A DNA stretch of 59,089 bases, taken from positions 1-59,089 of the forward strand of contig JBKPAK010000097.1 in the NCBI GenBank assembly GCA_046726415.1, given 5' to 3'. Below the pieces are notes generated by a model. The model was not told the DNA's origin and made no database searches. It was given only the letters and a program-made list of their open reading frames with translations. The position numbers and the translations under genes are program-made. This DNA comes from Candidatus Methylomirabilota bacterium. Lineage in GTDB: Bacteria; Methylomirabilota; Methylomirabilia; Rokubacteriales; CSP1-6. Shown here one piece after another: positions 1 through 59,089 of this stretch (position 1 is its first letter; each line of letters begins with the position of its first letter).

Positions 1-1
1 C

Positions 2-2068
2 ATGAATACCGGGCTGATGACGGCAACGGGTGACCTCGTGTACATCGATACATTCATCTGCGCCCAGGCCACCTCGCTCTCCCCCTTCGTTCGCCACCTC
101 ATGGCCCAGTACGCGGACAACCCCGGCATTGGCGCGGACGACGTCTTCCTGACCAACGACCCGTACGTTGCCACCGCGCACCAGACGTGCGTGATGGTCG
201 GCGGTCCCGTCCACTGGGAGGAACAGCTCGTCGGGTGGACGGGGGCCTCCCTGCATGTCATCGACGTGGGCGGCCCCGTCGCCGGCCAGGCGCAGATCAC
301 CGCCGACGACATCTTCGGCGAGCAGCCGCTCACCGCGCCGGTCAAGCTCGTCGAGGGCGGCCGCTTCCGCCGCGACGTGGAAGCGTCCTATCTCCGGCAC
401 TCGCGCCTCCCCGATCTGCTCGCGCTCGACCTCCGCGCCAAGGTGGCGGCCAGCCAGGTGGTCAAGCGCCGACTGCTCGAGGCATTCCGAGAATTTGGCT
501 TCGAGACGGTGCAGGCGGCCATGGCCGACATCATCGACTACACGGAGCACCGGCTGCGCGCTCGCCTGCGCGAGCTCCCCGATGGCACGTGGCGCCACCG
601 CGGCTACATCGAGCTGGGCGAGCGGATCTATCAATGCGCCGTGACCATGACCAAGGTGGACGATCAGCTCAGCTTCGATTTCAGCGAGACCGACGATCAG
701 GCACCGGCCATCATCAATTGCACCTCGCACGGGTTGATCGGCGCCGTGCTGGGCGCCACCATGGTCTATCTGTGCTGGGACATCCCGTGGTCACCGGCCG
801 GCCTCCTCCGCGTGCTCGACGTCCGCTCGCGACCGGGCACGGTCGTCCATGCGAGGTGGCCGGCCGGCGTCTCGAAATCGACGACCACGGCCATCTGGGA
901 AGCGCGCAATCTGGCCAGCATCACCATCGGCAAGATGCTGGGCGCCAGCCCCCGCCTGCGCGACCGCGCCATGGCGGGCTGGCAAGGCGTCAAGGCCCTC
1001 GAGGAGCTGTTCGGGACCGACGAGGGGGGTGAGCGCTTCGGCGGTCCCCTGCTCGATGGCATGGCGGGCGGGGGCGGAGCGCTCTGCTGGAAGGACGGCA
1101 TCGACACTGGAGGCCACACCAGTTCGGTGCGCGCGACCATTGCCAACGTCGAGAGCTACGAGTACCGCTACCCGATCCTCTACCTCTATCGCCGCCAGAC
1201 GCGCGATTCCGCCGGGCCCGGCATGTTCCGCGGCGGCGCCGGCGTGAGCATGATGTACGTCGTCCACGGCGTCGAGCAGATCCCCACCAAGATCCTCCAC
1301 ACCTTCGGCATCGAGCAGCCCGAGTCGCCCGGGATGTTCGGCGGCCATCCCTCCTGCACCAACCAGTTCGCGATTCTCCGCGAGAGCGACGTCGAGGCCC
1401 GACTCGCGCGCGCCGAGGTGCCATCCGAGCTGGAGGAGATCACCGGCCGCCTCGAGGTGTACCCCGCGTACGCGCAGACGGCGATGCGGCGCGGCGACGT
1501 CTACCGCGCGGTGTCCCAGGGCGGCGGCGGCTACGGCGATCCGATCGACCGCGATCCCGCGCGCGTGGCCCACGACGTGAGAGACGGCCTCGTCTCGGTG
1601 GCGTGGGCGCGCCGGGCCTACGGCGTGGTCGGCGACGCCACGGGGGCGGTCGACGCGGCAGCCACGGCCGACCTGCGGCGGCAACTCCGCGAGGAGCGCC
1701 GCCGGATGTCTGGCACCCGACCGGTGGCGACGCCCGTCCCCTGGCAGCCGACCCGGGACGGCATCCGGCTGTCGGAGGCCCTGTTCTACGACTTGAACGG
1801 GGGTGAGCCGCAGCTGCGCTGCCGCTGCGGTCACGTGCTGGGCTCGGCCGACGTCGCGCCGAAGCGGCTGATGGCGATGGCGCGCTATCCGGTCCAGGTC
1901 ATCGGTCCCGAGGTCAACCCGCACCGCATCAACGGTGAGCGCTTCGAGCTGCGGGAATTCTACTGCCCGGCGTGCTGGATCCGCCTCGAAGTGGAGATCG
2001 CGCGCCGAGGCGATCCCCTGCTCGACGACGCCAGCCTTGCCCCGGCCTGGCTGCGGCGTCAGTCGTGA
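2..2068 (+). CDS. Hydantoinase B/oxoprolinase family protein with C-terminal acetone-carboxylase-gamma-like Zn domain (5' end outside window)
   Basis: FLTNDPY, H-x-x-DVGG, GGGG and SQGGGGYGDP motifs; C-terminal CRCGH...FYCPAC. Confidence 0.88.
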   Translation: MNTGLMTATGDLVYIDTFICAQATSLSPFVRHLMAQYADNPGIGADDVFLTNDPYVATAHQTCVMVGGPVHWEEQLVGWTGASLHVIDVGGPVAGQAQITADDIFGEQPLTAPVKLVEGGRFRRDVEASYLRHSRLPDLLALDLRAKVAASQVVKRRLLEAFREFGFETVQAAMADIIDYTEHRLRARLRELPDGTWRHRGYIELGERIYQCAVTMTKVDDQLSFDFSETDDQAPAIINCTSHGLIGAVLGATMVYLCWDIPWSPAGLLRVLDVRSRPGTVVHARWPAGVSKSTTTAIWEARNLASITIGKMLGASPRLRDRAMAGWQGVKALEELFGTDEGGERFGGPLLDGMAGGGGALCWKDGIDTGGHTSSVRATIANVESYEYRYPILYLYRRQTRDSAGPGMFRGGAGVSMMYVVHGVEQIPTKILHTFGIEQPESPGMFGGHPSCTNQFAILRESDVEARLARAEVPSELEEITGRLEVYPAYAQTAMRRGDVYRAVSQGGGGYGDPIDRDPARVAHDVRDGLVSVAWARRAYGVVGDATGAVDAAATADLRRQLREERRRMSGTRPVATPVPWQPTRDGIRLSEALFYDLNGGEPQLRCRCGHVLGSADVAPKRLMAMARYPVQVIGPEVNPHRINGERFELREFYCPACWIRLEVEIARRGDPLLDDASLAPAWLRRQS

Positions 2069-4182
2069 GCTACGTCGTCGCGGTCGACAGCGGTGGGACA
2101 TTCTGCGACTGTGTCGTCCTCGACGAGCGCGGTGGACTGATCCGCGCCAAGGCGCCCTCGACACCGCCGAACTTCGACCAGGGCGTGCTCGACTCCGTGG
2201 TGCAGGCCGCCGGCCGGCTCGGCAAGTCTTTGGGTGGGCTACTCGCCGAGACGGCGCTCTTCGCGCACGGCACGACGGTGGCCACCAACGCGCTGCTGAT
2301 CCGCACCGGAGCTCGCGTCGCCCTGCTCACCACCAAAGGGCACGAGGACGCGATCCTCATCGGCCGCACCGCCCAGAAGGTCGCGGGGCTCGCGGAGAGC
2401 GAGATCATCAGCGTGGCGCGGCTCACCAAGGCGGACCCGCTCGTCCCGCGCTCGCGGATCTACGGCATCGACGAGCGCGTGGACAGCCGGGGGCGTGTGG
2501 TCGCCCCACTCGACCTTCAGCGCTGCGCGCCGCTTCTCGCGCGCCTGCGCGCGGAGGGGGTGGAAGCGGTGGCCGTGAGCTTCCTGTGGTCGTTCCTGCA
2601 TCCCGCCCACGAGCGGAGGGTGCGCGATTGGCTGCGCGAGCAGATGGGCGACGGCTTCGTCACGATCTCGAGTGAGCTGGCGCCCGTCATCCGCGAGTAC
2701 GAGCGGACGTCGACCACGGTGCTGAACGCCTACCTCACGCCGGTCGTCGGCCGATACCTGGGCCGCATGCAAGCGCGCCTCGAGCGCGAAGGCTTCCGCG
2801 GGGCCCTCGTGGTCATGCACTCGGCGGGCGGCGTGTCGTCGGTGGCCGAAGCCGGCACGCGCGGCGTCTCGCTCCTGGTCTCGGGGCCCGCCGGGGGCGT
2901 GCTCGGCGCGCAGACGCTCGGACAGCGGCTCGGCTTCGATCGGATCATCACCACCGATGTCGGCGGCACCAGCTTCGACGTCGGCGTGATCGTCGACGGC
3001 GAGCCCGGTTACTCCGAGGCCCCCGTGGTGGACAAATACCCACTCGCGCTGCCCGTGGTCGACGTGTCGTCCATCGGCGCGGGGGGCGGGAGCATCGCCT
3101 GGGTGGAGCCGGAGACGGGCGTGCTGCGCGTGGGCCCGCAAAGCGCCGGCGCCCGCCCGGGGCCGGCCTGCTACGAAACCGGCGGCAACGAGCCGACCGT
3201 GACCGACGCCAACCTGATTCTGGGCCGCCTGAACCCCGAGTACTTCCTCGGCGGGCGAATGCGGCTCCACGTCGACCGAGGGCGGGAGGCGATTCGCGCC
3301 CGCGTCGCCGATCCACTGGGGCTCTCTCCAGAGCAGGCGGCGGCGGCGATCGTCGAAATCGTGGATGCGCACATGGCGGACCTGATCCGCAAGGTCACCG
3401 TGGAGCGCGGCCAGGATCCGAGCCGATTCGCGGTCTTCGCCTACGGCGGCGCCGGCGGGCTCCATGCCGGCGCCTATGCGGCGTCGCTCGGCTGCCGCGA
3501 GGTGGTGATTCCCGCCACCGCCGCGGTGTTCTCCGCGTTCGGCGCCGCCGCGAGTGACGTCAAGCGCGTCGCCCAGCTCTCGGATCCCATGCGGGCGCCG
3601 TTCGACGTGGCGCGGTGGCGCGCGCACTTCGAGGAGCTGGAGGCGTCCCTGCGGCGGTGCCTGCGCGAGGAGCGCCTTCCCGTGACGGATCTCGCGCTGT
3701 CCCGGTTCGCCCATCTTCAGTTCCGCGGCCAGGTGCACACGGTGCGGGTCCCGGTGGCGGTGCCCGACCTCGCCGAATGGGAGAGCGGCCACATCGTCAG
3801 TCGCTTCGTCGAGCTGTACGAAGCTCGTTTCGGCCACGGCACCGCGTACGTCAAGGCCGGCGTCGAGGCGGTCGCGTTCAGCGTCGAGGCAGTGGCGCGA
3901 CTCCCCAAACCGGCGCTCGAAGCGCGGACGTCCGCGGCCACGCCCGATGTCCGTGACGCCCTCAGCCATGAGCGCGCGGTGTACTTCCACGAATTGGGTC
4001 GCTTCGCCCGCGCCCCGGTCTTCGCCAGCGATCGCCTGCGCCCCGGGCACCGTCTGGCCGGCCCCGCGCTCGTCGAGGCCGAGGACATGACCGTCCTCCT
4101 TCATCCCGGGCACGGACTCACCGTCGACGCCCTTGGCAATATCCGGATGCACCTCGGCCACCACGCCAACTCGGCAGGGTAG
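2065..4182 (+). CDS. Hydantoinase A/oxoprolinase family protein
   Basis: VDSGGTFCD, HGTTVATN, SGPAGG, DVGGTSFD, IGAGGGS, GPQSAGARPGPACY; GTGA overlap with upstream stop. Confidence 0.92.
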   Translation: MSYVVAVDSGGTFCDCVVLDERGGLIRAKAPSTPPNFDQGVLDSVVQAAGRLGKSLGGLLAETALFAHGTTVATNALLIRTGARVALLTTKGHEDAILIGRTAQKVAGLAESEIISVARLTKADPLVPRSRIYGIDERVDSRGRVVAPLDLQRCAPLLARLRAEGVEAVAVSFLWSFLHPAHERRVRDWLREQMGDGFVTISSELAPVIREYERTSTTVLNAYLTPVVGRYLGRMQARLEREGFRGALVVMHSAGGVSSVAEAGTRGVSLLVSGPAGGVLGAQTLGQRLGFDRIITTDVGGTSFDVGVIVDGEPGYSEAPVVDKYPLALPVVDVSSIGAGGGSIAWVEPETGVLRVGPQSAGARPGPACYETGGNEPTVTDANLILGRLNPEYFLGGRMRLHVDRGREAIRARVADPLGLSPEQAAAAIVEIVDAHMADLIRKVTVERGQDPSRFAVFAYGGAGGLHAGAYAASLGCREVVIPATAAVFSAFGAAASDVKRVAQLSDPMRAPFDVARWRAHFEELEASLRRCLREERLPVTDLALSRFAHLQFRGQVHTVRVPVAVPDLAEWESGHIVSRFVELYEARFGHGTAYVKAGVEAVAFSVEAVARLPKPALEARTSAATPDVRDALSHERAVYFHELGRFARAPVFASDRLRPGHRLAGPALVEAEDMTVLLHPGHGLTVDALGNIRMHLGHHANSAG

Positions 4183-4238
4183 CGCATCCTCGTTCGAAAG
4201 GAGGACATCGCGCTGATTCGAAGGACCGTCGCCTTGAC

Positions 4239-4568
4239 CGCATCCCCGGCACGATCGTCGTTGTCTTCCTGGTGAGCGGCGCCCTGAGCGGGCTGGCCGG
4301 CGCCGTCCACGTGCTCGGGGTGACCCATCGGCTCCTGGTTGGCCTCTCGCATGACTACGGCTACACCGCCATCCTGGTCGCCCTCCTGGCCCGCAACCTG
4401 CCGCTGCTCGCGGTGCCCGCCGCGTTCCTGTTCTCGGCGCTCGTCGTGGGGGCGGAGAGCGTGCAGGTGGATCTCAAGATCCCGAGCGACTTCATGCTCG
4501 TCTTCATGGGCGTGGTGGTACTGCTGGTGCTGGCCGTCGACGCGTTCAGAGGGCGGCACGAGCCGTGA
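4239..4568 (+). pseudogene. C-terminal fragment of nucleoside/sugar ABC permease
   Basis: SGALSGLAG...YGYTAILVALL motif; N-terminal two-thirds absent. Confidence 0.75.
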
Positions 4569-5496
4569 TCCTCGATGCCCTCCTGCCGCTGGTCGCCGGA
4601 GCCCTCGTCTTCGCCACCAACTTCGCCCTCGTCGTCGGTCTCACCGCGGTGGGGGCATCCGTCACCGAACGGGCCGGCGTTCTGAACCTCGGACACGAGG
4701 GGTCATGCTGCTGGGCGCGGCCGCCGGATTCATCGCCGCGTATTCGCTGAGGAACCCCTGGGCGGGGCTGGCGGCCGGCGTTGTGGCCGGGCTCTTTCTC
4801 GGGCTCGTGAAGGCGGTGTGGAGCGTGGTCATCAAGACCGAGCAGGTCATCAACGGGTTGCTCCTGGTGCCCATCGGCTTCGGCCTTGGCAATCTGCTCG
4901 TCAAGCATCATTTCAGCGGCGCGCTCGAGCCGCCCAGGGTGCCGCCCGTGCCACCGCTCGGAATCCCGTTCCTGCAGGACCTCCCCGTGCTGGGCGCCGT
5001 GCTCTTCGATCGGTCACCGCTCGCCTATGCAGCCCTGGCCCTGGCCGCTCTGGTCGCCTGGTTCTTGGCGCGGACGCGTGCGGGCATGGCGATGCGCGCG
5101 GCGGGAGAGTCGCCGGAGACGCTCGACTTCAATGGTCTGAGCGTCGCGCGGTACCGGTTCGCCGCCGTCCTCATCGGCACTGGCCTCACCGGCTTTGCCG
5201 GCGCCCTGCTCGCCGTTGATCAACTTCGCCTCTTCCACCCGGCGATGACGGCCGGACGCGGCTGGATCGCCATCGCGATCGTCATCGTAGGTGGCTGGCG
5301 TCCCTGGGCGTGCATGCTGACCGCCCTCCTGTTCGGGATCACCGACATGGTCCAATTCCAGTTCCAGATCCAGGCCGCGCCCGTCCCCTACGAACTGCTG
5401 CTGAGCCTTCCGTATCTCACGACGATCGCGGTCCTGGCCTGGCGCCGCGCCGCCGTGCGGCCGCCGGCAACGCTCGGCGTGCCCTACGAGCGATGA
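4565..5496 (+). CDS. Nucleoside/sugar ABC permease, frameshifted near 4700
   Basis: ERAGVLNLGHEG continues as VMLLG in another frame at a G run; GRGWIAIAIV and LPY motifs. Confidence 0.82.
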
Positions 5497-6551
5497 TGAC
5501 CGAGCAGGAAGGACTGCGCCGGATGCTGGCCGGACCGTGGTGGCTCGGTGCGGTCATCGCGCTGGTGTGTCTGACCGCCTCGCTGCTCATCCTAGGCCTC
5601 CTCGCCCTGGTCGTCGGCGGACATCCCCTACAGGTGCTGGCAGCGCTCGCCGAAGGCTCGCTGGGAGGCTCCCAGGCGATCGGCTCGACGCTCAAGGAGA
5701 CCGTTCCGATCGCGCTGTGCGGCCTGGCGTTCCTCATCCCATTTCGGGCGGGCTTTTTCAACATCGGCGGGCAGGGGCAGCTCGAGGTCGGAGCGCTCGC
5801 CGCCACGGCCTTGGCCACGTGGTTGACGGGGCCGCCCGCCGTCGTCATGTCACTGGCCCTGGCCGCCGGCGGCGCCTCCGGAGCTGCCGCAGTGCTGCCG
5901 GCCGTCGCCTTGAAACTCGGGCGCGGCGCCAGCGAGGTGACCACGACGATCATGATCAACTTCGCGGTGATCGAGCTGGTTCTGGCCATGGTCACCGGGC
6001 CCATGAAGGACCCGGCGGCGTTCTTCGGGACGACCCTCCCCATCGCCGAGGCCTTCCGCCTGCCGGCCCTGGCGGCGTGGGGTGGCACACATCTCGGAGT
6101 GCCCCTCACCCTCGTGGCGTCTTTCGCGTTCTGGTGGATGCTTCGGCGAACGGTGTTCGGATTTCACCTCGCCGCGCTCGGCGGCAATCGAGCGGCAGCC
6201 CGCGCCGCGGGCATCAGCGTTGATCGGGTTCTGGCCGTGGCCGTCCTGGCAAGCGCCGCCCTGGCCGGCTTGGCCGGGGGCATTCAGGCGATCGGTGTGG
6301 TCTATCGCGTCGCGGAGGGCTGGTCGAAGCCCTGGGGCTTAGTCGGGATCCTGGGGGCGCTGCTCGGGGGAAGTCCCCTCGGCGTTCTGGGCGCATCGTT
6401 TCTGCTCGCCGCGCTTGAGACGGGCGGACGCCACATGCAGGCGATGACCGGCGTGCCCTCGGCCCTCGTGTACGTGCTCCAGGGACTGCCCGTCCTCCTC
6501 TTTCTCGCGCTGAAGGCCACGCCGCTCGCGCGACGTCTCGCCCGGCCATGA
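5493..6551 (+). CDS. Nucleoside/sugar ABC permease
   Basis: FNIGGQGQ and EVTTTIMINF motifs; ATGA overlap. Confidence 0.88.
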   Translation: MMTEQEGLRRMLAGPWWLGAVIALVCLTASLLILGLLALVVGGHPLQVLAALAEGSLGGSQAIGSTLKETVPIALCGLAFLIPFRAGFFNIGGQGQLEVGALAATALATWLTGPPAVVMSLALAAGGASGAAAVLPAVALKLGRGASEVTTTIMINFAVIELVLAMVTGPMKDPAAFFGTTLPIAEAFRLPALAAWGGTHLGVPLTLVASFAFWWMLRRTVFGFHLAALGGNRAAARAAGISVDRVLAVAVLASAALAGLAGGIQAIGVVYRVAEGWSKPWGLVGILGALLGGSPLGVLGASFLLAALETGGRHMQAMTGVPSALVYVLQGLPVLLFLALKATPLARRLARP

Positions 6552-7456
6552 TCGACGTCGCCGGCCTCGTGGAGTTCGTCATGACGGCGCTGCGCACGGC
6601 CACGCCGCTGGTGTTCGCGGCCCTCGCCGTCCTCGTCGCCGAGCGGGCGGGCGTCCTTCACATCGGCGTGGAAGGCGTGATGCTACTCGGCGCGTTCGCG
6701 GGCGTGCTGGCCGCAGTGCTCGCCCGCGCGGCGTGGCCCGGTGTGCTGGCGGGCATCCTCATCGGACTCGCGGCCGGAGCGATTCTCGCCGTGGCGACGG
6801 TGACCTTGCCCACGGACCAGGTCGTCATGGGGCTCGCCTTCAACATCGCCTGCGTCGGGGTGACCAGCTTCGCGTTTCGTCTGACTTCGGCCGCGACGCA
6901 AAAGATGACCCCGCCCCTGACCGTCCCGCTTCCCGACGGGCTCGCCGCGGTGCCGGGCGCGCGGCTCGCGCTGGCCGTACCGCCACTGGCATGGCTGGCC
7001 GCCGTCCTGGCCTTGGTGACGTGGTATGTGCTCTTTCACACGGGGGCCGGCTTGCTGCTCCGCGCCACCGGGCATAGCAGCCACGCGGCGAGCGCCGCCG
7101 GCGTCGATGTCCGCGCGACGCGGATCATCGCCCTGGTCGTGGCGGGCGCTCTGAGCGGTCTGGCCGGAGCCGCTCTCACGGTGGGATGGGTCCGGAGCTT
7201 CACGGACAACATCACCTTGGGGCGCGGGTTCATCGCGCTGGCCGCGGTGTACTGCGGGCGATGGAATCCCGGCTGGACAGTGGCCGCCTGCCTCTTGTTC
7301 GGCGCTGGAGAGGCCCTGGCCTTCCGCGCCCAAGGTGTGGGAGGCAACCCACACTACTACCTCGTGATTCCCTACGCGCTCACGCTCGCCGTGGTGGCGC
7401 TGAGCGGGCGCGCCCGCGCGCCGCAAGAGGCGGGCAAGCCGTACCTGGTGCCGTGA
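6548..7456 (+). CDS. Nucleoside/sugar ABC permease
   Basis: ERAGVLHIGVEG, GRGFIALAAV, PY motifs. Confidence 0.9.
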   Translation: MIDVAGLVEFVMTALRTATPLVFAALAVLVAERAGVLHIGVEGVMLLGAFAGVLAAVLARAAWPGVLAGILIGLAAGAILAVATVTLPTDQVVMGLAFNIACVGVTSFAFRLTSAATQKMTPPLTVPLPDGLAAVPGARLALAVPPLAWLAAVLALVTWYVLFHTGAGLLLRATGHSSHAASAAGVDVRATRIIALVVAGALSGLAGAALTVGWVRSFTDNITLGRGFIALAAVYCGRWNPGWTVAACLLFGAGEALAFRAQGVGGNPHYYLVIPYALTLAVVALSGRARAPQEAGKPYLVP

Positions 7457-7491
7457 GATTTGCGAATCATATTCACGGAGGAGGATCCGTC

Positions 7492-8490
7492 ATGAGCCCA
7501 CGATGCCTCGCGAGCCTGGTCAGCGCGCTTCTCAGCGTCGTCTGGTCGCTCATCAGCGGCGGCACGCCCGCCGTCGCCCAGCAGCCCCTGCGCGCCGCCG
7601 CCATCTTTTCGGTGGCCAACCCCGGCGCCCAGAACGGATGGGACCGCGGCCAGTTCCAGGGCGAGCAGGACCTCATGACCAAGCACGGCTGGAAGCTGAC
7701 GGTGGCCGAGGACGTGCCCTTCCCGCGCCTGGCCGAGACGGCCGCCAACTACGGCCAGGCCGGGTACGACGTCGTGATCTTCACGAGCAGCGGCCACATC
7801 GCGGCCTGGAACGAAGTCGCGGCCAAATATCCGAAGACCTGGTTCGCTCTGATGTCGCTGGTCGACAAGCTGCCCGACGCCCCGAACGTCGCGGCCTACA
7901 GCCCGGATCTGTTCATGTACGGTGCCCTCTCGGGCGCCACCGCCGCCGCGGCCAGCCGCAGCAAGAAGATCGCCGGGGTCGGTGGCGTACCGGTCCACGG
8001 CAACATCGTGCTGTACAGCGGCGTCATCGAAGGGGTGAAGGCCACCCGGCCCGACGTCGAGGTCTTCACCGCCTTCAGCGGCAGTTGGGTCGACGTGGCC
8101 CGCGCGCGCGAGGTGTCCGCGCTCCAGTTCCAGCGGGGCGCCGATGTGATCGTGGCCAACGCCGGCCCCGCCACCCGCGGCATCCTCGATGCCGGCGAGG
8201 CCGCGAAGGGATGGATCATCGGCTACGCTACCGACTGGTATGCGGACTCCCACGCGGCGGTGCTGACCAGCGTCCTCCTGAACATTCCCACCTGGTACGC
8301 GGCGCTGGCGCGGGATTTCGCCGGGCGCGCCCCTCAGCGGCGCATCGTCACCTTCGGCGCGGACACGTTCAGCCTCACGGACTTCCACGGCAAGCTCTCG
8401 CCGGGGCAGGAGCGCGAGATTCGCGACCTCTTCGCCCGCATGCAGCGCGGCGACATCAAGGTCCCGGTGCGCATGCACCCGCTCAAGTGA
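7492..8490 (+). CDS. BMP-family ABC substrate-binding protein
   Basis: GGAGG RBS, signal peptide, GSWVD...GADVI...IGY motifs. Confidence 0.85.
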   Translation: MSPRCLASLVSALLSVVWSLISGGTPAVAQQPLRAAAIFSVANPGAQNGWDRGQFQGEQDLMTKHGWKLTVAEDVPFPRLAETAANYGQAGYDVVIFTSSGHIAAWNEVAAKYPKTWFALMSLVDKLPDAPNVAAYSPDLFMYGALSGATAAAASRSKKIAGVGGVPVHGNIVLYSGVIEGVKATRPDVEVFTAFSGSWVDVARAREVSALQFQRGADVIVANAGPATRGILDAGEAAKGWIIGYATDWYADSHAAVLTSVLLNIPTWYAALARDFAGRAPQRRIVTFGADTFSLTDFHGKLSPGQEREIRDLFARMQRGDIKVPVRMHPLK

Positions 8491-10013
8491 CAGCGACGGC
8501 CGGCGACGGCGCGGTCGTCTGCTTGCGGGAGATCCGCAAGGCGTACGGCCCGGTGGTCGCCGTGCGCGACGTCTCGCTGGCCCTCGCCGCCGGCGAGATT
8601 CGCGCCCTGCTCGGCGAGAACGGCGCGGGGAAGATGACTTTGATGAACGTCCTGTTCGGCATCGCGCGACCTGACGCCGGCCGGATCCTCGTCGAGGGGC
8701 GCGATGTCACCGCCGGCTGGTCGCCCCGCCGGGCCATCGCGCACGGGATCGGCATGATCCACCAGCACTTCTCCCTGGTGGCCGAGCACACCGTGCTGGA
8801 AAACGTCGTCATGCCGATCCTCTCCTGGCGAGACCTCCGGCCGGTCTGGTCGCGCCACCGGGCTGCCGTGGACCGACTCTCGGCCGATCACGGCTTTGCG
8901 CTGCCCCTCGACGCGCCCGTGGAGACGCTGTCGGTCGGCCAGCGACAGCAAGTCGAGATTCTCAAGATGCTGGTGCAGGGCGCGCGGGTGCTGGTGCTCG
9001 ACGAGCCGACCGGCGTGCTGACCCCGCAGCAGAGCGACGCCTTGCTCGAGATGCTGCGCCGGCTCGTGGGCGGCGGCCACACGGTCGTGCTCATCACCCA
9101 CAAGCTGCGCGAGGCGCTGGCCGTGGCCGCGCGCATCACGGTCCTGCGCCGCGGCGCGCTGGTGGCCACGATCGAGCGCGCCGATGCCGCGCCCGAAAAC
9201 ATCGCGCGCCTCATGGTCGACCACGTCGAACCGCGTGGCCCCCGGGGCGGCCGGCCCGCCCATGGGGAGGCGGCGGTCGAGATCGCGGATGCCGTGGTCA
9301 ATGGTCCCCACGGTCGCGCCGTCGACGGTGTCACCCTCGCGATCCGCGCTGGCGAGATCCTCGGGGTCGCCGGCGTGGCCGGCAACGGGCAGAGCGAGAT
9401 CGCCGAAGCGTTGGTGGGATATCGCGCGCTAGCCAGCGGTCGCATCCGGGTGGGAAATGTCGATGTGACCACCCACAACGTACGCGATCGGCGCCGACGC
9501 GGCATCGCCTTCATCCCGGAGGATCGCCACCATCTGGGCCTGGTGCCCGATATGACCGTCGCCGGGAATCTCGTCCTCGACCGCGCCGACGACCCCGCAT
9601 TCTCCCGCCTGGGAATCCTGCGGATCAGCGCCATCCGGAGGTGGGCGGAGCGCCAGATGCGGGACTACGACATTCGCGCAGCGGGTCCCGCGGCTGCCGC
9701 GGCCACCTTGTCGGGAGGCAACCAGCAAAAGGTCGTGCTGGGCCGCGCCCTGGCCAGCGCTCCGCGCGTCGTCGTCGCCGCCGAGCCCACGCGTGGCCTC
9801 GACCTCGGGGCCGCGGTTTTCGTCCGCCAGCGTCTCGTCGACTGCGCCCGACGGGGCGTGGGGATCTTGCTCATCTCCAGCGACCTCGAAGAACTGCTCG
9901 AGTTGAGCCACCGGATCGCTGTGATATATCGCGGGCGGGTGGCGGGAACGCTGACGCCTGCGTCATACGACGCCCGACGAATCGGCCGCCTCATGGCCGG
10001 CCTCGCCGAATGA
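8487..10013 (+). CDS. Sugar/nucleoside ABC ATP-binding protein (two NBDs)
   Basis: GENGAGKMT, LSVGQRQ, LDEPT, LSGGNQQK, ISSDLEEL. Confidence 0.92.
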   Translation: MTATAGDGAVVCLREIRKAYGPVVAVRDVSLALAAGEIRALLGENGAGKMTLMNVLFGIARPDAGRILVEGRDVTAGWSPRRAIAHGIGMIHQHFSLVAEHTVLENVVMPILSWRDLRPVWSRHRAAVDRLSADHGFALPLDAPVETLSVGQRQQVEILKMLVQGARVLVLDEPTGVLTPQQSDALLEMLRRLVGGGHTVVLITHKLREALAVAARITVLRRGALVATIERADAAPENIARLMVDHVEPRGPRGGRPAHGEAAVEIADAVVNGPHGRAVDGVTLAIRAGEILGVAGVAGNGQSEIAEALVGYRALASGRIRVGNVDVTTHNVRDRRRRGIAFIPEDRHHLGLVPDMTVAGNLVLDRADDPAFSRLGILRISAIRRWAERQMRDYDIRAAGPAAAAATLSGGNQQKVVLGRALASAPRVVVAAEPTRGLDLGAAVFVRQRLVDCARRGVGILLISSDLEELLELSHRIAVIYRGRVAGTLTPASYDARRIGRLMAGLAE

Positions 10014-10045
10014 ACCCCCTCTGACGCTGAAACAGGAGAACGGAC

Positions 10046-11182
10046 ATGACGACCGAGATCTCGGATATCCGTGGCGTCGAGGATTTCTGCACCGGACTGG
10101 CCTTCTATGGCACCGGAGGCGGCGGGCGCGTGGAGGCCGGAGTCGATCTGCTCGCCCCGGCGATCCGCGCGGGAAAGCGGATCACCCTCGTGAGCCCGGA
10201 GGAGCTGAGCGACGACACCTGGACCTGCTGGGCTATCATCCTCGGCGGTCGCGACCCGGATGAGCCGCCGGCTGCCGATGAGCTGGCCCAGTTCGGGCTG
10301 CGCGAAGAGCGCTACGAGCTGGTGCCGCGACTGGCCGCCTCTGCGCGTGAGCTGAGCGAGTTCATGCGAATTCGCCTGGGGGCGCTCGTCTCCATGGAGC
10401 TGTCGAGCGCGGCTACGGCGGCGACGATCCTCACGGGACTCGAGCTGGGGATTCCCACCCTCGACAGCGACTACGTGGGGCGCGCCATTCCCGAGGTCGG
10501 ACTTTCCAAGATGGATCTACTCGGCCGGCCACCGACCCCCATGGTCATGATCGACCGCTGGGGCAACGTGACCATCCTCAAGTCCACGGTCGGCGCGGCC
10601 ATGGCGGACCGGCTCGGCCGGATGGTCAGCCGAGCCGCCTACGGCAAGGGCATCGGGACGACCGGCCACCTCGCGCAAGTCCGAGAGGCCCGTGCGGCGT
10701 TCGTGCGGGGCAGCCTGCTGCGCGCGATCCGGGTGGGCGAGGCGCTGCGTCGCGGCGCGACCTCCCGGGAAGGAGTGGCGCCCCTGATCGAAGCCACGGG
10801 GGGCCGCGTACTGTTCGAGGCCGAAGCCGTCGCCACCGACTGGCTCAGCAACGAGCCATACACCTTCCGCCAGCTCATCTATCGGATGAAGGGAGTCGGG
10901 CGCTTCGCGGGAGCCACCTACCGGATCTGGGTGAAGAACGAGCATCATGTCGTCTGGCGCGACGAGCAGGTGATCGCCACGAGTCCGGACATCATCGCCG
11001 TGCTCGACGCCGAGACGCTCAAGCCGCTCACCACCTTGGGCGACGTCACGTCCGGCCGACGCGTGAGCGTGTTCGCCACCCGCGCGCAAGATCCGGCCTG
11101 GCATTCGCCACCGGGTCTCGCCCTCCTGGGACCACGCCACTTCGGCTTCGACTTCGATTACGTGCCCTTCGACCAGACCTGA
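10046..11182 (+). CDS. DUF917 family protein
   Basis: GTGGGG, D-x-VGRAIPE, KNE, TSPDII, LGPRHFGF motifs; AGGAG RBS. Confidence 0.85.
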   Translation: MTTEISDIRGVEDFCTGLAFYGTGGGGRVEAGVDLLAPAIRAGKRITLVSPEELSDDTWTCWAIILGGRDPDEPPAADELAQFGLREERYELVPRLAASARELSEFMRIRLGALVSMELSSAATAATILTGLELGIPTLDSDYVGRAIPEVGLSKMDLLGRPPTPMVMIDRWGNVTILKSTVGAAMADRLGRMVSRAAYGKGIGTTGHLAQVREARAAFVRGSLLRAIRVGEALRRGATSREGVAPLIEATGGRVLFEAEAVATDWLSNEPYTFRQLIYRMKGVGRFAGATYRIWVKNEHHVVWRDEQVIATSPDIIAVLDAETLKPLTTLGDVTSGRRVSVFATRAQDPAWHSPPGLALLGPRHFGFDFDYVPFDQT

Positions 11183-11196
11183 TCCGGTCCCGACGA

Positions 11197-12897
11197 CTAA
11201 TGACTGTCGAAGACCTCCTGATACTTCTCGAGATGGCCTCGAAGCGCGTCCAACTCAGCGCCGGTCGGGCTGGCGGGATCCGATACCGGCGGCGGGCTCC
11301 CGAAGCGCATCAGGCACGCCATGAGGAGCAGGCGCGCCTTGGTCGCGGTGAGATTGCCGCCGCCCAGGAACACGCCGCGCGGGGGCGTGAACCCTTCGTT
11401 GTTACCCCGGCCCACACATACGACCGGCAGCCCGCTGCGCGCTGCCCGCAGCATCGCCGCCCATCGCCGGGGCGAGCTCATGGTGCCGTATGGCGCGTGA
11501 CCCTCGATGACGAAGCCGGCCAGCGAGTGGTGGCGGAGGTTTCGCTCGGTCTCGGCGAGGATGTCGACTTCCGTCTCCGGATTGCCCAGGTGGTCGTCGT
11601 CCAGATAGCTCACATCCTTCACGATGGTGACCCGAGGGATGGCGGTGTCGAGCAGATCTCCTCGCGCGTCCTTGACGGCCACCGCGACCTTCCGCAGGCC
11701 GCCGCCGTCGGCGCGGAGCACGCCGGTGACTTCGCGGGGGAGGCGGCTGACGTTCACCGCTGAGAGATAGGTGTGGCGCCGGGCCGGGACATAGGTGAGC
11801 CTCGGCGAGGCTCCGTGGCCGACCCCGCCGATGATCCCGCCGTGGCCCCCGGTGACCACGTAACCGCCGGGGCGAGCGTCGCCCTTCTGCACGTCGCGGG
11901 AGGCGAAGATTTGCTGCTCCTGGATGAGGACGACGCCCGCGCGGTCGCGCCCGGTCTCGTCCGCCCACACGCGGGAGGCGATGTACTCCACGGCATCCAC
12001 GAGATTCTTGTCGCCGTCGTTGCTGATCATCCCGTGCGGCCGCTGGGAGGCATTGCCGACGATCGGCATGGTCGTGTCGATCAGCAGGTTGAACCAGTAG
12101 ATCGTCTCCTCGATGCGCGGACTGCCCTGGGTCCAGATGGCTCCGTCGTAGCGACCCTCCCCCAGCACACGCTGGACGTCGTTCGTCAGTCGGGCGAGCA
12201 CGGGCCGCGGAGGTGAGGCGGCGATGTGATACGGCCGGTACGGAAAGAAGTCGCGGCCGCGCGCCTCGGACGGGATGTCGCCCTGACCGACGTCCGTCCG
12301 CTCTGCGGCCGGAAGCCCTCTCGTATACCCAGCCGGCGGAAGCGGGCGGTAGAAATCCACGTCGGCGCGCGAGGAAATCAGGTTGCCCAAACCATGGTCG
12401 CCCACCCCGAGGCGGTCGATCTCCTCGAAGCTTCGGGCGCCGTCGGGGTAGAACGGCTGGCGGGCCAGATGGGCGGGGGCGCCGGGATAGGCGCATTCCT
12501 CGTCCCAGGGTCGCCCATCCGCCTGGCGCGCCATGTAGGGAAGTGGATACAGGCCGTCTTCGGGGCGCAGCACGACTTCGTACACCGGCAGATCCGTCTC
12601 GGCCTGGCGTTCCCGGTGGAAGACTCCCCGGGCGTCGAGGTAGCCGTCGGGAGGGCCGTAGAGCGGGGCGGCATCGCGCTCCAAGGGATGGGCGCTGAAC
12701 TGCTCGACGTAGACCGTGACCGGCGCGGCGAGCCGCTGTGGCCGGAGGACATCGAACCGCGCCGGGCTTCCGTTGGGATTCGTCAGCGCGGGCAGCCCAT
12801 ACTTTTCGCGCGCTTTGCTGGACGTGACGAGGGGCGGGCTGTTCTGGATGGTGGCGTTGGGCCCGGCGAAGTGGGCGATTCTCGGTCGGGTGGCCAT
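11197..12897 (-). CDS. Asparaginase-domain protein
   Basis: GPNATIQ N-terminus, QGSPRIEET, NASQRP, GNLTATKARLLLM. Confidence 0.75.
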   Translation of the reverse strand: MATRPRIAHFAGPNATIQNSPPLVTSSKAREKYGLPALTNPNGSPARFDVLRPQRLAAPVTVYVEQFSAHPLERDAAPLYGPPDGYLDARGVFHRERQAETDLPVYEVVLRPEDGLYPLPYMARQADGRPWDEECAYPGAPAHLARQPFYPDGARSFEEIDRLGVGDHGLGNLISSRADVDFYRPLPPAGYTRGLPAAERTDVGQGDIPSEARGRDFFPYRPYHIAASPPRPVLARLTNDVQRVLGEGRYDGAIWTQGSPRIEETIYWFNLLIDTTMPIVGNASQRPHGMISNDGDKNLVDAVEYIASRVWADETGRDRAGVVLIQEQQIFASRDVQKGDARPGGYVVTGGHGGIIGGVGHGASPRLTYVPARRHTYLSAVNVSRLPREVTGVLRADGGGLRKVAVAVKDARGDLLDTAIPRVTIVKDVSYLDDDHLGNPETEVDILAETERNLRHHSLAGFVIEGHAPYGTMSSPRRWAAMLRAARSGLPVVCVGRGNNEGFTPPRGVFLGGGNLTATKARLLLMACLMRFGSPPPVSDPASPTGAELDALRGHLEKYQEVFDSH

Positions 12898-12968
12898 CGG
12901 CGGCTCCTCCGCGCCGAGCGTACCACGAGCCTTCCGGCCCCCTCACCGGGTGCGCGCCCCATCCACTG

Positions 12969-12998
12969 TTGACAGGTGCGCCTCCTGCCTGGTAGCGT
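12969..12998 (+). promoter_or_regulatory. Sigma70-type promoter of first ABC binding protein
   Basis: TTGACA-N18-TG(G)TAGCGT; conserved upstream of the paralogue. Confidence 0.65.
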
Positions 12999-13156
12999 CC
13001 GCCAACCACGGGAAGCTCCCTCTCGGGGCGCTAGTCACGCGACGCGGCTCATGTCGTCGGCAGTCTGGCCTGGCGGGAGCCGGCGGGCGAGTCCCGGACG
13101 AGGGTTCAGGAATTGCTCCTTGTCCACCGTCCCTCAACGTTCGCGGGAGGTGTTAG

Positions 13157-14776
13157 ATGGCGGTAGGAATCCGACGTCACCGGACCCATATCACCGTTGT
13201 GGCCCTCGCTCTCGTCCTCGGCGCGATGGTGATGGCCACCCACGCCACGGCCCAGACGGCGGAGACTCCGCGCCGGGGCGGCATCCTGCTGGCGGTCATC
13301 GGCGCCGACCCGCCGAGCCTCGACCCCCACCAGGAGAGCACTTTCGCCAACATCCAGCTGGTGGCGCCGCTCTACAGCACGCTGCTCCAGTTCGACCCGT
13401 ACAGCTATCCGAAGATCATCGGGGACGCGGCCACCGAGTGGAAGATCGCGCCCGACGGCCGGACGTACACCTTCAAGATCCGTCCGGGGATCAAGTTCCA
13501 CGACGGCTCGCCGCTGACGGCCGCCGACGTCAAGGCCACCTACGACAAGATCGTCCGCCCACCGGAGGGGGTCCGCAGCACCCGGAAGAACGCCTACACC
13601 GAGATCGAGCGCATCGAGGCCCCCGACGCGAGCACCGTGGTGTTCAAGCTCAAGTTCCCCTCCGCGTCCCTGCTGGCAAACCTGGCCTCGCCGTGGAACG
13701 TCATCTTCCCGAAAAAGTACCTGGACAAGGATCCCAACTATTTCAAGACGAACGTCATGGGCTCTGGTCCCTTCAAGCTCAAGAACTACACGCGCGGGTC
13801 GACGTTCGAGGGGGAACGGAACCCGGACTACTTCATCAAGGACCGGCCATACCTCGACGGCTACAAGTTCTTCATCAGTCCCGAGACCGCGGTGCGGGCC
13901 GCCGCCATCCGCTCGGGACGCGCCTACATCGAGTTCCGCGACCTGCCCAACTCTGAAGTCGAGGCCATCAAGAAACAGCTGGGGAACAAGGTCACCGTCC
14001 AGGAAACGCCCATGGTCGGTCAGTTCGGGATCGCCATCAACAACACGGTGAAGCCGTTCACCGACGCGCGCGTCCGCAGGGCCGTGACCCTGGGGTTCGA
14101 TCGCTACACGGCCGGCAAGGTGCTGTACGGGATCACCGGACTCAAGCTCGTCGGCGGATTGATGCGCCCGGGCACGGAGTTCGCGCTGCCGGAAGCCGAA
14201 CTTCAGAAGATGCCCGGCTTCTGGAAGGACGCCGACAAGAGCCGGGCCGAGGCCAAGCGGCTCCTGGCCGAGGCCGGCTACCCCAACGGCCTGAAGGTCG
14301 TCCTGAAAAACCGCAACGTGAAGCTCCCGTACCAGGACTTCGCGGTGTACGCGATCCAGGAATGGCGGAAGATTGGCATCGAGGTGGAGAACCGGCCGCT
14401 CGAGACGGCGGCGTGGTTCTCGGACGGACAGGACACCGGCAACTTCGAGCTGATCGTCGCCCCGACGGTCGAGTTCGCCGACGATCCCGATCAGTTCCTC
14501 GGTCGGTACGTCACCGGCAGCACCCAGAACTGGGGTCGCTTCTCCGACCCGAGGGTCGACGACCTGTTCTCGCGGCAGGCCCGGACCCTCGACCCCGCCG
14601 AGCGCAAGAAGCTCTGCAACGACATCGAGAAGCTCGTCCTCGAGAACGCGTACTACATGCCGGGCCTCTGGTGGACGCGGAACGTCGTGCACCTGACCAA
14701 GGTCAAGAATTACGTGGCGCCGCCCAGTCACTACACCAACCAGAAGCTCCAGGACGTCTGGCTAGCGGAGGATTGA
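13157..14776 (+). CDS. Family-5 (Opp/Dpp-type) ABC substrate-binding protein, copy 1
   Basis: Signal peptide, SLDPH, KFHDGSPLTAADV, GSGPF. Confidence 0.92.
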   Translation: MAVGIRRHRTHITVVALALVLGAMVMATHATAQTAETPRRGGILLAVIGADPPSLDPHQESTFANIQLVAPLYSTLLQFDPYSYPKIIGDAATEWKIAPDGRTYTFKIRPGIKFHDGSPLTAADVKATYDKIVRPPEGVRSTRKNAYTEIERIEAPDASTVVFKLKFPSASLLANLASPWNVIFPKKYLDKDPNYFKTNVMGSGPFKLKNYTRGSTFEGERNPDYFIKDRPYLDGYKFFISPETAVRAAAIRSGRAYIEFRDLPNSEVEAIKKQLGNKVTVQETPMVGQFGIAINNTVKPFTDARVRRAVTLGFDRYTAGKVLYGITGLKLVGGLMRPGTEFALPEAELQKMPGFWKDADKSRAEAKRLLAEAGYPNGLKVVLKNRNVKLPYQDFAVYAIQEWRKIGIEVENRPLETAAWFSDGQDTGNFELIVAPTVEFADDPDQFLGRYVTGSTQNWGRFSDPRVDDLFSRQARTLDPAERKKLCNDIEKLVLENAYYMPGLWWTRNVVHLTKVKNYVAPPSHYTNQKLQDVWLAED

Positions 14777-14806
14777 GCGTCCACCGGGGTTGACAGCAAT
14801 CACCAA

Positions 14807-14835
14807 TTGACAGGTGCGCGAGCCCTTGGTAGCGT
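14807..14835 (+). promoter_or_regulatory. Sigma70-type promoter of second ABC binding protein
   Basis: TTGACA-N17-TG(G)TAGCGT; extra TTGACA at 14790. Confidence 0.68.
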
Positions 14836-14893
14836 CCGCCGAAGGCTGAGGGCTCACCGTCCACCGTCCCCCAACGTTCGCGGGAGGTGTCAG

Positions 14894-16513
14894 ATGGCGG
14901 CAGGAATCCGACGTTCCCGGGCGCTCGTCACCGTCGTTGCCCTTGCTGTTCTGTTCGGCTCGGTGGGCGTGGCCGTCCAGGTCACGGGCCAAGGGGCGGA
15001 GACCCCGCGGCGGGGAGGGGTCTTGCTGGCGGCCATCGGCGCCGACGCGCCGGGCCTCGATCCCCATCAGGAGCAAACTTTCGCCACCCTCCAGCCGGTG
15101 GCCCCGCTCTATAGCACGCTCTTGCAGATCGATCCCTACAGCTATCCGAACGTCATCGGCGATGTGGCCAGCGAGTGGAAGATTTCGCCCGACGGGCTGA
15201 CCTACACGTTCAAGATCCGTCAGGGCATCCGATTCCACGACGGCTCGCCGCTGACGGCCGCCGACGTCAAGGCCAGCTACGACAAGATCCTCTTCCCACC
15301 GGAAGGGGTCCGGAGCATCAGGAAGCACCACTACTCGGCGGTCGGGAGCGTCGAGGCGCCGGATCCGAGCACCGTGGTGTTCAAGCTCAAGTTCCCGTCG
15401 GCCTCGCTCCTGGCGAACCTGGCCTCGCCATGGAATGTGATCTTCCCGAAGAAGTACCTCGACAAGGATCCGAACTACTTCAAGAAGAACGTGGTCGGCT
15501 CCGGGCCGTTCAAGTTCAAGAGCTACACGCCCGGATCGACGTTCGAGGGCGAGCGGAATCCCGACTACTTCGTGAAGGACCGGCCCTACCTCAACGGGTA
15601 CAAGTTCTTCATCAGCACCGAGACCTCCGTGCGCGCGGCGGCGATCCGGTCCGGCCGCGCCTACATCGAGTTCCGCGACCTGCCGGACGCCGAGGTGGAG
15701 GCGATCAAGAAGCAGCTCGGCGACAAGGTCGTCGTCCAGCACACACCCTTCGTCATCAATTTCGGCGTGGCGATCAACAACACCGTGAAGCCGTTCACGG
15801 ACGTTCGCGTCCGCAAGGCGCTCACCTTGGGTATCGATCGCTACACGGCGAGCCGGGCGCTGTTCAAGCTCACCGGCCTCAAGGAAGTCGGGGGGCTCAC
15901 CCGTCCGGGCACGGAGTGGGCGATGTCGCCGGCCGAGCTCGAGACGTTTCCCGGCTTCTGGCGGGACGCCGAGAAGAGCCGGGCCGAGGCGAAGAAGCTC
16001 CTGGCCGAGGCGGGCTACCCTAACGGCTTCAAGGTCGTGCTGAAGAACCGCAACATCAAGCTGCCGTACCAGGACTGGGCGGTGTACGTGATCCAGGAGT
16101 GGAGGAAGATCGGGATCGAGGCCGAGAACCGGCCGCTCGAGACCGCGTCCTGGTACGCGGACGCACGTGACCAGGGCAACTTCGAGATGACGGTCTACCC
16201 GTACGGCGCGTTCATCGACGATCCCGACCAGCTGCTGGCCCCGTTCACCACGGGGTCCCCGCAGAACTGGGCCCGGTTCTCGAACCCGGCCCTCGACGAT
16301 CTGTACGCGCGGCAGGCCCGGACGCTCGACCCGGCCGAGCGCCGAAAGCTCGTCATCGAGCTCCAGAAGATCGTGCTCGAGAACGCGTACCACATGCCGG
16401 GTCTCTGGTGGACGCGGAACGCCGTGCACTGGGCGAAGGTGAAGAACTGGATCGCGCCGCCAAGCCACTTCACCAACCAGAAGCTCCAGGACGTCTGGCT
16501 GGCCGAAGATTGA
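14894..16513 (+). CDS. Family-5 ABC substrate-binding protein, copy 2 (tandem paralogue)
   Basis: Same length as copy 1 with long identical stretches; GGGAGG RBS. Confidence 0.92.
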   Translation: MAAGIRRSRALVTVVALAVLFGSVGVAVQVTGQGAETPRRGGVLLAAIGADAPGLDPHQEQTFATLQPVAPLYSTLLQIDPYSYPNVIGDVASEWKISPDGLTYTFKIRQGIRFHDGSPLTAADVKASYDKILFPPEGVRSIRKHHYSAVGSVEAPDPSTVVFKLKFPSASLLANLASPWNVIFPKKYLDKDPNYFKKNVVGSGPFKFKSYTPGSTFEGERNPDYFVKDRPYLNGYKFFISTETSVRAAAIRSGRAYIEFRDLPDAEVEAIKKQLGDKVVVQHTPFVINFGVAINNTVKPFTDVRVRKALTLGIDRYTASRALFKLTGLKEVGGLTRPGTEWAMSPAELETFPGFWRDAEKSRAEAKKLLAEAGYPNGFKVVLKNRNIKLPYQDWAVYVIQEWRKIGIEAENRPLETASWYADARDQGNFEMTVYPYGAFIDDPDQLLAPFTTGSPQNWARFSNPALDDLYARQARTLDPAERRKLVIELQKIVLENAYHMPGLWWTRNAVHWAKVKNWIAPPSHFTNQKLQDVWLAED

Positions 16514-16533
16514 TCGGGCGAGGCTGACGCGGC

Positions 16534-17490
16534 ATGCGCACCTACATTCTGAAGCGACTGCTCCTGATCATCCCCACCTTGCTCGGCGCCGCCGCCCTGG
16601 TCTTCGTGATCATGCGCGTCATCCCCGGGGACGTGGCGCTGTTGATCTTCGGTGGTGACCAGGCCGGCCACATCGACCCCAAGCAACTGGCCGCCATGCG
16701 CAGCCGGCTCGGGCTGGATCAACCTCTGCTGGTCCAGTTCGGCACGTGGCTGTGGGGGGTGCTCCGCCTCGACTTCGGCAACTCGCTCTGGACCGGGCGT
16801 CCGGTCCTCGAAGAGCTGCTCGTGCGCCTGCCGCTCTCCCTCGAGCTGGCCCTGGCGGCCACGTTCGTCTCGGTGCTGATCGCGATTCCCTTCGGCATGC
16901 TGGCCGCCGTGCGCCAGGACACCTGGGTCGACTACGTCTTGCGCGTGATCAGCATCGGCGGCCTCGCCATCCCATCATTCTGGGTGGGGATCCTCTGCAT
17001 CCTGTTCCTCGTGATCTTCTTTGGCTGGGGGCCGCCGCTGGAGTTCACGCCATTCTGGGTCAACCCCTGGGCGAACTTCCAACAGATGGTGTGGCCGGTC
17101 CTCACCGTGGGCTATCGGTACGCCGCCGTCACCACCCGCATGACGCGGTCGACCGTGCTGGAGGTGCTGCGGGAGGACTACATCCGCACCGCCTGGGCCA
17201 AGGGGTTGCGCGAGCGAGTCGTCGTCGTCCGCCACGCTCTGAAAAACGCCATGCTGCCGGTGATCACGCTGATCGGGACGGAGTTCGCGTTCCTCATCGG
17301 CGGCCTGGTGGTCACCGAAACCGTGTTCACGCTGAACGGGGTGGGGCGGTTCGTGGTGGACGCGGTGGCCCACCGCGACTATCCGGTCGTGCAGGCGCTG
17401 GTCTTCCTGATCGCCTTCGCCTTCGTGATCGTGAACCTCTTGGTGGACCTGACCTACGCGTGGTTCGACCCACGCATCCGCTATCGGTAG
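16534..17490 (+). CDS. Opp/Dpp-type ABC permease (B)
   Basis: IPGD, LDFGNSL, EDYIRTAWAKGL, DPRIRY. Confidence 0.93.
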   Translation: MRTYILKRLLLIIPTLLGAAALVFVIMRVIPGDVALLIFGGDQAGHIDPKQLAAMRSRLGLDQPLLVQFGTWLWGVLRLDFGNSLWTGRPVLEELLVRLPLSLELALAATFVSVLIAIPFGMLAAVRQDTWVDYVLRVISIGGLAIPSFWVGILCILFLVIFFGWGPPLEFTPFWVNPWANFQQMVWPVLTVGYRYAAVTTRMTRSTVLEVLREDYIRTAWAKGLRERVVVVRHALKNAMLPVITLIGTEFAFLIGGLVVTETVFTLNGVGRFVVDAVAHRDYPVVQALVFLIAFAFVIVNLLVDLTYAWFDPRIRYR

Positions 17491-17492
17491 CT

Positions 17493-18401
17493 ATGGCCAC
17501 CACCGATCACGCGCTGACTCACGTTGCCGCTACTACGCCCCTGGCGCCGCAGCTGACCGTCGGCGAGACCATCGTCAAGTTCATCCGGACGAAGCCGCTC
17601 GGGGCCGGCGGGGCCTTCATCATCCTGGCCATGGCCTTCGTCGCGTCCTTCGCAGAGGTGCTCGCGCCGTATGACCCCTACCATGGGAACTATGCCCTGC
17701 AGTTCGCGCGGCCGAGTGCGGAGCACTGGTTTGGCACCGACGAGTTCGGCCGCGACATCCTCAGCCGGATCATGTACGGGGCGCGCATCGCGCTCTTCGT
17801 CGGCTTCTCGGCATCGTTCCTGGGGTGCACCATCGGCGGGTTCCTGGGCGTGTTCAGCGCCTACTCGGGCGGGAAGGTCGATCTCTTCCTGGAGCGATTG
17901 ATGGATATCCTGCTCGCCTTCCCGCAATTGATCCTGGCCCTGGCCATCGCCTCGATCCTGGGCCCCTCGGTGCGCAACGTGATCATCGCCGTATCCATCC
18001 CCATCATTCCGCGCGCGGCGCGGGTGGTGAGGGCCACCGCGCTGTCGGTGAAGGAGCACCAGTACGTGGAGGCCGTGCAGGCGCTCGGGGCCGCGCGCCG
18101 CCGCGTCATCCTCCAGCACATCGTCCCCAACGTCACCGCCCCGTACCTGATCCTGTTAACCGCGCAGCTGGGTGGCGCCATCCTGGCCGAGGCCGCCCTG
18201 AGCTACCTGGGCTTGGGCACGGCCGAGCCCACGCCCTCGTGGGGCCTGATGCTGTCGGGCTCCGCCCCGTCGTACGCGGAGAAGGCGCCGTGGATCCCGA
18301 TCTTCCCCGGCATCGCCATCAGCCTGGGCGTGTTCGGCTTCAACCTCTTCGGTGATTCCCTGCGCGACGCGCTCGATCCGAAGCTGCGCAAGAAGGGGTG
18401 A
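17493..18401 (+). CDS. Opp/Dpp-type ABC permease (C)
   Basis: HWFGTDEFGRDILSR, EAALSYLGLG, PSWG, GDSLRDALDP. Confidence 0.93.
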   Translation: MATTDHALTHVAATTPLAPQLTVGETIVKFIRTKPLGAGGAFIILAMAFVASFAEVLAPYDPYHGNYALQFARPSAEHWFGTDEFGRDILSRIMYGARIALFVGFSASFLGCTIGGFLGVFSAYSGGKVDLFLERLMDILLAFPQLILALAIASILGPSVRNVIIAVSIPIIPRAARVVRATALSVKEHQYVEAVQALGAARRRVILQHIVPNVTAPYLILLTAQLGGAILAEAALSYLGLGTAEPTPSWGLMLSGSAPSYAEKAPWIPIFPGIAISLGVFGFNLFGDSLRDALDPKLRKKG

Positions 18402-18439
18402 AGACGGAAGCGCGACGCGCCAGGCGCGCTACTGATCCA

Positions 18440-18538
18440 CGAGGCCCACAGGATCGGCAAGAGCGCGACCAGCAGGAACGGCATGAGCCCGGCGTAGATG
18501 CCAATCTGCTTGACCATGCGTCGCTGGCCGGACGTCAT
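18440..18538 (-). pseudogene. N-terminal scrap of carbohydrate ABC permease
   Basis: MTSGQRRMVKQIGIYAGLMPFLLVALLPILW, then loses coherence. Confidence 0.5.
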
Positions 18539-18622
18539 CGCCGTGACGCTGTCGGCGCGTGGGTCCGCGTGGTCACCTGCGGGAGGGCGTGACGGACTGG
18601 GCCCGCGCCCCAGGCCTGGGTG

Positions 18623-19765
18623 TTACGGACCGGGCCCGAGGCCCAGGGCGTGACGGCCGAATTGCTCGGCCGCGACGTCCCAGCTGAGGGCTGCGTGATG
18701 TGACGCGGCGTGAGCGTCGCGATGGAAGCGCTGCATCGGCTCTGATTCCAGCACGGCGCGGGCGCCGCCGGCCTCGAACAGGCGGTTCACCGCCTGCACA
18801 CTGAGCTTGGCGACGAAGGCCTTGTCTCGGCGATAGCGGGCTCGATCGCCCTCGGTGAACTCGTCCCCTCGGGCGGCCTTGTCGAGCATCTCGCGGATGT
18901 CGTGGCGATGGAGCGTGCGAGCCGCGTCCACCTCGGCCGAGGCCTCGGCCAACCGCAGCTGCGCGGCCACAGAATCTGCGGTGCGGCCGGGGCCCGACGT
19001 GCCCCGCAGCCGCGCCGCGAACTCGTCGACGGCGCCCTGGGCGATGCCGACGATCGGCGCCACCAGATCCCATCCCGTCAGGCACCTGAGGGGGACGCGA
19101 TAACTGAGGCGCCGGTGAACCTCCCATCCGGTCCAGTCACCATCGCCCGCGCGGTTCGGATCCAGCGCGCGGTGGGCGGGAACGAACGCATCCTTTACCA
19201 CGACGTCCTTGCTGCCCGACCCACGCATCCCGGAGGCGAACCACGTGTCGACGATGTCGTAGTCCGAGCGTGGAATCAGCAGCCAGATGAGTCCGTTGGG
19301 GCCGGGGCCGGGTATGGCGACCATCGCCCACGTGGCGGGATCGCAGCCGCTCGAGAAACCCCAGCGGCCGGATATCCGGAGGCCGCCGTCCACGGGCTCA
19401 GCCTTCCCACCGGCCGGGTTCAGGCCACTGGAAAAGAGGGTATCCGGCCCGCTGGCGAAGAACTCCTCCTGGGCCTTCTCGGAAAAGTGGCCGAGCCACC
19501 AGTTGTGGACCGTCCACAGGGAGTAGCACCAGGCCGACGACCCGCAGCCACGGCCCAGCTCCCAGCCCACTTCGTGCGCGACGTCCACGTCCACGGCGTG
19601 GCCACCATATCGCTCGGGATTGCCGATCCTGATGAGACCGGAGGACACTAGGTCATGCACCGTTTCGGGGGGAATCTGCCGAAGCTTTTCGGTGCGGGCC
19701 GCGCGCTCCTTGAGAACGGGCACCAGTTGAGACGCGCGCCACAGCAACTCCTCCCGGAGATTCAC
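18623..19765 (-). CDS. Acyl-CoA-dehydrogenase-fold flavin-dependent monooxygenase (HsaA-like)
   Basis: PERYGG, GCGSSAW, SGRWGFSSGCD, DTWFASGMRGSGS, QRFHRD. Confidence 0.87.
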   Translation of the reverse strand: MNLREELLWRASQLVPVLKERAARTEKLRQIPPETVHDLVSSGLIRIGNPERYGGHAVDVDVAHEVGWELGRGCGSSAWCYSLWTVHNWWLGHFSEKAQEEFFASGPDTLFSSGLNPAGGKAEPVDGGLRISGRWGFSSGCDPATWAMVAIPGPGPNGLIWLLIPRSDYDIVDTWFASGMRGSGSKDVVVKDAFVPAHRALDPNRAGDGDWTGWEVHRRLSYRVPLRCLTGWDLVAPIVGIAQGAVDEFAARLRGTSGPGRTADSVAAQLRLAEASAEVDAARTLHRHDIREMLDKAARGDEFTEGDRARYRRDKAFVAKLSVQAVNRLFEAGGARAVLESEPMQRFHRDAHAASHHAALSWDVAAEQFGRHALGLGPGP

Positions 19766-19824
19766 GGCGTCAATGCTACGCCCGAAGGCCCTCGGCGGGC
19801 TACGCCCCTGCGCGCTGGACGCGT

Positions 19825-20526
19825 ATGACGCGAAGGTCCGCGGGCCCGTTACTCGCGCGCCTCCGCGCGGCCCTGCGCGCGGCGGCCGATCCGGCGAAGG
19901 CGCGCGCCATGCAGGCTTACATGAAGTCGGCGATGCCCTACCACGGAGTGTCCACGCCAGCCCTCCGCCGAGTCTGCCGCGAGGTCTTCGCCGCCGTCGA
20001 TCTCCCGTCGGCCCCCACGTGGCGCCGCGAGGTCCTTGCCCTCTGGCGGGGGGCACGCTATCGCGAGGAGCGCTATGCGGCCATCGCGCTCGCCGGGGAT
20101 CGCCGGGCGCGGGACTTTCAAACCTTGGCCGCGCTCCCTATGTACGAGGAGATGATCGTGACCGGGGCGTGGTGGGACTTCGTCGACGAGATCGCCCAGC
20201 GCCGCATCGGCGTCCTGCTTCAGCGTTTCCCGCGCCCGATGCGACGCGCGATGCTGGCGTGGAGCCGCGACGGCGATCTCTGGAAGCGCCGCACCGCCAT
20301 CCTCTGCCAGAACAGCTTCAAGGCCGATACCGATCTCGGACTGCTCTACGCCTGCATCGAGCCCTCTCTGGCCTCGCGCGAATTCTTCCTGCGGAAAGCG
20401 ATCGGCTGGGCGCTTCGCCAGTACGCGTGGACGGATGCGCGCGAGGTCGCCCGCTACGCGCAGGTCAACGCCGACCGGCTGAGCCCGCTGAGCCTCCGCG
20501 AGGCGCTGAAGAACGTGCCCTCTTAG
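19825..20526 (+). CDS. DNA alkylation repair (AlkD-like) protein
   Basis: MQAYMK, WWDFVD, EFFLRKAIGWALR. Confidence 0.88.
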   Translation: MTRRSAGPLLARLRAALRAAADPAKARAMQAYMKSAMPYHGVSTPALRRVCREVFAAVDLPSAPTWRREVLALWRGARYREERYAAIALAGDRRARDFQTLAALPMYEEMIVTGAWWDFVDEIAQRRIGVLLQRFPRPMRRAMLAWSRDGDLWKRRTAILCQNSFKADTDLGLLYACIEPSLASREFFLRKAIGWALRQYAWTDAREVARYAQVNADRLSPLSLREALKNVPS

Positions 20527-20551
20527 CCTCCGGAAGAACGGGAGACGAGCC

Positions 20552-21994
20552 ATGGCCGCCACGCGACGCATTGCCATCCGCGCCCCGTACGTTCTGGCCT
20601 TCGACGGCCGCGGCCACCGCCTGCTCCGGGACGGCGTGGTCGTGATCGAGGGCCACTCCATCCTCCACGTGGGCCCGCGCTTCGACGGGCCCGTCGACGA
20701 GACGGTCACCGCCGCCGACCGCATCGTCACCCCCGGCTTCATCTCCACTCACGCCCATATCGGCGGCTCTCCACTCGACCGTTCCTTCATCGAAGATCGG
20801 GGCAATCCACAGTTCTGGTACTCGGGTCTCTTCGAGATGCTGCCGGTGCGCAGCGCCGCCCAGGACGACGAGGCCGGGCGGGCCTGCGTCGACTTTTCGA
20901 TGGCCGAGATGCTTCGCGGCGGAATCACCACGGTCATGGAGATCGGCAGCCTCGGCGCGTACGTGGTCGAGCGCGCCGCGCACTACGGCCTGCGCGTCTA
21001 CATGGGCCAGACCTTCCGGTCCGGCCGCTGGCTCACCCGCGACGGCAAGCGCGTCGAGTGGGAGTGGGACGAGGAGGCGGGGCTCCAGGGCCTGCGGCGA
21101 GCGATCGCGTTTCACAAGGCGCATGACGGCGCGCACGGAGACCTCGTCCGCTGCTTCGTGGCGCCCTCCCAGATCGACACGTGTACGCCCGAACTCTTGA
21201 AGAGCGCCAAGCGCTTCGCCGACGAGGTCAAGCGCCCGTACCAGGTTCATACCGCGCAGTCCGTGGTCGAGTTCAACGAGATGCTGGCGCGCCATGGCAA
21301 GACGCCCATCGCCTGGATGCGCGAGCTGGGCGTCCTTGACCCCAACACGATCCTCGGCCACGCCATCATCATCGGGGGCTCGTCCTGGACCAACTATCCC
21401 GCCGGGGACATGAGGATCATGGCCGACAGCGGATGCTCGGTCGCCCACGCGGTGTGGGTGTTCGCCAGGCGCGGCGTGGCCATGGAGTCCTTCGCGCGGT
21501 ACCAGGCGGCCGGAATCAACATGGCGCTCGGGACCGACACCAATCCACAGAGCGTCATCGAGGCCATGCGGTGGGCCGCCGTCGTCTCCAAGATGATGGA
21601 GCGGCACACCCAGGCCACCACCGCCGCCGACGCCTTCGACGCGGCCACCCTCGGGGGCGCGCGGGCTCTCGGGCGCGACGACCTCGGGCGCATCGCCTCC
21701 GGCGCCAAGGCCGACCTCGTCATCTGGAAGGCGGCCTCCTGGCGGATGACACCGCTGCGCGACCCGATCAAGAACATCGTCTACAACGCGAGCGACGAGG
21801 ACGTGGACCGCGTCTACGTGAATGGCCGGCTCGTGGTGGACGGTGGGCGCGTGCTGGCGGCCGACGAGGGCGCCATCCTTCAGGCGCTCCAGGCCGGCGG
21901 CGAACGGATGTGGCCACAGATGGCCAAGTACGACTGGGCGGGGCGAGACGCCGACCAGCTCTCGCCCCAGACCTACCCCGTCTGGGAGGGCTGA
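20552..21994 (+). CDS. Amidohydrolase (deaminase/chlorohydrolase-like)
   Basis: PGFISTHAH, QVHTAQ, LGTD, ATLGGARALG, GAKADL. Confidence 0.88.
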   Translation: MAATRRIAIRAPYVLAFDGRGHRLLRDGVVVIEGHSILHVGPRFDGPVDETVTAADRIVTPGFISTHAHIGGSPLDRSFIEDRGNPQFWYSGLFEMLPVRSAAQDDEAGRACVDFSMAEMLRGGITTVMEIGSLGAYVVERAAHYGLRVYMGQTFRSGRWLTRDGKRVEWEWDEEAGLQGLRRAIAFHKAHDGAHGDLVRCFVAPSQIDTCTPELLKSAKRFADEVKRPYQVHTAQSVVEFNEMLARHGKTPIAWMRELGVLDPNTILGHAIIIGGSSWTNYPAGDMRIMADSGCSVAHAVWVFARRGVAMESFARYQAAGINMALGTDTNPQSVIEAMRWAAVVSKMMERHTQATTAADAFDAATLGGARALGRDDLGRIASGAKADLVIWKAASWRMTPLRDPIKNIVYNASDEDVDRVYVNGRLVVDGGRVLAADEGAILQALQAGGERMWPQMAKYDWAGRDADQLSPQTYPVWEG

Positions 21995-21997
21995 GCG

Positions 21998-22435
21998 GGC
22001 CTCGTCAACGTCATGATCGCCGTCGGCATCCGCTCCATCCCGAGCTTTGCGCGCGTGACGCGCTCCATGGTGCTGTCGCTCGTGGAACTGGACTTCGTCC
22101 AGGACGCCCACGCCATCGGCGCCGGGCATCCGCGGGTTCTCGTGCGGTACATCCTGACGAACAGTGTCTCTCCCCTGCTCGTCTTCTCGTCGCTGCAGGT
22201 GGCAACCGCCATCTTGCTGGCCGCCATCCTGAGCTTTCTGGGGCTCGGCGTGCAGCCGCCCACGCCCGAGTGGGGCAAGATGGCGAGCGACGGGCGTGCG
22301 CATCTTCTGGACGCGCCTCACGTCTCCCTCTTCCCCGGCCTCGCCATCTTCTTCACCGTGATGGGCTTCAACTGCCTGGGTGACGGGCTGCGCCACGCCC
22401 TCGACCCACGCGGACGCGCCAAGGCTTCCGACTGA
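21998..22435 (+). pseudogene. C-terminal fragment of Opp/Dpp ABC permease C
   Basis: LSFLGLGVQPPTPEWG, GDGLRHALDP; N-terminal half missing. Confidence 0.8.
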
Positions 22436-22464
22436 GCCCCCTGGACGCGGGAGCTCCGCGCCCA

Positions 22465-24411
22465 TCACAGGCGGCGCGCGAGCACGGCGGCTTCCAGGAT
22501 GACCTTGTCGGTGGGCCGCGCCGCGGAGGCATCCCCCACGAGGTGAACCTCGAGCGTGTCTCGCAGTTCCTGATACAGGTCGCGCTGGGGCTCGCGGCGG
22601 AGAAGTGACACCACCAGAGCGTCCACCGGGTCGCGCTCGACCTCGGCCCCGGTGAAGACGTTGCGCAGACGGATCGTCCTACCGGCGCCGCCACGCAGCT
22701 CGTGATTCGGCATAAAGGCCACGCCAGCTTGGAAGAGGTGCCGGTAGAACGGCACCAGGTTCGAAGGGTCGAGCCGCATCCCCACGTGGAGCTCCGGCGT
22801 GACGATCTCGACCATCGCCCCCTGCTGAGCGAGCAAGAGCGCAGCTCCAGGCCCGCGGTAGCGGCCGTCGTCGTCGAAGACCAGGACGCGCCCGACCAAC
22901 CGGTGCCCGGCGAGCACATCGTCAGCAGTGACGACCGGCGGCCCGTCGAGCGGCCCCTCCGGCAGAGCGGCACGCGAGCCCGTGGCCACGACCACCGCGT
23001 CGGGATTCTCGCCTCGCACGTTCTCCGCCGTGGCCCTGGTTCGGAGTCGCAGTTCGATGCCGAGGCGCTCGAGCTGGCGGCGGTAGTAGTCGGCGATGCC
23101 GCGCAGCTCGTGCCGATGCGGGATGGCCGCCTCCAGCCGAATGTGCCCGCCGAGATCGCCGGCCGCTTCGAAGAGGACGACGTGATGCCCGCGCTCGCCC
23201 GCCACCCGCGCGACCTCCAAGCCGGAGGGGCCACCGCCCACCACGACGATGCGACGCGCAGGACTCGCCGGCACCAGCGGTTCCATCTCCCGCTCGCGCC
23301 CGGCGCTCGGATTGTAGATGCACGCCACCGGCTGGTAGTGCCCGTAGCGCCGACCGATGCAGACGTTGGCGCCGACGCAGTGGCGGATCTCGCCCAGGCG
23401 TCCCTCACGCGCCTTGTTGGGCAATTCGGGATCGGCGAGGATCGCCCTGGTCATCGCCACCAGGTCGCAGGCGCCGTCGGCGAGCAGGCGTTCCGCCATC
23501 TCCGGCCGGACGACGCGCCCTGCGTACAGGATGGGAATGCCGCTGGCGATCTCACGCATCGCCTTGGCGTACCCGGCGTAGCAGCCTTGCGGCCACCAGT
23601 GGCCGGGGACGACCGCGGCCTGTGCCCACGGCGTCATGCCGGCGCCACCCGACACGCTCAGGTAGTCGAGGAGCCCGGTGCGGGCCAGGTGGCCGGCGAT
23701 CTCCTGGAGATCCCTAGGCCCGAGGCCGCCCTCGACGAACTCGTCGCCGGAGATCCGCAGGCCGACGATGAAGTCAGGGCCGACGGCGCGTCGGATCCCG
23801 CTCAGCACCTCGAGGCTGAAGCGCATCCGGTTCTCGAGGCTCCCTCCGTAGCGGTCGCGGCGACGGTTGGAGAGCGGCGACCAGAACTGGTCTGGCAGAT
23901 GGTTGGCGAAGGCGACGATGTCCACGCCATCCGCGCCCGCCTCCTGGACCCGCCGGGCCGTCTCCGCGTAGCTCGCCACGATCTCGGCGATCTCCTCCTC
24001 GCTGAGGTCGCGCGGGTTCTCTCCGCTCACCGGCTCGGGAATCGCCGAGGGCGCCAGCAGCGGTTCCGGCCGGTCACCGGAGTTGCCCCGGCGGCCCCAG
24101 TGCGTGAGCTGCGGGATGTACGCGGCACCGGCCGCGTGGACGGTCTGGACGAGCCGGGTCAGCCCCGGCAACGCGTCCGGGCGATACAGCTCGACACCGC
24201 CGGCTCGCGTCGGCGATGTGGGATGCACGGCGCAGCCGGCCGGCCCCATGACCAGCCCGGCGCCGCCCACGGCCTTGGCCTCGAAGTACGCGATGAGGCG
24301 CTCGGTGACGCGGCCATCCTCGGCCATGCCGTCGCTGTGCGGCGTGCTGGCGATGCGGTTCTTGAGGGTGACTGTCTTGAGGGAAAACGGCGAGAACAGC
24401 ACGGGGAACAT
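22465..24411 (-). CDS. OYE-like NADH:flavin oxidoreductase with Fe-S and FAD domains
   Basis: LKNRI, QLTHWGR, NRRRDRYGGSLENR, CVGANVC...C, GGGPSG; GGAGG RBS. Confidence 0.9.
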   Translation of the reverse strand: MFPVLFSPFSLKTVTLKNRIASTPHSDGMAEDGRVTERLIAYFEAKAVGGAGLVMGPAGCAVHPTSPTRAGGVELYRPDALPGLTRLVQTVHAAGAAYIPQLTHWGRRGNSGDRPEPLLAPSAIPEPVSGENPRDLSEEEIAEIVASYAETARRVQEAGADGVDIVAFANHLPDQFWSPLSNRRRDRYGGSLENRMRFSLEVLSGIRRAVGPDFIVGLRISGDEFVEGGLGPRDLQEIAGHLARTGLLDYLSVSGGAGMTPWAQAAVVPGHWWPQGCYAGYAKAMREIASGIPILYAGRVVRPEMAERLLADGACDLVAMTRAILADPELPNKAREGRLGEIRHCVGANVCIGRRYGHYQPVACIYNPSAGREREMEPLVPASPARRIVVVGGGPSGLEVARVAGERGHHVVLFEAAGDLGGHIRLEAAIPHRHELRGIADYYRRQLERLGIELRLRTRATAENVRGENPDAVVVATGSRAALPEGPLDGPPVVTADDVLAGHRLVGRVLVFDDDGRYRGPGAALLLAQQGAMVEIVTPELHVGMRLDPSNLVPFYRHLFQAGVAFMPNHELRGGAGRTIRLRNVFTGAEVERDPVDALVVSLLRREPQRDLYQELRDTLEVHLVGDASAARPTDKVILEAAVLARRL

Positions 24412-25274
24412 CACGCCTCCTTGGCCGGCGCGCGGCGGCCGGCACGCCGCGCCTCTTGTACCACGTGCTCGCACGGCCCCTCAATCTCCCGTGATGCCTC
24501 AGAGACAGGGACCCAGTGACTGGCGTGATGCCTGCGACGTCGAGTGGTGAGAGATTCCGCCGTCAAGATTAGCCTCGCGGGACATCCGATTGCGCAGCAG
24601 ATCCGCTTCCTCGACATGCTTGATCTCGCCCGTACCGCCGACTTCTACGAGCGGATCGTCGGGCGGGGCCATCGCCGGGTCATCCAGGCACCTCACGGGA
24701 CTGATCAGTGGACATGCGCTTCTGGCCGGATCAGGCGTGAGGCGGAGATGAGGCGTCGAGACGATGGAGGCCGCGCGAGGTAACTCCAGAAGATGGGTGC
24801 GGCGATTGCGCCTCGTGGGATGGCCGTTACTATCCGCCCGAGGGGCAACGGATGACCGCGCGAGATGCCCGCAACCTGGCTGAATCTGCCGAACCATGAC
24901 GCTTTCGCGCTCACGAGCAACCCACGTTGCCGAGTCCAGGACGACTATGCCCAGCGGATGCCGCTTCTCGATGCGCACCCCGGCCCCCTCTCGCCCTTGG
25001 AGGCCTTCAGCGGCCCGGGCAAGGCGATGCTGCGCGACTTCATCGTCCACTGTCGCGAGTGCCCGGAATTCTGGCTGTGGTGAGCACCCGAATGCGGACT
25101 TCGGACGCGCGTGATCTGCCACAGCGCCCACTGGTGGTGATCAGCAAGATCGGCATCATGACGGTATAACGGGTAAGATGCCCCCCGCCCGGGGGTGGCG
25201 AGTACCCCGCCTGCAGCCGGCAGCCGCCCGGAGCATCCCAAATCGAGAGCGCTCAGACTTAACACCGGTTCGAT

Positions 25275-25344
25275 TCCCCAACGGGATTCGCTACCCTTTG
25301 CAGCCTTGCAGGTTCACGGAGTCGTCTACCGCCGGGCCGCGTGA
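25275..25344 (+). other. Possible att scar: tRNA-Glu-like 3' fragment (antisense) plus recombinase-like tail
   Basis: Reverse complement CGAAT-CCCGT-TGGGGA fits tRNA positions 56-71; + strand reads SPTGF...VVYRRAA* with one indel. Confidence 0.45.
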
Positions 25345-25447
25345 GAGGCGCCCCGGCGCCCACTTCCGGCGGCTCGGCGCAGCCGGTCTTCGAATACCAG
25401 GCTACCTGGTTGACGCGACTGGCGTCCCGCCCCTTGGCATCGGGCTT

Positions 25448-25609
25448 CGTGTGCCAGGCCGTTCGAGCTCCGGGCTCGAACGTTACGCTGGCGCCACTCA
25501 CGCGTGAGGGCGCAGTCGCGTCGAATAGCGGATCGACCCGTACGGAGCCTGTGAAGTACTCGGCCGGCCCCGGCCGGGGAAGGCTGCGATCCGTCCGGGC
25601 CTCCTTCAT
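25448..25609 (-). pseudogene. Truncated cupin (paralogue of 30919-31401)
   Basis: [16 protein letters not shown]...[13 protein letters not shown] then breaks off. Confidence 0.8.
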
Positions 25610-26398
25610 TTCGGACGCTTGTCGAAAACTTCCTTCGCGGCCGGCAGCGCCGAGAACGCGTTGGGCCAGCCGGCGTAGAAGGCCAGGTGCGTGATGACCT
25701 CTGCGGCCTGAGCCTGTGTGAGACCCGCGTCCATCGCCCTGTTGAGGTGGTACGAGATCTGGCCGACGTGGCCGGACGCGATCAGGGCGCTCACGGTCAC
25801 CAGGCTACGGTCCCGAGGCGCGAGGTCCGGACGGAGCCACAGGTCGCGGAACAGGACGTCGGTGGTGTACTGCACGATTCCGGGCACAACCGTGCCGAAC
25901 TGCTGGGAGACACGTGAGGCGCGCTCCGCCTCCGCCGCCTCATTGAGCGGAAGAAGCGGGGGCGACGCCTGCGGGAGCTGATCGGTCCCGATCTGACGCT
26001 TGGCAAAGACCTCCTTCCTTCGCGACGGCAACTGCAGACATGGCATTCCCCCAGCCCGAATAGAACGCGAGGTGCGTGATGATCTCGGAGACCTCGCGGG
26101 GCTTGACGCCGTGATCGAGCGCCAGGTCGAGGTAGTACGGCAGCTCGGTCGTCTGATTGCGCGCGATGAGCGCGGCGATCGTGACGACGCTGCGGTCCCG
26201 TGGCGAGAGGCCAGGGCGTTTCCATACGTCACCGAGCAGGCGGTCCTGCGTGTACTTCTCGAGGGCCGGAGCGACCCTCCGAACGTCTTCACGCGCCGGC
26301 ATGGGCGGCGATCCACGCTCGGCCGCTGGCTGCGTGGCCTGAGCCCATGCCGAGGTGATCAGGACGACTGACACGACGGTCGCAACGAGAACTTTCAT
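25606..26398 (-). pseudogene. Carboxymuconolactone decarboxylase family (two domains), frameshifted
   Basis: Two LSPRDRS/LAPRDRS...HLAFYxGW repeats; 4-bp duplication at 26013-26020. Confidence 0.85.
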
Positions 26399-26434
26399 TT
26401 CGCCTCCTTCGACGGCGCGCGGCCCCGCACGCCG

Positions 26435-28660
26435 TCACAGCAGCTTGTCCGGCGTGATCGGCAGCTCCCTGATGCGCTTGCCCGTGGCGTGGAACACGGC
26501 ATTGGCGATCGCCGCCGGTATGCCGACCATCCCGAGCTCCCCCATGCCCTTCACCCCGAGGGGGTTGACCACGGTCTCGTCCTCCTCGACGAACATCGTC
26601 TCGACCTCGTGGACGTCGGCGTTGACGGGCACGTGGTAGTGCTGGAGGTTCGGGTTCATGATGCGCCCGTAGCGGTGATCGATCTCGGTCGCCTCCTGGA
26701 GCGCCATGCCGATGCCCCAGACGACGCCGCCGATCTCCTGGCTGTGCGAGGCCTTCGGGTTGATGACCTTGCCGGTGGCGGTGACCTCGATCGCGCGCGT
26801 GACGCGAACGGTACCCAGGTCGGGGTCCACCTTCACCTCGATGAACTGCGCGCCGTGCGCGAGCGTCGCGTACTTCTTGCGCTCCTCCGAGGGGCGCGAC
26901 TCGAACGTCTCGGTGATCTCGGCGAGGCCCGCGCGCCTCAGGACATCGACCACGCTGACGGAACGCGACGGGTCGTTCTTGAGTCGTAGTCGACCGTCGA
27001 GCATCTCGACGTCGGAGGTGTCCACGCCTTTCAGCGGCGAGCCGGCATCGCTGTTCGCGAGCGCCAGGAGCTTCGCGGCGACGGCCAGCGCTCCGCCGTG
27101 CACGGCGGAGCCGACGCTCGCCGTCGTCCAGGAGCCGCCCTGTGCCGGGGCGCGTGGGAGGTTCGTGTCGCCGAGCTCGAACTTCACCTGCTCCGGCCTG
27201 AGGCCAAGGTACTCGGCGGCGATCATGGTGGCCATCGTGTAAGTCCCCGGGCCCATGTCGCTGGTCGCGCTGGCCACGCGTGCCGTCCCGTCCGCCTTGA
27301 GCGTGATTCGGGCGGCGGCAGGCATCTGCAAAGCGCCCCAGATGCCGGTAGCCATGCCCCAGCCCACCAGCCACCGCCCGTCGCGCATCGAGCGCGGCTC
27401 GAACTTCCGGTCTTTCCACCCGAACTTCTCCGCGCCGACGCGGTAGCACTCCCGGAGCGCCTTGCTCGAAAACGGCAGGCCGCTCTCCGGATCCGTCTCG
27501 GCGTAATTGATGAGCCGTAGCTCGAGCGGGTCGATGCGAAGCGCGTAGGCGAGCTCGTCCATCGCACACTCGAGCGCGAACATGCCGCTCACGGCGCCCG
27601 GGGCGCGCATCCACGTAGGGGTATTGAGGTCCGTGTCGGTGATCTTGAGCGGCGCGGAGAGGTTTGGGCAGGCGTAGACCTGGCGCGTGAGCCTGGTCGT
27701 ATCGTCCGAGAACTCCTCGAACGTCGACGTGTTGTGCATCACCTCGTGGATCATCGCGGCGAGCTTGCCCGACCGGTCGGCGCCGAGCGCGACTCGCTGG
27801 ATCGTGTACGGCCGATGGCCGTGGCCGGTGAACATCTGCGTGCGCGTGTAGACGAGCTTCACCGGACGTTTGAGCTCGCGTGCCGCCATGGCGGTCAGCG
27901 CCGGGTAGTAGTTCGGTCTCAGCGACGACCCGAACGCCCCGCCGACGTAGGGCGACACGACGCGCACGTTGTCCTCGGGGACGCCGAAGCTCGAGGCCAG
28001 GTGCTTTCGCACGCCGTAGACTTCCTGCGTCTTGTCGAAGATCGTGAGCCGGTCGCCCTGCCAGACCGCGACCGCCGCGTGCGGCTCCATCGGATTGTGG
28101 TGCTCGATGGGGATGCGGTACTCGGCCTCGACCTTGACGGGCGCGCTCCGGAGTGTCTCGTCGGGATTGCCGCGCGGCTTCGGTGCCGGTCCCTTCGACG
28201 GCACGCGCGCCCGCTCGCGCACGGCCTCAGTGTCCGTCACGTGCCTCTCCACGTCGTAGGAGACCTTGACGAGGCGCGCCGCATACCGCGCCTGTTCGTA
28301 CGTCTCCGCGACGACGAGCGCCACCGGTTGCCCGTTGAAGAAGATCCTGTCCGACTGAAGCGCGCGGAACGACGTGCCCTCCTGTTCGTCGGCTCGCGGC
28401 GGCGCCGCCTCCGTGGACGCCTTCGGCCCGAGCTTCGGCGTATTCAGGTGCGTGAAGACGCGGATCGCGCCCGGCGCCGCTTCGGCGTCGCGCGTATCGA
28501 TCGATCGGATCCTGCCCTTCGCGACACTTCCCAGCGCGACGAAGCCGTATGCGAGATTCGGCACCCGGAACTCGGCGGCGTACTTCGCCTTGCCCGTCAC
28601 CTTCGCCACGCCGTCGACGCGGCTCATCGCTTTCCCGATGTACCTCGGCATCGCATTCAC
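26435..28660 (-). CDS. paoC: Xanthine dehydrogenase-family molybdopterin subunit (PaoC/YagR-like)
   Basis: KVTGKAKY, HNPMEPH, VGGAFG, MRAPG, DMGPGT, KGMGELG. Confidence 0.88.
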   Translation of the reverse strand: MNAMPRYIGKAMSRVDGVAKVTGKAKYAAEFRVPNLAYGFVALGSVAKGRIRSIDTRDAEAAPGAIRVFTHLNTPKLGPKASTEAAPPRADEQEGTSFRALQSDRIFFNGQPVALVVAETYEQARYAARLVKVSYDVERHVTDTEAVRERARVPSKGPAPKPRGNPDETLRSAPVKVEAEYRIPIEHHNPMEPHAAVAVWQGDRLTIFDKTQEVYGVRKHLASSFGVPEDNVRVVSPYVGGAFGSSLRPNYYPALTAMAARELKRPVKLVYTRTQMFTGHGHRPYTIQRVALGADRSGKLAAMIHEVMHNTSTFEEFSDDTTRLTRQVYACPNLSAPLKITDTDLNTPTWMRAPGAVSGMFALECAMDELAYALRIDPLELRLINYAETDPESGLPFSSKALRECYRVGAEKFGWKDRKFEPRSMRDGRWLVGWGMATGIWGALQMPAAARITLKADGTARVASATSDMGPGTYTMATMIAAEYLGLRPEQVKFELGDTNLPRAPAQGGSWTTASVGSAVHGGALAVAAKLLALANSDAGSPLKGVDTSDVEMLDGRLRLKNDPSRSVSVVDVLRRAGLAEITETFESRPSEERKKYATLAHGAQFIEVKVDPDLGTVRVTRAIEVTATGKVINPKASHSQEIGGVVWGIGMALQEATEIDHRYGRIMNPNLQHYHVPVNADVHEVETMFVEEDETVVNPLGVKGMGELGMVGIPAAIANAVFHATGKRIRELPITPDKLL

Positions 28661-28697
28661 TCCCGCCGTCCGATTCGTCGGAGCAGCGTCAGGTCTG

Positions 28698-29684
28698 TCA
28701 CAGCAATCGGCTCGCTCGCATCAGCGCGCGAGCGACGGCCCGCTTTCCCAGCTCGACCTTGAAGGCGTTGTGCGCCAGCGGTTGCGCGTCTTTGAGCGCT
28801 GCCTCGGCGGCCTGCCGGAAGCTGTCCTCGGACGCCGGTTTACCGGCGAGCGCGGCCTCGGCCTCCCGGCTCCGCCACGGCTTGTGGGCCACGCCGCCGA
28901 GCACGACGCGGGCCTGCCTGATGGTGTCCCGATCGAGCTCGAGCGCGGCCGCGATGGCGACGAGCGCGAAGGCATACGAGGCGCGGTCACGAACCTTCAG
29001 GTAGTAGGAGTGCCGCGCGAAATTCGACTTCGGCAGCTCGATCGCCGTCACGAGCTCGCCATGCTGAAGGTTCGTGTCCCGCTCCGGCGTGTCGCCCGGC
29101 AACCGATGGAAGTCGTCGATGCGGATGGTGCGCTCGCGTCCGGCCGCGTCCCTGACCCGCACGACCGCGTCGAGCGCGTAGAGCGCGTTCGCCATGTCGC
29201 CCGGGTAGGTGGCGACACACTTCTCGCTCCAGCCGAGGATCGCGTGCATCCGGTTGAGCCCTTCGCGCGCGCCGCAGCCGGTCCCTGGCTCGCGTTTGTT
29301 GCACGGCATCGCCGTGTCGTAGAAATACGGGCAGCGCGTCCGCTGCAGCAGGTTCCCGCCGTTCGTCGCCATGTTGCGGAGCTGCCCCGAAGCGCCCGCG
29401 ACGATGGCCTGTGCGAGAAGCGGATAGTCGCGACGTATCAACGGGTGGTTGGCAGTGTCCGTGTTCGTCGCCAGGGCACCGATGGAGACGCCGCCGCGGG
29501 TCGCCTTGATCTGGGTGAGCTTCAGCCGGGTCAGGTCGACCAGCTCGCTGGGGCGCTCGACGTCCTCTTTCATCAGATCGAGGATGTTCGTGCCGCCCGC
29601 GAGGAACTTCGCGTGCGGGTTCGCCGCGACCGCCCGCGCGGCTGCCGTCGGGTCGCTCGCGCGCACGTACCTGAACGGCCTCAT
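28698..29684 (-). CDS. paoB: FAD subunit with Fe-S insert (PaoB/YagS-like)
   Basis: LAGGTN, QLRNMATNGGNLLQRTRCPYF...CNKREPGTGC, KVRDRASYAF. Confidence 0.9.
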   Translation of the reverse strand: MRPFRYVRASDPTAAARAVAANPHAKFLAGGTNILDLMKEDVERPSELVDLTRLKLTQIKATRGGVSIGALATNTDTANHPLIRRDYPLLAQAIVAGASGQLRNMATNGGNLLQRTRCPYFYDTAMPCNKREPGTGCGAREGLNRMHAILGWSEKCVATYPGDMANALYALDAVVRVRDAAGRERTIRIDDFHRLPGDTPERDTNLQHGELVTAIELPKSNFARHSYYLKVRDRASYAFALVAIAAALELDRDTIRQARVVLGGVAHKPWRSREAEAALAGKPASEDSFRQAAEAALKDAQPLAHNAFKVELGKRAVARALMRASRLL

Positions 29685-30454
29685 CGGCTCACTCCTTGCC
29701 TGCTGCCGGAATGAATGTCCTGGATCCCCGCGACGATCTGCGGATAGGCGCCGCAGCGGCAGATGTTCCCGCTCATGCGCTCGCGGATCTCGTCGTCCGT
29801 GAGCGGAGTGGTCATCGCCGTCATGTCTTGCGTAACGTGACTGACCTCGCCGCGCCTCGCCTCTTCGAGCAGGCCGACGGCCGAGCAAATCTGCCCCGGC
29901 GTGCAGTACCCGCACTGGAAAGCGTCGTGCTTGATGAAGGCGGCCTGCATCGGGTGGAGTCGATCGCCTCGTGCCAGCCCCTCGATCGTCGTGACTTCAC
30001 GGCCCTCCAGGCTGGCGGTCAGGGTCAGGCACGAGAGGACTCGCCGGCCGTCCACGAGGACCGTGCACGCCCCGCACTGGCCCTGGTCGCAGCCCTTCTT
30101 CGTGCCGGTCAGCTCGAGTCTCTCGCGCAGGGCGTCGAGCAGCACCACGCGCGAATCGACCTCGAGCGTCCCCCTGACGCCGTTGATCTTCAGGACGACC
30201 TTGACGGGGTCGTTCACCGCCGCGGGTGCGGCGAACACCGCATCCGGGGAAGCGCGCATCGCCGCGAACGCCTTCTCTTGCTCGAGCAGTGTCAGCGTGA
30301 ACAACCCGAGGCCGCCGGTGATCGTCTGCTCCAGGAACGCGCGTCGCGTCTGTCAGACGTCCGTCAACGCCGGCATCTCGTTCACGAGCGCCTGCTCGTC
30401 AGCGGTCAACTCGGGCCTGCAGGTCTCGTTGACGTCGTCGTTCATGTCGCGCAT
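29681..30454 (-). pseudogene. paoA: 2Fe-2S subunit (PaoA/YagT-like) with Tat motif; in-frame TGA at 30353-30355
   Basis: TRRAFL Tat motif, GTKKGCDQGQCGAC, QCGYCTPG, CRC; ORFs on either side of the stop share one frame. Confidence 0.82.
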
Positions 30455-30456
30455 CC

Positions 30457-30900
30457 TCACTTCCCCACACGCTCGATCGTGACTTTCAGCGAGCCGGACA
30501 CCTTGAGCGCTTCGATGCCCGAATCGATCCGGCCCAGCGTGATGAGCCTTCTCGAGTAACCGAAATCCTTGTAGAAGATTGCGAGGTTGCCCCAGGGGGC
30601 GTAGTAGGCGATATCGCCCACGGAAGGATCGACGCCCGCGGGAGCGCCGGCTGTCGACAGCTTCCTTGGCGGATAGCCGATCTTCTCGGTGGAGGCGTAG
30701 TCCTCGAGCGTCAGCGTCATCGGAAGCAGCGAAAGAAAGTCCCGGGCTGTCGCGTTGTCCAGCAACGCTGCCTCGACGGCTTTGCCATCGAACGTGAGAC
30801 GGATCTTCATCGTGCCTGCCTCCTGGCCCGATACTGCCGGTCCGAAGACGAGCGATAACGCGACCACGATCCAGCCGACTCGCATGCCCATGCCTGCCAC
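30457..30900 (-). CDS. Cyclophilin-like fold protein, exported
   Basis: Signal peptide, [31 protein letters not shown]. Confidence 0.82.
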
Positions 30901-30918
30901 CTTTCGTGCCCGTGCGCC

Positions 30919-31401
30919 CTATCGTTTCCTGTACTGCTCGTCGCTGACTTTCTCCAGCCAGTCCACGTTCTTGCCCCCGACCGTTCCCGTCAGTGCGATG
31001 TGCGTCAGGGCGGTGGTCGGCGTCGCGCCGTGCCAGTGCTTGACGCCCGGCGGACACCAGACGACGTCACCGGCGCGGATCTCCACGATCGGCCCGCCCC
31101 ATTCCTGGGTCCAGCCCACTCCGGAGGTGACGATGAGGTGCTGACCCCCGGGATGCGTGTGCCAGGCAGACCGGGCGCCCGGCTCGAACGTCACATAGGC
31201 CCCGGAGAAAGGCGCCACATCCTTGGCGGCAAACAACGGATCGACACGGACATTGCCGGTGAAGTACTCGGCCGGGCCCGTGGCGGCAGGCCGGGACCCC
31301 GCACTGGACACGGTCTGGGACGCGGCGAGTGTGTTGGCCGCCGGCGCAACGGCGGCCCACGCGAGGAGCAACAACGATGCAGGCAGTGTCGCGCTTCTCA
31401 T
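30919..31401 (-). CDS. Cupin domain protein, exported
   Basis: [25 protein letters not shown]. Confidence 0.87.
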
Positions 31402-31465
31402 GCCTCTCTCCTTCTCGTCACGGCCGCAGCGGCGTCTTGATCCCCGAGCGTGTTGGCGGCGAACA

Positions 31466-32243
31466 TCACTGCACCGTTTGGCCGCCGTCGATGACCAGGG
31501 CGTGCCCGACGACGAAGGCGGCCGTATCCGAGCACAGCCAGACGACGGCCGCTGCGATCTCCTCCGGCTTCCCCATGCCGTCCGACCGGCTCCTCCGCGA
31601 TCACCTTCGCGCGCCCTTCGGGCGTGCCCCCGGTGAAGCGACCCATCATCGGGGTGTCGATGTACCCGGGGCAGACGGCGTTGATGCGGATGTTCTTGGC
31701 GGCGTAGTCCAGGGCCGTCGCCCGGGTGAGGCCGATCACGCCGTGCTTCGCAGCGGTGTACGCGGGGCTGCCCTTGATGCCGATGACCCCGGCGCCCGAG
31801 GAGGTGTTCACGATCGCCCCTCCGCCCTGCTCGAGGATCAGCGGGATTTCGTGCTTCATGCAGAGGAAGACGCCGCGGAGGTTGGTGTCGATGATCCGGT
31901 GCCACTCGTCCTCCTCGTACTCCGCGGTCGGAGCCGGTTTCCTCGGCTCGATGCCCGCGTTGTTGAAGGCGAAGTCCAGCCGCCCGAACGCGTCAACGGT
32001 CTTGGCCAGGGCCGCCTTCACGTCTTCGGCCCGCGTCACGTCGCACCGGACGGCGACCGCCCACCCGCCTTGCTCCTCAATCAGGCGGGCCGTTTCCTGG
32101 TTGCCCTGCTCGGAGACGTCGGCAACCACCACGCCGGCCCCTTCGCGGGCGAACGCCAGGGCCGCCGCACGGCCGATGCCACTCGCGGCGCCGGTGACAA
32201 AGGCCACCTTGCCTGTGAAGTCTCCGTTCTTGTTAGTTGTGAT
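31466..32243 (-). pseudogene. SDR oxidoreductase; frameshift near 31577, apparent ATC in place of start codon
   Basis: TGAASGIG, NNAG, YTAAK; C-terminus MGKPEEIA...DGG lies in another frame; GAGG precedes ATC at 32243. Confidence 0.82.
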
Positions 32244-32372
32244 TGCTGATCCTCGTAGTTCCTTGTCGGCAGCGCCGGTCGTCGCGGCCACGATTTCATC
32301 GAACGCCCGATGCGCGGGCCCGTCCAATATCTGTTTCGACACGACTCATTCGCCGGCAGATATCATTCCGGG

Positions 32373-33272
32373 GTGGAGCTCCGACACTTCCGGTCCTTTC
32401 TCGCCGTGGCCGAGGAGCTGCATTTCGGCCGCGCGGCAGCGCGCCTGCACATCTCGCAGCCGCCACTGAGCCAGCAGATCCGCCGCCTCGAGGACGAGAT
32501 CGGGGCGCGCCTGTTTCGCCGGACGAACCGACGGGTGCAGCTCACGCCGGCGGGGCGGGCATTTCTCGCCGAGGCGCGCCAGGCCATCGCGTCGGCCGAG
32601 CGCGCGGTCGACGCCGCGCAACGCGCGGACCGAGGAGAACTCGGGGAACTGGTCGTCGGCTACGTCACGTCCGCCACGTATGGACCGCTCCCCGACGTGA
32701 TCCGAATGTTCCGTAAGCGACTTCCGGAGGTTGAGCTCAAACTGCACAACCTGAGATCGGTGCACCAGTCGCAGGCACTGCTCGACCGGCGGATCGACGT
32801 CGGTCTCGTCCGGCCACACGCTGCCGATTCACGTATCGTGTATGAGGCGCTGTGGCGGGAGCCGGTCGTCGTCGCTCTCCCGAGTGACCACCCGCTGGCC
32901 CACCGGACAGCCGTCGACATCGCCGACCTTGCGACCGACATCTTCCTCATTGCTCCCGCGGAAGATGCAGCCGCGTTCCACGACGACGTGTTGGCGCTGT
33001 GCCGGAGAGCGGGCTTCACACCTCGTGTCGACGTCGGGGTTCCCGACGTCCAGGCGGCGATCGCGCTGGTCGCCGCGGGACTCGGCATCAACCCGGTCGC
33101 GGCCGCAGTTCAGAGATTCAGACGAAGGGGCGTCGTCTATCGCCCGCTACGACCACGCAGTCTAAGGATCGAGCTGGGCCTCGCGTGGCGACGCGACGAC
33201 GACTCCGCCCTCGTGCAGCAGTTCAGGCGAGTCGCACGCGAGACGGCCCGGCGCGTGGAGCGGCGCAGGTGA
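32373..33272 (+). CDS. LysR family regulator
   Basis: ELRHFRSFLAVAEELHFGRAA HTH; divergent from SDR operon. Confidence 0.92.
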   Translation: MELRHFRSFLAVAEELHFGRAAARLHISQPPLSQQIRRLEDEIGARLFRRTNRRVQLTPAGRAFLAEARQAIASAERAVDAAQRADRGELGELVVGYVTSATYGPLPDVIRMFRKRLPEVELKLHNLRSVHQSQALLDRRIDVGLVRPHAADSRIVYEALWREPVVVALPSDHPLAHRTAVDIADLATDIFLIAPAEDAAAFHDDVLALCRRAGFTPRVDVGVPDVQAAIALVAAGLGINPVAAAVQRFRRRGVVYRPLRPRSLRIELGLAWRRDDDSALVQQFRRVARETARRVERRR

Positions 33273-33286
33273 TCGCCGTCTGAGGG

Positions 33287-36200
33287 TCACTCGCCCTTTT
33301 CGAGCCGCTCCAACCAGTACGCCATGCCCATCTCGAGATACATCGCCCTCGCAGCCGTGAGATGCTCCTCCACCTGCCCGAGATTGCCCGTCCGCTGGTA
33401 GAGCCTTCCGAAGCCGGCATGACAGTGGGCCACGAGCGGGCGCATCTCCAACTCCGACGCCAGCGTCATTGCCGCACCGTAGTGCGCCGTGGCCGCCTCC
33501 ACATCGGGATGGGCGCGATGCGAGGTGACGTCGCCCAGGAGGCGGAGGGTCCATGCCTCGTAGCCGCGTTCACCGCGGTCCCGAGTGAGTCTCAACGCGC
33601 GCTCGGCACACGCCCGGGCGTTGTCGACCTGATCCGCGAGCAGATACGCCTCACCAAGGTGCTCGACACTGAGCGAGTGATAGACGCCAACCCCTATGGA
33701 TTCATAAGTAGCCAACGCCTGTTGCAGGCAGGAGACGGCCTCGGCACTGCGTCCGGACGGCGCGTACGCGTGTCCGAGAGCAGCCAGCACGACCGGAGTA
33801 TGACTCGTGATGTTCCACTCACGGCACAGTGCGACCGCGCGTTCGAGCAGAGGGACGGCCTCGGTCAGCTCTCCCCTGAGGCACTTCACATACGCGAGAT
33901 CGAACCATCCGAGGAGAACGCTGAACGGGTGATCGAGCGCTTCGGCGAGCCGGCTCGCCTCTCGTCCGTGCGCATCTGCCTCGTCGAAGAGGCCGCGTTC
34001 GGCGAGGGCGCGCGCCAGATACGCACGAGCCACGACAGCAGGAAAGGCCGCGAGGCCAAACCGCTCACGCGTCGGTTGGTCGTCCAGCCACTGCACGAAT
34101 GTCCGGCACACATGCTCCGTCGCGCGATAGTCGCCTGAGAGGTACGAGGCGCCGGCAAGGTAGTACTGAACGGCGGTCCGGAGCGGAACGTCGCCGAGAC
34201 GTTCAGCGATGCCCTCGACCGCTAGCGCAAACCTGCGCACCTCCCTCACGTGACCGCCGGTGTGCCAGTGATGGCCGCTCATATACATCGAGACCCACCC
34301 GATTCGTCGCGGATCGTCGAGCGTTCTGGCCAACGCTTCGGCTTCCTCGAGATACCTCCAGATCCTCGTGAGCTCGTTCAGCGGGAAGAGCGACTGACGA
34401 AGGTCGAGACGAAGATCGATCGCGCACTCGATTTTCTCGCGCGTCTCGGGCAGCGGCTGCAAGGCCGCCAGCGCCTGTTCGAAGCGGCTCGCCGCCTCGC
34501 GGTGGGCCGAGTGGGCGAGGGCCTTGGCGCCGGCCTGTCGGAGGTACGTCACCGCCTTGTCCCAGAGTTCGCCCCGGAAGGCGTGGTGAGCCAAGCGCTC
34601 GACCTGCTCGGCCAGGCGGTCTGGGTAGAGAGTTTCCAGCGCTTCGACAATCCGCCCATGCAGCGCGCGCCGGCGGTCCTGGAGCACGCTCCCATAAGCG
34701 ACCTCGTGGGTGAGCGCGTGCTTGAAGGTGTACGCGAGATCCGGGAACACGCTCGTCTCGTAGAGGAACTCGGCCGCCTGAAGCCCGGTGAGCGCGCGAC
34801 GAAGATCCTCTTCAGGCATGTCGGAGATCGCTCGGAGGAGGGTGAACGGCACATCCTTGCCGATGACCGAGGCAGCCTGAAGCAGTCGCTTGTCCTCGGG
34901 TGGCAGTCGGTCGATCCGCGCGGCAAGGACTGCCTGGACCGTCGCGGGGATCTGCTGCAGCTCTGGCGCGTTCGTTATCCGGTAGGCTGCCGGATCCCCG
35001 ACGAGCACCCCAGTCTCCACCAGGGTCTGCACGGTCTCCTCGAGGAACAAGGGGTTGCCCTCGGTGCGCTCGATCAACACGCGCTTGAGCGCCTCGAGGT
35101 TCTCGTCATGTCCGAGGAGTGCGGTAAGCAACTCCTCAGCGCTCTCGGCTGGCAGCGGATCGATCCTGAGCTGGATGTAGTAGGTCTTGCTCGCCCAGGT
35201 GTGCTGGTACTCGGGACGGTAATCGACGACAAGCAAGACGCGCGCGGTCGGCAGGCTTTCGACCAGGGCATCGAGCAACGCCTGGCTCTCGGAGTCGATC
35301 CACTGGAGGTCGGCGACGGTCAGGAGGAGCGGCTGGACCTGACTTTCCCGGAGGAGCAGCCGCTTGACCGCGTCCAGGATACGCTGCCGGCGTTGCGGAG
35401 GGTCGAGAGCGTCCCACGCGGCGTCGGGGACTGGCATGTCGAACAGAGCCAGCAGCGGCGTCAAGAGCGGCTCCAGCGTCCGGTCGAGTGTGAGGAGTTT
35501 GTCCGCCACGCGCTCGCGAACCCGCCGCGGGTCGTCGCGCTCCTCTATTCCGAGATAGGCCTCCAGAAACTCGATGACGTGGAGGTACGGCGTACCCCTC
35601 GCGTACGCCACCGAACGGCTCCGGAGCACGAGCCAGCCATCCGCGTGGTGCGACCGCGTGAACTCCCAGTGGAGGCGGGATTTTCCCACGCCGGCCTCGC
35701 CCACGATCGCGACGACCTGCCCGTGTCCCGCGGCGGCCTGATCGAGCGATCGGCGGAGCACCTCGGTCTCGGCGTCCCGGCCGACGAACCGCGTGAGCCC
35801 ATGCCGTGCGGCAGCTTGCAATCGCGAGCGCGCCGGACCCATGCCGGAGATCTCGAAGACCTCCAGGGGGTCGCTGCGACCTTTCACCGGCACCGGACCG
35901 AGTGGCTTCACCGCGATACGCCCTTCGACAAGATCGAACGTCGCTGGCGCGATTAGCACCGTGCCCGGATGCGCCAGCTGTTCCATCCGCGCCGCGAGGT
36001 GGGTCGTCTCACCGACCGCCGTGTAGTCCATGCGGAGGTCGTTCCCGATCGCGCGGACCACGACCTCGCCGGAGTTGATCCCGACGCGGATCTGCACCGT
36101 CACGCCATGGGCGCGGCGCGCCTCGTCGGCGTATCGGTTGACCGACTCGTGCATCCGCAGCGCGGCATAGCACGCACGGAGGGCGTGGTCTTCGTGCGCG

Positions 36201-36649
36201 ATCGGCGCGCCGAACAGCGCCATGATGCCGTCGCCCATCACCTGGTTCACCGTGCCCTCGTAGCGATGCACGGCGTCCATCATGTGCGTCAGCACGGGAT
36301 CGAGGATCTTGCGCGCCTCCTCCGGATCACGGTCGGCGAGCAGCTCCATCGAGCCCTTGAGATCGGCGAACAGGACGGTCACCTGCTTCCGTTCGCCTTC
36401 GAGCGCCGTCTTCGTGGTGAGGATTCGCTCGGCGAGATGTTTCGGCGTGTACGCCTCTGGAGACACGGCGGTCGACGGGCTGGCCGCAGCCCAGGGCGTG
36501 ACTCGCTGACCGCATTCCAAACAGAACTTCGCGGATCCGGGCAGCCCGGTCCCGCAGCTCGGGCAATCGACCACGAGGCGCGTGCCGCACTCCAGGCAAA
36601 ACTTCGCCTGCGCGGGGTTCTCGTGCCGACACTCCGGGCACTGCATCAA
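33287..36649 (-). CDS. Double zinc ribbon-class III cyclase-STAND NTPase-TPR protein
   Basis: Four CxxC, LFADLKGS, MGDGIMALFG, GEAGVGKS, GNPLFLEE, FKHALT, helical repeats. Confidence 0.92.
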   Translation of the reverse strand: MMQCPECRHENPAQAKFCLECGTRLVVDCPSCGTGLPGSAKFCLECGQRVTPWAAASPSTAVSPEAYTPKHLAERILTTKTALEGERKQVTVLFADLKGSMELLADRDPEEARKILDPVLTHMMDAVHRYEGTVNQVMGDGIMALFGAPIAHEDHALRACYAALRMHESVNRYADEARRAHGVTVQIRVGINSGEVVVRAIGNDLRMDYTAVGETTHLAARMEQLAHPGTVLIAPATFDLVEGRIAVKPLGPVPVKGRSDPLEVFEISGMGPARSRLQAAARHGLTRFVGRDAETEVLRRSLDQAAAGHGQVVAIVGEAGVGKSRLHWEFTRSHHADGWLVLRSRSVAYARGTPYLHVIEFLEAYLGIEERDDPRRVRERVADKLLTLDRTLEPLLTPLLALFDMPVPDAAWDALDPPQRRQRILDAVKRLLLRESQVQPLLLTVADLQWIDSESQALLDALVESLPTARVLLVVDYRPEYQHTWASKTYYIQLRIDPLPAESAEELLTALLGHDENLEALKRVLIERTEGNPLFLEETVQTLVETGVLVGDPAAYRITNAPELQQIPATVQAVLAARIDRLPPEDKRLLQAASVIGKDVPFTLLRAISDMPEEDLRRALTGLQAAEFLYETSVFPDLAYTFKHALTHEVAYGSVLQDRRRALHGRIVEALETLYPDRLAEQVERLAHHAFRGELWDKAVTYLRQAGAKALAHSAHREAASRFEQALAALQPLPETREKIECAIDLRLDLRQSLFPLNELTRIWRYLEEAEALARTLDDPRRIGWVSMYMSGHHWHTGGHVREVRRFALAVEGIAERLGDVPLRTAVQYYLAGASYLSGDYRATEHVCRTFVQWLDDQPTRERFGLAAFPAVVARAYLARALAERGLFDEADAHGREASRLAEALDHPFSVLLGWFDLAYVKCLRGELTEAVPLLERAVALCREWNITSHTPVVLAALGHAYAPSGRSAEAVSCLQQALATYESIGVGVYHSLSVEHLGEAYLLADQVDNARACAERALRLTRDRGERGYEAWTLRLLGDVTSHRAHPDVEAATAHYGAAMTLASELEMRPLVAHCHAGFGRLYQRTGNLGQVEEHLTAARAMYLEMGMAYWLERLEKGE

Positions 36650-36667
36650 TCGTCCTCGCGCGGCTCG

Positions 36668-36910
36668 TTACAGAGCCTTCCCCTTCGCCGGCTGTCCCTT
36701 CAGGAGAAACGTCTTTGGAAACTCACCCTCGCCGCAGATCTTGAACGATCCGAAGTCCTTGTACCAGGGGCCGTCCGGAGCCTCAGGGTCGGATTCCCGC
36801 CACAGCTTCAGCTTGTAGAGATCCTCGGCGGTGATCTGACGATCGGCGACGCGATCGAAGAGATGCTGGCGGAGACTCGGTGGAAGATCGGTCCACCGAA
36901 TCTTCGACAT
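36668..36910 (-). CDS. Hypothetical 80-aa protein, candidate toxin
   Basis: Coupled to RHH gene by TAATG overlap; HLFDRxxDRxI motif. Confidence 0.7.
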   Translation of the reverse strand: MSKIRWTDLPPSLRQHLFDRVADRQITAEDLYKLKLWRESDPEAPDGPWYKDFGSFKICGEGEFPKTFLLKGQPAKGKAL

Positions 36911-37167
36911 TAGCCGCCGAACGTCATACGCGCCAGCTCTTCCTTCAAGCGCTCACGCTCGGAGGGGTCGGCCGATTCGGTGAGTCGACTGACGAGCGAG
37001 AAAAACCGTTCCTTCTCGGCCTCTTTGGATTGCAGGCCGGCCTCGATCAAGTCGACGAGTACGCGATTGGCACTCGTCTTCCGCGTCTTGGCCAACGTGC
37101 GCACGCGCTTCGCGATACCAGCGGGGATCGAGACGCTCTGACGGACGGTTCTCTCTGTCTCAGCCAT
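36910..37167 (-). CDS. Ribbon-helix-helix protein, candidate antitoxin
   Basis: Alternating strand VRQSVSI then two helices (…TSANRVLVDLIEAGL); charged helical tail. Confidence 0.72.
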   Translation of the reverse strand: MAETERTVRQSVSIPAGIAKRVRTLAKTRKTSANRVLVDLIEAGLQSKEAEKERFFSLVSRLTESADPSERERLKEELARMTFGG

Positions 37168-37170
37168 AGC

Positions 37171-37203
37171 TGTAGGCTACACCATGATGCACCGCTCTGC
37201 ACC
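37171..37203 (-). promoter_or_regulatory. -10 box plus three GGTG(C/T)A repeats at 10-bp period (putative RHH operator)
   Basis: + strand TACACC 37178, TGCACC 37188, TGCACC 37198; TAGCCT 6 nt before ATG. Confidence 0.55.
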
Positions 37204-37241
37204 GCCCGAGCTGCTCGAGACGTCGTCTGCGAGCCGATTCG

Positions 37242-37273
37242 CAGGTGAGTCTGTGTACAGGTGAGTCTGTGTA
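37242..37273 (+). repeat. Perfect 16-bp tandem duplication
   Basis: CAGGTGAGTCTGTGTA x2. Confidence 0.9.
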
Positions 37274-37347
37274 AATGAAACGGGTTAGCGGCCTGCAACG
37301 ACCGCGTCGTCCGTCATCGGGGCGGTCTTGCTGATGTTCGGCCTGCG

Positions 37348-38929
37348 TCACCGCGCCCGCTCCCGCTCGTGCTCATCGTCACCCAGCCGCCAGACCAGGA
37401 CTCTCCGCTTCCGGTCGTCCTCATGCTCCTGCCCGCGTACCCGGACGTCACGGCCCGGCGCGCCAGCAAGGTCGTCGGTCCGGAACGCGGTGAGCTCTCG
37501 GCCGGTGTCCACGACCGCATGGCGATGCCCAGCGCGATCACGAGCGAAGCCCACGAGGCGACCTCGGTGGATCGCGCCCTCGACCGGTTCCTCGACATTG
37601 AGCGGTCGACCCTTGCGTCGAGGGACCGTCGTAAGAGTGGGCAACCGTGCGGGCTCGGGCACGCGAGCTGGCCGCGCTCCGTCACGGTCACCGGCCCGCT
37701 CGATCGGCTGGAGCGCTTGAACACGGGTCTCGATCATCACCCGGCCTCCCTTCTCGATAGCCTCGGCGCGGAGCGTGACGACGTCGCCGATACGGAGCTG
37801 GCCCAGGCCGCGGGCCCGCTGGACACTTGGTGGCTGCGGTATGTAATGCAGGCGGTCCCGGGTCTCGAGCAGCAAGTACCGCTTGTCTCGGAGTTCGTCC
37901 GCCAGGCCTGTACCCACCAGCCGGCCCGTGATGACCGTGCCGGGCTCGATCTCGGTGACCGCCACCGGGACATGGGGGTCGCGCAGCCGTGCCTGATGCC
38001 GCGCCCGCGTCTTGATGATGTCGCCGTCAATCTGCGCCTGTCGCAGCGTCGTCTCGAGAGGCGGCGAGAGTCGCCACGTTCGCGTCCACACCTTCTCCGC
38101 CAGCCCGAGACCTTCGAGCACCTGAAGGCGTCGCAGCTCCTGCCTCCGGAACTCGCGTGACGCCGGCGACTTCGGCAACCGGCCGTCGATCGTAACGAGG
38201 CCTCGCGTTCCCGCGTGACGGACCAGGGCACGGTCGATCTCGGTGAAGTGGATACGCTCGATGGACTGGCCTCGGGCCTGCACGATCTCGCGCTCCGAGC
38301 GATACCCGAGCGCCTGGGTCGCCAGGTCCTGACTGCGCCGGCGGATCCCCTGCCGCAGGTAGTCGGGATGGATCCGGAGGCCCTGCCCGCAAGCGTCCCG
38401 ACCGCGGACCAGAAGGTGCACGTGGGGGTTGTCGATGTTGTAGTGGTCGATGGCCACCCACTCGAGGCGCGTTCCGAGATCCCGCTCCATGTGGGAGACC
38501 AGCGCCCGCGTGTGCGCCTTGAGGTCGAGGCGCTCGGCGTGCTCGGGGGAGACGATGAACTTCCACAGGCGCTCGTCGTCCGCGCGCTGCCAGCTCCGCA
38601 GGGTCGCCGGCAGATCGAGACCGTCCTGCTCAGCACTGAAGCCGTGGCCTTTGCCGCCCTCGCGCTGCCCCCTCGCGCGCCAGGTATGTCCCGTGCGCCG
38701 CCCACGAGGCGCCCCTGCCGTTCCTGGAGTAGGACGCTTTCACCGTGCTCGGCTGCCAGCGCGGATCGACGCCACCGAGGAACGCGCGGCCGCGGCCGAG
38801 GCGGCTCCCACGATGATGAGCACCCCACCGACTGCGGTGTGCTCGTCGTGGCAAGGGCGGCCGACGACGCCGATGGCGTGAAGCCAGCCGCGCGGCCAGC
38901 TCGAGGTCATCACTCGGGCGTACCATCAC
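37348..38929 (-). pseudogene. VirD2-like/DUF3363 MOBP relaxase, frameshift near 38667
   Basis: HGTYLAREG, WKFIVSPE, MERDLGTRLEWVAIDHYNIDNPHVHLLVRG. Confidence 0.85.
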
Positions 38930-38969
38930 GCGCCGGCCCCGGTGTCGGCGGCTCGCCTGCGGAGCGGCA

Positions 38970-39566
38970 TCAGTCGATCGTCCATACCGGGCGCGCGACC
39001 GCCCACACCTGCGACGTCGAGATCGGTCCGAGGTATCTGCTGTCCCAGCTGTTCGGTACGCGGGTGCTGACGACCCACAGCTCGTCGGCTCCGACGACGT
39101 ACCGCCCCCACGCCACGTGCGGGAGCGCGCGTCCGAGACTGTCGCGGGCCGCAGTAGAGCTTCCGGGAAGAGGCTGACCGTTGACGGTCACCGCCTCGGG
39201 TCCGATGTCGACCACATCGCCTGTGATGGCGACGACGGGCTTCAGTACGGGCTGCACGCCGCCCGCGCACGGCCCGGGGCCGAGGTAGCCTCGTGGGCGT
39301 GCAAGCGCAGCAGCCTGGGCGTCCACACATGCCACGACCCACTCGCCCGGCCCCGGCGGTCCGGCGACCGTTCGGTACAGCCCGCGCGGCGCGCTTGCGG
39401 AGAGATTCACGTGCAGCCCAAGCGTGAGGAGCACGACGAGGAGGACGCCGGCCACATGCAGGGCGACGCCAGCCCGAGCTGCGCTCTGGCTGCGCGCCGA
39501 GCGACACGGGACATGCAGCGCGCGTGCGGGCCAGCCACGAAGTACCCCGGAAAGGGCGTGCTTCAC
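38970..39566 (-). CDS. traF: Conjugative S26 peptidase TraF-like
   Basis: NLSASAPRGLY, LKPVVAITGD, DSLGRAL, SWDSRYLGP. Confidence 0.85.
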   Translation of the reverse strand: MKHALSGVLRGWPARALHVPCRSARSQSAARAGVALHVAGVLLVVLLTLGLHVNLSASAPRGLYRTVAGPPGPGEWVVACVDAQAAALARPRGYLGPGPCAGGVQPVLKPVVAITGDVVDIGPEAVTVNGQPLPGSSTAARDSLGRALPHVAWGRYVVGADELWVVSTRVPNSWDSRYLGPISTSQVWAVARPVWTID

Positions 39567-39667
39567 GACTTCCCCAGACGCGACGCAGACTTGCGTCGTG
39601 CGTGAGGTGAGTTTTTATCTTGCTGTACCATCCGCTTCTTCCTCCCCGCTTCTCTCCCCGGCCCGCG

Positions 39668-39892
39668 CTAACTCCTCATCGGTCCCGTCCCGCGCCCGCG
39701 CCAAGTCTGGACCTCACGGTCGGTCTCGACGAATCGCTGGAGCATCTGCACGACAAGCGACCAGACGTCGATCGGCTGGCCGATCGTCTCGTGGTAGTAG
39801 CTCGTATACGCGGTCAGCGCCGCGTGAAGCTCTCCGGGCACTCGCCCCTTCAGCGATGCCTCCGGGTACGTCTTCACAGGCTTCAGTTTCAT
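39668..39892 (-). CDS. DUF2274 family protein
   Basis: LHAALTAY..YY...LVVQMLQRFVETDR pattern; lies directly after trbI. Confidence 0.72.
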   Translation of the reverse strand: MKLKPVKTYPEASLKGRVPGELHAALTAYTSYYHETIGQPIDVWSLVVQMLQRFVETDREVQTWRGRGTGPMRS

Positions 39893-39990
39893 GGGCGCAC
39901 CGTGTAGGCGTACGGGCCGGGGAACACGAAGTTCTGGGTCACCATCACGTTGAGGCGTAGCCGGCGCGGATCTCGATCGTCGGAGACAAT
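39889..39990 (-). pseudogene. trbI: C-terminal remnant of TrbI/VirB10
   Basis: PTIEIRAGYA/NVMVTQNFVFPGPY* with a 1-bp deletion; ATGA overlap with DUF2274. Confidence 0.7.
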
Positions 39991-40064
39991 GTCACTTCTC
40001 GGGGCATGAGGTCGTTCGACATCTGGCCCAGCTCCTGTCCCACCACGGCGCCCACGACGTCGTC

Positions 40065-41550
40065 ATGTCCGAAGAGTCCCGGCTCGGGCGCGAGCAAATC
40101 GAGACGGGCTACGCGCTGAAACAGATCACCGATGCGGGTGTTCGCGTCTTCTTCTACCTCGAAGACCGCGAGCGCACGCTCGACAGCGCGCTCGAGAAGG
40201 TGATGCTATCGCTTACGAACTTCGCCGCCGAGATGGAGCGGGAGCGCGCCCGACTACGAACGCGCGACGCGATGCAGCGCAAAGCCGCGCGCGGCCACGT
40301 CGCCGGCGGCAAGGTGTACGGCTACCGTAACGTCGAGATTACGCGCAACGCTTCCGATGGGCGCGCCGTCCGCGATCACGTCAGCCGTGAGGTCGTGTGG
40401 GAGGAGACGGCCGTCGTCCGCCGGATCTTTGAGGAGGTAGTCCAGGGCCGCGGCTTCGCGCGGATCGCGAAGGGTCTGAATGCTGACGGGATCCCCTCGC
40501 CGCGTGCGGGCGCCGGGTGGGCGATGACCGGCGTGCGCGAACTCGTCTTCCGCGACCTCTACCGCGGCCGCATCGTGTGGGGGAAGACCCGCTGGGTCGA
40601 TCGCGGCGGGACGAAGGTGAAGCAGGATCGGCCGGAGTCGGAGTGGCTCGTGGTGGAGGCGCCGCCGCTGCGGATCGTCGATGACGAGCTCTGGGCTGCT
40701 GCGCACGCCCGGCTCGATCGCACGCGCCAGACCTACGTGCTCCGCAGCGGCGGGCGCCTCTACGGCCGCCCGGAGTCGGGCATCGAGTCGACGTACCTGC
40801 TCACGGGGTTCCTCGAGTGCGACGTCTGCCACGGCGGCATGTCAGCCTCGTGGCGCTCCGGCCAGCGCGGGGAGCGCCGCGCCTACTACCGGTGCAACAC
40901 CCACCGCGCCAGACCGGGCATGTGCGAGAACGCCCTCACGATCCCGACCAGGGCGCTCGAGACGGCGATCCTCCGCACGCTCCGCGACGACGTGCTGACA
41001 GCCGACGTCCTCGAGGAGGTTGTGGCGCGCGCAATCGCCTTGTTCCGCGGGCTGCCCGACGAGCTGGAGCTCCGGCGTGAGCGGCTCACCCGCGAGGCGC
41101 AGCGGCTGAAGGGACGAGGCCGCGCGGCTGACGGACGCTGTCCGGATGGGCGGTCCGCTTGCGTCACTCGTGGACGCGCTCCGCGCGACCGAAGAACGCC
41201 GCCGGGGCATCCTGGCGCAACTGGAGCACGTCGATGGCCTGGGCCGAGGTCACGAGCTGCTCGTCGGCGCCGGCGACGCGCTTAGGCGCGAAATCCGAGC
41301 CCGCCTCGCGGAGTGGGCAGAGCTGGTGGGCCGCCACCCGGTGCAGGCGCGACAGGTGCTTCGGAAACTGCTCATCAATCGTGTAACTATGCGGCCGGTG
41401 GTCAACGATGACGGGCGCTAGTATGAATACGCCGGCCGCGCCTCCTACGGCAAGCTGCTGGCCGGCGTGCTCCGTGTACAAACGTTGGTGCCCCCGGAGA
41501 GGTTCGCTGCCTTCGCGCAGCACCCTATCGATGTTCTGCTCGTGGCCTAG
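40065..41550 (+). pseudogene. Large serine recombinase; N-terminus lost, frameshift near 41112, in-frame TAG 41419
   Basis: SEESRLGR, YGY, YLLTGFLECDVCHG and YYRC Zn ribbon, coiled coil; no YxRxS catalytic start upstream. Confidence 0.87.
41486..41506 (-). other. att core matching a tRNA 3' end
   Basis: Reverse complement CGAAC-CTCTC-CGGGGGC-A-CCA fits tRNA positions 56-76. Confidence 0.65.
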
Positions 41551-41778
41551 CCGTGTGGGTAGCGAGTCATTTGCGGATTGGCGTTTTTTGAAATGGCGCA
41601 CTGCTGGGTTGTGCTAAAGCTCCCTCGACGAGGTAAGGCTGCGGCATAGCGATGTAGTGGACCCGGCGCGAGGGCGCACGCCGAGAAGAAACGGTCGGCT
41701 CCGGGGCCGCAGTCGGATGATGTCAGGCTAAGTCGCGCTTATTGAGGGCGCTCCGGTGCGACATGCGGAGGGATCCGT

Positions 41779-41994
41779 ATGTCGCGAGAATCGTCCGCCC
41801 CGAGTGTCATTCCCACCCCAGCGGCGTTACGCGCCGCTGTCGCCCGAGACGGCAGGCCCATCTACATCTTGGCCGCCGAGGCCCGGATTCACCCTGCGGT
41901 GGTCGGCAAAATGCTGGCCGGCCACGTCCCGATCACGGCCGACCGGGCGGCGCGAATCCTCCGCGCTGTTCGCGATCCCGACGCCGGTGCGTGA
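41779..41994 (+). CDS. Small Cro-like HTH protein
   Basis: IYILAAEARIHPAVVGKMLAG pattern; GGAGG upstream; TGATG coupling. Confidence 0.6.
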   Translation: MSRESSAPSVIPTPAALRAAVARDGRPIYILAAEARIHPAVVGKMLAGHVPITADRAARILRAVRDPDAGA

Positions 41995-42179
41995 TGGCGC
42001 ACGCGGCTGCGTCATCCGAGAGTCCGCCTGCCAAGGCCGGGGCGATCATCCCGGACGACGGCCTGATCGTCGCGCTCCTCGCTGAACTGTTGGTCCGCGC
42101 CTACGTTCGGCGGCAGCGAGCGGCGCGCGGTGCGCCCAGTGCCGAGCCTAGGTGCGGGGGGTGTGTATGGCCGGCATAA
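41994..42179 (+). CDS. Small hypothetical protein
   Basis: Translationally coupled between HTH and dnaB-like genes. Confidence 0.4.
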   Translation: MAHAAASSESPPAKAGAIIPDDGLIVALLAELLVRAYVRRQRAARGAPSAEPRCGGCVWPA

Positions 42180-43465
42180 TGGGCGCGCGGATTGCTCCCT
42201 ATAACCTCGATGCCGAGCAGGCGGTGCTGGGCTGCGCTCCGCTCGAGAGGCGGGACGCGATGCCTCGGCTTGCCCGGCTCTCCTCCGAGGATTTCTACAC
42301 GGAGGCGCACCGCGACGTTTTCCGAGCCATGCGACGGCTCTACGAAGCGGGTGGTGATCTGGATCTGCTCACCGTCACAGAGGAGCTGCGGCGAGCCGAT
42401 CAGCTCGTGTTTGTCGGCGGGCCGGCCGCGCTGGAGCTTCTGCTCGAGCAGGCCAGCATTGCCGCCTATCTCAGCTCGTACGCGGCGATCGTCAAGAAGA
42501 TGGCCGCGCTCCGCGAGTTGATCCAGGCGGCGACCCAGATCATCACCCAGGCCTTCGACGCGAAGGACGACGTGCAGGCCATCATCACAAACGCGACTGA
42601 CACCCTGGCCAGGATCGGCGCGGAGGCGGATCTGGAGGGCGACGGCCGGGCGGCCGACGAACCGATCGGCGACGTGCTCAAGCGCGTCGTGGCCACCGTC
42701 GACCGGGCCGAGGGGCCCACCATCTCCACGCCCCACAATAGGCTAAATGAAATCCTGGGCGGCGGCTGGCGCCCAGGGGAGCTCGTCTACGTGGGCGCCT
42801 CCCCTGGGGGCGGAAAGACTGCCTTTGCCCTGGGGCTGGCCGGCTACGCTGCACAGAAGGACCAGCACGTCGCCATCGTCTCGGCGGAGATGTCGAACGA
42901 TGCGCTGGTCGAGCGGATGTTGGCGAACCGCGCGCGGGTGCCGGCCGATCGCTTCCGCGCGGCGACGGTCCAGCCCGAGGACTTCTCAAAGTTCCTGCGG
43001 ATCGCGTCGCAGATCGCAGGTCTACCCATCACGCTTAACGACCAGGCCACTACGCTTGGAGGCGTCCAGCGTGTCGTCCGTCGGCATCGGCCAGCCCTGG
43101 TCGTCATCGATTACATGCAGCTCATGCGGGGACCAAAGGGCGCGGACCGGCGCCTCGAGCTGGACGCGGTATCTCAGGGCCTCAAGCTCATGGCCAAGCG
43201 CTACCGCTGCGTGGTGTTGGCTCTCTCGCAGATCACCCTCGTCCCCAACGGGAAGGGCGGTTTCCATCGGCCGACCATGCACTCGTTGAAGGAGTCCCGG
43301 GGGCTGACCGCGGATGCCGACACTGTGCTCCTGCTCTGGTACCCCGACCCCGAGCGACCGAACGATCTCGAGCTGATCGTCGACAAGGGCCGCAATCACC
43401 CCACGGGCATCGTCGATCTGGTGTTCGACCGGCCGCATATGACCTTCCAGGAGACCGGCGCGTGA
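42167..43465 (+). CDS. DnaB-like replicative helicase (element-borne)
   Basis: PYNLDAEQAVLG, EDFY, GASPGGGKT, SAEMS, VIDYMQL, LSQ, DAD, KGRN. Confidence 0.9.
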   Translation: MAGIMGARIAPYNLDAEQAVLGCAPLERRDAMPRLARLSSEDFYTEAHRDVFRAMRRLYEAGGDLDLLTVTEELRRADQLVFVGGPAALELLLEQASIAAYLSSYAAIVKKMAALRELIQAATQIITQAFDAKDDVQAIITNATDTLARIGAEADLEGDGRAADEPIGDVLKRVVATVDRAEGPTISTPHNRLNEILGGGWRPGELVYVGASPGGGKTAFALGLAGYAAQKDQHVAIVSAEMSNDALVERMLANRARVPADRFRAATVQPEDFSKFLRIASQIAGLPITLNDQATTLGGVQRVVRRHRPALVVIDYMQLMRGPKGADRRLELDAVSQGLKLMAKRYRCVVLALSQITLVPNGKGGFHRPTMHSLKESRGLTADADTVLLLWYPDPERPNDLELIVDKGRNHPTGIVDLVFDRPHMTFQETGA

Positions 43466-44046
43466 GCTGGTTCGCCAAGATTGACGCCAACTGGCCGAGC
43501 CACCCTAAAGCCATCAAGGCGGGTTCGAAAGGGCGGGATCTCTACATCGCCGGGCTCTGCTATTGCCGGCGCCATCTGACGGACGGGTTCATCCCGCGCG
43601 AGGCGCTCTCGACACTCCAGCCGGGACTGAAAAGTCCGTCAGCTGTCGCTACGCTGCTCGTACGTCTGCACCTGTGGGAGCAGCGTACTGACGGGTTCGT
43701 GATACACGATTACCTCGATTGGAACGATTCCGCTGCGGACATCAAAGCCACGCAAGAGGCCGCGAAGAAAAGGAAACGCGAGTGGTGGCACCGTCACCTA
43801 GACGCCGTACCGAACGCGTCTAGGAACGCGTCTAGTACAACGTCCTCGACGTTCCCTACTCCTAATAAAGAAACAGCGGCTTCGCCTCGGGGGCAACCCG
43901 GAACCCAAGTGGATGACCGCCGAGGAGAAGCGGGCCATGCGCCAACAGATCGCCGACGAGCTGGGGCTGCCTTCCGACCACTTCATGCGGGCCGGCGGGA
44001 ACCCAATTTCGGCACCCGGCCGCACATGACGACGGGGGAGGGGTAG
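43462..44046 (+). CDS. Phage-type replication initiator-like protein
   Basis: WFAKIDANWPSHPK, LTDGFIP, IHDYLDWN; GTGA coupling to helicase; 3' end uncertain. Confidence 0.6.
   Translation: MSWFAKIDANWPSHPKAIKAGSKGRDLYIAGLCYCRRHLTDGFIPREALSTLQPGLKSPSAVATLLVRLHLWEQRTDGFVIHDYLDWNDSAADIKATQEAAKKRKREWWHRHLDAVPNASRNASSTTSSTFPTPNKETAASPRGQPGTQVDDRRGEAGHAPTDRRRAGAAFRPLHAGRREPNFGTRPHMTTGEG
43812..43835 (+). repeat. Iteron-like 12-bp tandem repeat inside Rep-like gene
   Basis: GAACGCGTCTAG x2; inverted partial CTAGACGC at 43798. Confidence 0.6.
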
Positions 44047-44666
44047 AAATTTTCTAGGAAGTGGCGAACCGTTACCGGCGGCACGTCGCTTTACCGAACT
44101 GACTGCGGAGTTAGACGATAGGAACCATCGTCTTTGCCGATACGTTGGTGGGGCATGAAGTGGCTAGGCCGGTGACCGCCGCCATCATCAGCGGGGTGAC
44201 GACCAGGCTATAGTTCGTGGCGACGGCCGTCACTTCCGCCTGGTCCAGCAACCGCGTGGATGGTAGGTGCTCGAGCGCGACGAGCTTCGCGAGGGGCGGG
44301 AGGCGAACGCGATCCGCACGATCGGCAGGGATCCTGCTCGACGGGAACGTGAGCGGCGCGGGCCAGGTCGGCGACGCGCGCACGGTCTCGTCGTCGACCA
44401 TCGTGATTGCCCTCCCGTCGAGAGGGAGTGAGCTGCGGGGCGCCAGGTCGAGCGCCCCGAGCATAGTCGGAGCCCGCGGCGAGGGCAAGAAGGTATGGTG
44501 AGGGACGACCGCAGTCGCCATCGAGGAGGCGCGACCAGGAGCACGTCGGGGCGATGGGTGACAGCGCCGGACCGACCGGGCCGGTCCGGCGTTCGTTCAG
44601 GCGGAAAGAGGAGGAGCGGCTCCTGCGGCGCGTGGGGTCGCTACGTGGACGACCTCAGCGCGCGGT

Positions 44667-44804
44667 CTAGAGTCGACCTCCGAACGACCAGAGCACCGCA
44701 TGGCTCTCCTCATCGTCGGCGGTGCTGCTGGAGCCGACGACCTGGCCGCGGGCGTTCACCGCGTAGGCTTGTGTGGCCAGGCCGCCGAAGGTGCCGAGAT
44801 CGTT
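44667..44804 (-). pseudogene. C-terminal scrap of HAF-repeat extracellular protein
   Basis: DLGTFGGLATQAYAVNARGQVVGSS...HAVLW; fused at the nrsF stop. Confidence 0.7.
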
Positions 44805-45444
44805 ACCAGCGCAGGAGCCGCGGCCCAAGCAGAGCGCCCAGCACGGTCGGGATCGCTATGCCGAGCACATACCACGTGCCGAGAAACGACGCCGCTAGCT
44901 CCGGGCAGTGGATCGCATACACGCACGCCCCGGCGGCGCCGGCCAACAGGCCCACACTGGCGCCGGCCAGCCGCAAGCGCGTCGGGGCCAGCCCCCGCAG
45001 CGCCCAGAGCCCCCCAAGGAAGACGGGGGTGGCGAGCAGTGCGATGAGGAAGGGACAGGTGGCTGCCGTCTGGCCGAGCACGAGCTCCGGCCAACGCGTC
45101 CGGTCTGTGCCGACGAGCGCCATGGCGGCGAGGAGCCACATCCCCAGCACTGGGGCGGCGAGCGCCGCCGGCATCCCCGCCAGCGACGCGCCCGGCCGGG
45201 CGAGGCGCAGCGTCGCGCGCAGCGCACTCACCAACAGCGCCGCCACGAACGCGAACTTCGCCCACCCCATGGGCACCGACACGTCCTGCAGCAGATGGGG
45301 GTTGACCCCGAGCAGCACCGCCATGAGACCCGCGGCCGCCATCACGCCGGCCCCGACCGCACCTGCATAGCGGCGCACCGCCGCCCGCGGGTCCACCGCG
45401 TCCACCCCGGTCGCGAGCATCGTCACCAAGTCGTCTGTCTTCAT
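44803..45444 (-). CDS. nrsF: NrsF/DUF1109 anti-sigma factor
   Basis: MKTDDLV, LARPG, two conserved Cys (ATCPF, AIHCPE), LGPRLLRW. Confidence 0.88.
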
Positions 45445-45986
45445 CGGCCTTCTCGTAGCGTTGCCGCCAGCGCCTTCAGGCCGCGGTGCACCGCCACCTT
45501 CACCGCCGCGGCCGATATGCCGGTGCGCCGCGCCGTTTCCGCGACGGACAGGCCCTCAAGCTTCATGTACAAGATCGGCAGGCGTTGCCGTGTCGGCAAG
45601 CGGTCGAGCAGCTTGGCGAGATCGCGGCGGGCCTCCCCGGGCTCCGTATCCGTGGCGGCCAGCACGGCCTGCGCGTCGTCCAGGGGCGCCGTGCGGACGT
45701 CGCGGCGGGCCCGCCGGCGCAGCGCATCGATGAGTTTGTACTTGGCGATCGCGTGCACCCACGCGCTCAGGGGCTGCGCCGGGTCGAACGTGTGGCGCTG
45801 ATTATGGATAGCCAAGAGGGTCTCCTGCACGAGATCCTCCACCTCGTCCGGCAGCTGGGCCAGCCGCCGCCTCAGGAACGCGCGGACATGCCCGCCCACG
45901 TCCTGCAGGAACGTGTGGTAGGCCCCAGCGTCGCCAGCGAGCCCGCGGACCAGTAAAGCTTTGAGTCGATCCTCGTGTGCACGCAC
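45441..45986 (-). CDS. ECF sigma-70 factor (sigmaF-like)
   Basis: [34 protein letters not shown]; coupled to nrsF. Confidence 0.9.
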
Positions 45987-46000
45987 CCCATCATCTTTTA

Positions 46001-46026
46001 TTCGTCGCGGGTGGGCGTTCGGTTAC
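46001..46026 (-). promoter_or_regulatory. ECF promoter driving sigma-nrsF
   Basis: GTAACC-N16-CGAA on - strand. Confidence 0.78.
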
Positions 46027-46072
46027 ACGCCGCCGGGCCCTCCTTATCGGCAGCGAAATTGTGGCCACACGT

Positions 46073-46098
46073 GTAACCGACGGGCTACGCCGGGCGAA
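46073..46098 (+). promoter_or_regulatory. Divergent ECF promoter
   Basis: GTAACC-N16-CGAA on + strand. Confidence 0.78.
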
Positions 46099-46328
46099 TG
46101 AGTGTATAGACCGCCGCGCCGGCACGCCCCCCGCATCCCGGCACGAGGCGGTCGTGTGACCCCTGTGAGAGGAGGCAACCCATGCATCGCCCCAACCGCT
46201 CTACCCCAACACCTGGAGGATCGCCCATGCCACACCTGCAACGAGGTCCGACACGTGCCTTGAGCATAGGAGGACACAGTACCACTCCATCTTACCCAGA
46301 CCTCTGCTCCGTCCGGCCCGGCCGAGCG

Positions 46329-48008
46329 ATGTCCTCGACGCTACGGTTCCTGCCGGTCGCCCTGGCCCTGCTGCTGATCGCATCGCCCGCTCCTGCCCAG
46401 GTCGTCATCTACCTCGATTTTGATAAGCACGAGGACCTCACGTATCCCGACGGAAGCTCGATGCTGGCCGTCTCGGTGCCGGCCTTCACTGGCAATGCCG
46501 CGGCGCGGGCGAGGATCCAGGCGGTGATCGAGGAGGACTACGCGCCGTTCAACGTCATCGTCACCCAGGTCGAGCCGGCCGGGATCGACCAGGGCTATAA
46601 CGGACAAATCCGCGTCGCGATCGGCGGGTGCTCGGAGGCCGGCGCGAGGGGCTGTCCACCTCGCCGCTCCTGCGGAACACTGTGTGGGCCGCGGAGTTCA
46701 CCAGCAACGGGACACGGAGGTCCGATCACGCGATCGCCAACACGGCCTCGCACGAACTCGCGCACGCGTTCGGGGCGCTGGCGGCGAGCATGCCGTACGG
46801 CACCCTCGGCAACCAGCTTGAGCACTACCACGCCGGTCCCAACGCCTCGAACCCGCTCGCAGACCTCGAGCACAACCTGAGCGCGCAGGGCAAGACGCAG
46901 ATCCTGAACGGTCCGCCCGTGTTAGGACAGGTCAAGCGCGATATCTGGTGGCGACACCACCGGGTCGCGAAGGCGCTGCCCGCCGGGGGAGACCCGAGGG
47001 ATCCTGCCGACTGGCTGTGGGCCTGGCAGGACGACGTCGTCTCCCTGGCCGCGGCACTCGGCCTGCGCGCCGATGACCACGGCGACACGCCGGAGACGGG
47101 CTCGGCCATGGCCCCCTACACCGGCTCCCTGCCGGCGGAACAGACGCGGGTCGTGGCCTCGGGCGTGGTGGAGATGAACGGCATGAGCTGGCCCGGCCTG
47201 TGCCCACCGGTGCCGCTCTGGCGGTCCTGCCCTCCCTATCCTCCCGAGGACGGTGGCTACCCGCCGGTCGGCACGGACGATTGGGGACAGAACGTCGTGT
47301 TTGCCCTCGCCAGGGACTTCTTCCGTTTCAACGTGGGGGCCACGACCAGCTCCAATGGCCCGCGACTCGAGATCCGCGTCGATGTCATCGCGGGGCAGTT
47401 CGATGCCAATCTAGATGCGGACCTGGAAGTGTGGTACCTGCACCCGGGCAGCGGCTGGACGAACGTGACGGGCAATGGCGGCCGCCCGGGATCTGCCCAC
47501 CGATCTCTGGGCTCAGTGGACCGCGGCGGGCACAACGGCCATCCCCCAGGGCGAGTACGCCGTCGCGGTGAGGAGCCACGGCGGCTACGGCGACCTCGGC
47601 GGCTATACCGTGCAGGTGACGGGCAAGGATGTCATCGTGAGCGCGGCCGGGACGGGCTTCGTGGTCGTTCCCCCGGACGGACCCGGCCCCGGGCTCGATC
47701 TAGACGGGGCGACCACCCTCGCCATCGTGCTCGAGTCGCTGATCCTCGACACCGATGACCTCGTCTTGCTGCTGGTCAGGCTCGCCGACGACGGGCTCTC
47801 GGAGGCAAGATTGTGGCGGTATCTCGAGCAAGGCCTCTCGCCGAAGGTGTCGAAGACGTCGGCCGAGCTGGTCAAGCTTGCCCTTCGCCAGGCGTCCGCG
47901 CTGCGGGTGGTGAGCGGGCTCGTCAACTGGAAGACCATCAATCCCAAGGCCGGCATTCCCCTTCACGCACGCCTCGCCAAGGCCGTGAAGAGAGTGGAGG
48001 CCCGCTAA
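46329..48008 (+). pseudogene. Secreted zinc metalloprotease-like protein; frameshifts near 46640 and 47480
   Basis: Signal peptide, VIYLDFD, EDYAPFNV, NTASHELAHAFG, DDHGD, YGDLGGY, spread over three frames. Confidence 0.65.
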
Positions 48009-48089
48009 AATGCGCCCCTCGACCGTCGTCCGCGGGCCCCTCTTCAGGGCACGTCGACGGCGTCTTCTGCGAGCGGCACGCACGCGGCC

Positions 48090-48235
48090 GGATCGATCCG
48101 GATTCCGACGGCTCGCCGTCGCGGAGCCGGGCCAGGGGCGACGCGGCGACGCGCAGGACCAGGTCGGTGCCGGCAACCTCGACCTGGTAGTCCACGCTCT
48201 CACCGAGGAAGCTGCCGCGCAGCACCCGGCCCAGG
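48090..48235 (-). pseudogene. TOBE-domain scrap of an ABC ATPase
   Basis: RGSFLGESVDYQVEVAGTDLVLRV. Confidence 0.55.
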
Positions 48236-48354
48236 CTCGGTGGCTAAGAACCCGACTGAGGAGGCTGTCCGACATGGCATCAGCCCGCCACCAAACCGCA
48301 GCAGCACCTGCGAGATCGATCATTCCCGAAGGGCAAGGTGACTCTTCGCCACCG

Positions 48355-48470
48355 ATGGCCGACGTAGGTGTGTTGTTCGTACATGGAATTGGTCAACAGG
48401 TTCAAGGCGAGACGTTGTATGCGTGGGGAGGCACGCTTGTGCAATGGCTCGAGCGCTGGCTCACGCCGCG
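48355..48470 (+). pseudogene. N-terminal scrap of alpha/beta-hydrolase-like protein
   Basis: VLFVHGIGQQVQGETL; locally lower GC. Confidence 0.45.
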
Positions 48471-48599
48471 TGGCGGCTTCTTGTGGACGTCGATGCCAAT
48501 ATGGTCCATGGCTGGCCCCTCCACTCACTCCTGCGGCGTCGACCGACCGCGTGCTGTGGGGCGACTCTACGCCACCACGTTCAGTGAGGGGTCAGCCGC

Positions 48600-49185
48600 T
48601 TCATCCCATCTATGCTCTACCGCTGGTGCTCACGATCGGGCTGACGGCGGGCTGTAGCACGGCGCCGGCGAGCGAGGAGGACAAGGACGATCTGGTGCGG
48701 CGGGCCACGGCTGCCCTGGGAGAGTGGAACACGGCTGTCCCCGGGCTCGAAGCATTCGCTCGACAAGGCTACGGTACGCGATGTTCCCCTCGATCGGCAA
48801 GGGAGGGCTCGGCCTTGGCGCCGCCTATGGTCGGGGCGTCGTCTGGGAGCAGGGTGAGCACCTCGGCTATGCCGACCCGTCCCACGCACCGGTGGGGCTG
48901 CAGGCCGGCGGTCAGGCCTACCAGGCCCTCGTGGTGTTCGACGGCAAGGCGGCTTTAGAGCGGTTCAAGCAAGGAGGCCTCGATTTCTCGGCCGACTCCT
49001 CGGCGGTCCTTCTCGAAGGCGGTTATGTCGCCACGCTCCGATTCGTCGATGGAGTGACAGTCTTCTCTCGGCCGATCGGCGGCGCCATGGGGGAAGCGTC
49101 AATGGGAGGCCAATGGTTCACGTTCGTCCTGAGGGATGACCGCCAATCTGGCAAGCCCGTGCCCTCTGCTGCTGGCACACGCTAG
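48600..49185 (+). pseudogene. Ysc84-domain lipoprotein, frameshift near 48775, start uncertain
   Basis: Lipobox TAGC, FPSIGKGGLGLGAAYGRG, GLQAGGQ. Confidence 0.72.
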
Positions 49186-49681
49186 CCTCGTCTTGACCGC
49201 GTTCCGGACCCGTCACTTGAGCTTCACGTCCTCGTAGGGAGCCGACCACGGATAGTCGGGACTCGGCCACGCGCGGGCCGCGTCCCTGTAGGGAACCAAG
49301 CCCATGACAGCGACCGGAGGCTGGATCGTCGTCGGAGAGCACAAGCCGTTCACTCGCCAGGCTCTCTGGTTCCAGAAGCCGGCGGTCTGCACCACCGCTA
49401 CCTCCGCCGGGCCGCGTAGTCCCAGCTGTACCCGCAAGGGATCACAACCGCCAACGCGCCACGAGGGCGCTCATGCCGCCGACATGTCTCCGCCGCTCAG
49501 ACCTCTGCGGTCCGGTTACAGGCGGGTCGATAACCTCTCGTCGTCAACGGCCGCCGACTCACCGACCCTCACCCGGGGGAGCCCGTCAGGCGACTCCGAA
49601 GGTCCGCCGAACGAGTCGGACGAGGTTTTGGCGAAGGACAGGGAACCCATGAGAAGAAATCGTGGGAGCCCTCTTCGCCGG

Positions 49682-50638
49682 CTAGGCTGTCGTCTCGACG
49701 AATCGCCCGGCGCCCGACGAGAGCGCGGGCGCCCTGGAGACGACGGCGCGACCGGGGTAGGAGCGTCGCGAAAAGCCCGCGAGCTCCTCGATGAACGCTT
49801 CTCCGAATCGTGGCAGGAATCGCTTGGGATGCCACGACGCTGTCATCCAGCCGCCGATCACCGTGTTGCCGTCCATCACCGGAGCCAGATGTACCCGGCG
49901 TCCGGCGACGAGGACGTTGGACGGCACGACCGCTACGCCGTAGCCGATACTCGCGAGCGCGACGAGCGTTTGCGGCGCGGCGCTCTCGAGGAGCACCGGC
50001 GGCTGCAGGCGCCGAGCGTGGCACGCCGCATCGAACCAACGGCGCGTGCCGAAGTCACGGCGCAGGAGCAACAGCGGGACGGTCGCGAGCGCGGTGACGT
50101 CGACCGTCCGACACCTTGCGAGCCGGTGATGCCGGGCCATCACCGCCATGGCGACGGCCGGGAACAACGTCCGACTCGCGAACCGGTCATCGCCGGCCGC
50201 GGTCAGCGCGAGATGAATCGCCCCACGCTCCATGTGGCCGAGCAGACGTGGCCCACCATCCTCGACGAAGTGCACGTCAACCCCCGGGTGCGAGCGTTGG
50301 AACCTCGGCATGAACGGCACCAGCAGGCTCTCGAGCGTCTGCGGGGTGGCCCCCACCCGCAACAGGCCGGTCGTTCCGCTCATCAACGCGTGGCCGCGTT
50401 CCACGAGCGACTCGGCATCGGTGAGCAGCGCCCGAGCGCGACGTAGCAGCTCCTCGCCCTCCGCGGTGAGCTGGACCCGCCGACCGATCCGATCAAAGAG
50501 GCAAACGCCGAGCTCGCGCTCGAGGTCACGCACCTGCCGCCCGAGCGCCGGCTGCGTCATGCGCAAGCGGAGCGCCGCCTTCGACACGCCGCCCGCATCC
50601 ACGACGGCGGCGAAGTACCGCAAGTGTCTCAGCTCCAT
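49682..50638 (-). CDS. LysR family regulator
   Basis: MELRHLRYF, TQPALGRQ, LFDRIGRRVQLT. Confidence 0.9.
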   Translation of the reverse strand: MELRHLRYFAAVVDAGGVSKAALRLRMTQPALGRQVRDLERELGVCLFDRIGRRVQLTAEGEELLRRARALLTDAESLVERGHALMSGTTGLLRVGATPQTLESLLVPFMPRFQRSHPGVDVHFVEDGGPRLLGHMERGAIHLALTAAGDDRFASRTLFPAVAMAVMARHHRLARCRTVDVTALATVPLLLLRRDFGTRRWFDAACHARRLQPPVLLESAAPQTLVALASIGYGVAVVPSNVLVAGRRVHLAPVMDGNTVIGGWMTASWHPKRFLPRFGEAFIEELAGFSRRSYPGRAVVSRAPALSSGAGRFVETTA

Positions 50639-50734
50639 GGGTTTCTGTGCCTTGAGAGCACTGATTATAAGGCATAGAATGCATTGGACGCCTGGATCCT
50701 CGGCCCCGCATTATCGCGGCGAAGGAGGTGGCCT

Positions 50735-51304
50735 ATGAGCGCGGCGCCGTACAACCTCAAGCAATTCGTCGATGACCTGCGGACGATCACTCGCTCGAGC
50801 AGCGATGCGCGCGACATCATTACCCGGGTGCAACCACTGGCGCGCGAGCTCGCCCTCACGCAGAGCTGGCTCGAGCCGCGGCACTACCGGTGTGACCAGG
50901 CACAGGGATTCGGCGTGCATCTTCTCCACGAGGAGCCCGATCATACGCTCGCGGTGTTCGCGGCCGCATGGCTCCCGGGCCGCGGCGCGCCGCCGCACAA
51001 TCACGGCACGTGGGCCGTTGTGGCGGGCGTGGACGGCCGTGAGAGGAACATCTTCTGGAAGCGCGTGGATGACGGCTCGCGGCCGGGGTACGCCGAAATC
51101 GTGAAGCAGGCCGAAAAGGTGTTTGGCGCCGGCGAGGTCGTAACGTTCCTTCCCGATTCGATCCACAGCGTGACGAACGACACGGATGCCGTCACTGTCT
51201 CGTTGCACGTGTACGGCCAACACGTGAACTACACGACGCGCTCGCAATTCGATCCTGACACGCGCGTCGAGAAGGAACTCAAAGTCGTCCAAATGCTGAC
51301 GTAG
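50735..51304 (+). CDS. Cysteine/thiol dioxygenase family protein
   Basis: WLPG..PPHNHGTW, IHSV, SLHVYG; AGGAGG RBS. Confidence 0.8.
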   Translation: MSAAPYNLKQFVDDLRTITRSSSDARDIITRVQPLARELALTQSWLEPRHYRCDQAQGFGVHLLHEEPDHTLAVFAAAWLPGRGAPPHNHGTWAVVAGVDGRERNIFWKRVDDGSRPGYAEIVKQAEKVFGAGEVVTFLPDSIHSVTNDTDAVTVSLHVYGQHVNYTTRSQFDPDTRVEKELKVVQMLT

Positions 51305-51354
51305 CTGGCTGAGGCAAGCTCAAGGTTAGTGAGGACCCTCGAGCGGCTCGACAC

Positions 51355-51882
51355 CACCGTCGATCGCGCCACTGCCCACACCCGGCACACCCGGGCCAGA
51401 CCGTAGCGCCACCGCGTAGAGGGCGAGCAGGTTTGGCTCATTCGCTCGGCCTCCGTCGGAGTAAAGGCAGGTTGGCCTGCAGCCGGTGGCACCGCTCGAG
51501 GAGCAGACCGTTGTTCATCGTGATTTCGCCGACCTTCGCGCGCAGCCGCTGGATCTCGTCGTCACGCTTGTGCGCCGGCCGACTCTTCAGCGCGGCTTGG
51601 TCACCCGCCAGGAACTGCTCCCGCCACTGCGCCAGGATTGCTGCCGTCACCCCGAGCTCGCGCGCCAGACCGTCGAGCGGCTCGCCGCGCAGCATGCGGA
51701 GGATCGTCTCCGTCTTCCGCCGGGCCGAGAACCGCCCGGGCTCGCGCAGCCCATCGGCGTCCGTGGGCACCGCCGCGCGCGCGAGAGCCTTCCTATCTCA
51801 CTTGCGTTTCCCCATGTCCACCTCCTTGGAGGAGCATCATCTCTTCCAGCGAGGTGTCCACCAAAATCCAGGGCGTGAGACA
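51355..51882 (-). mobile_element. IS3-like insertion sequence relic
   Basis: End-like CCCTGGATTTTGGTGGACACC; orfA 51815-51438 with TGA at codon 6; orfB start MSQT...YGLARVCRVWAVARST then truncated. Confidence 0.68.
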
Positions 51883-52059
51883 GCCACGGTAGGCCGTATG
51901 CTCCGCTTCAAGCGCTCAGCACGCAGGCGGGTTCTGCCAGCGGCGACGACTGTTGAGCCCGGGGTGTACGGGTAGCCCGGCTGAGCGGTCGGCGTCTCCC
52001 TATGGACGGGAGGGGCTAATGAAGTCCTGAGCCGCTCACAATGGCATCGCCAGGGATAG

Positions 52060-52455
52060 GTGTTACCTGGCGGGATCGCGCCGGAACGGCTGCTCGCACA
52101 CAAGGACTACCTCACCGCCGGGCTGCCATGGGCACTGTCGAGCGACAACAAACCGTATTCAATGCTCTTCGCGTTGTGGGTCGCGGCGGCAAGAGTCGAG
52201 ATGCACGAGGGCAAGGTGATCGGGCCCTCCCAGCAGGTCTCCATCGCCGAGGCGCTCCGTGCCATGACGGCAGCAGGCGCGTACGCGAGCTTCGAGGAAC
52301 ATCACCGAGGCACCCTGGAAGCTGGCAAGCTGGCGGACCTGGTCGTCGTGCCGGGGGACCTGCTCACCGCGGAACCCGAGTCGCTGCCCACCCTCCGCCC
52401 CCTGCTGACCATGGTGGGCGGGCGGGTCGCCCACGCCGATCCGAGCGTGGGCTGA
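52060..52455 (+). pseudogene. C-terminal fragment of amidohydrolase_3 protein
   Basis: LSSD, EALRAMT, RGTLEAGKLADLVV, TMVGGR. Confidence 0.75.
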
Positions 52456-52582
52456 TCTTCAGGCCCGAACGGGTCGGGGCGGTGTGAGGCTGGAACGCGC
52501 TCACACCGCCCCGAATCCGGACTACCAGCCCGTCAGGCGAACGTCCGGTCTCGCCCCGACGGGCTGGCCTGCCGGCGGCGAA

Positions 52583-54013
52583 TCAGTCGGCAGTGTCCGG
52601 GGGGAACGGCGCCATCAGGTCAGCCTGCGTGTAGACCTTGCCGTGCACCATGACCTTGTCGATGTTGACCATGTCGTTGATGTCGGAGAGCGGGTTGCCG
52701 TCGATGAAGAGGAGGTCGGCAATCTTGCCTGCCTCGACCGAGCCGAGATCGTCGGCGACCCCGAGCAGCTTGGCAGCCATGCTGGTAGCGGTCTTCAGTG
52801 CGTCGGCTTCGGAGAACCCGCCCAGGACCAGGGCGCGCATCGCCGTCTGCATGCTGATGCCTGGGGCGCCACCACCGGGACCGTCGGTACCGGTCGCGAT
52901 CAGTCCGCCTCGCTCGAAGACCTCCTTGTAGATGCCGACGTCTCGCATGATGCTGTTCAGCTGCCCCGCAGTCGGGGGGCTGCTCGCGTTTGACTGCAGG
53001 CGCGCCCGCTCGAAGGCCGGCTGCAGGACCTGGATGCGCGGGTCATCCATCAGCTCCGGGTTGTTGCCGAGCAGCTGGAGACCGTGCGTCGTCTGGATCA
53101 GGTCAAGATTGCCTTCCGTGTGGAACTGCAGGACGTCTTCGTAGAGCAGACCGGCTGGACTCGTGCCCTGGAGGTGCGACACCGAGGCCACGCCGGAAGG
53201 CATTGCCGCCGAGAGGAGGTGCGTCGAAGAGATGATGCCCTCCGCACATGCTGCCTCGGCGACCCGTTCCATCTGGCGAGGCACCGCCCGGTCGTACGGC
53301 TTGTAGAGGTCGGCTTGCAGTGCTGCGTGCCGAGCGATTTCGAGTTCGAGCTGCTCGTCCGACATCACGGGCCGGGTGATCGGGTAGGACGCCCGGGTGC
53401 CCTCCAGCAACTCCCCTGCGGTGAAGAAGCGCGGCCCGACCAGCCAGCCGCTCGCCGACGCCTCGCGCAGTTCGGTCGCCTGGTGCAGGCTGTCGCCCCG
53501 CGACAGGACCGACGTCACGCCCCAGGCCAGGTACGACGCATGGATGCGCGTACCGTACAAATTGATGTGGTAGCTCGCCGGATGCGCGTGCATCTCGAAC
53601 CGCCCAGGCATCACGGTCTGGTCCGACGCGTCGATGTAGGTGACGCTGGGCCGCCGGCGACCCTCCTGGTGCGGCCGCACAGCGACGATGCGATCCCTCT
53701 CGATGACGATGTCGACGTCCTCCACGACCTGGTCGCTCACACCGTCCCAGAGGCGGCCGGCGTGGATGACCGTCGTCGCCATCCTCCGCGGACCCTCGGC
53801 GCGCCACGAGAGCCTCAGCGGGACCGAGCGCTGGTCGCTACCGTCCATCCTCACGGTCCTCAGCTCGTCGTGGTGGAGGTACAGCAGACGCTCCAAGTCG
53901 GGGCTCCAGGACGGAGCATCGGCGGATTCCGTCGTCACCTGCCGCGCGGGCCCGCGTTTCACGTCGTGCGTGCCATCCGGATTCACCGGCAGCACGTACA
54001 GGACGGCCTCCAT
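52583..54013 (-). pseudogene. TolB-repeat amidohydrolase, N-terminally truncated
   Basis: PSWSPD, EMHAH, TGTD, GSVEAGKIADL; 5' end replaced by RT scrap. Confidence 0.75.
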
Positions 54014-54016
54014 GAG

Positions 54017-54150
54017 AGCCGAGTAGTGGACCTGAGGAAGGGAGAGGCGTTCGGGTTCCTGGGCTTCACCATCCGCCGGGTGCAGTCCCGGGCGGGGCAA
54101 GTGGTGGCCGATGGCGGTGCCGGCGGTGAAACAACGGACGGTGCTGTTAC
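54017..54150 (+). pseudogene. Group II intron RT/maturase scrap
   Basis: SRVVDLRKGEAFGFLGFTIRR then KWWP…PAVKQRTVLL (RT7/thumb region). Confidence 0.65.
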
Positions 54151-54330
54151 ACGGCGACCTGGTGACGCAAGGCGAGGTTCTCGAGGGCGAGCTGGCGGTG
54201 GCGGCCGCAGAGGAAGGGGAAGAGACGTAGCAGGTTGAGCAGGAAGGTGATCATCGAGGTGGCATTGTGTTCGGATCCGGCCGACGGACCAATTACGAGC
54301 CTGCCGGACGGAGATATGGCGAGGGACAGG

Positions 54331-54393
54331 ATCGAGCACGTCGGCCCGCGGGCCTTCGGCTACGACCTCGACTTCCACTCGGTGTTCGCGTGA
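54331..54393 (+). pseudogene. C-terminal scrap of a second DUF917 gene
   Basis: HVGPRAFGYDLDFHSVFA* resembles LLGPRHFGFDFDYVPF of 10046-11182. Confidence 0.5.
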
Positions 54394-54414
54394 CGCGACG
54401 CTTTGCGACGCGTC

Positions 54415-55664
54415 CTACGTCGACCGGATCACCACCGCCATCCCCGCGGCGAGGTGCCACTCGATGTGGCAGTGGAAGAACCAGAACCCGGGATTGTTAT
54501 CCTTCCACTGGATGACCGCGTGGCCGCCGGCATGGACGCTGACCGTGTCCTTCTCGCAGGGCGCGTTCAGGTTCAACGGGCCGCTGGTGTAGTTGCCGGC
54601 ACCGTTCGGGCTCTGATAGAGGAGCTGAAAGTGGCGGCCATGGATGTGGAAGGGATGCGTCATGCCGGTCGGGTTGTTGAGAACCAGCCGCACGTTCTGG
54701 CCCTTTTTCACCGCCAGCTGCGTGACGGGCGGATCGGGCGCGTTCGGCTCGGTGCGGAACGACGTCTTCGGCGCCACGAACGCGCGGCCGTCCCAGGTCC
54801 AGCGGAACGGCTTCATGCTGCCGCCCAGCAGGTGCGTGCCCACCAGGTCGGGGGCCGGGACCTGGATGTCGACGCGGGCGCGCAAGGCGTTGTAGTCGAG
54901 GCCCGTGCCCCAGCTCGCGGGGGTGGCCGCGGGCTCGACGGCGGGAGCGCCGGCGTAGCGCACGATGGCGCGCACGCCGTCCTGGCCGCGGGGATCGAGC
55001 GTGTTCGCCCGGAGCCAGTAGTTTCCGACGGGCTGGTTCATCTCCACGATGACGTCGCAGCGCTCCCCGAGATCGAGCATCACGCTGTCCACCGCGGAGG
55101 GCATGGTCGGGATGCCGTCCACCGCGATCACCGTCATCCGGTGGCCGTCCAAGCGCACGCGCATCTCGTACGTGGAGCCGATGTTGGCCATGCGGAAGCG
55201 CACGCGCTGCTTCGGCTTGACCGCGAACACCTCCAGCGGGCTCTTGCTGGCGCCAAAGCGGCCCTTGCCGTTGATCAGGGCGGACTGATACGGCACGTCG
55301 CCCAGGTCGGGGCCGGTGTATGGCGCCGCCGCACCGGCGGCCCCCATCGCGCCCCCGCCCATGCTGCCGCCGCCCATGGGCATGGCCTTCATGTAGACGC
55401 CCTTCTCTAGTTTCGACAGGATCTGCGTTCCCGGCTCGTGGAACCATCGTCCGCCGCGTCGACGATGAGCATGCCGAGCATGCCCTCCCCGTACTGCACG
55501 CCGGTGTGCGAATGCCAGAGGTGCGTGCCGGCCGGCTCCGCCTTGAAGCGGTACTCGAACGTCTGACCGGGCGGGATAGGCTCCTGGGAAATGTTGGCTA
55601 CACCGTCCATCTGCCACGTGCCGAGCTGGGTCATGCCGTGCCAGTGGATGGTCGTCCCCTCCGG
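54415..55664 (-). pseudogene. Multicopper oxidase; N-terminally truncated, frameshift/deletion near 55450
   Basis: IHWHG, WHSH, HPFHIHG, HCHIEWHLAAGM. Confidence 0.87.
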
Positions 55665-58600
55665 TGCGGGACACAGCTGCCCACCGGAGCAAAATTCTGC
55701 TTCGAGTGCGCGACGCCGGTCAGTGCCCCTGGCTCCGTGCCGTCCCGTTTCGCTTCCGCAGAGTCCTACACGCCGAAACATCTAGTCGAGAAGATCCTCA
55801 CCTCCAAGGCCGCCCTCGAAGGCGACCGTAAGCAGGTCACCGTGCTCTTTGCCGACCTCAAAGGGTCCATGGAGCTAGTGGCTGACCGGGACCCCGAGGA
55901 GGCCCGGAAGCTCCTGGACCCTGTCCTCGAGCGGATGATGGAGGCCGTGCATCACTACGAGGGCACCGTCAACCAGGTGATGGGCGACGGCATCATGGCG
56001 CTGTTCGGCGCCCCGCTGGCGCATGAGGATCACGCGGTGCGAGCGTGCTATGCCGCGCTGAGAATGCAGGAATCAGTACAGCGGTACGCCGAGCGCCTTC
56101 GGCGCGCCGAAGGCATCCCAATTCAGATACGGGTTGGCATGAACTCCGGCGAGGTAGTCGTTCGGTCAATCGGCAGTGATCTGCGGATGGACTACACCGC
56201 CGTCGGGCAGACCACTCATCTTGCCGCACGGATGGAGCAGATGGCGACGCCCGACGCGATCGTGCTGTCCCCGGACACGCTGCGGCTCGTAGAGCACTAT
56301 GTGCAGGTAAAGTCCCTTGGCCGGATGGCAATCAAGGGACTCTCGAGCCCCGTCGAGATCTACGAGTTGACCGGTACGGCGAGCGTGCAGTCCCGGTTCC
56401 AGGCGGCTGCCGTACGCGGCCTCACCCGCTTCGTTGGGCGGGACCCCGAGATGGAGCAGTTTCGGCTCGCTCTCGAGCGCGCCGGCACCGGGCACGGCCA
56501 GGTCGTCGCGGTGGTGGGCGAGCCGGGGGTGGGAAAGTCGCGCCTCTTCCACGAGCTCACCCACTCCCATCACACCGACGGCTGGCTCGTGCTCATGAGC
56601 GGGTCAGCGTCCTATGGCAAGGCCACAGCTACTTACCGGTGATCGACCTCCTGCGCGGATACTTCCACATCGAGACCCGAGACGATTCGCGTCTTCGCCG
56701 CGAGAAGGTCACGAACAGACTTCTGAGCCTCGATGAGGCGTTGCGGCCGACACTTCCCGCATTCCTGGCGCTGCTCGATCTGGCCGTCGAGGAGCCGACG
56801 TGGCAAGCGCTTGATCCTCCCCAGCGGCGCCAGCAAACGCTCGACGCCCTCAAGCACCTGCTGCTGCACGAGAGCCGGCTGCAGCCGCTGGCGGTGATCT
56901 TCGAGGATCTGCATTGGGTCGATGTAGAGACTCAGGCCATGCTGGACGGTCTCGTGGAGAGCCTGCCGGCTTCGCTGCTCGTACTCCTCGTCAACTACCG
57001 CCCGGAATATCGCCATGCGTGGGGAGGCAAGAGCTACTACCGGCAGCTTCAAATCGGTCCGCTGTCAAGCAAGCAGGCGCAGGAACTCCTGCATACCATG
57101 CTGGGCAACGATCCCGACCTTCAGCCGTTGACACACCTATTGATCGAGCGGACCGACGGCAATCCCTTCTTTCTCGAGGAGACGATCCGGATGCTCGTGG
57201 AGACACGAGTCCTGGTCGGCGAGCGCGGGGCGTATCGTCTTGGGGGGAGCGTACTCAGCATCCAGGTTCCGGCGAATGTCCAGGCAGTCCTGGCGGCTCG
57301 GATCGACCGGCTCCCGCCGGAGGAGAAACAGCTTCTCCAGTCAGCGTCGGTGATCGGCAAGGACGTGCCGTTCGCCCTGCTTCAGGCCATCGCCGATGCT
57401 CCTGAATCTGAACTCCGCCGGCGTCTCGCGCACTCCAGGCAGCCGAGTTCCTCTACGAAACGCGCCTACTCCCGGATCTCGAGTACACGTTCAAGCACGC
57501 GCTGGCGCACGACGTTGCTTACGGCAGCCTGATGCACGACCGTAGGATGGCACTGCATGCCCGGATCGTCGAGGCCATCGAAGGACTCTACGCCGACCGC
57601 TTGATCGAGCACGCCGAACGCCTCGGCCATCATGCCCTTCGCGGCGAAGCGTGGGATAAAGCCCTGGCACACCTCCGTCAGGCGGGCGCGAAGGCGTCCG
57701 CGCGCTCGGCTAACAGCGAGGCAGTTCCATGGTTCGAGCAGGCGCTAACGGCTTTGAGTCACCTGCCCGAGACACGCGAGACGTTGGAACACGCAGTCGA
57801 TCTGCGTCTCGACTTACGAAGCTCGCTTTGGCCGCTCGGACAGTTCGAGCGGACATTCGAGTATCTTCCCGACGCCGAACGCCTGGCGACGACGCTCGAG
57901 GACCCACGGCGACTCGGATGGGTATCCGTCTATCTAAGCCAGTATTTCTGGGTCACCGGGCGACAGGGAGATGCCCTCACGTACGGCCATCGCGCCGAAG
58001 CGGTCGCCGAGACGCTCGATGACCTCCCGCTCCAGGTGGCGACACACTACTATCTGGGCCTTTCATATCTCGTAGCCGGTGACTATCGAGTCGCCGAGGA
58101 CCACCTTCTCAACGTAATCCGGTTGCTCGAAGGCCCTCTCAGTCGTGAGCGTTTCGACCTCGCCGGGTTTCCTGCGGTGATGGCAGGCGCATTCTTGACT
58201 TGGGCACTTGCCGACCGGGGAGAGTTTACTCGGGGCATCGCGCATGGACAAGATGCGGTGCGGCTTGCGGAGACCGTGGATCACCCGTGGAGTCTCGTGT
58301 CGGCGTCGGGGCTTCTCGGGTATCTGTACGCCGTCATGGGGGACGTCGGTCGCGCCGTCGACATTCTCGAGCGCACACGTGATCTGGCGCGCGCTCGAGA
58401 CCTCACCCTTCTGATGCCCTTTGTCTTGCGGGCGCTAGGCTACATTCACGCACTATCCGGGCGTACGGCCGCAGGCCTCTCCCTGCTGCAACAGGCATTG
58501 GGCGCGATCGAATCTTTTCGGATGGACGTCTTCCACGCGCTTTTCGTCACGCAGCTCGGTGAGGCACGGTTGTTGGCAGGTGAGCTGCCAGAAGCCCATG

Positions 58601-58938
58601 CACTCGCCGAACGAGCGTTGACGCTCGCCCGCGAGCACGGTGAGCGTGGCTGCGAGGCGGGCGCGCTCCGCCTCCTGGGCGACATCGCGGTCCACAGCGA
58701 TCCACCCGACCTCGAGAAGGCCGAGGGCTACCACCATCGCGCCATCGCGCTGGCCGAGGAGCTCGGCATGCGCCCCATCATCGCCCACTGCCACCTCGGC
58801 CTCGGCAAGCTCTACCGGCGCACGGGCAAGCGCGAGCAGGCCCAGGAGCACCTCACCACCGCGACAACCATGTACCGCGAGATGGACATGCGGTTCTATC
58901 TGGAGCAGGCGGAGGCGGAAGTGAGAGAGCTGACGTGA
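55662..58938 (+). pseudogene. Second cyclase-STAND-TPR paralogue; start lost, frameshifts near 56630 and 57435
   Basis: Collinear with 33287-36649 across three frames. Confidence 0.88.
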
Positions 58939-59089
58939 AGAAGCCGCGGCGCTCCGATGGCGGCTCTCCTCAGCGCGCCGCCACCCCCGAACACCATCAC
59001 CTCATCCTCGACCAGTTCACGCGCCAGGCCGCGGCGTTCTCGGTGTCGCCTCACATCAAGGACGAAGCCGCGCTTCGGCTCATCGTCGA
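58935..59089 (+). CDS. Probable SAM methyltransferase, N-terminus only (runs off window)
   Basis: HHLILDQFTRQAAAF...DEAALRLIV; GTGA overlap. Confidence 0.45.
   Translation, partial: MKKPRRSDGGSPQRAATPEHHHLILDQFTRQAAAFSVSPHIKDEAALRLIV

Follow-up and report, generated by a model that had tools for sequence, protein, structure and literature searches.

A decayed serine recombinase gene with a tRNA-derived attachment core in its last codons and a tail probably exchanged on integration

A recombinase pseudogene and its attachment core

The window analysed here is the whole 59,089-nucleotide stretch of contig JBKPAK010000097.1 from a Candidatus Methylomirabilota bacterium. Positions 40059-41550 of its forward strand carry a decayed large serine recombinase (LSR) gene. 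It belongs to a sizeable clade whose members have the attachment site in their own last codons. The features of the locus are as follows.

40059..41113, + strand: LSR pseudogene, frame 1 (Pfam Resolvase, PF07508 and PF13408; tblastn)
41110..41418, + strand: the same LSR gene in the +1 frame, coiled-coil and C-terminal region; homologues align across both frames in succession
41419..41421, + strand: in-frame TAG, at the aromatic position (W, Y or F) of the GR[WYF]YE motif of relatives
41422..41485, + strand: final conserved recombinase residues YEYAGRASYGKLLAGVLRVQT, ahead of the core, aligning with the family pattern Y.F.G...YG.LLAG
41486..41497, + strand: att core TGGTGCCCCCGG, which on the opposite strand reads as the 3'-terminal 12 nt (CCGGGGGCACCA) of tRNA-Arg(CCT)
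41498..41506, + strand: remainder of a 21-mer that begins with the core; 5 of 9 positions match the tRNA in register, and the segment is homologous to the attR tail-coding DNA of a relative
41497..41550, + strand: free-state tail ERFAAFAQHPIDVLLVA with TAG stop, homologous to the attR-stored tail of G003 and aligning to the end of the P0037 tail
41779..44046, + strand: possible element cargo directly past the tail, comprising a small ORF, a DnaB-like helicase (42152-43465) and a 194-aa ORF (Pfam)

The Pfam Resolvase profile is matched only at positions 73-144 of 145 and is followed by PF07508 (Recombinase, E = 7e-23) and then PF13408 (zinc beta-ribbon, E = 1e-10), both above the curated cut-offs. 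With P0004, P0007 and P0037 as tblastn queries, the alignment begins at 40059, which corresponds to residue 78-80; since homology begins only there, the catalytic-serine region is absent from the window copy, and intact relatives start with ...IYARKST.... The original prediction had described a damaged recombinase. The damage is borne out and consists of the loss of the N-terminal ~78 residues, a frameshift at 41110-41116 that breaks the reading frame, and the TAG at 41419-41421, while the type of enzyme can now be specified as a large serine recombinase by its Resolvase, Recombinase and Zn_ribbon_recom domains. Because the N-terminal catalytic domain is missing, the window copy is an LSR by descent and not a functional member of the group. 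Its C-terminal region (41110..41418) is 57% identical to P0001. The best match to a solved structure is SPbeta SprA (E = 2e-23), whose alignment stops at profile position 522 of 563, and no match to a solved structure covers the tail. No intact copy of the integrase was found in the window's own assembly, and no close relative among isolated phages, in which the nearest protein is only 31% identical.

On the + strand, 41486-41506 reads TGGTGCCCCCGGAGAGGTTCG; the reverse complement, CGAACCTCTCCGGGGGCACCA, is the sequence in which a tRNA 3' end had been predicted, and the 21-mer lies, as also predicted, within the C-terminal recombinase frame (TTG GTG CCC CCG GAG AGG TTC, LVPPERF). The tRNA match is shorter than had been proposed. 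Genomes of the same genus have a tRNA-Arg(CCT) with which the 21-mer agrees at 17 of 21 positions in register, and contiguous identity is confined to the last 12 nt, where the core TGGTGCCCCCGG equals the tRNA 3' end at 12/12 nt. The notion of a tRNA-derived att core in the recombinase 3' end thus stands in kind, with 12 nt instead of 21 as its length and tRNA-Arg(CCT) as its tRNA. Across 7 genomes of the same genus or family this tRNA shows 77/77 identity; it ends in ...CACCCCGGGGGCACCA. A host tRNA ending in CTCTCCGGGGGCACCA, which the prediction called for, was found neither in the window's own genome nor among the tRNA-Arg(CCT) genes of those relatives that were searched. The literal 21-nt core was also tried against the tRNAs of the own assembly and given up in favour of the 12-nt tRNA-Arg(CCT) end, as none matched with up to 3 mismatches and the best tRNA 3' end had 4 mismatches in 18 positions. 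No intact tRNA-Arg(CCT) gene is assembled there; a group I intron splitting that gene was considered and rejected after Rfam gave no match.

With up to 1 mismatch, 0.66 occurrences of the 12-mer are expected in the window, and its occurrence by itself is not beyond chance; the core owes its significance to the fact that the 12-mer occupies the same codons in homologous recombinases abutting tRNA-Arg(CCT). It is likewise present at the integrase/tRNA junction (attL), at attR sites and at empty tRNA sites of relatives. Across the clade, the element-borne attP carries the last 12-23 nt of the tRNA, which in the window are 12 nt of tRNA-Arg(CCT). The crossover presumably falls within the 12-nt core or at its right edge, at or near GG 41497-41498, and the sequence flanking the core shows no notable dyad symmetry (10 of 22 pairs at best).

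Beyond the 21-mer the frame reads AAFAQHPIDVLLVA up to the stop TAG at 41548-41550, so that the tail of the window copy ends in -LLVA, that is, in -VA rather than -AA. In agreement with the prediction, no tRNA body follows the 21-mer: ARAGORN detects no tRNA in the whole window, and the next 39 positions match the tRNA at 6. The tail is homologous to the one stored in G003 (EGLARLAQQPIEILIAA and stop) and, through the stop, to the P0037 tail. The attP-like state ascribed to this copy is supported by the succession of an integrase body, a core and a tail homologous to a stored tail, and we regard an unintegrated attP arrangement with its cognate tail, subsequently decayed, as very probable. No attR partner, and no second core copy with a tail, was found in the own assembly; the copy is most likely the remnant of a tandem array or a captured free element. 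As to the ORFs at 41779..44046, they are possibly cargo of the same element, and the indication is weak. DnaB-like helicases occur in the elements of relatives at L028 and in N. moscoviensis, and comparison of the window cargo with all fetched loci gave a single weak DnaB match, to L028 at 31%, and nothing closer. The flanks of the window, compared in five relatives, consist of a multi-copy cyclase family on the left and a barely conserved right side, and synteny is uninformative.

Integrated relatives and their stored tails

Homologous loci were compared at their C-termini in a set of 86, made up of 80 genome loci and those 6 of the 13 metagenome loci from alignment A3 that hold the C-terminus. 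In 53 of them the end of the ORF overlaps a full tRNA in antisense, the tRNA being Arg-CCT in 9 cases, Glu in 36 and Ala-CGC in 8. The Arg-CCT copies in the usual frame all end in VPPG or VAPG before the stop, and the integrated copies carry tRNA-encoded ends such as G, GFEPVLPA, GQGS and PNGI, each directly followed by the stop codon. In the window's own genome, an LSR remnant adjoins tRNA-Glu(CTC) on contig C190. At E <= 1e-30 a profile search retrieved 14,012 cluster representatives, among which are other LSRs too.

In 5 of the 15 genomes searched, the core occurs a second time on the same strand and contig as the integrase, 8.6-17.2 kb upstream of it; in the other 10, no such copy was found on the integrase contig. 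Reading on in frame from each of these second copies leads to a short ORF end, which constitutes a stored tail. The five tails, each closed by a stop codon, are:

G003, 11 kb upstream of the integrase: EGLARLAQQPIEILIAA
G001, 8.6 kb upstream: ...LVALRRAA
N. moscoviensis, 17.2 kb upstream: ...WAIPFQGVVQAA
G033, 9.8 kb upstream: ...GGPFVAA
G036, 16.7 kb upstream: ...ITGVAVAI

From the attL/tRNA junctions together with the stored tails at the second core it follows that attP lies within the integrase gene and that integration swaps the C-terminus of the protein. The exchange of the tail on integration into a tRNA gene, postulated from the window copy, is thereby recovered in the relatives, where attL ends in ...VPPG and attR stores a tail homologous to that of the window; we hold the own-gene attP architecture and the tail swap with high confidence. 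The element of N. moscoviensis NSP M-1 spans approximately 3,582,089-3,599,302 of the complete genome. When contigs of four public sequencing runs were compared with it, they contained no excision or circle joint, contigs being prone to drop rare forms. Two metagenomes gave only loose ends at the tRNA 3' end, which may belong to other strains or occupants.

Integration in this family very probably proceeds as follows. Recombination between attP and the tRNA gene rebuilds the tRNA from element DNA, after which the integrase frame runs into the body of the tRNA in antisense. Integrated proteins of the Arg-CCT subfamily end in ...VPPG, and the window tail would accordingly give way to a G and a stop. 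The original tail of 17-25 codons moves to the far end of the element (attR), from where excision would rejoin it to the integrase; in the case of the N. moscoviensis element, the integrase body would be joined to ...KDFCNAAFGAWAIPFQGVVQAA and its stop.

The free-state tail as a candidate degron

The tail appears to be a conserved module with a small, non-polar C-terminus, mostly -AA or -VA (-LLVA in the window), that would resemble an ssrA tag. An -AA or -VA end is found, in counts that lack phylogenetic independence (L012 shares a contig with L022, and L039 a MAG with L056), in 7 of 8 tRNA-less viral-contig copies and, among 50%-identity cluster representatives, in 13/19 non-tRNA tails of 10-45 aa versus 0/35 tRNA-antisense tails; the background is 14/449 (3.1%) for coding-like ORFs and 165/9832 (1.7%) for random short tails. 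The comparison of tRNA-adjacent with free copies, which had been suggested as a check on the swap, reveals a difference of C-termini. At the genome attP-like junctions, 6 of 13 have the -AA/-VA end and 7 end otherwise in the integrase frame, several of the latter looking hybrid or decayed with the tail in another frame, and picking the tail frame after the fact inflates the agreement. Four of the five stored tails end in -AA; those of the tRNA-Ala subfamily end in -AI and -AV, with conservation between two genomes. The tmRNA tag of the host ends in -LAA, and the mycobacteriophage tags are described, in the accessible text of PMC8092301, as 'XXXAA-C-term' on rep and int genes. The enrichment of -AA/-VA among the free-state tails is consistent with the degron idea, according to which integrase made by the free element would be short-lived, and that made after integration tail-less and stable. 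That the tail acts as an ssrA-like proteolysis tag is a tentative proposal, to which we give a little less than even weight. An LSR with attP in its own gene, a tail swap, an attP-state window copy and a degron-like tail is, taken together, the explanation that we favour with moderate confidence.

Conservation of the tails, with the pattern aromatic-x-hydrophobic-P/Q-hydrophobic ... G ... R-x-A-A, reaches beyond the last two residues, and this pattern would suit a degron and a structural or regulatory module equally. The swap could thus be real and the tail a module of activity or directionality, as proposed for Mx8 IntP/IntX, that alters recombination or the contact with a directionality factor and leaves stability as it is. 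Such a role would explain why some 12-20 residues are conserved and not the terminus alone, and why the tRNA-Ala tails are maintained with their -AI/-AV ends; it would also have a parallel in Mx8, whose int acquires a new 3' end on integration with changed specificity and no inactivation (accessible text of PMC6070905). The most invariant part of otherwise divergent tails is, on the other hand, the terminal Ala and the [AV]A dipeptide, which are ssrA-like (accessible text of PMC8092301), and we consider the activity module the rather unlikely, if strongest, alternative.

It is more improbable still that attP reaches into the gene end as a neutral consequence of its position and that the tail is devoid of state-dependent function. 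Tail sequences do diverge widely among subfamilies, integrated copies persist with the arbitrary tRNA-encoded ends listed above, and the -AA/-VA end is absent at 7/13 genome junctions; yet in three separate samples this end is 20 to 40 times as frequent as in the background, tail conservation links distant genomes (window and G003, L216 and L229, L017 and L086), and the 13 translated tail-bearing locus ORFs (6 genome, 7 viral) are all intact and full-length. The last alternative, an old integrated junction with a decayed tRNA or a 21-mer of chance resemblance, could appeal to the pseudogene state, the lack of a partner site in the assembly and the fact that the 12-mer is not rare, but it is largely refuted and very improbable, given that the 51 nt past the core encode, in frame through the stop, a tail homologous to an attR-stored tail and to that of a full-length relative, that residual tRNA-body similarity is lacking (the 6/39 positions noted above), and that relatives have the same 12-mer at the same codons.

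Returning to the degron-like tail as the preferred reading, the own-gene attP might serve as a sensor of the integration state throughout the clade, which occurs in phages, satellite-like islands and other small elements of Methylomirabilota, Acidobacteriota, Nitrospirota and beyond. The degron on the free-form integrase would make establishment dependent on the host protease and clear leftover enzyme, and insertion would leave a tail-less, stable integrase poised for RDF-dependent excision. This extension to the clade is a possibility that we put forward with reserve.

By exchanging its own C-terminal codons on integration, such a gene would act as a compact state sensor, a principle known from Mx8 Int and from mycobacteriophage repressors. 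Its occurrence in serine integrases, with a degradation-tag-like terminus, offers a directly testable model for the dosing of unidirectional integrases. Serine integrases are the main tools for the insertion of large DNA. With attB consisting of the highly conserved 3' end of a tRNA (tRNA-Arg(CCT) being 77/77 identical across the family), ready-made landing sites would be available in many uncultured lineages. For annotation, the frequent ends ...GFEP..., ...VPPG and ...NGIRT... of 'recombinase family proteins' are antisense read-through into tRNAs and mark element boundaries to the exact base.

Relation to known integration systems

The domain order of Resolvase, Recombinase and zinc ribbon with coiled coil is shared with SPbeta SprA, A118/LI, Bxb1, phiC31 and TP901-1. 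These canonical phage serine integrases are known to target protein-coding genes or intergenic sites and to have their attP outside the int gene. All Int-S sites of M. abscessus are within ORFs (accessible text of PMC8092301), and the 2015 Islander paper, in its accessible text, states that serine integrases do not target tRNA genes (PMC4383910). Contrary to that statement, the LSR clade targets tRNA genes routinely (Arg, Glu, Ala). Our literature search, largely confined to openly accessible papers, found no description of serine integrases that target tRNA genes or have attP in their own ORF.

In Myxococcus phage Mx8, attP lies within the integrase gene, and integration yields a recombinant gene with a new 3' end, for which a regulatory role has been proposed (accessible text of PMC6070905); the Islander paper likewise notes, in its accessible text, that the Mx8 and SSV integrases extend across attP (PMC4383910). 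The likeness to the LSR clade is close, in that attP is part of the integrase coding sequence and integration renews the 3' end (intP to intX), but Mx8 Int is a tyrosine recombinase and the window family consists of large serine recombinases. The exchange in Mx8 Int reportedly involves about 112 residues, against 17-25 in the LSR clade. The accessible text of PMC6070905 and PMC4383910 reports no degradation-tag-like terminus for Mx8, whereas the LSR tails end mostly in -AA/-VA.

Integration-dependent immunity, in which attP lies in an ORF and integration removes a C-terminal extension, has been described for BPs, for phages of clusters G/I/N/P and for M. abscessus prophages; the free-form C-terminus is an ssrA-like tag (XXXAA), and the integrases carry C-terminal proteolysis signals as well (accessible text of PMC4557955 and PMC8092301). 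As in the LSR clade, attP is inside an ORF and the C-terminus of the product depends on whether the element is free or integrated. The switched gene, however, encodes the immunity repressor in the BPs type and the serine integrase itself in the LSR clade, and the BPs-type integrase, a tyrosine recombinase, keeps its own tag after integration. Proteolysis is experimentally shown for the mycobacteriophages, whereas for the LSR clade it is predicted from sequence.

The SSV1-type ('suicidal') archaeal integrases have their recombination site, a tRNA fragment, within the integrase ORF (accessible text of PMC7253208 and PMC4383910), and in this respect they resemble the LSR clade. Being archaeal tyrosine recombinases, they are split by integration into two non-functional gene parts, whereas the LSR clade swaps only 17-25 codons past the last conserved domain and keeps the catalytic and DNA-binding domains in one ORF.

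The window recombinase and its surroundings

The sequence proposed as a tRNA-derived att core reads TGGTGCCCCCGGAGAGGTTCG on the plus strand at 41486–41506, its reverse complement being the predicted CGAACCTCTCCGGGGGCACCA. It translates, as the original prediction held, as LVPPERF in the frame that bears the end of a recombinase, which continues with AAFAQHPIDVLLVA to a TAG at 41548–41550; nor does a tRNA body follow it, ARAGORN detecting no tRNA in the whole window. The enzyme belongs to the large serine recombinases (LSR); the ORF at 40065–41285 matches Pfam Resolvase (only profile positions 73–144 of 145), Recombinase and Zn_ribbon_recom. The damage noted in this copy is threefold. Homology with full-length relatives starts at 40059, which corresponds to their residue 78–80, and the catalytic-serine region is therefore missing; a frameshift lies at 41110–41116; and the aromatic position in the conserved motif GR[WYF]YE is taken by an in-frame TAG at 41419–41421. 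This copy is dead. It is immediately preceded by what is left of a conjugative element:

37348–39892, minus strand throughout: DUF3363 relaxase-like ORF, TraF-type S26 peptidase, DUF2274

Downstream of the tail, a small ORF precedes a DnaB-like helicase and a 194-aa ORF, and the remainder of the window, an entire 59-kb contig of a 7.6-Mb assembly in 352 contigs, carries housekeeping genes, so that the mobile DNA amounts to a remnant mosaic of ~7 kb.

Origin of the core

A host tRNA matching the full 21-mer had been anticipated, and none was found in the window's own assembly, where even with 3 mismatches allowed the 21-mer occurs only once and the closest of the 46 tRNA 3' ends compared differs from it at 4 of 18 positions. 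In relatives that end in ...VPPG and a stop, the DNA reads ...TGGTGCCCCCGG / GGTGA[AC]TCGAACACCC..., which is antisense tRNA-Arg(CCT); the window counterpart of that junction is ...TGGTGCCCCCGG / AGAGGTTCGCTG..., and the 12-mer common to both comprises the acceptor 3' strand, discriminator and CCA. Compared in register with tRNA-Arg(CCT), the 21-mer matches at 17 of 21 positions, contiguously only over the last 12, and just 6 of the next 39 positions match; the core is therefore real but shorter than 21 nt. Its derivation from a tRNA thus stands, as 12 nt of tRNA-Arg(CCT), the proposed length does not, and the target ends in ...CACCCCGGGGGCACCA. This tRNA is identical over 77/77 positions in seven genomes, two of the same genus and five of the same family, and a search of 26 genomes found a match in 20, most sites being empty of recombinase. 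One same-genus genome, a Candidatus Rokubacteria MAG (G007), is the source of locus L085.

The window's own assembly has no intact tRNA-Arg(CCT): a 5' half (contig C114, 35800–35837) extends through the anticodon loop into unrelated DNA; contig C32 holds a degenerate 3' fragment at 14140–14170 (locus L144). Rfam finds no group I intron there; the DNA after the 5' half contains a small ORF that we take to encode a putative excisionase-type HTH protein. The split looks as if a different integrative element had crossed over in the anticodon loop, or else like a break in the assembly. Several relatives (e.g. G023:C60, G027:C32, G012:C27) carry extra 45–52-nt 3' fragments of tRNA-Arg(CCT) besides the full gene; since these are longer than LSR cores, the tRNA is a hot spot for other elements as well, probably ones with tyrosine integrases.

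Exchange of the C-terminal tail in relatives

With the domain-bearing part of the window LSR as query, a word-indexed search gave 2,459 proteins at E ≤ 1e-20. Among the 120 listed matches examined, the C-termini form three classes: exactly ...[LMV]VPPG; a tRNA read backwards (e.g. ...SPTGFEPV.., ..NGIRTRV.., ..RDSNP...); and longer, unrelated tails. Homologous loci (80 from genomes and the 6 of 13 metagenome loci holding the C-terminus) were scanned with ARAGORN and BLAST.

Junctions at the C-terminal end of 86 recombinase loci
Integrase ORF runs into complete antisense tRNA: 53 (9 Arg-CCT, 34 Glu-TTC, 2 Glu-CTC, 8 Ala-CGC)
Only a short core of 13–23 nt (one recognisable only at protein level), then non-tRNA sequence: 13
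Match short of the C-terminus: 8
tRNA fragment of 37–46 nt, no full tRNA: 4
ORF ran off the locus: 3
Locus ends at contig end within tRNA-like sequence: 3
No recognisable core: 2

The proposed comparison of tRNA-adjacent with free copies thus sets 53 loci that run antisense into a tRNA against 13 with a short core and another tail, the latter being in the same state as the window copy. At the four fragment loci (L019, L044, L074, L076) the integrase end is followed by tRNA-Glu sequence and then unrelated DNA, a break near the anticodon region that suggests later insertion of a second element into the same tRNA. The window's own genome has an intact tRNA-Glu(CTC) adjoined by an opposite-strand, ~60-residue C-terminal remnant of the LSR family (C190:36663–36926, locus L003), which reads antisense into the tRNA as ...VWWPQRDSNPRF...; upstream of it, unrelated sequence translates as ...LENLALRHQL..., which may resemble a transposase N-terminus.

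If attP lies inside the integrase gene, an integrated element has to carry the tail that it displaced at its opposite end, preceded by another core. Such a core was sought in the genomes of 15 integrated copies. Five have one on the same strand and contig as the integrase, upstream of it, and after it comes a short ORF end in the integrase frame; in the other ten none was found on that contig. No further core linked to an integrase turned up in the window's own assembly.

Stored tails, with distance upstream of the integrase (each ends at a stop)
G003, 11 kb: MVPP-EGLARLAQQPIEILIAA
G001, 8.6 kb: LVPP-AGSGPRYSRPIRRLVALRRAA
Nitrospira moscoviensis NSP M-1, 17.2 kb: VVSPTGF-KDFCNAAFGAWAIPFQGVVQAA
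G033, 9.8 kb: VASPTG-KHPVAAAFWLGGPFVAA
G036, 16.7 kb: GGGQ-PLCPSLAKAVSFKITGVAVAI

The window tail, ERFAAFAQHPIDVLLVA and a stop, is plainly homologous to the tail stored at attR in G003 and aligns with the tail end of a full-length relative (P0037). The window thus combines integrase body, core and cognate tail, and is therefore in the unintegrated arrangement, in agreement with the predicted attP-like state. Judged from sequence, the attL/attR pairs in relatives support the architectural part of the earlier interpretation, in which integration into a tRNA exchanges the tail: in the tRNA-Arg(CCT) of this genus, ...LVPP-ERFAAFAQHPIDVLLVA would become ...LVPPG.

Chromosomal attP-like junctions can arise from tandem arrays. 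One Acidobacteriota contig bears two full-length attP-state copies (L012 and L022) in the same orientation ~12.8 kb apart, with related but diverged tails (...RLRRAA and ...GLRRVA), probably a tandem array. At four hybrid junctions (L060, L119, L028 and L067) the integrase's own frame ends prematurely and a typical tail lies in another frame past the same core (...VVRAA, ...TFVA, ...LALAA and ...FQGFVEAD, each before a stop), as would be expected of tandem-array neighbours using different frames across the tRNA end.

The elements are small (8.6–17 kb). The 8.6-kb tRNA-Arg(CCT) element of a Rokubacteria MAG (L126, G001:C5:750300–769000) encodes an HK97-type capsid, a small terminase, a Cro/CI HTH protein and little else, a gene set reminiscent of capsid-forming phage satellites; 14.9 kb upstream lies a third copy of the core, which no short tail follows. 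The 17.2-kb tRNA-Glu element of N. moscoviensis, a cultured nitrite oxidiser (L233, 3581000–3600500), carries a DnaD-like/DnaB-like replication pair, a lambda tail-I-like ORF, a second integrase of tyrosine type (658 aa), and a dCTP-deaminase-like gene adjoining a ResIII helicase, two genes that may form a defence pair. On viral contigs (37–46 kb) the LSR gene is internal.

Degron-likeness of the tails and known systems

The original prediction regarded the hydrophobic -LLVA tail as degron-like. Free-state tails, although very divergent in sequence, share a small non-polar end, an aromatic residue and a hydrophobic-P/Q-hydrophobic stretch, and many contain a G as well. In-frame -AA or -VA endings occur at 6 of 13 attP-like junctions in genomes (nominal binomial p ~1e-6, overstated, some loci being relatives), in 4 of 5 stored attR tails and in 7 of 8 tRNA-less copies on viral contigs; the viral sample comprised the 13 of 34 loci whose match reaches the C-terminal region, including two at tRNA-Glu, one with a tRNA-antisense end and two that ran off. 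Among representatives of 50%-identity clusters (147, of which 58 aligned at the core column), such endings are found in 13 of 19 non-tRNA tails of 10–45 residues versus 0 of 35 tRNA-antisense tails, and in 22 of all 147. By way of background, -AA or -VA ends 3.1% of the coding-like ORFs at these loci (14 of 449) and 1.7% of random short tails (165 of 9,832). The host tmRNA tag ends in -LAA. Against a degron, 7 of the 13 genome junctions have no in-frame -AA/-VA end, tails of the tRNA-Ala subfamily end in -AI/-AV, and tail conservation reaches well past the last two residues. From these sequence patterns, a degron function is well motivated, with a probability that we place slightly below even. 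A stored tail of its own is conserved in the Nitrospira tRNA-Ala(CGC) subfamily (L216 in G036, L229 in G040): P[LM].[CY]PSL....F.I.G.AVA[IV] and a stop.

The Islander paper of 2015 (PMC4383910) stated that serine integrases do not target tRNA genes, and a literature search of incomplete coverage found no later description of serine integrases with a tRNA target or with attP in their own ORF. An attP that lies within a gene, whose C-terminus is then changed by integration, has been described for the integrase of Mx8 (PMC6070905), for SSV-type archaeal integrases (PMC7253208; PMC4383910) and for the repressors of mycobacteriophages with integration-dependent immunity. In these mycobacteriophages, the viral form of the repressor is destroyed via an ssrA-like tag and the integrase bears a proteolysis signal too (PMC4557955), the tags being XXXAA at the C-terminus encoded by rep and int (PMC8092301). 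All of these systems employ tyrosine recombinases, whereas the family in the window is one of serine recombinases.
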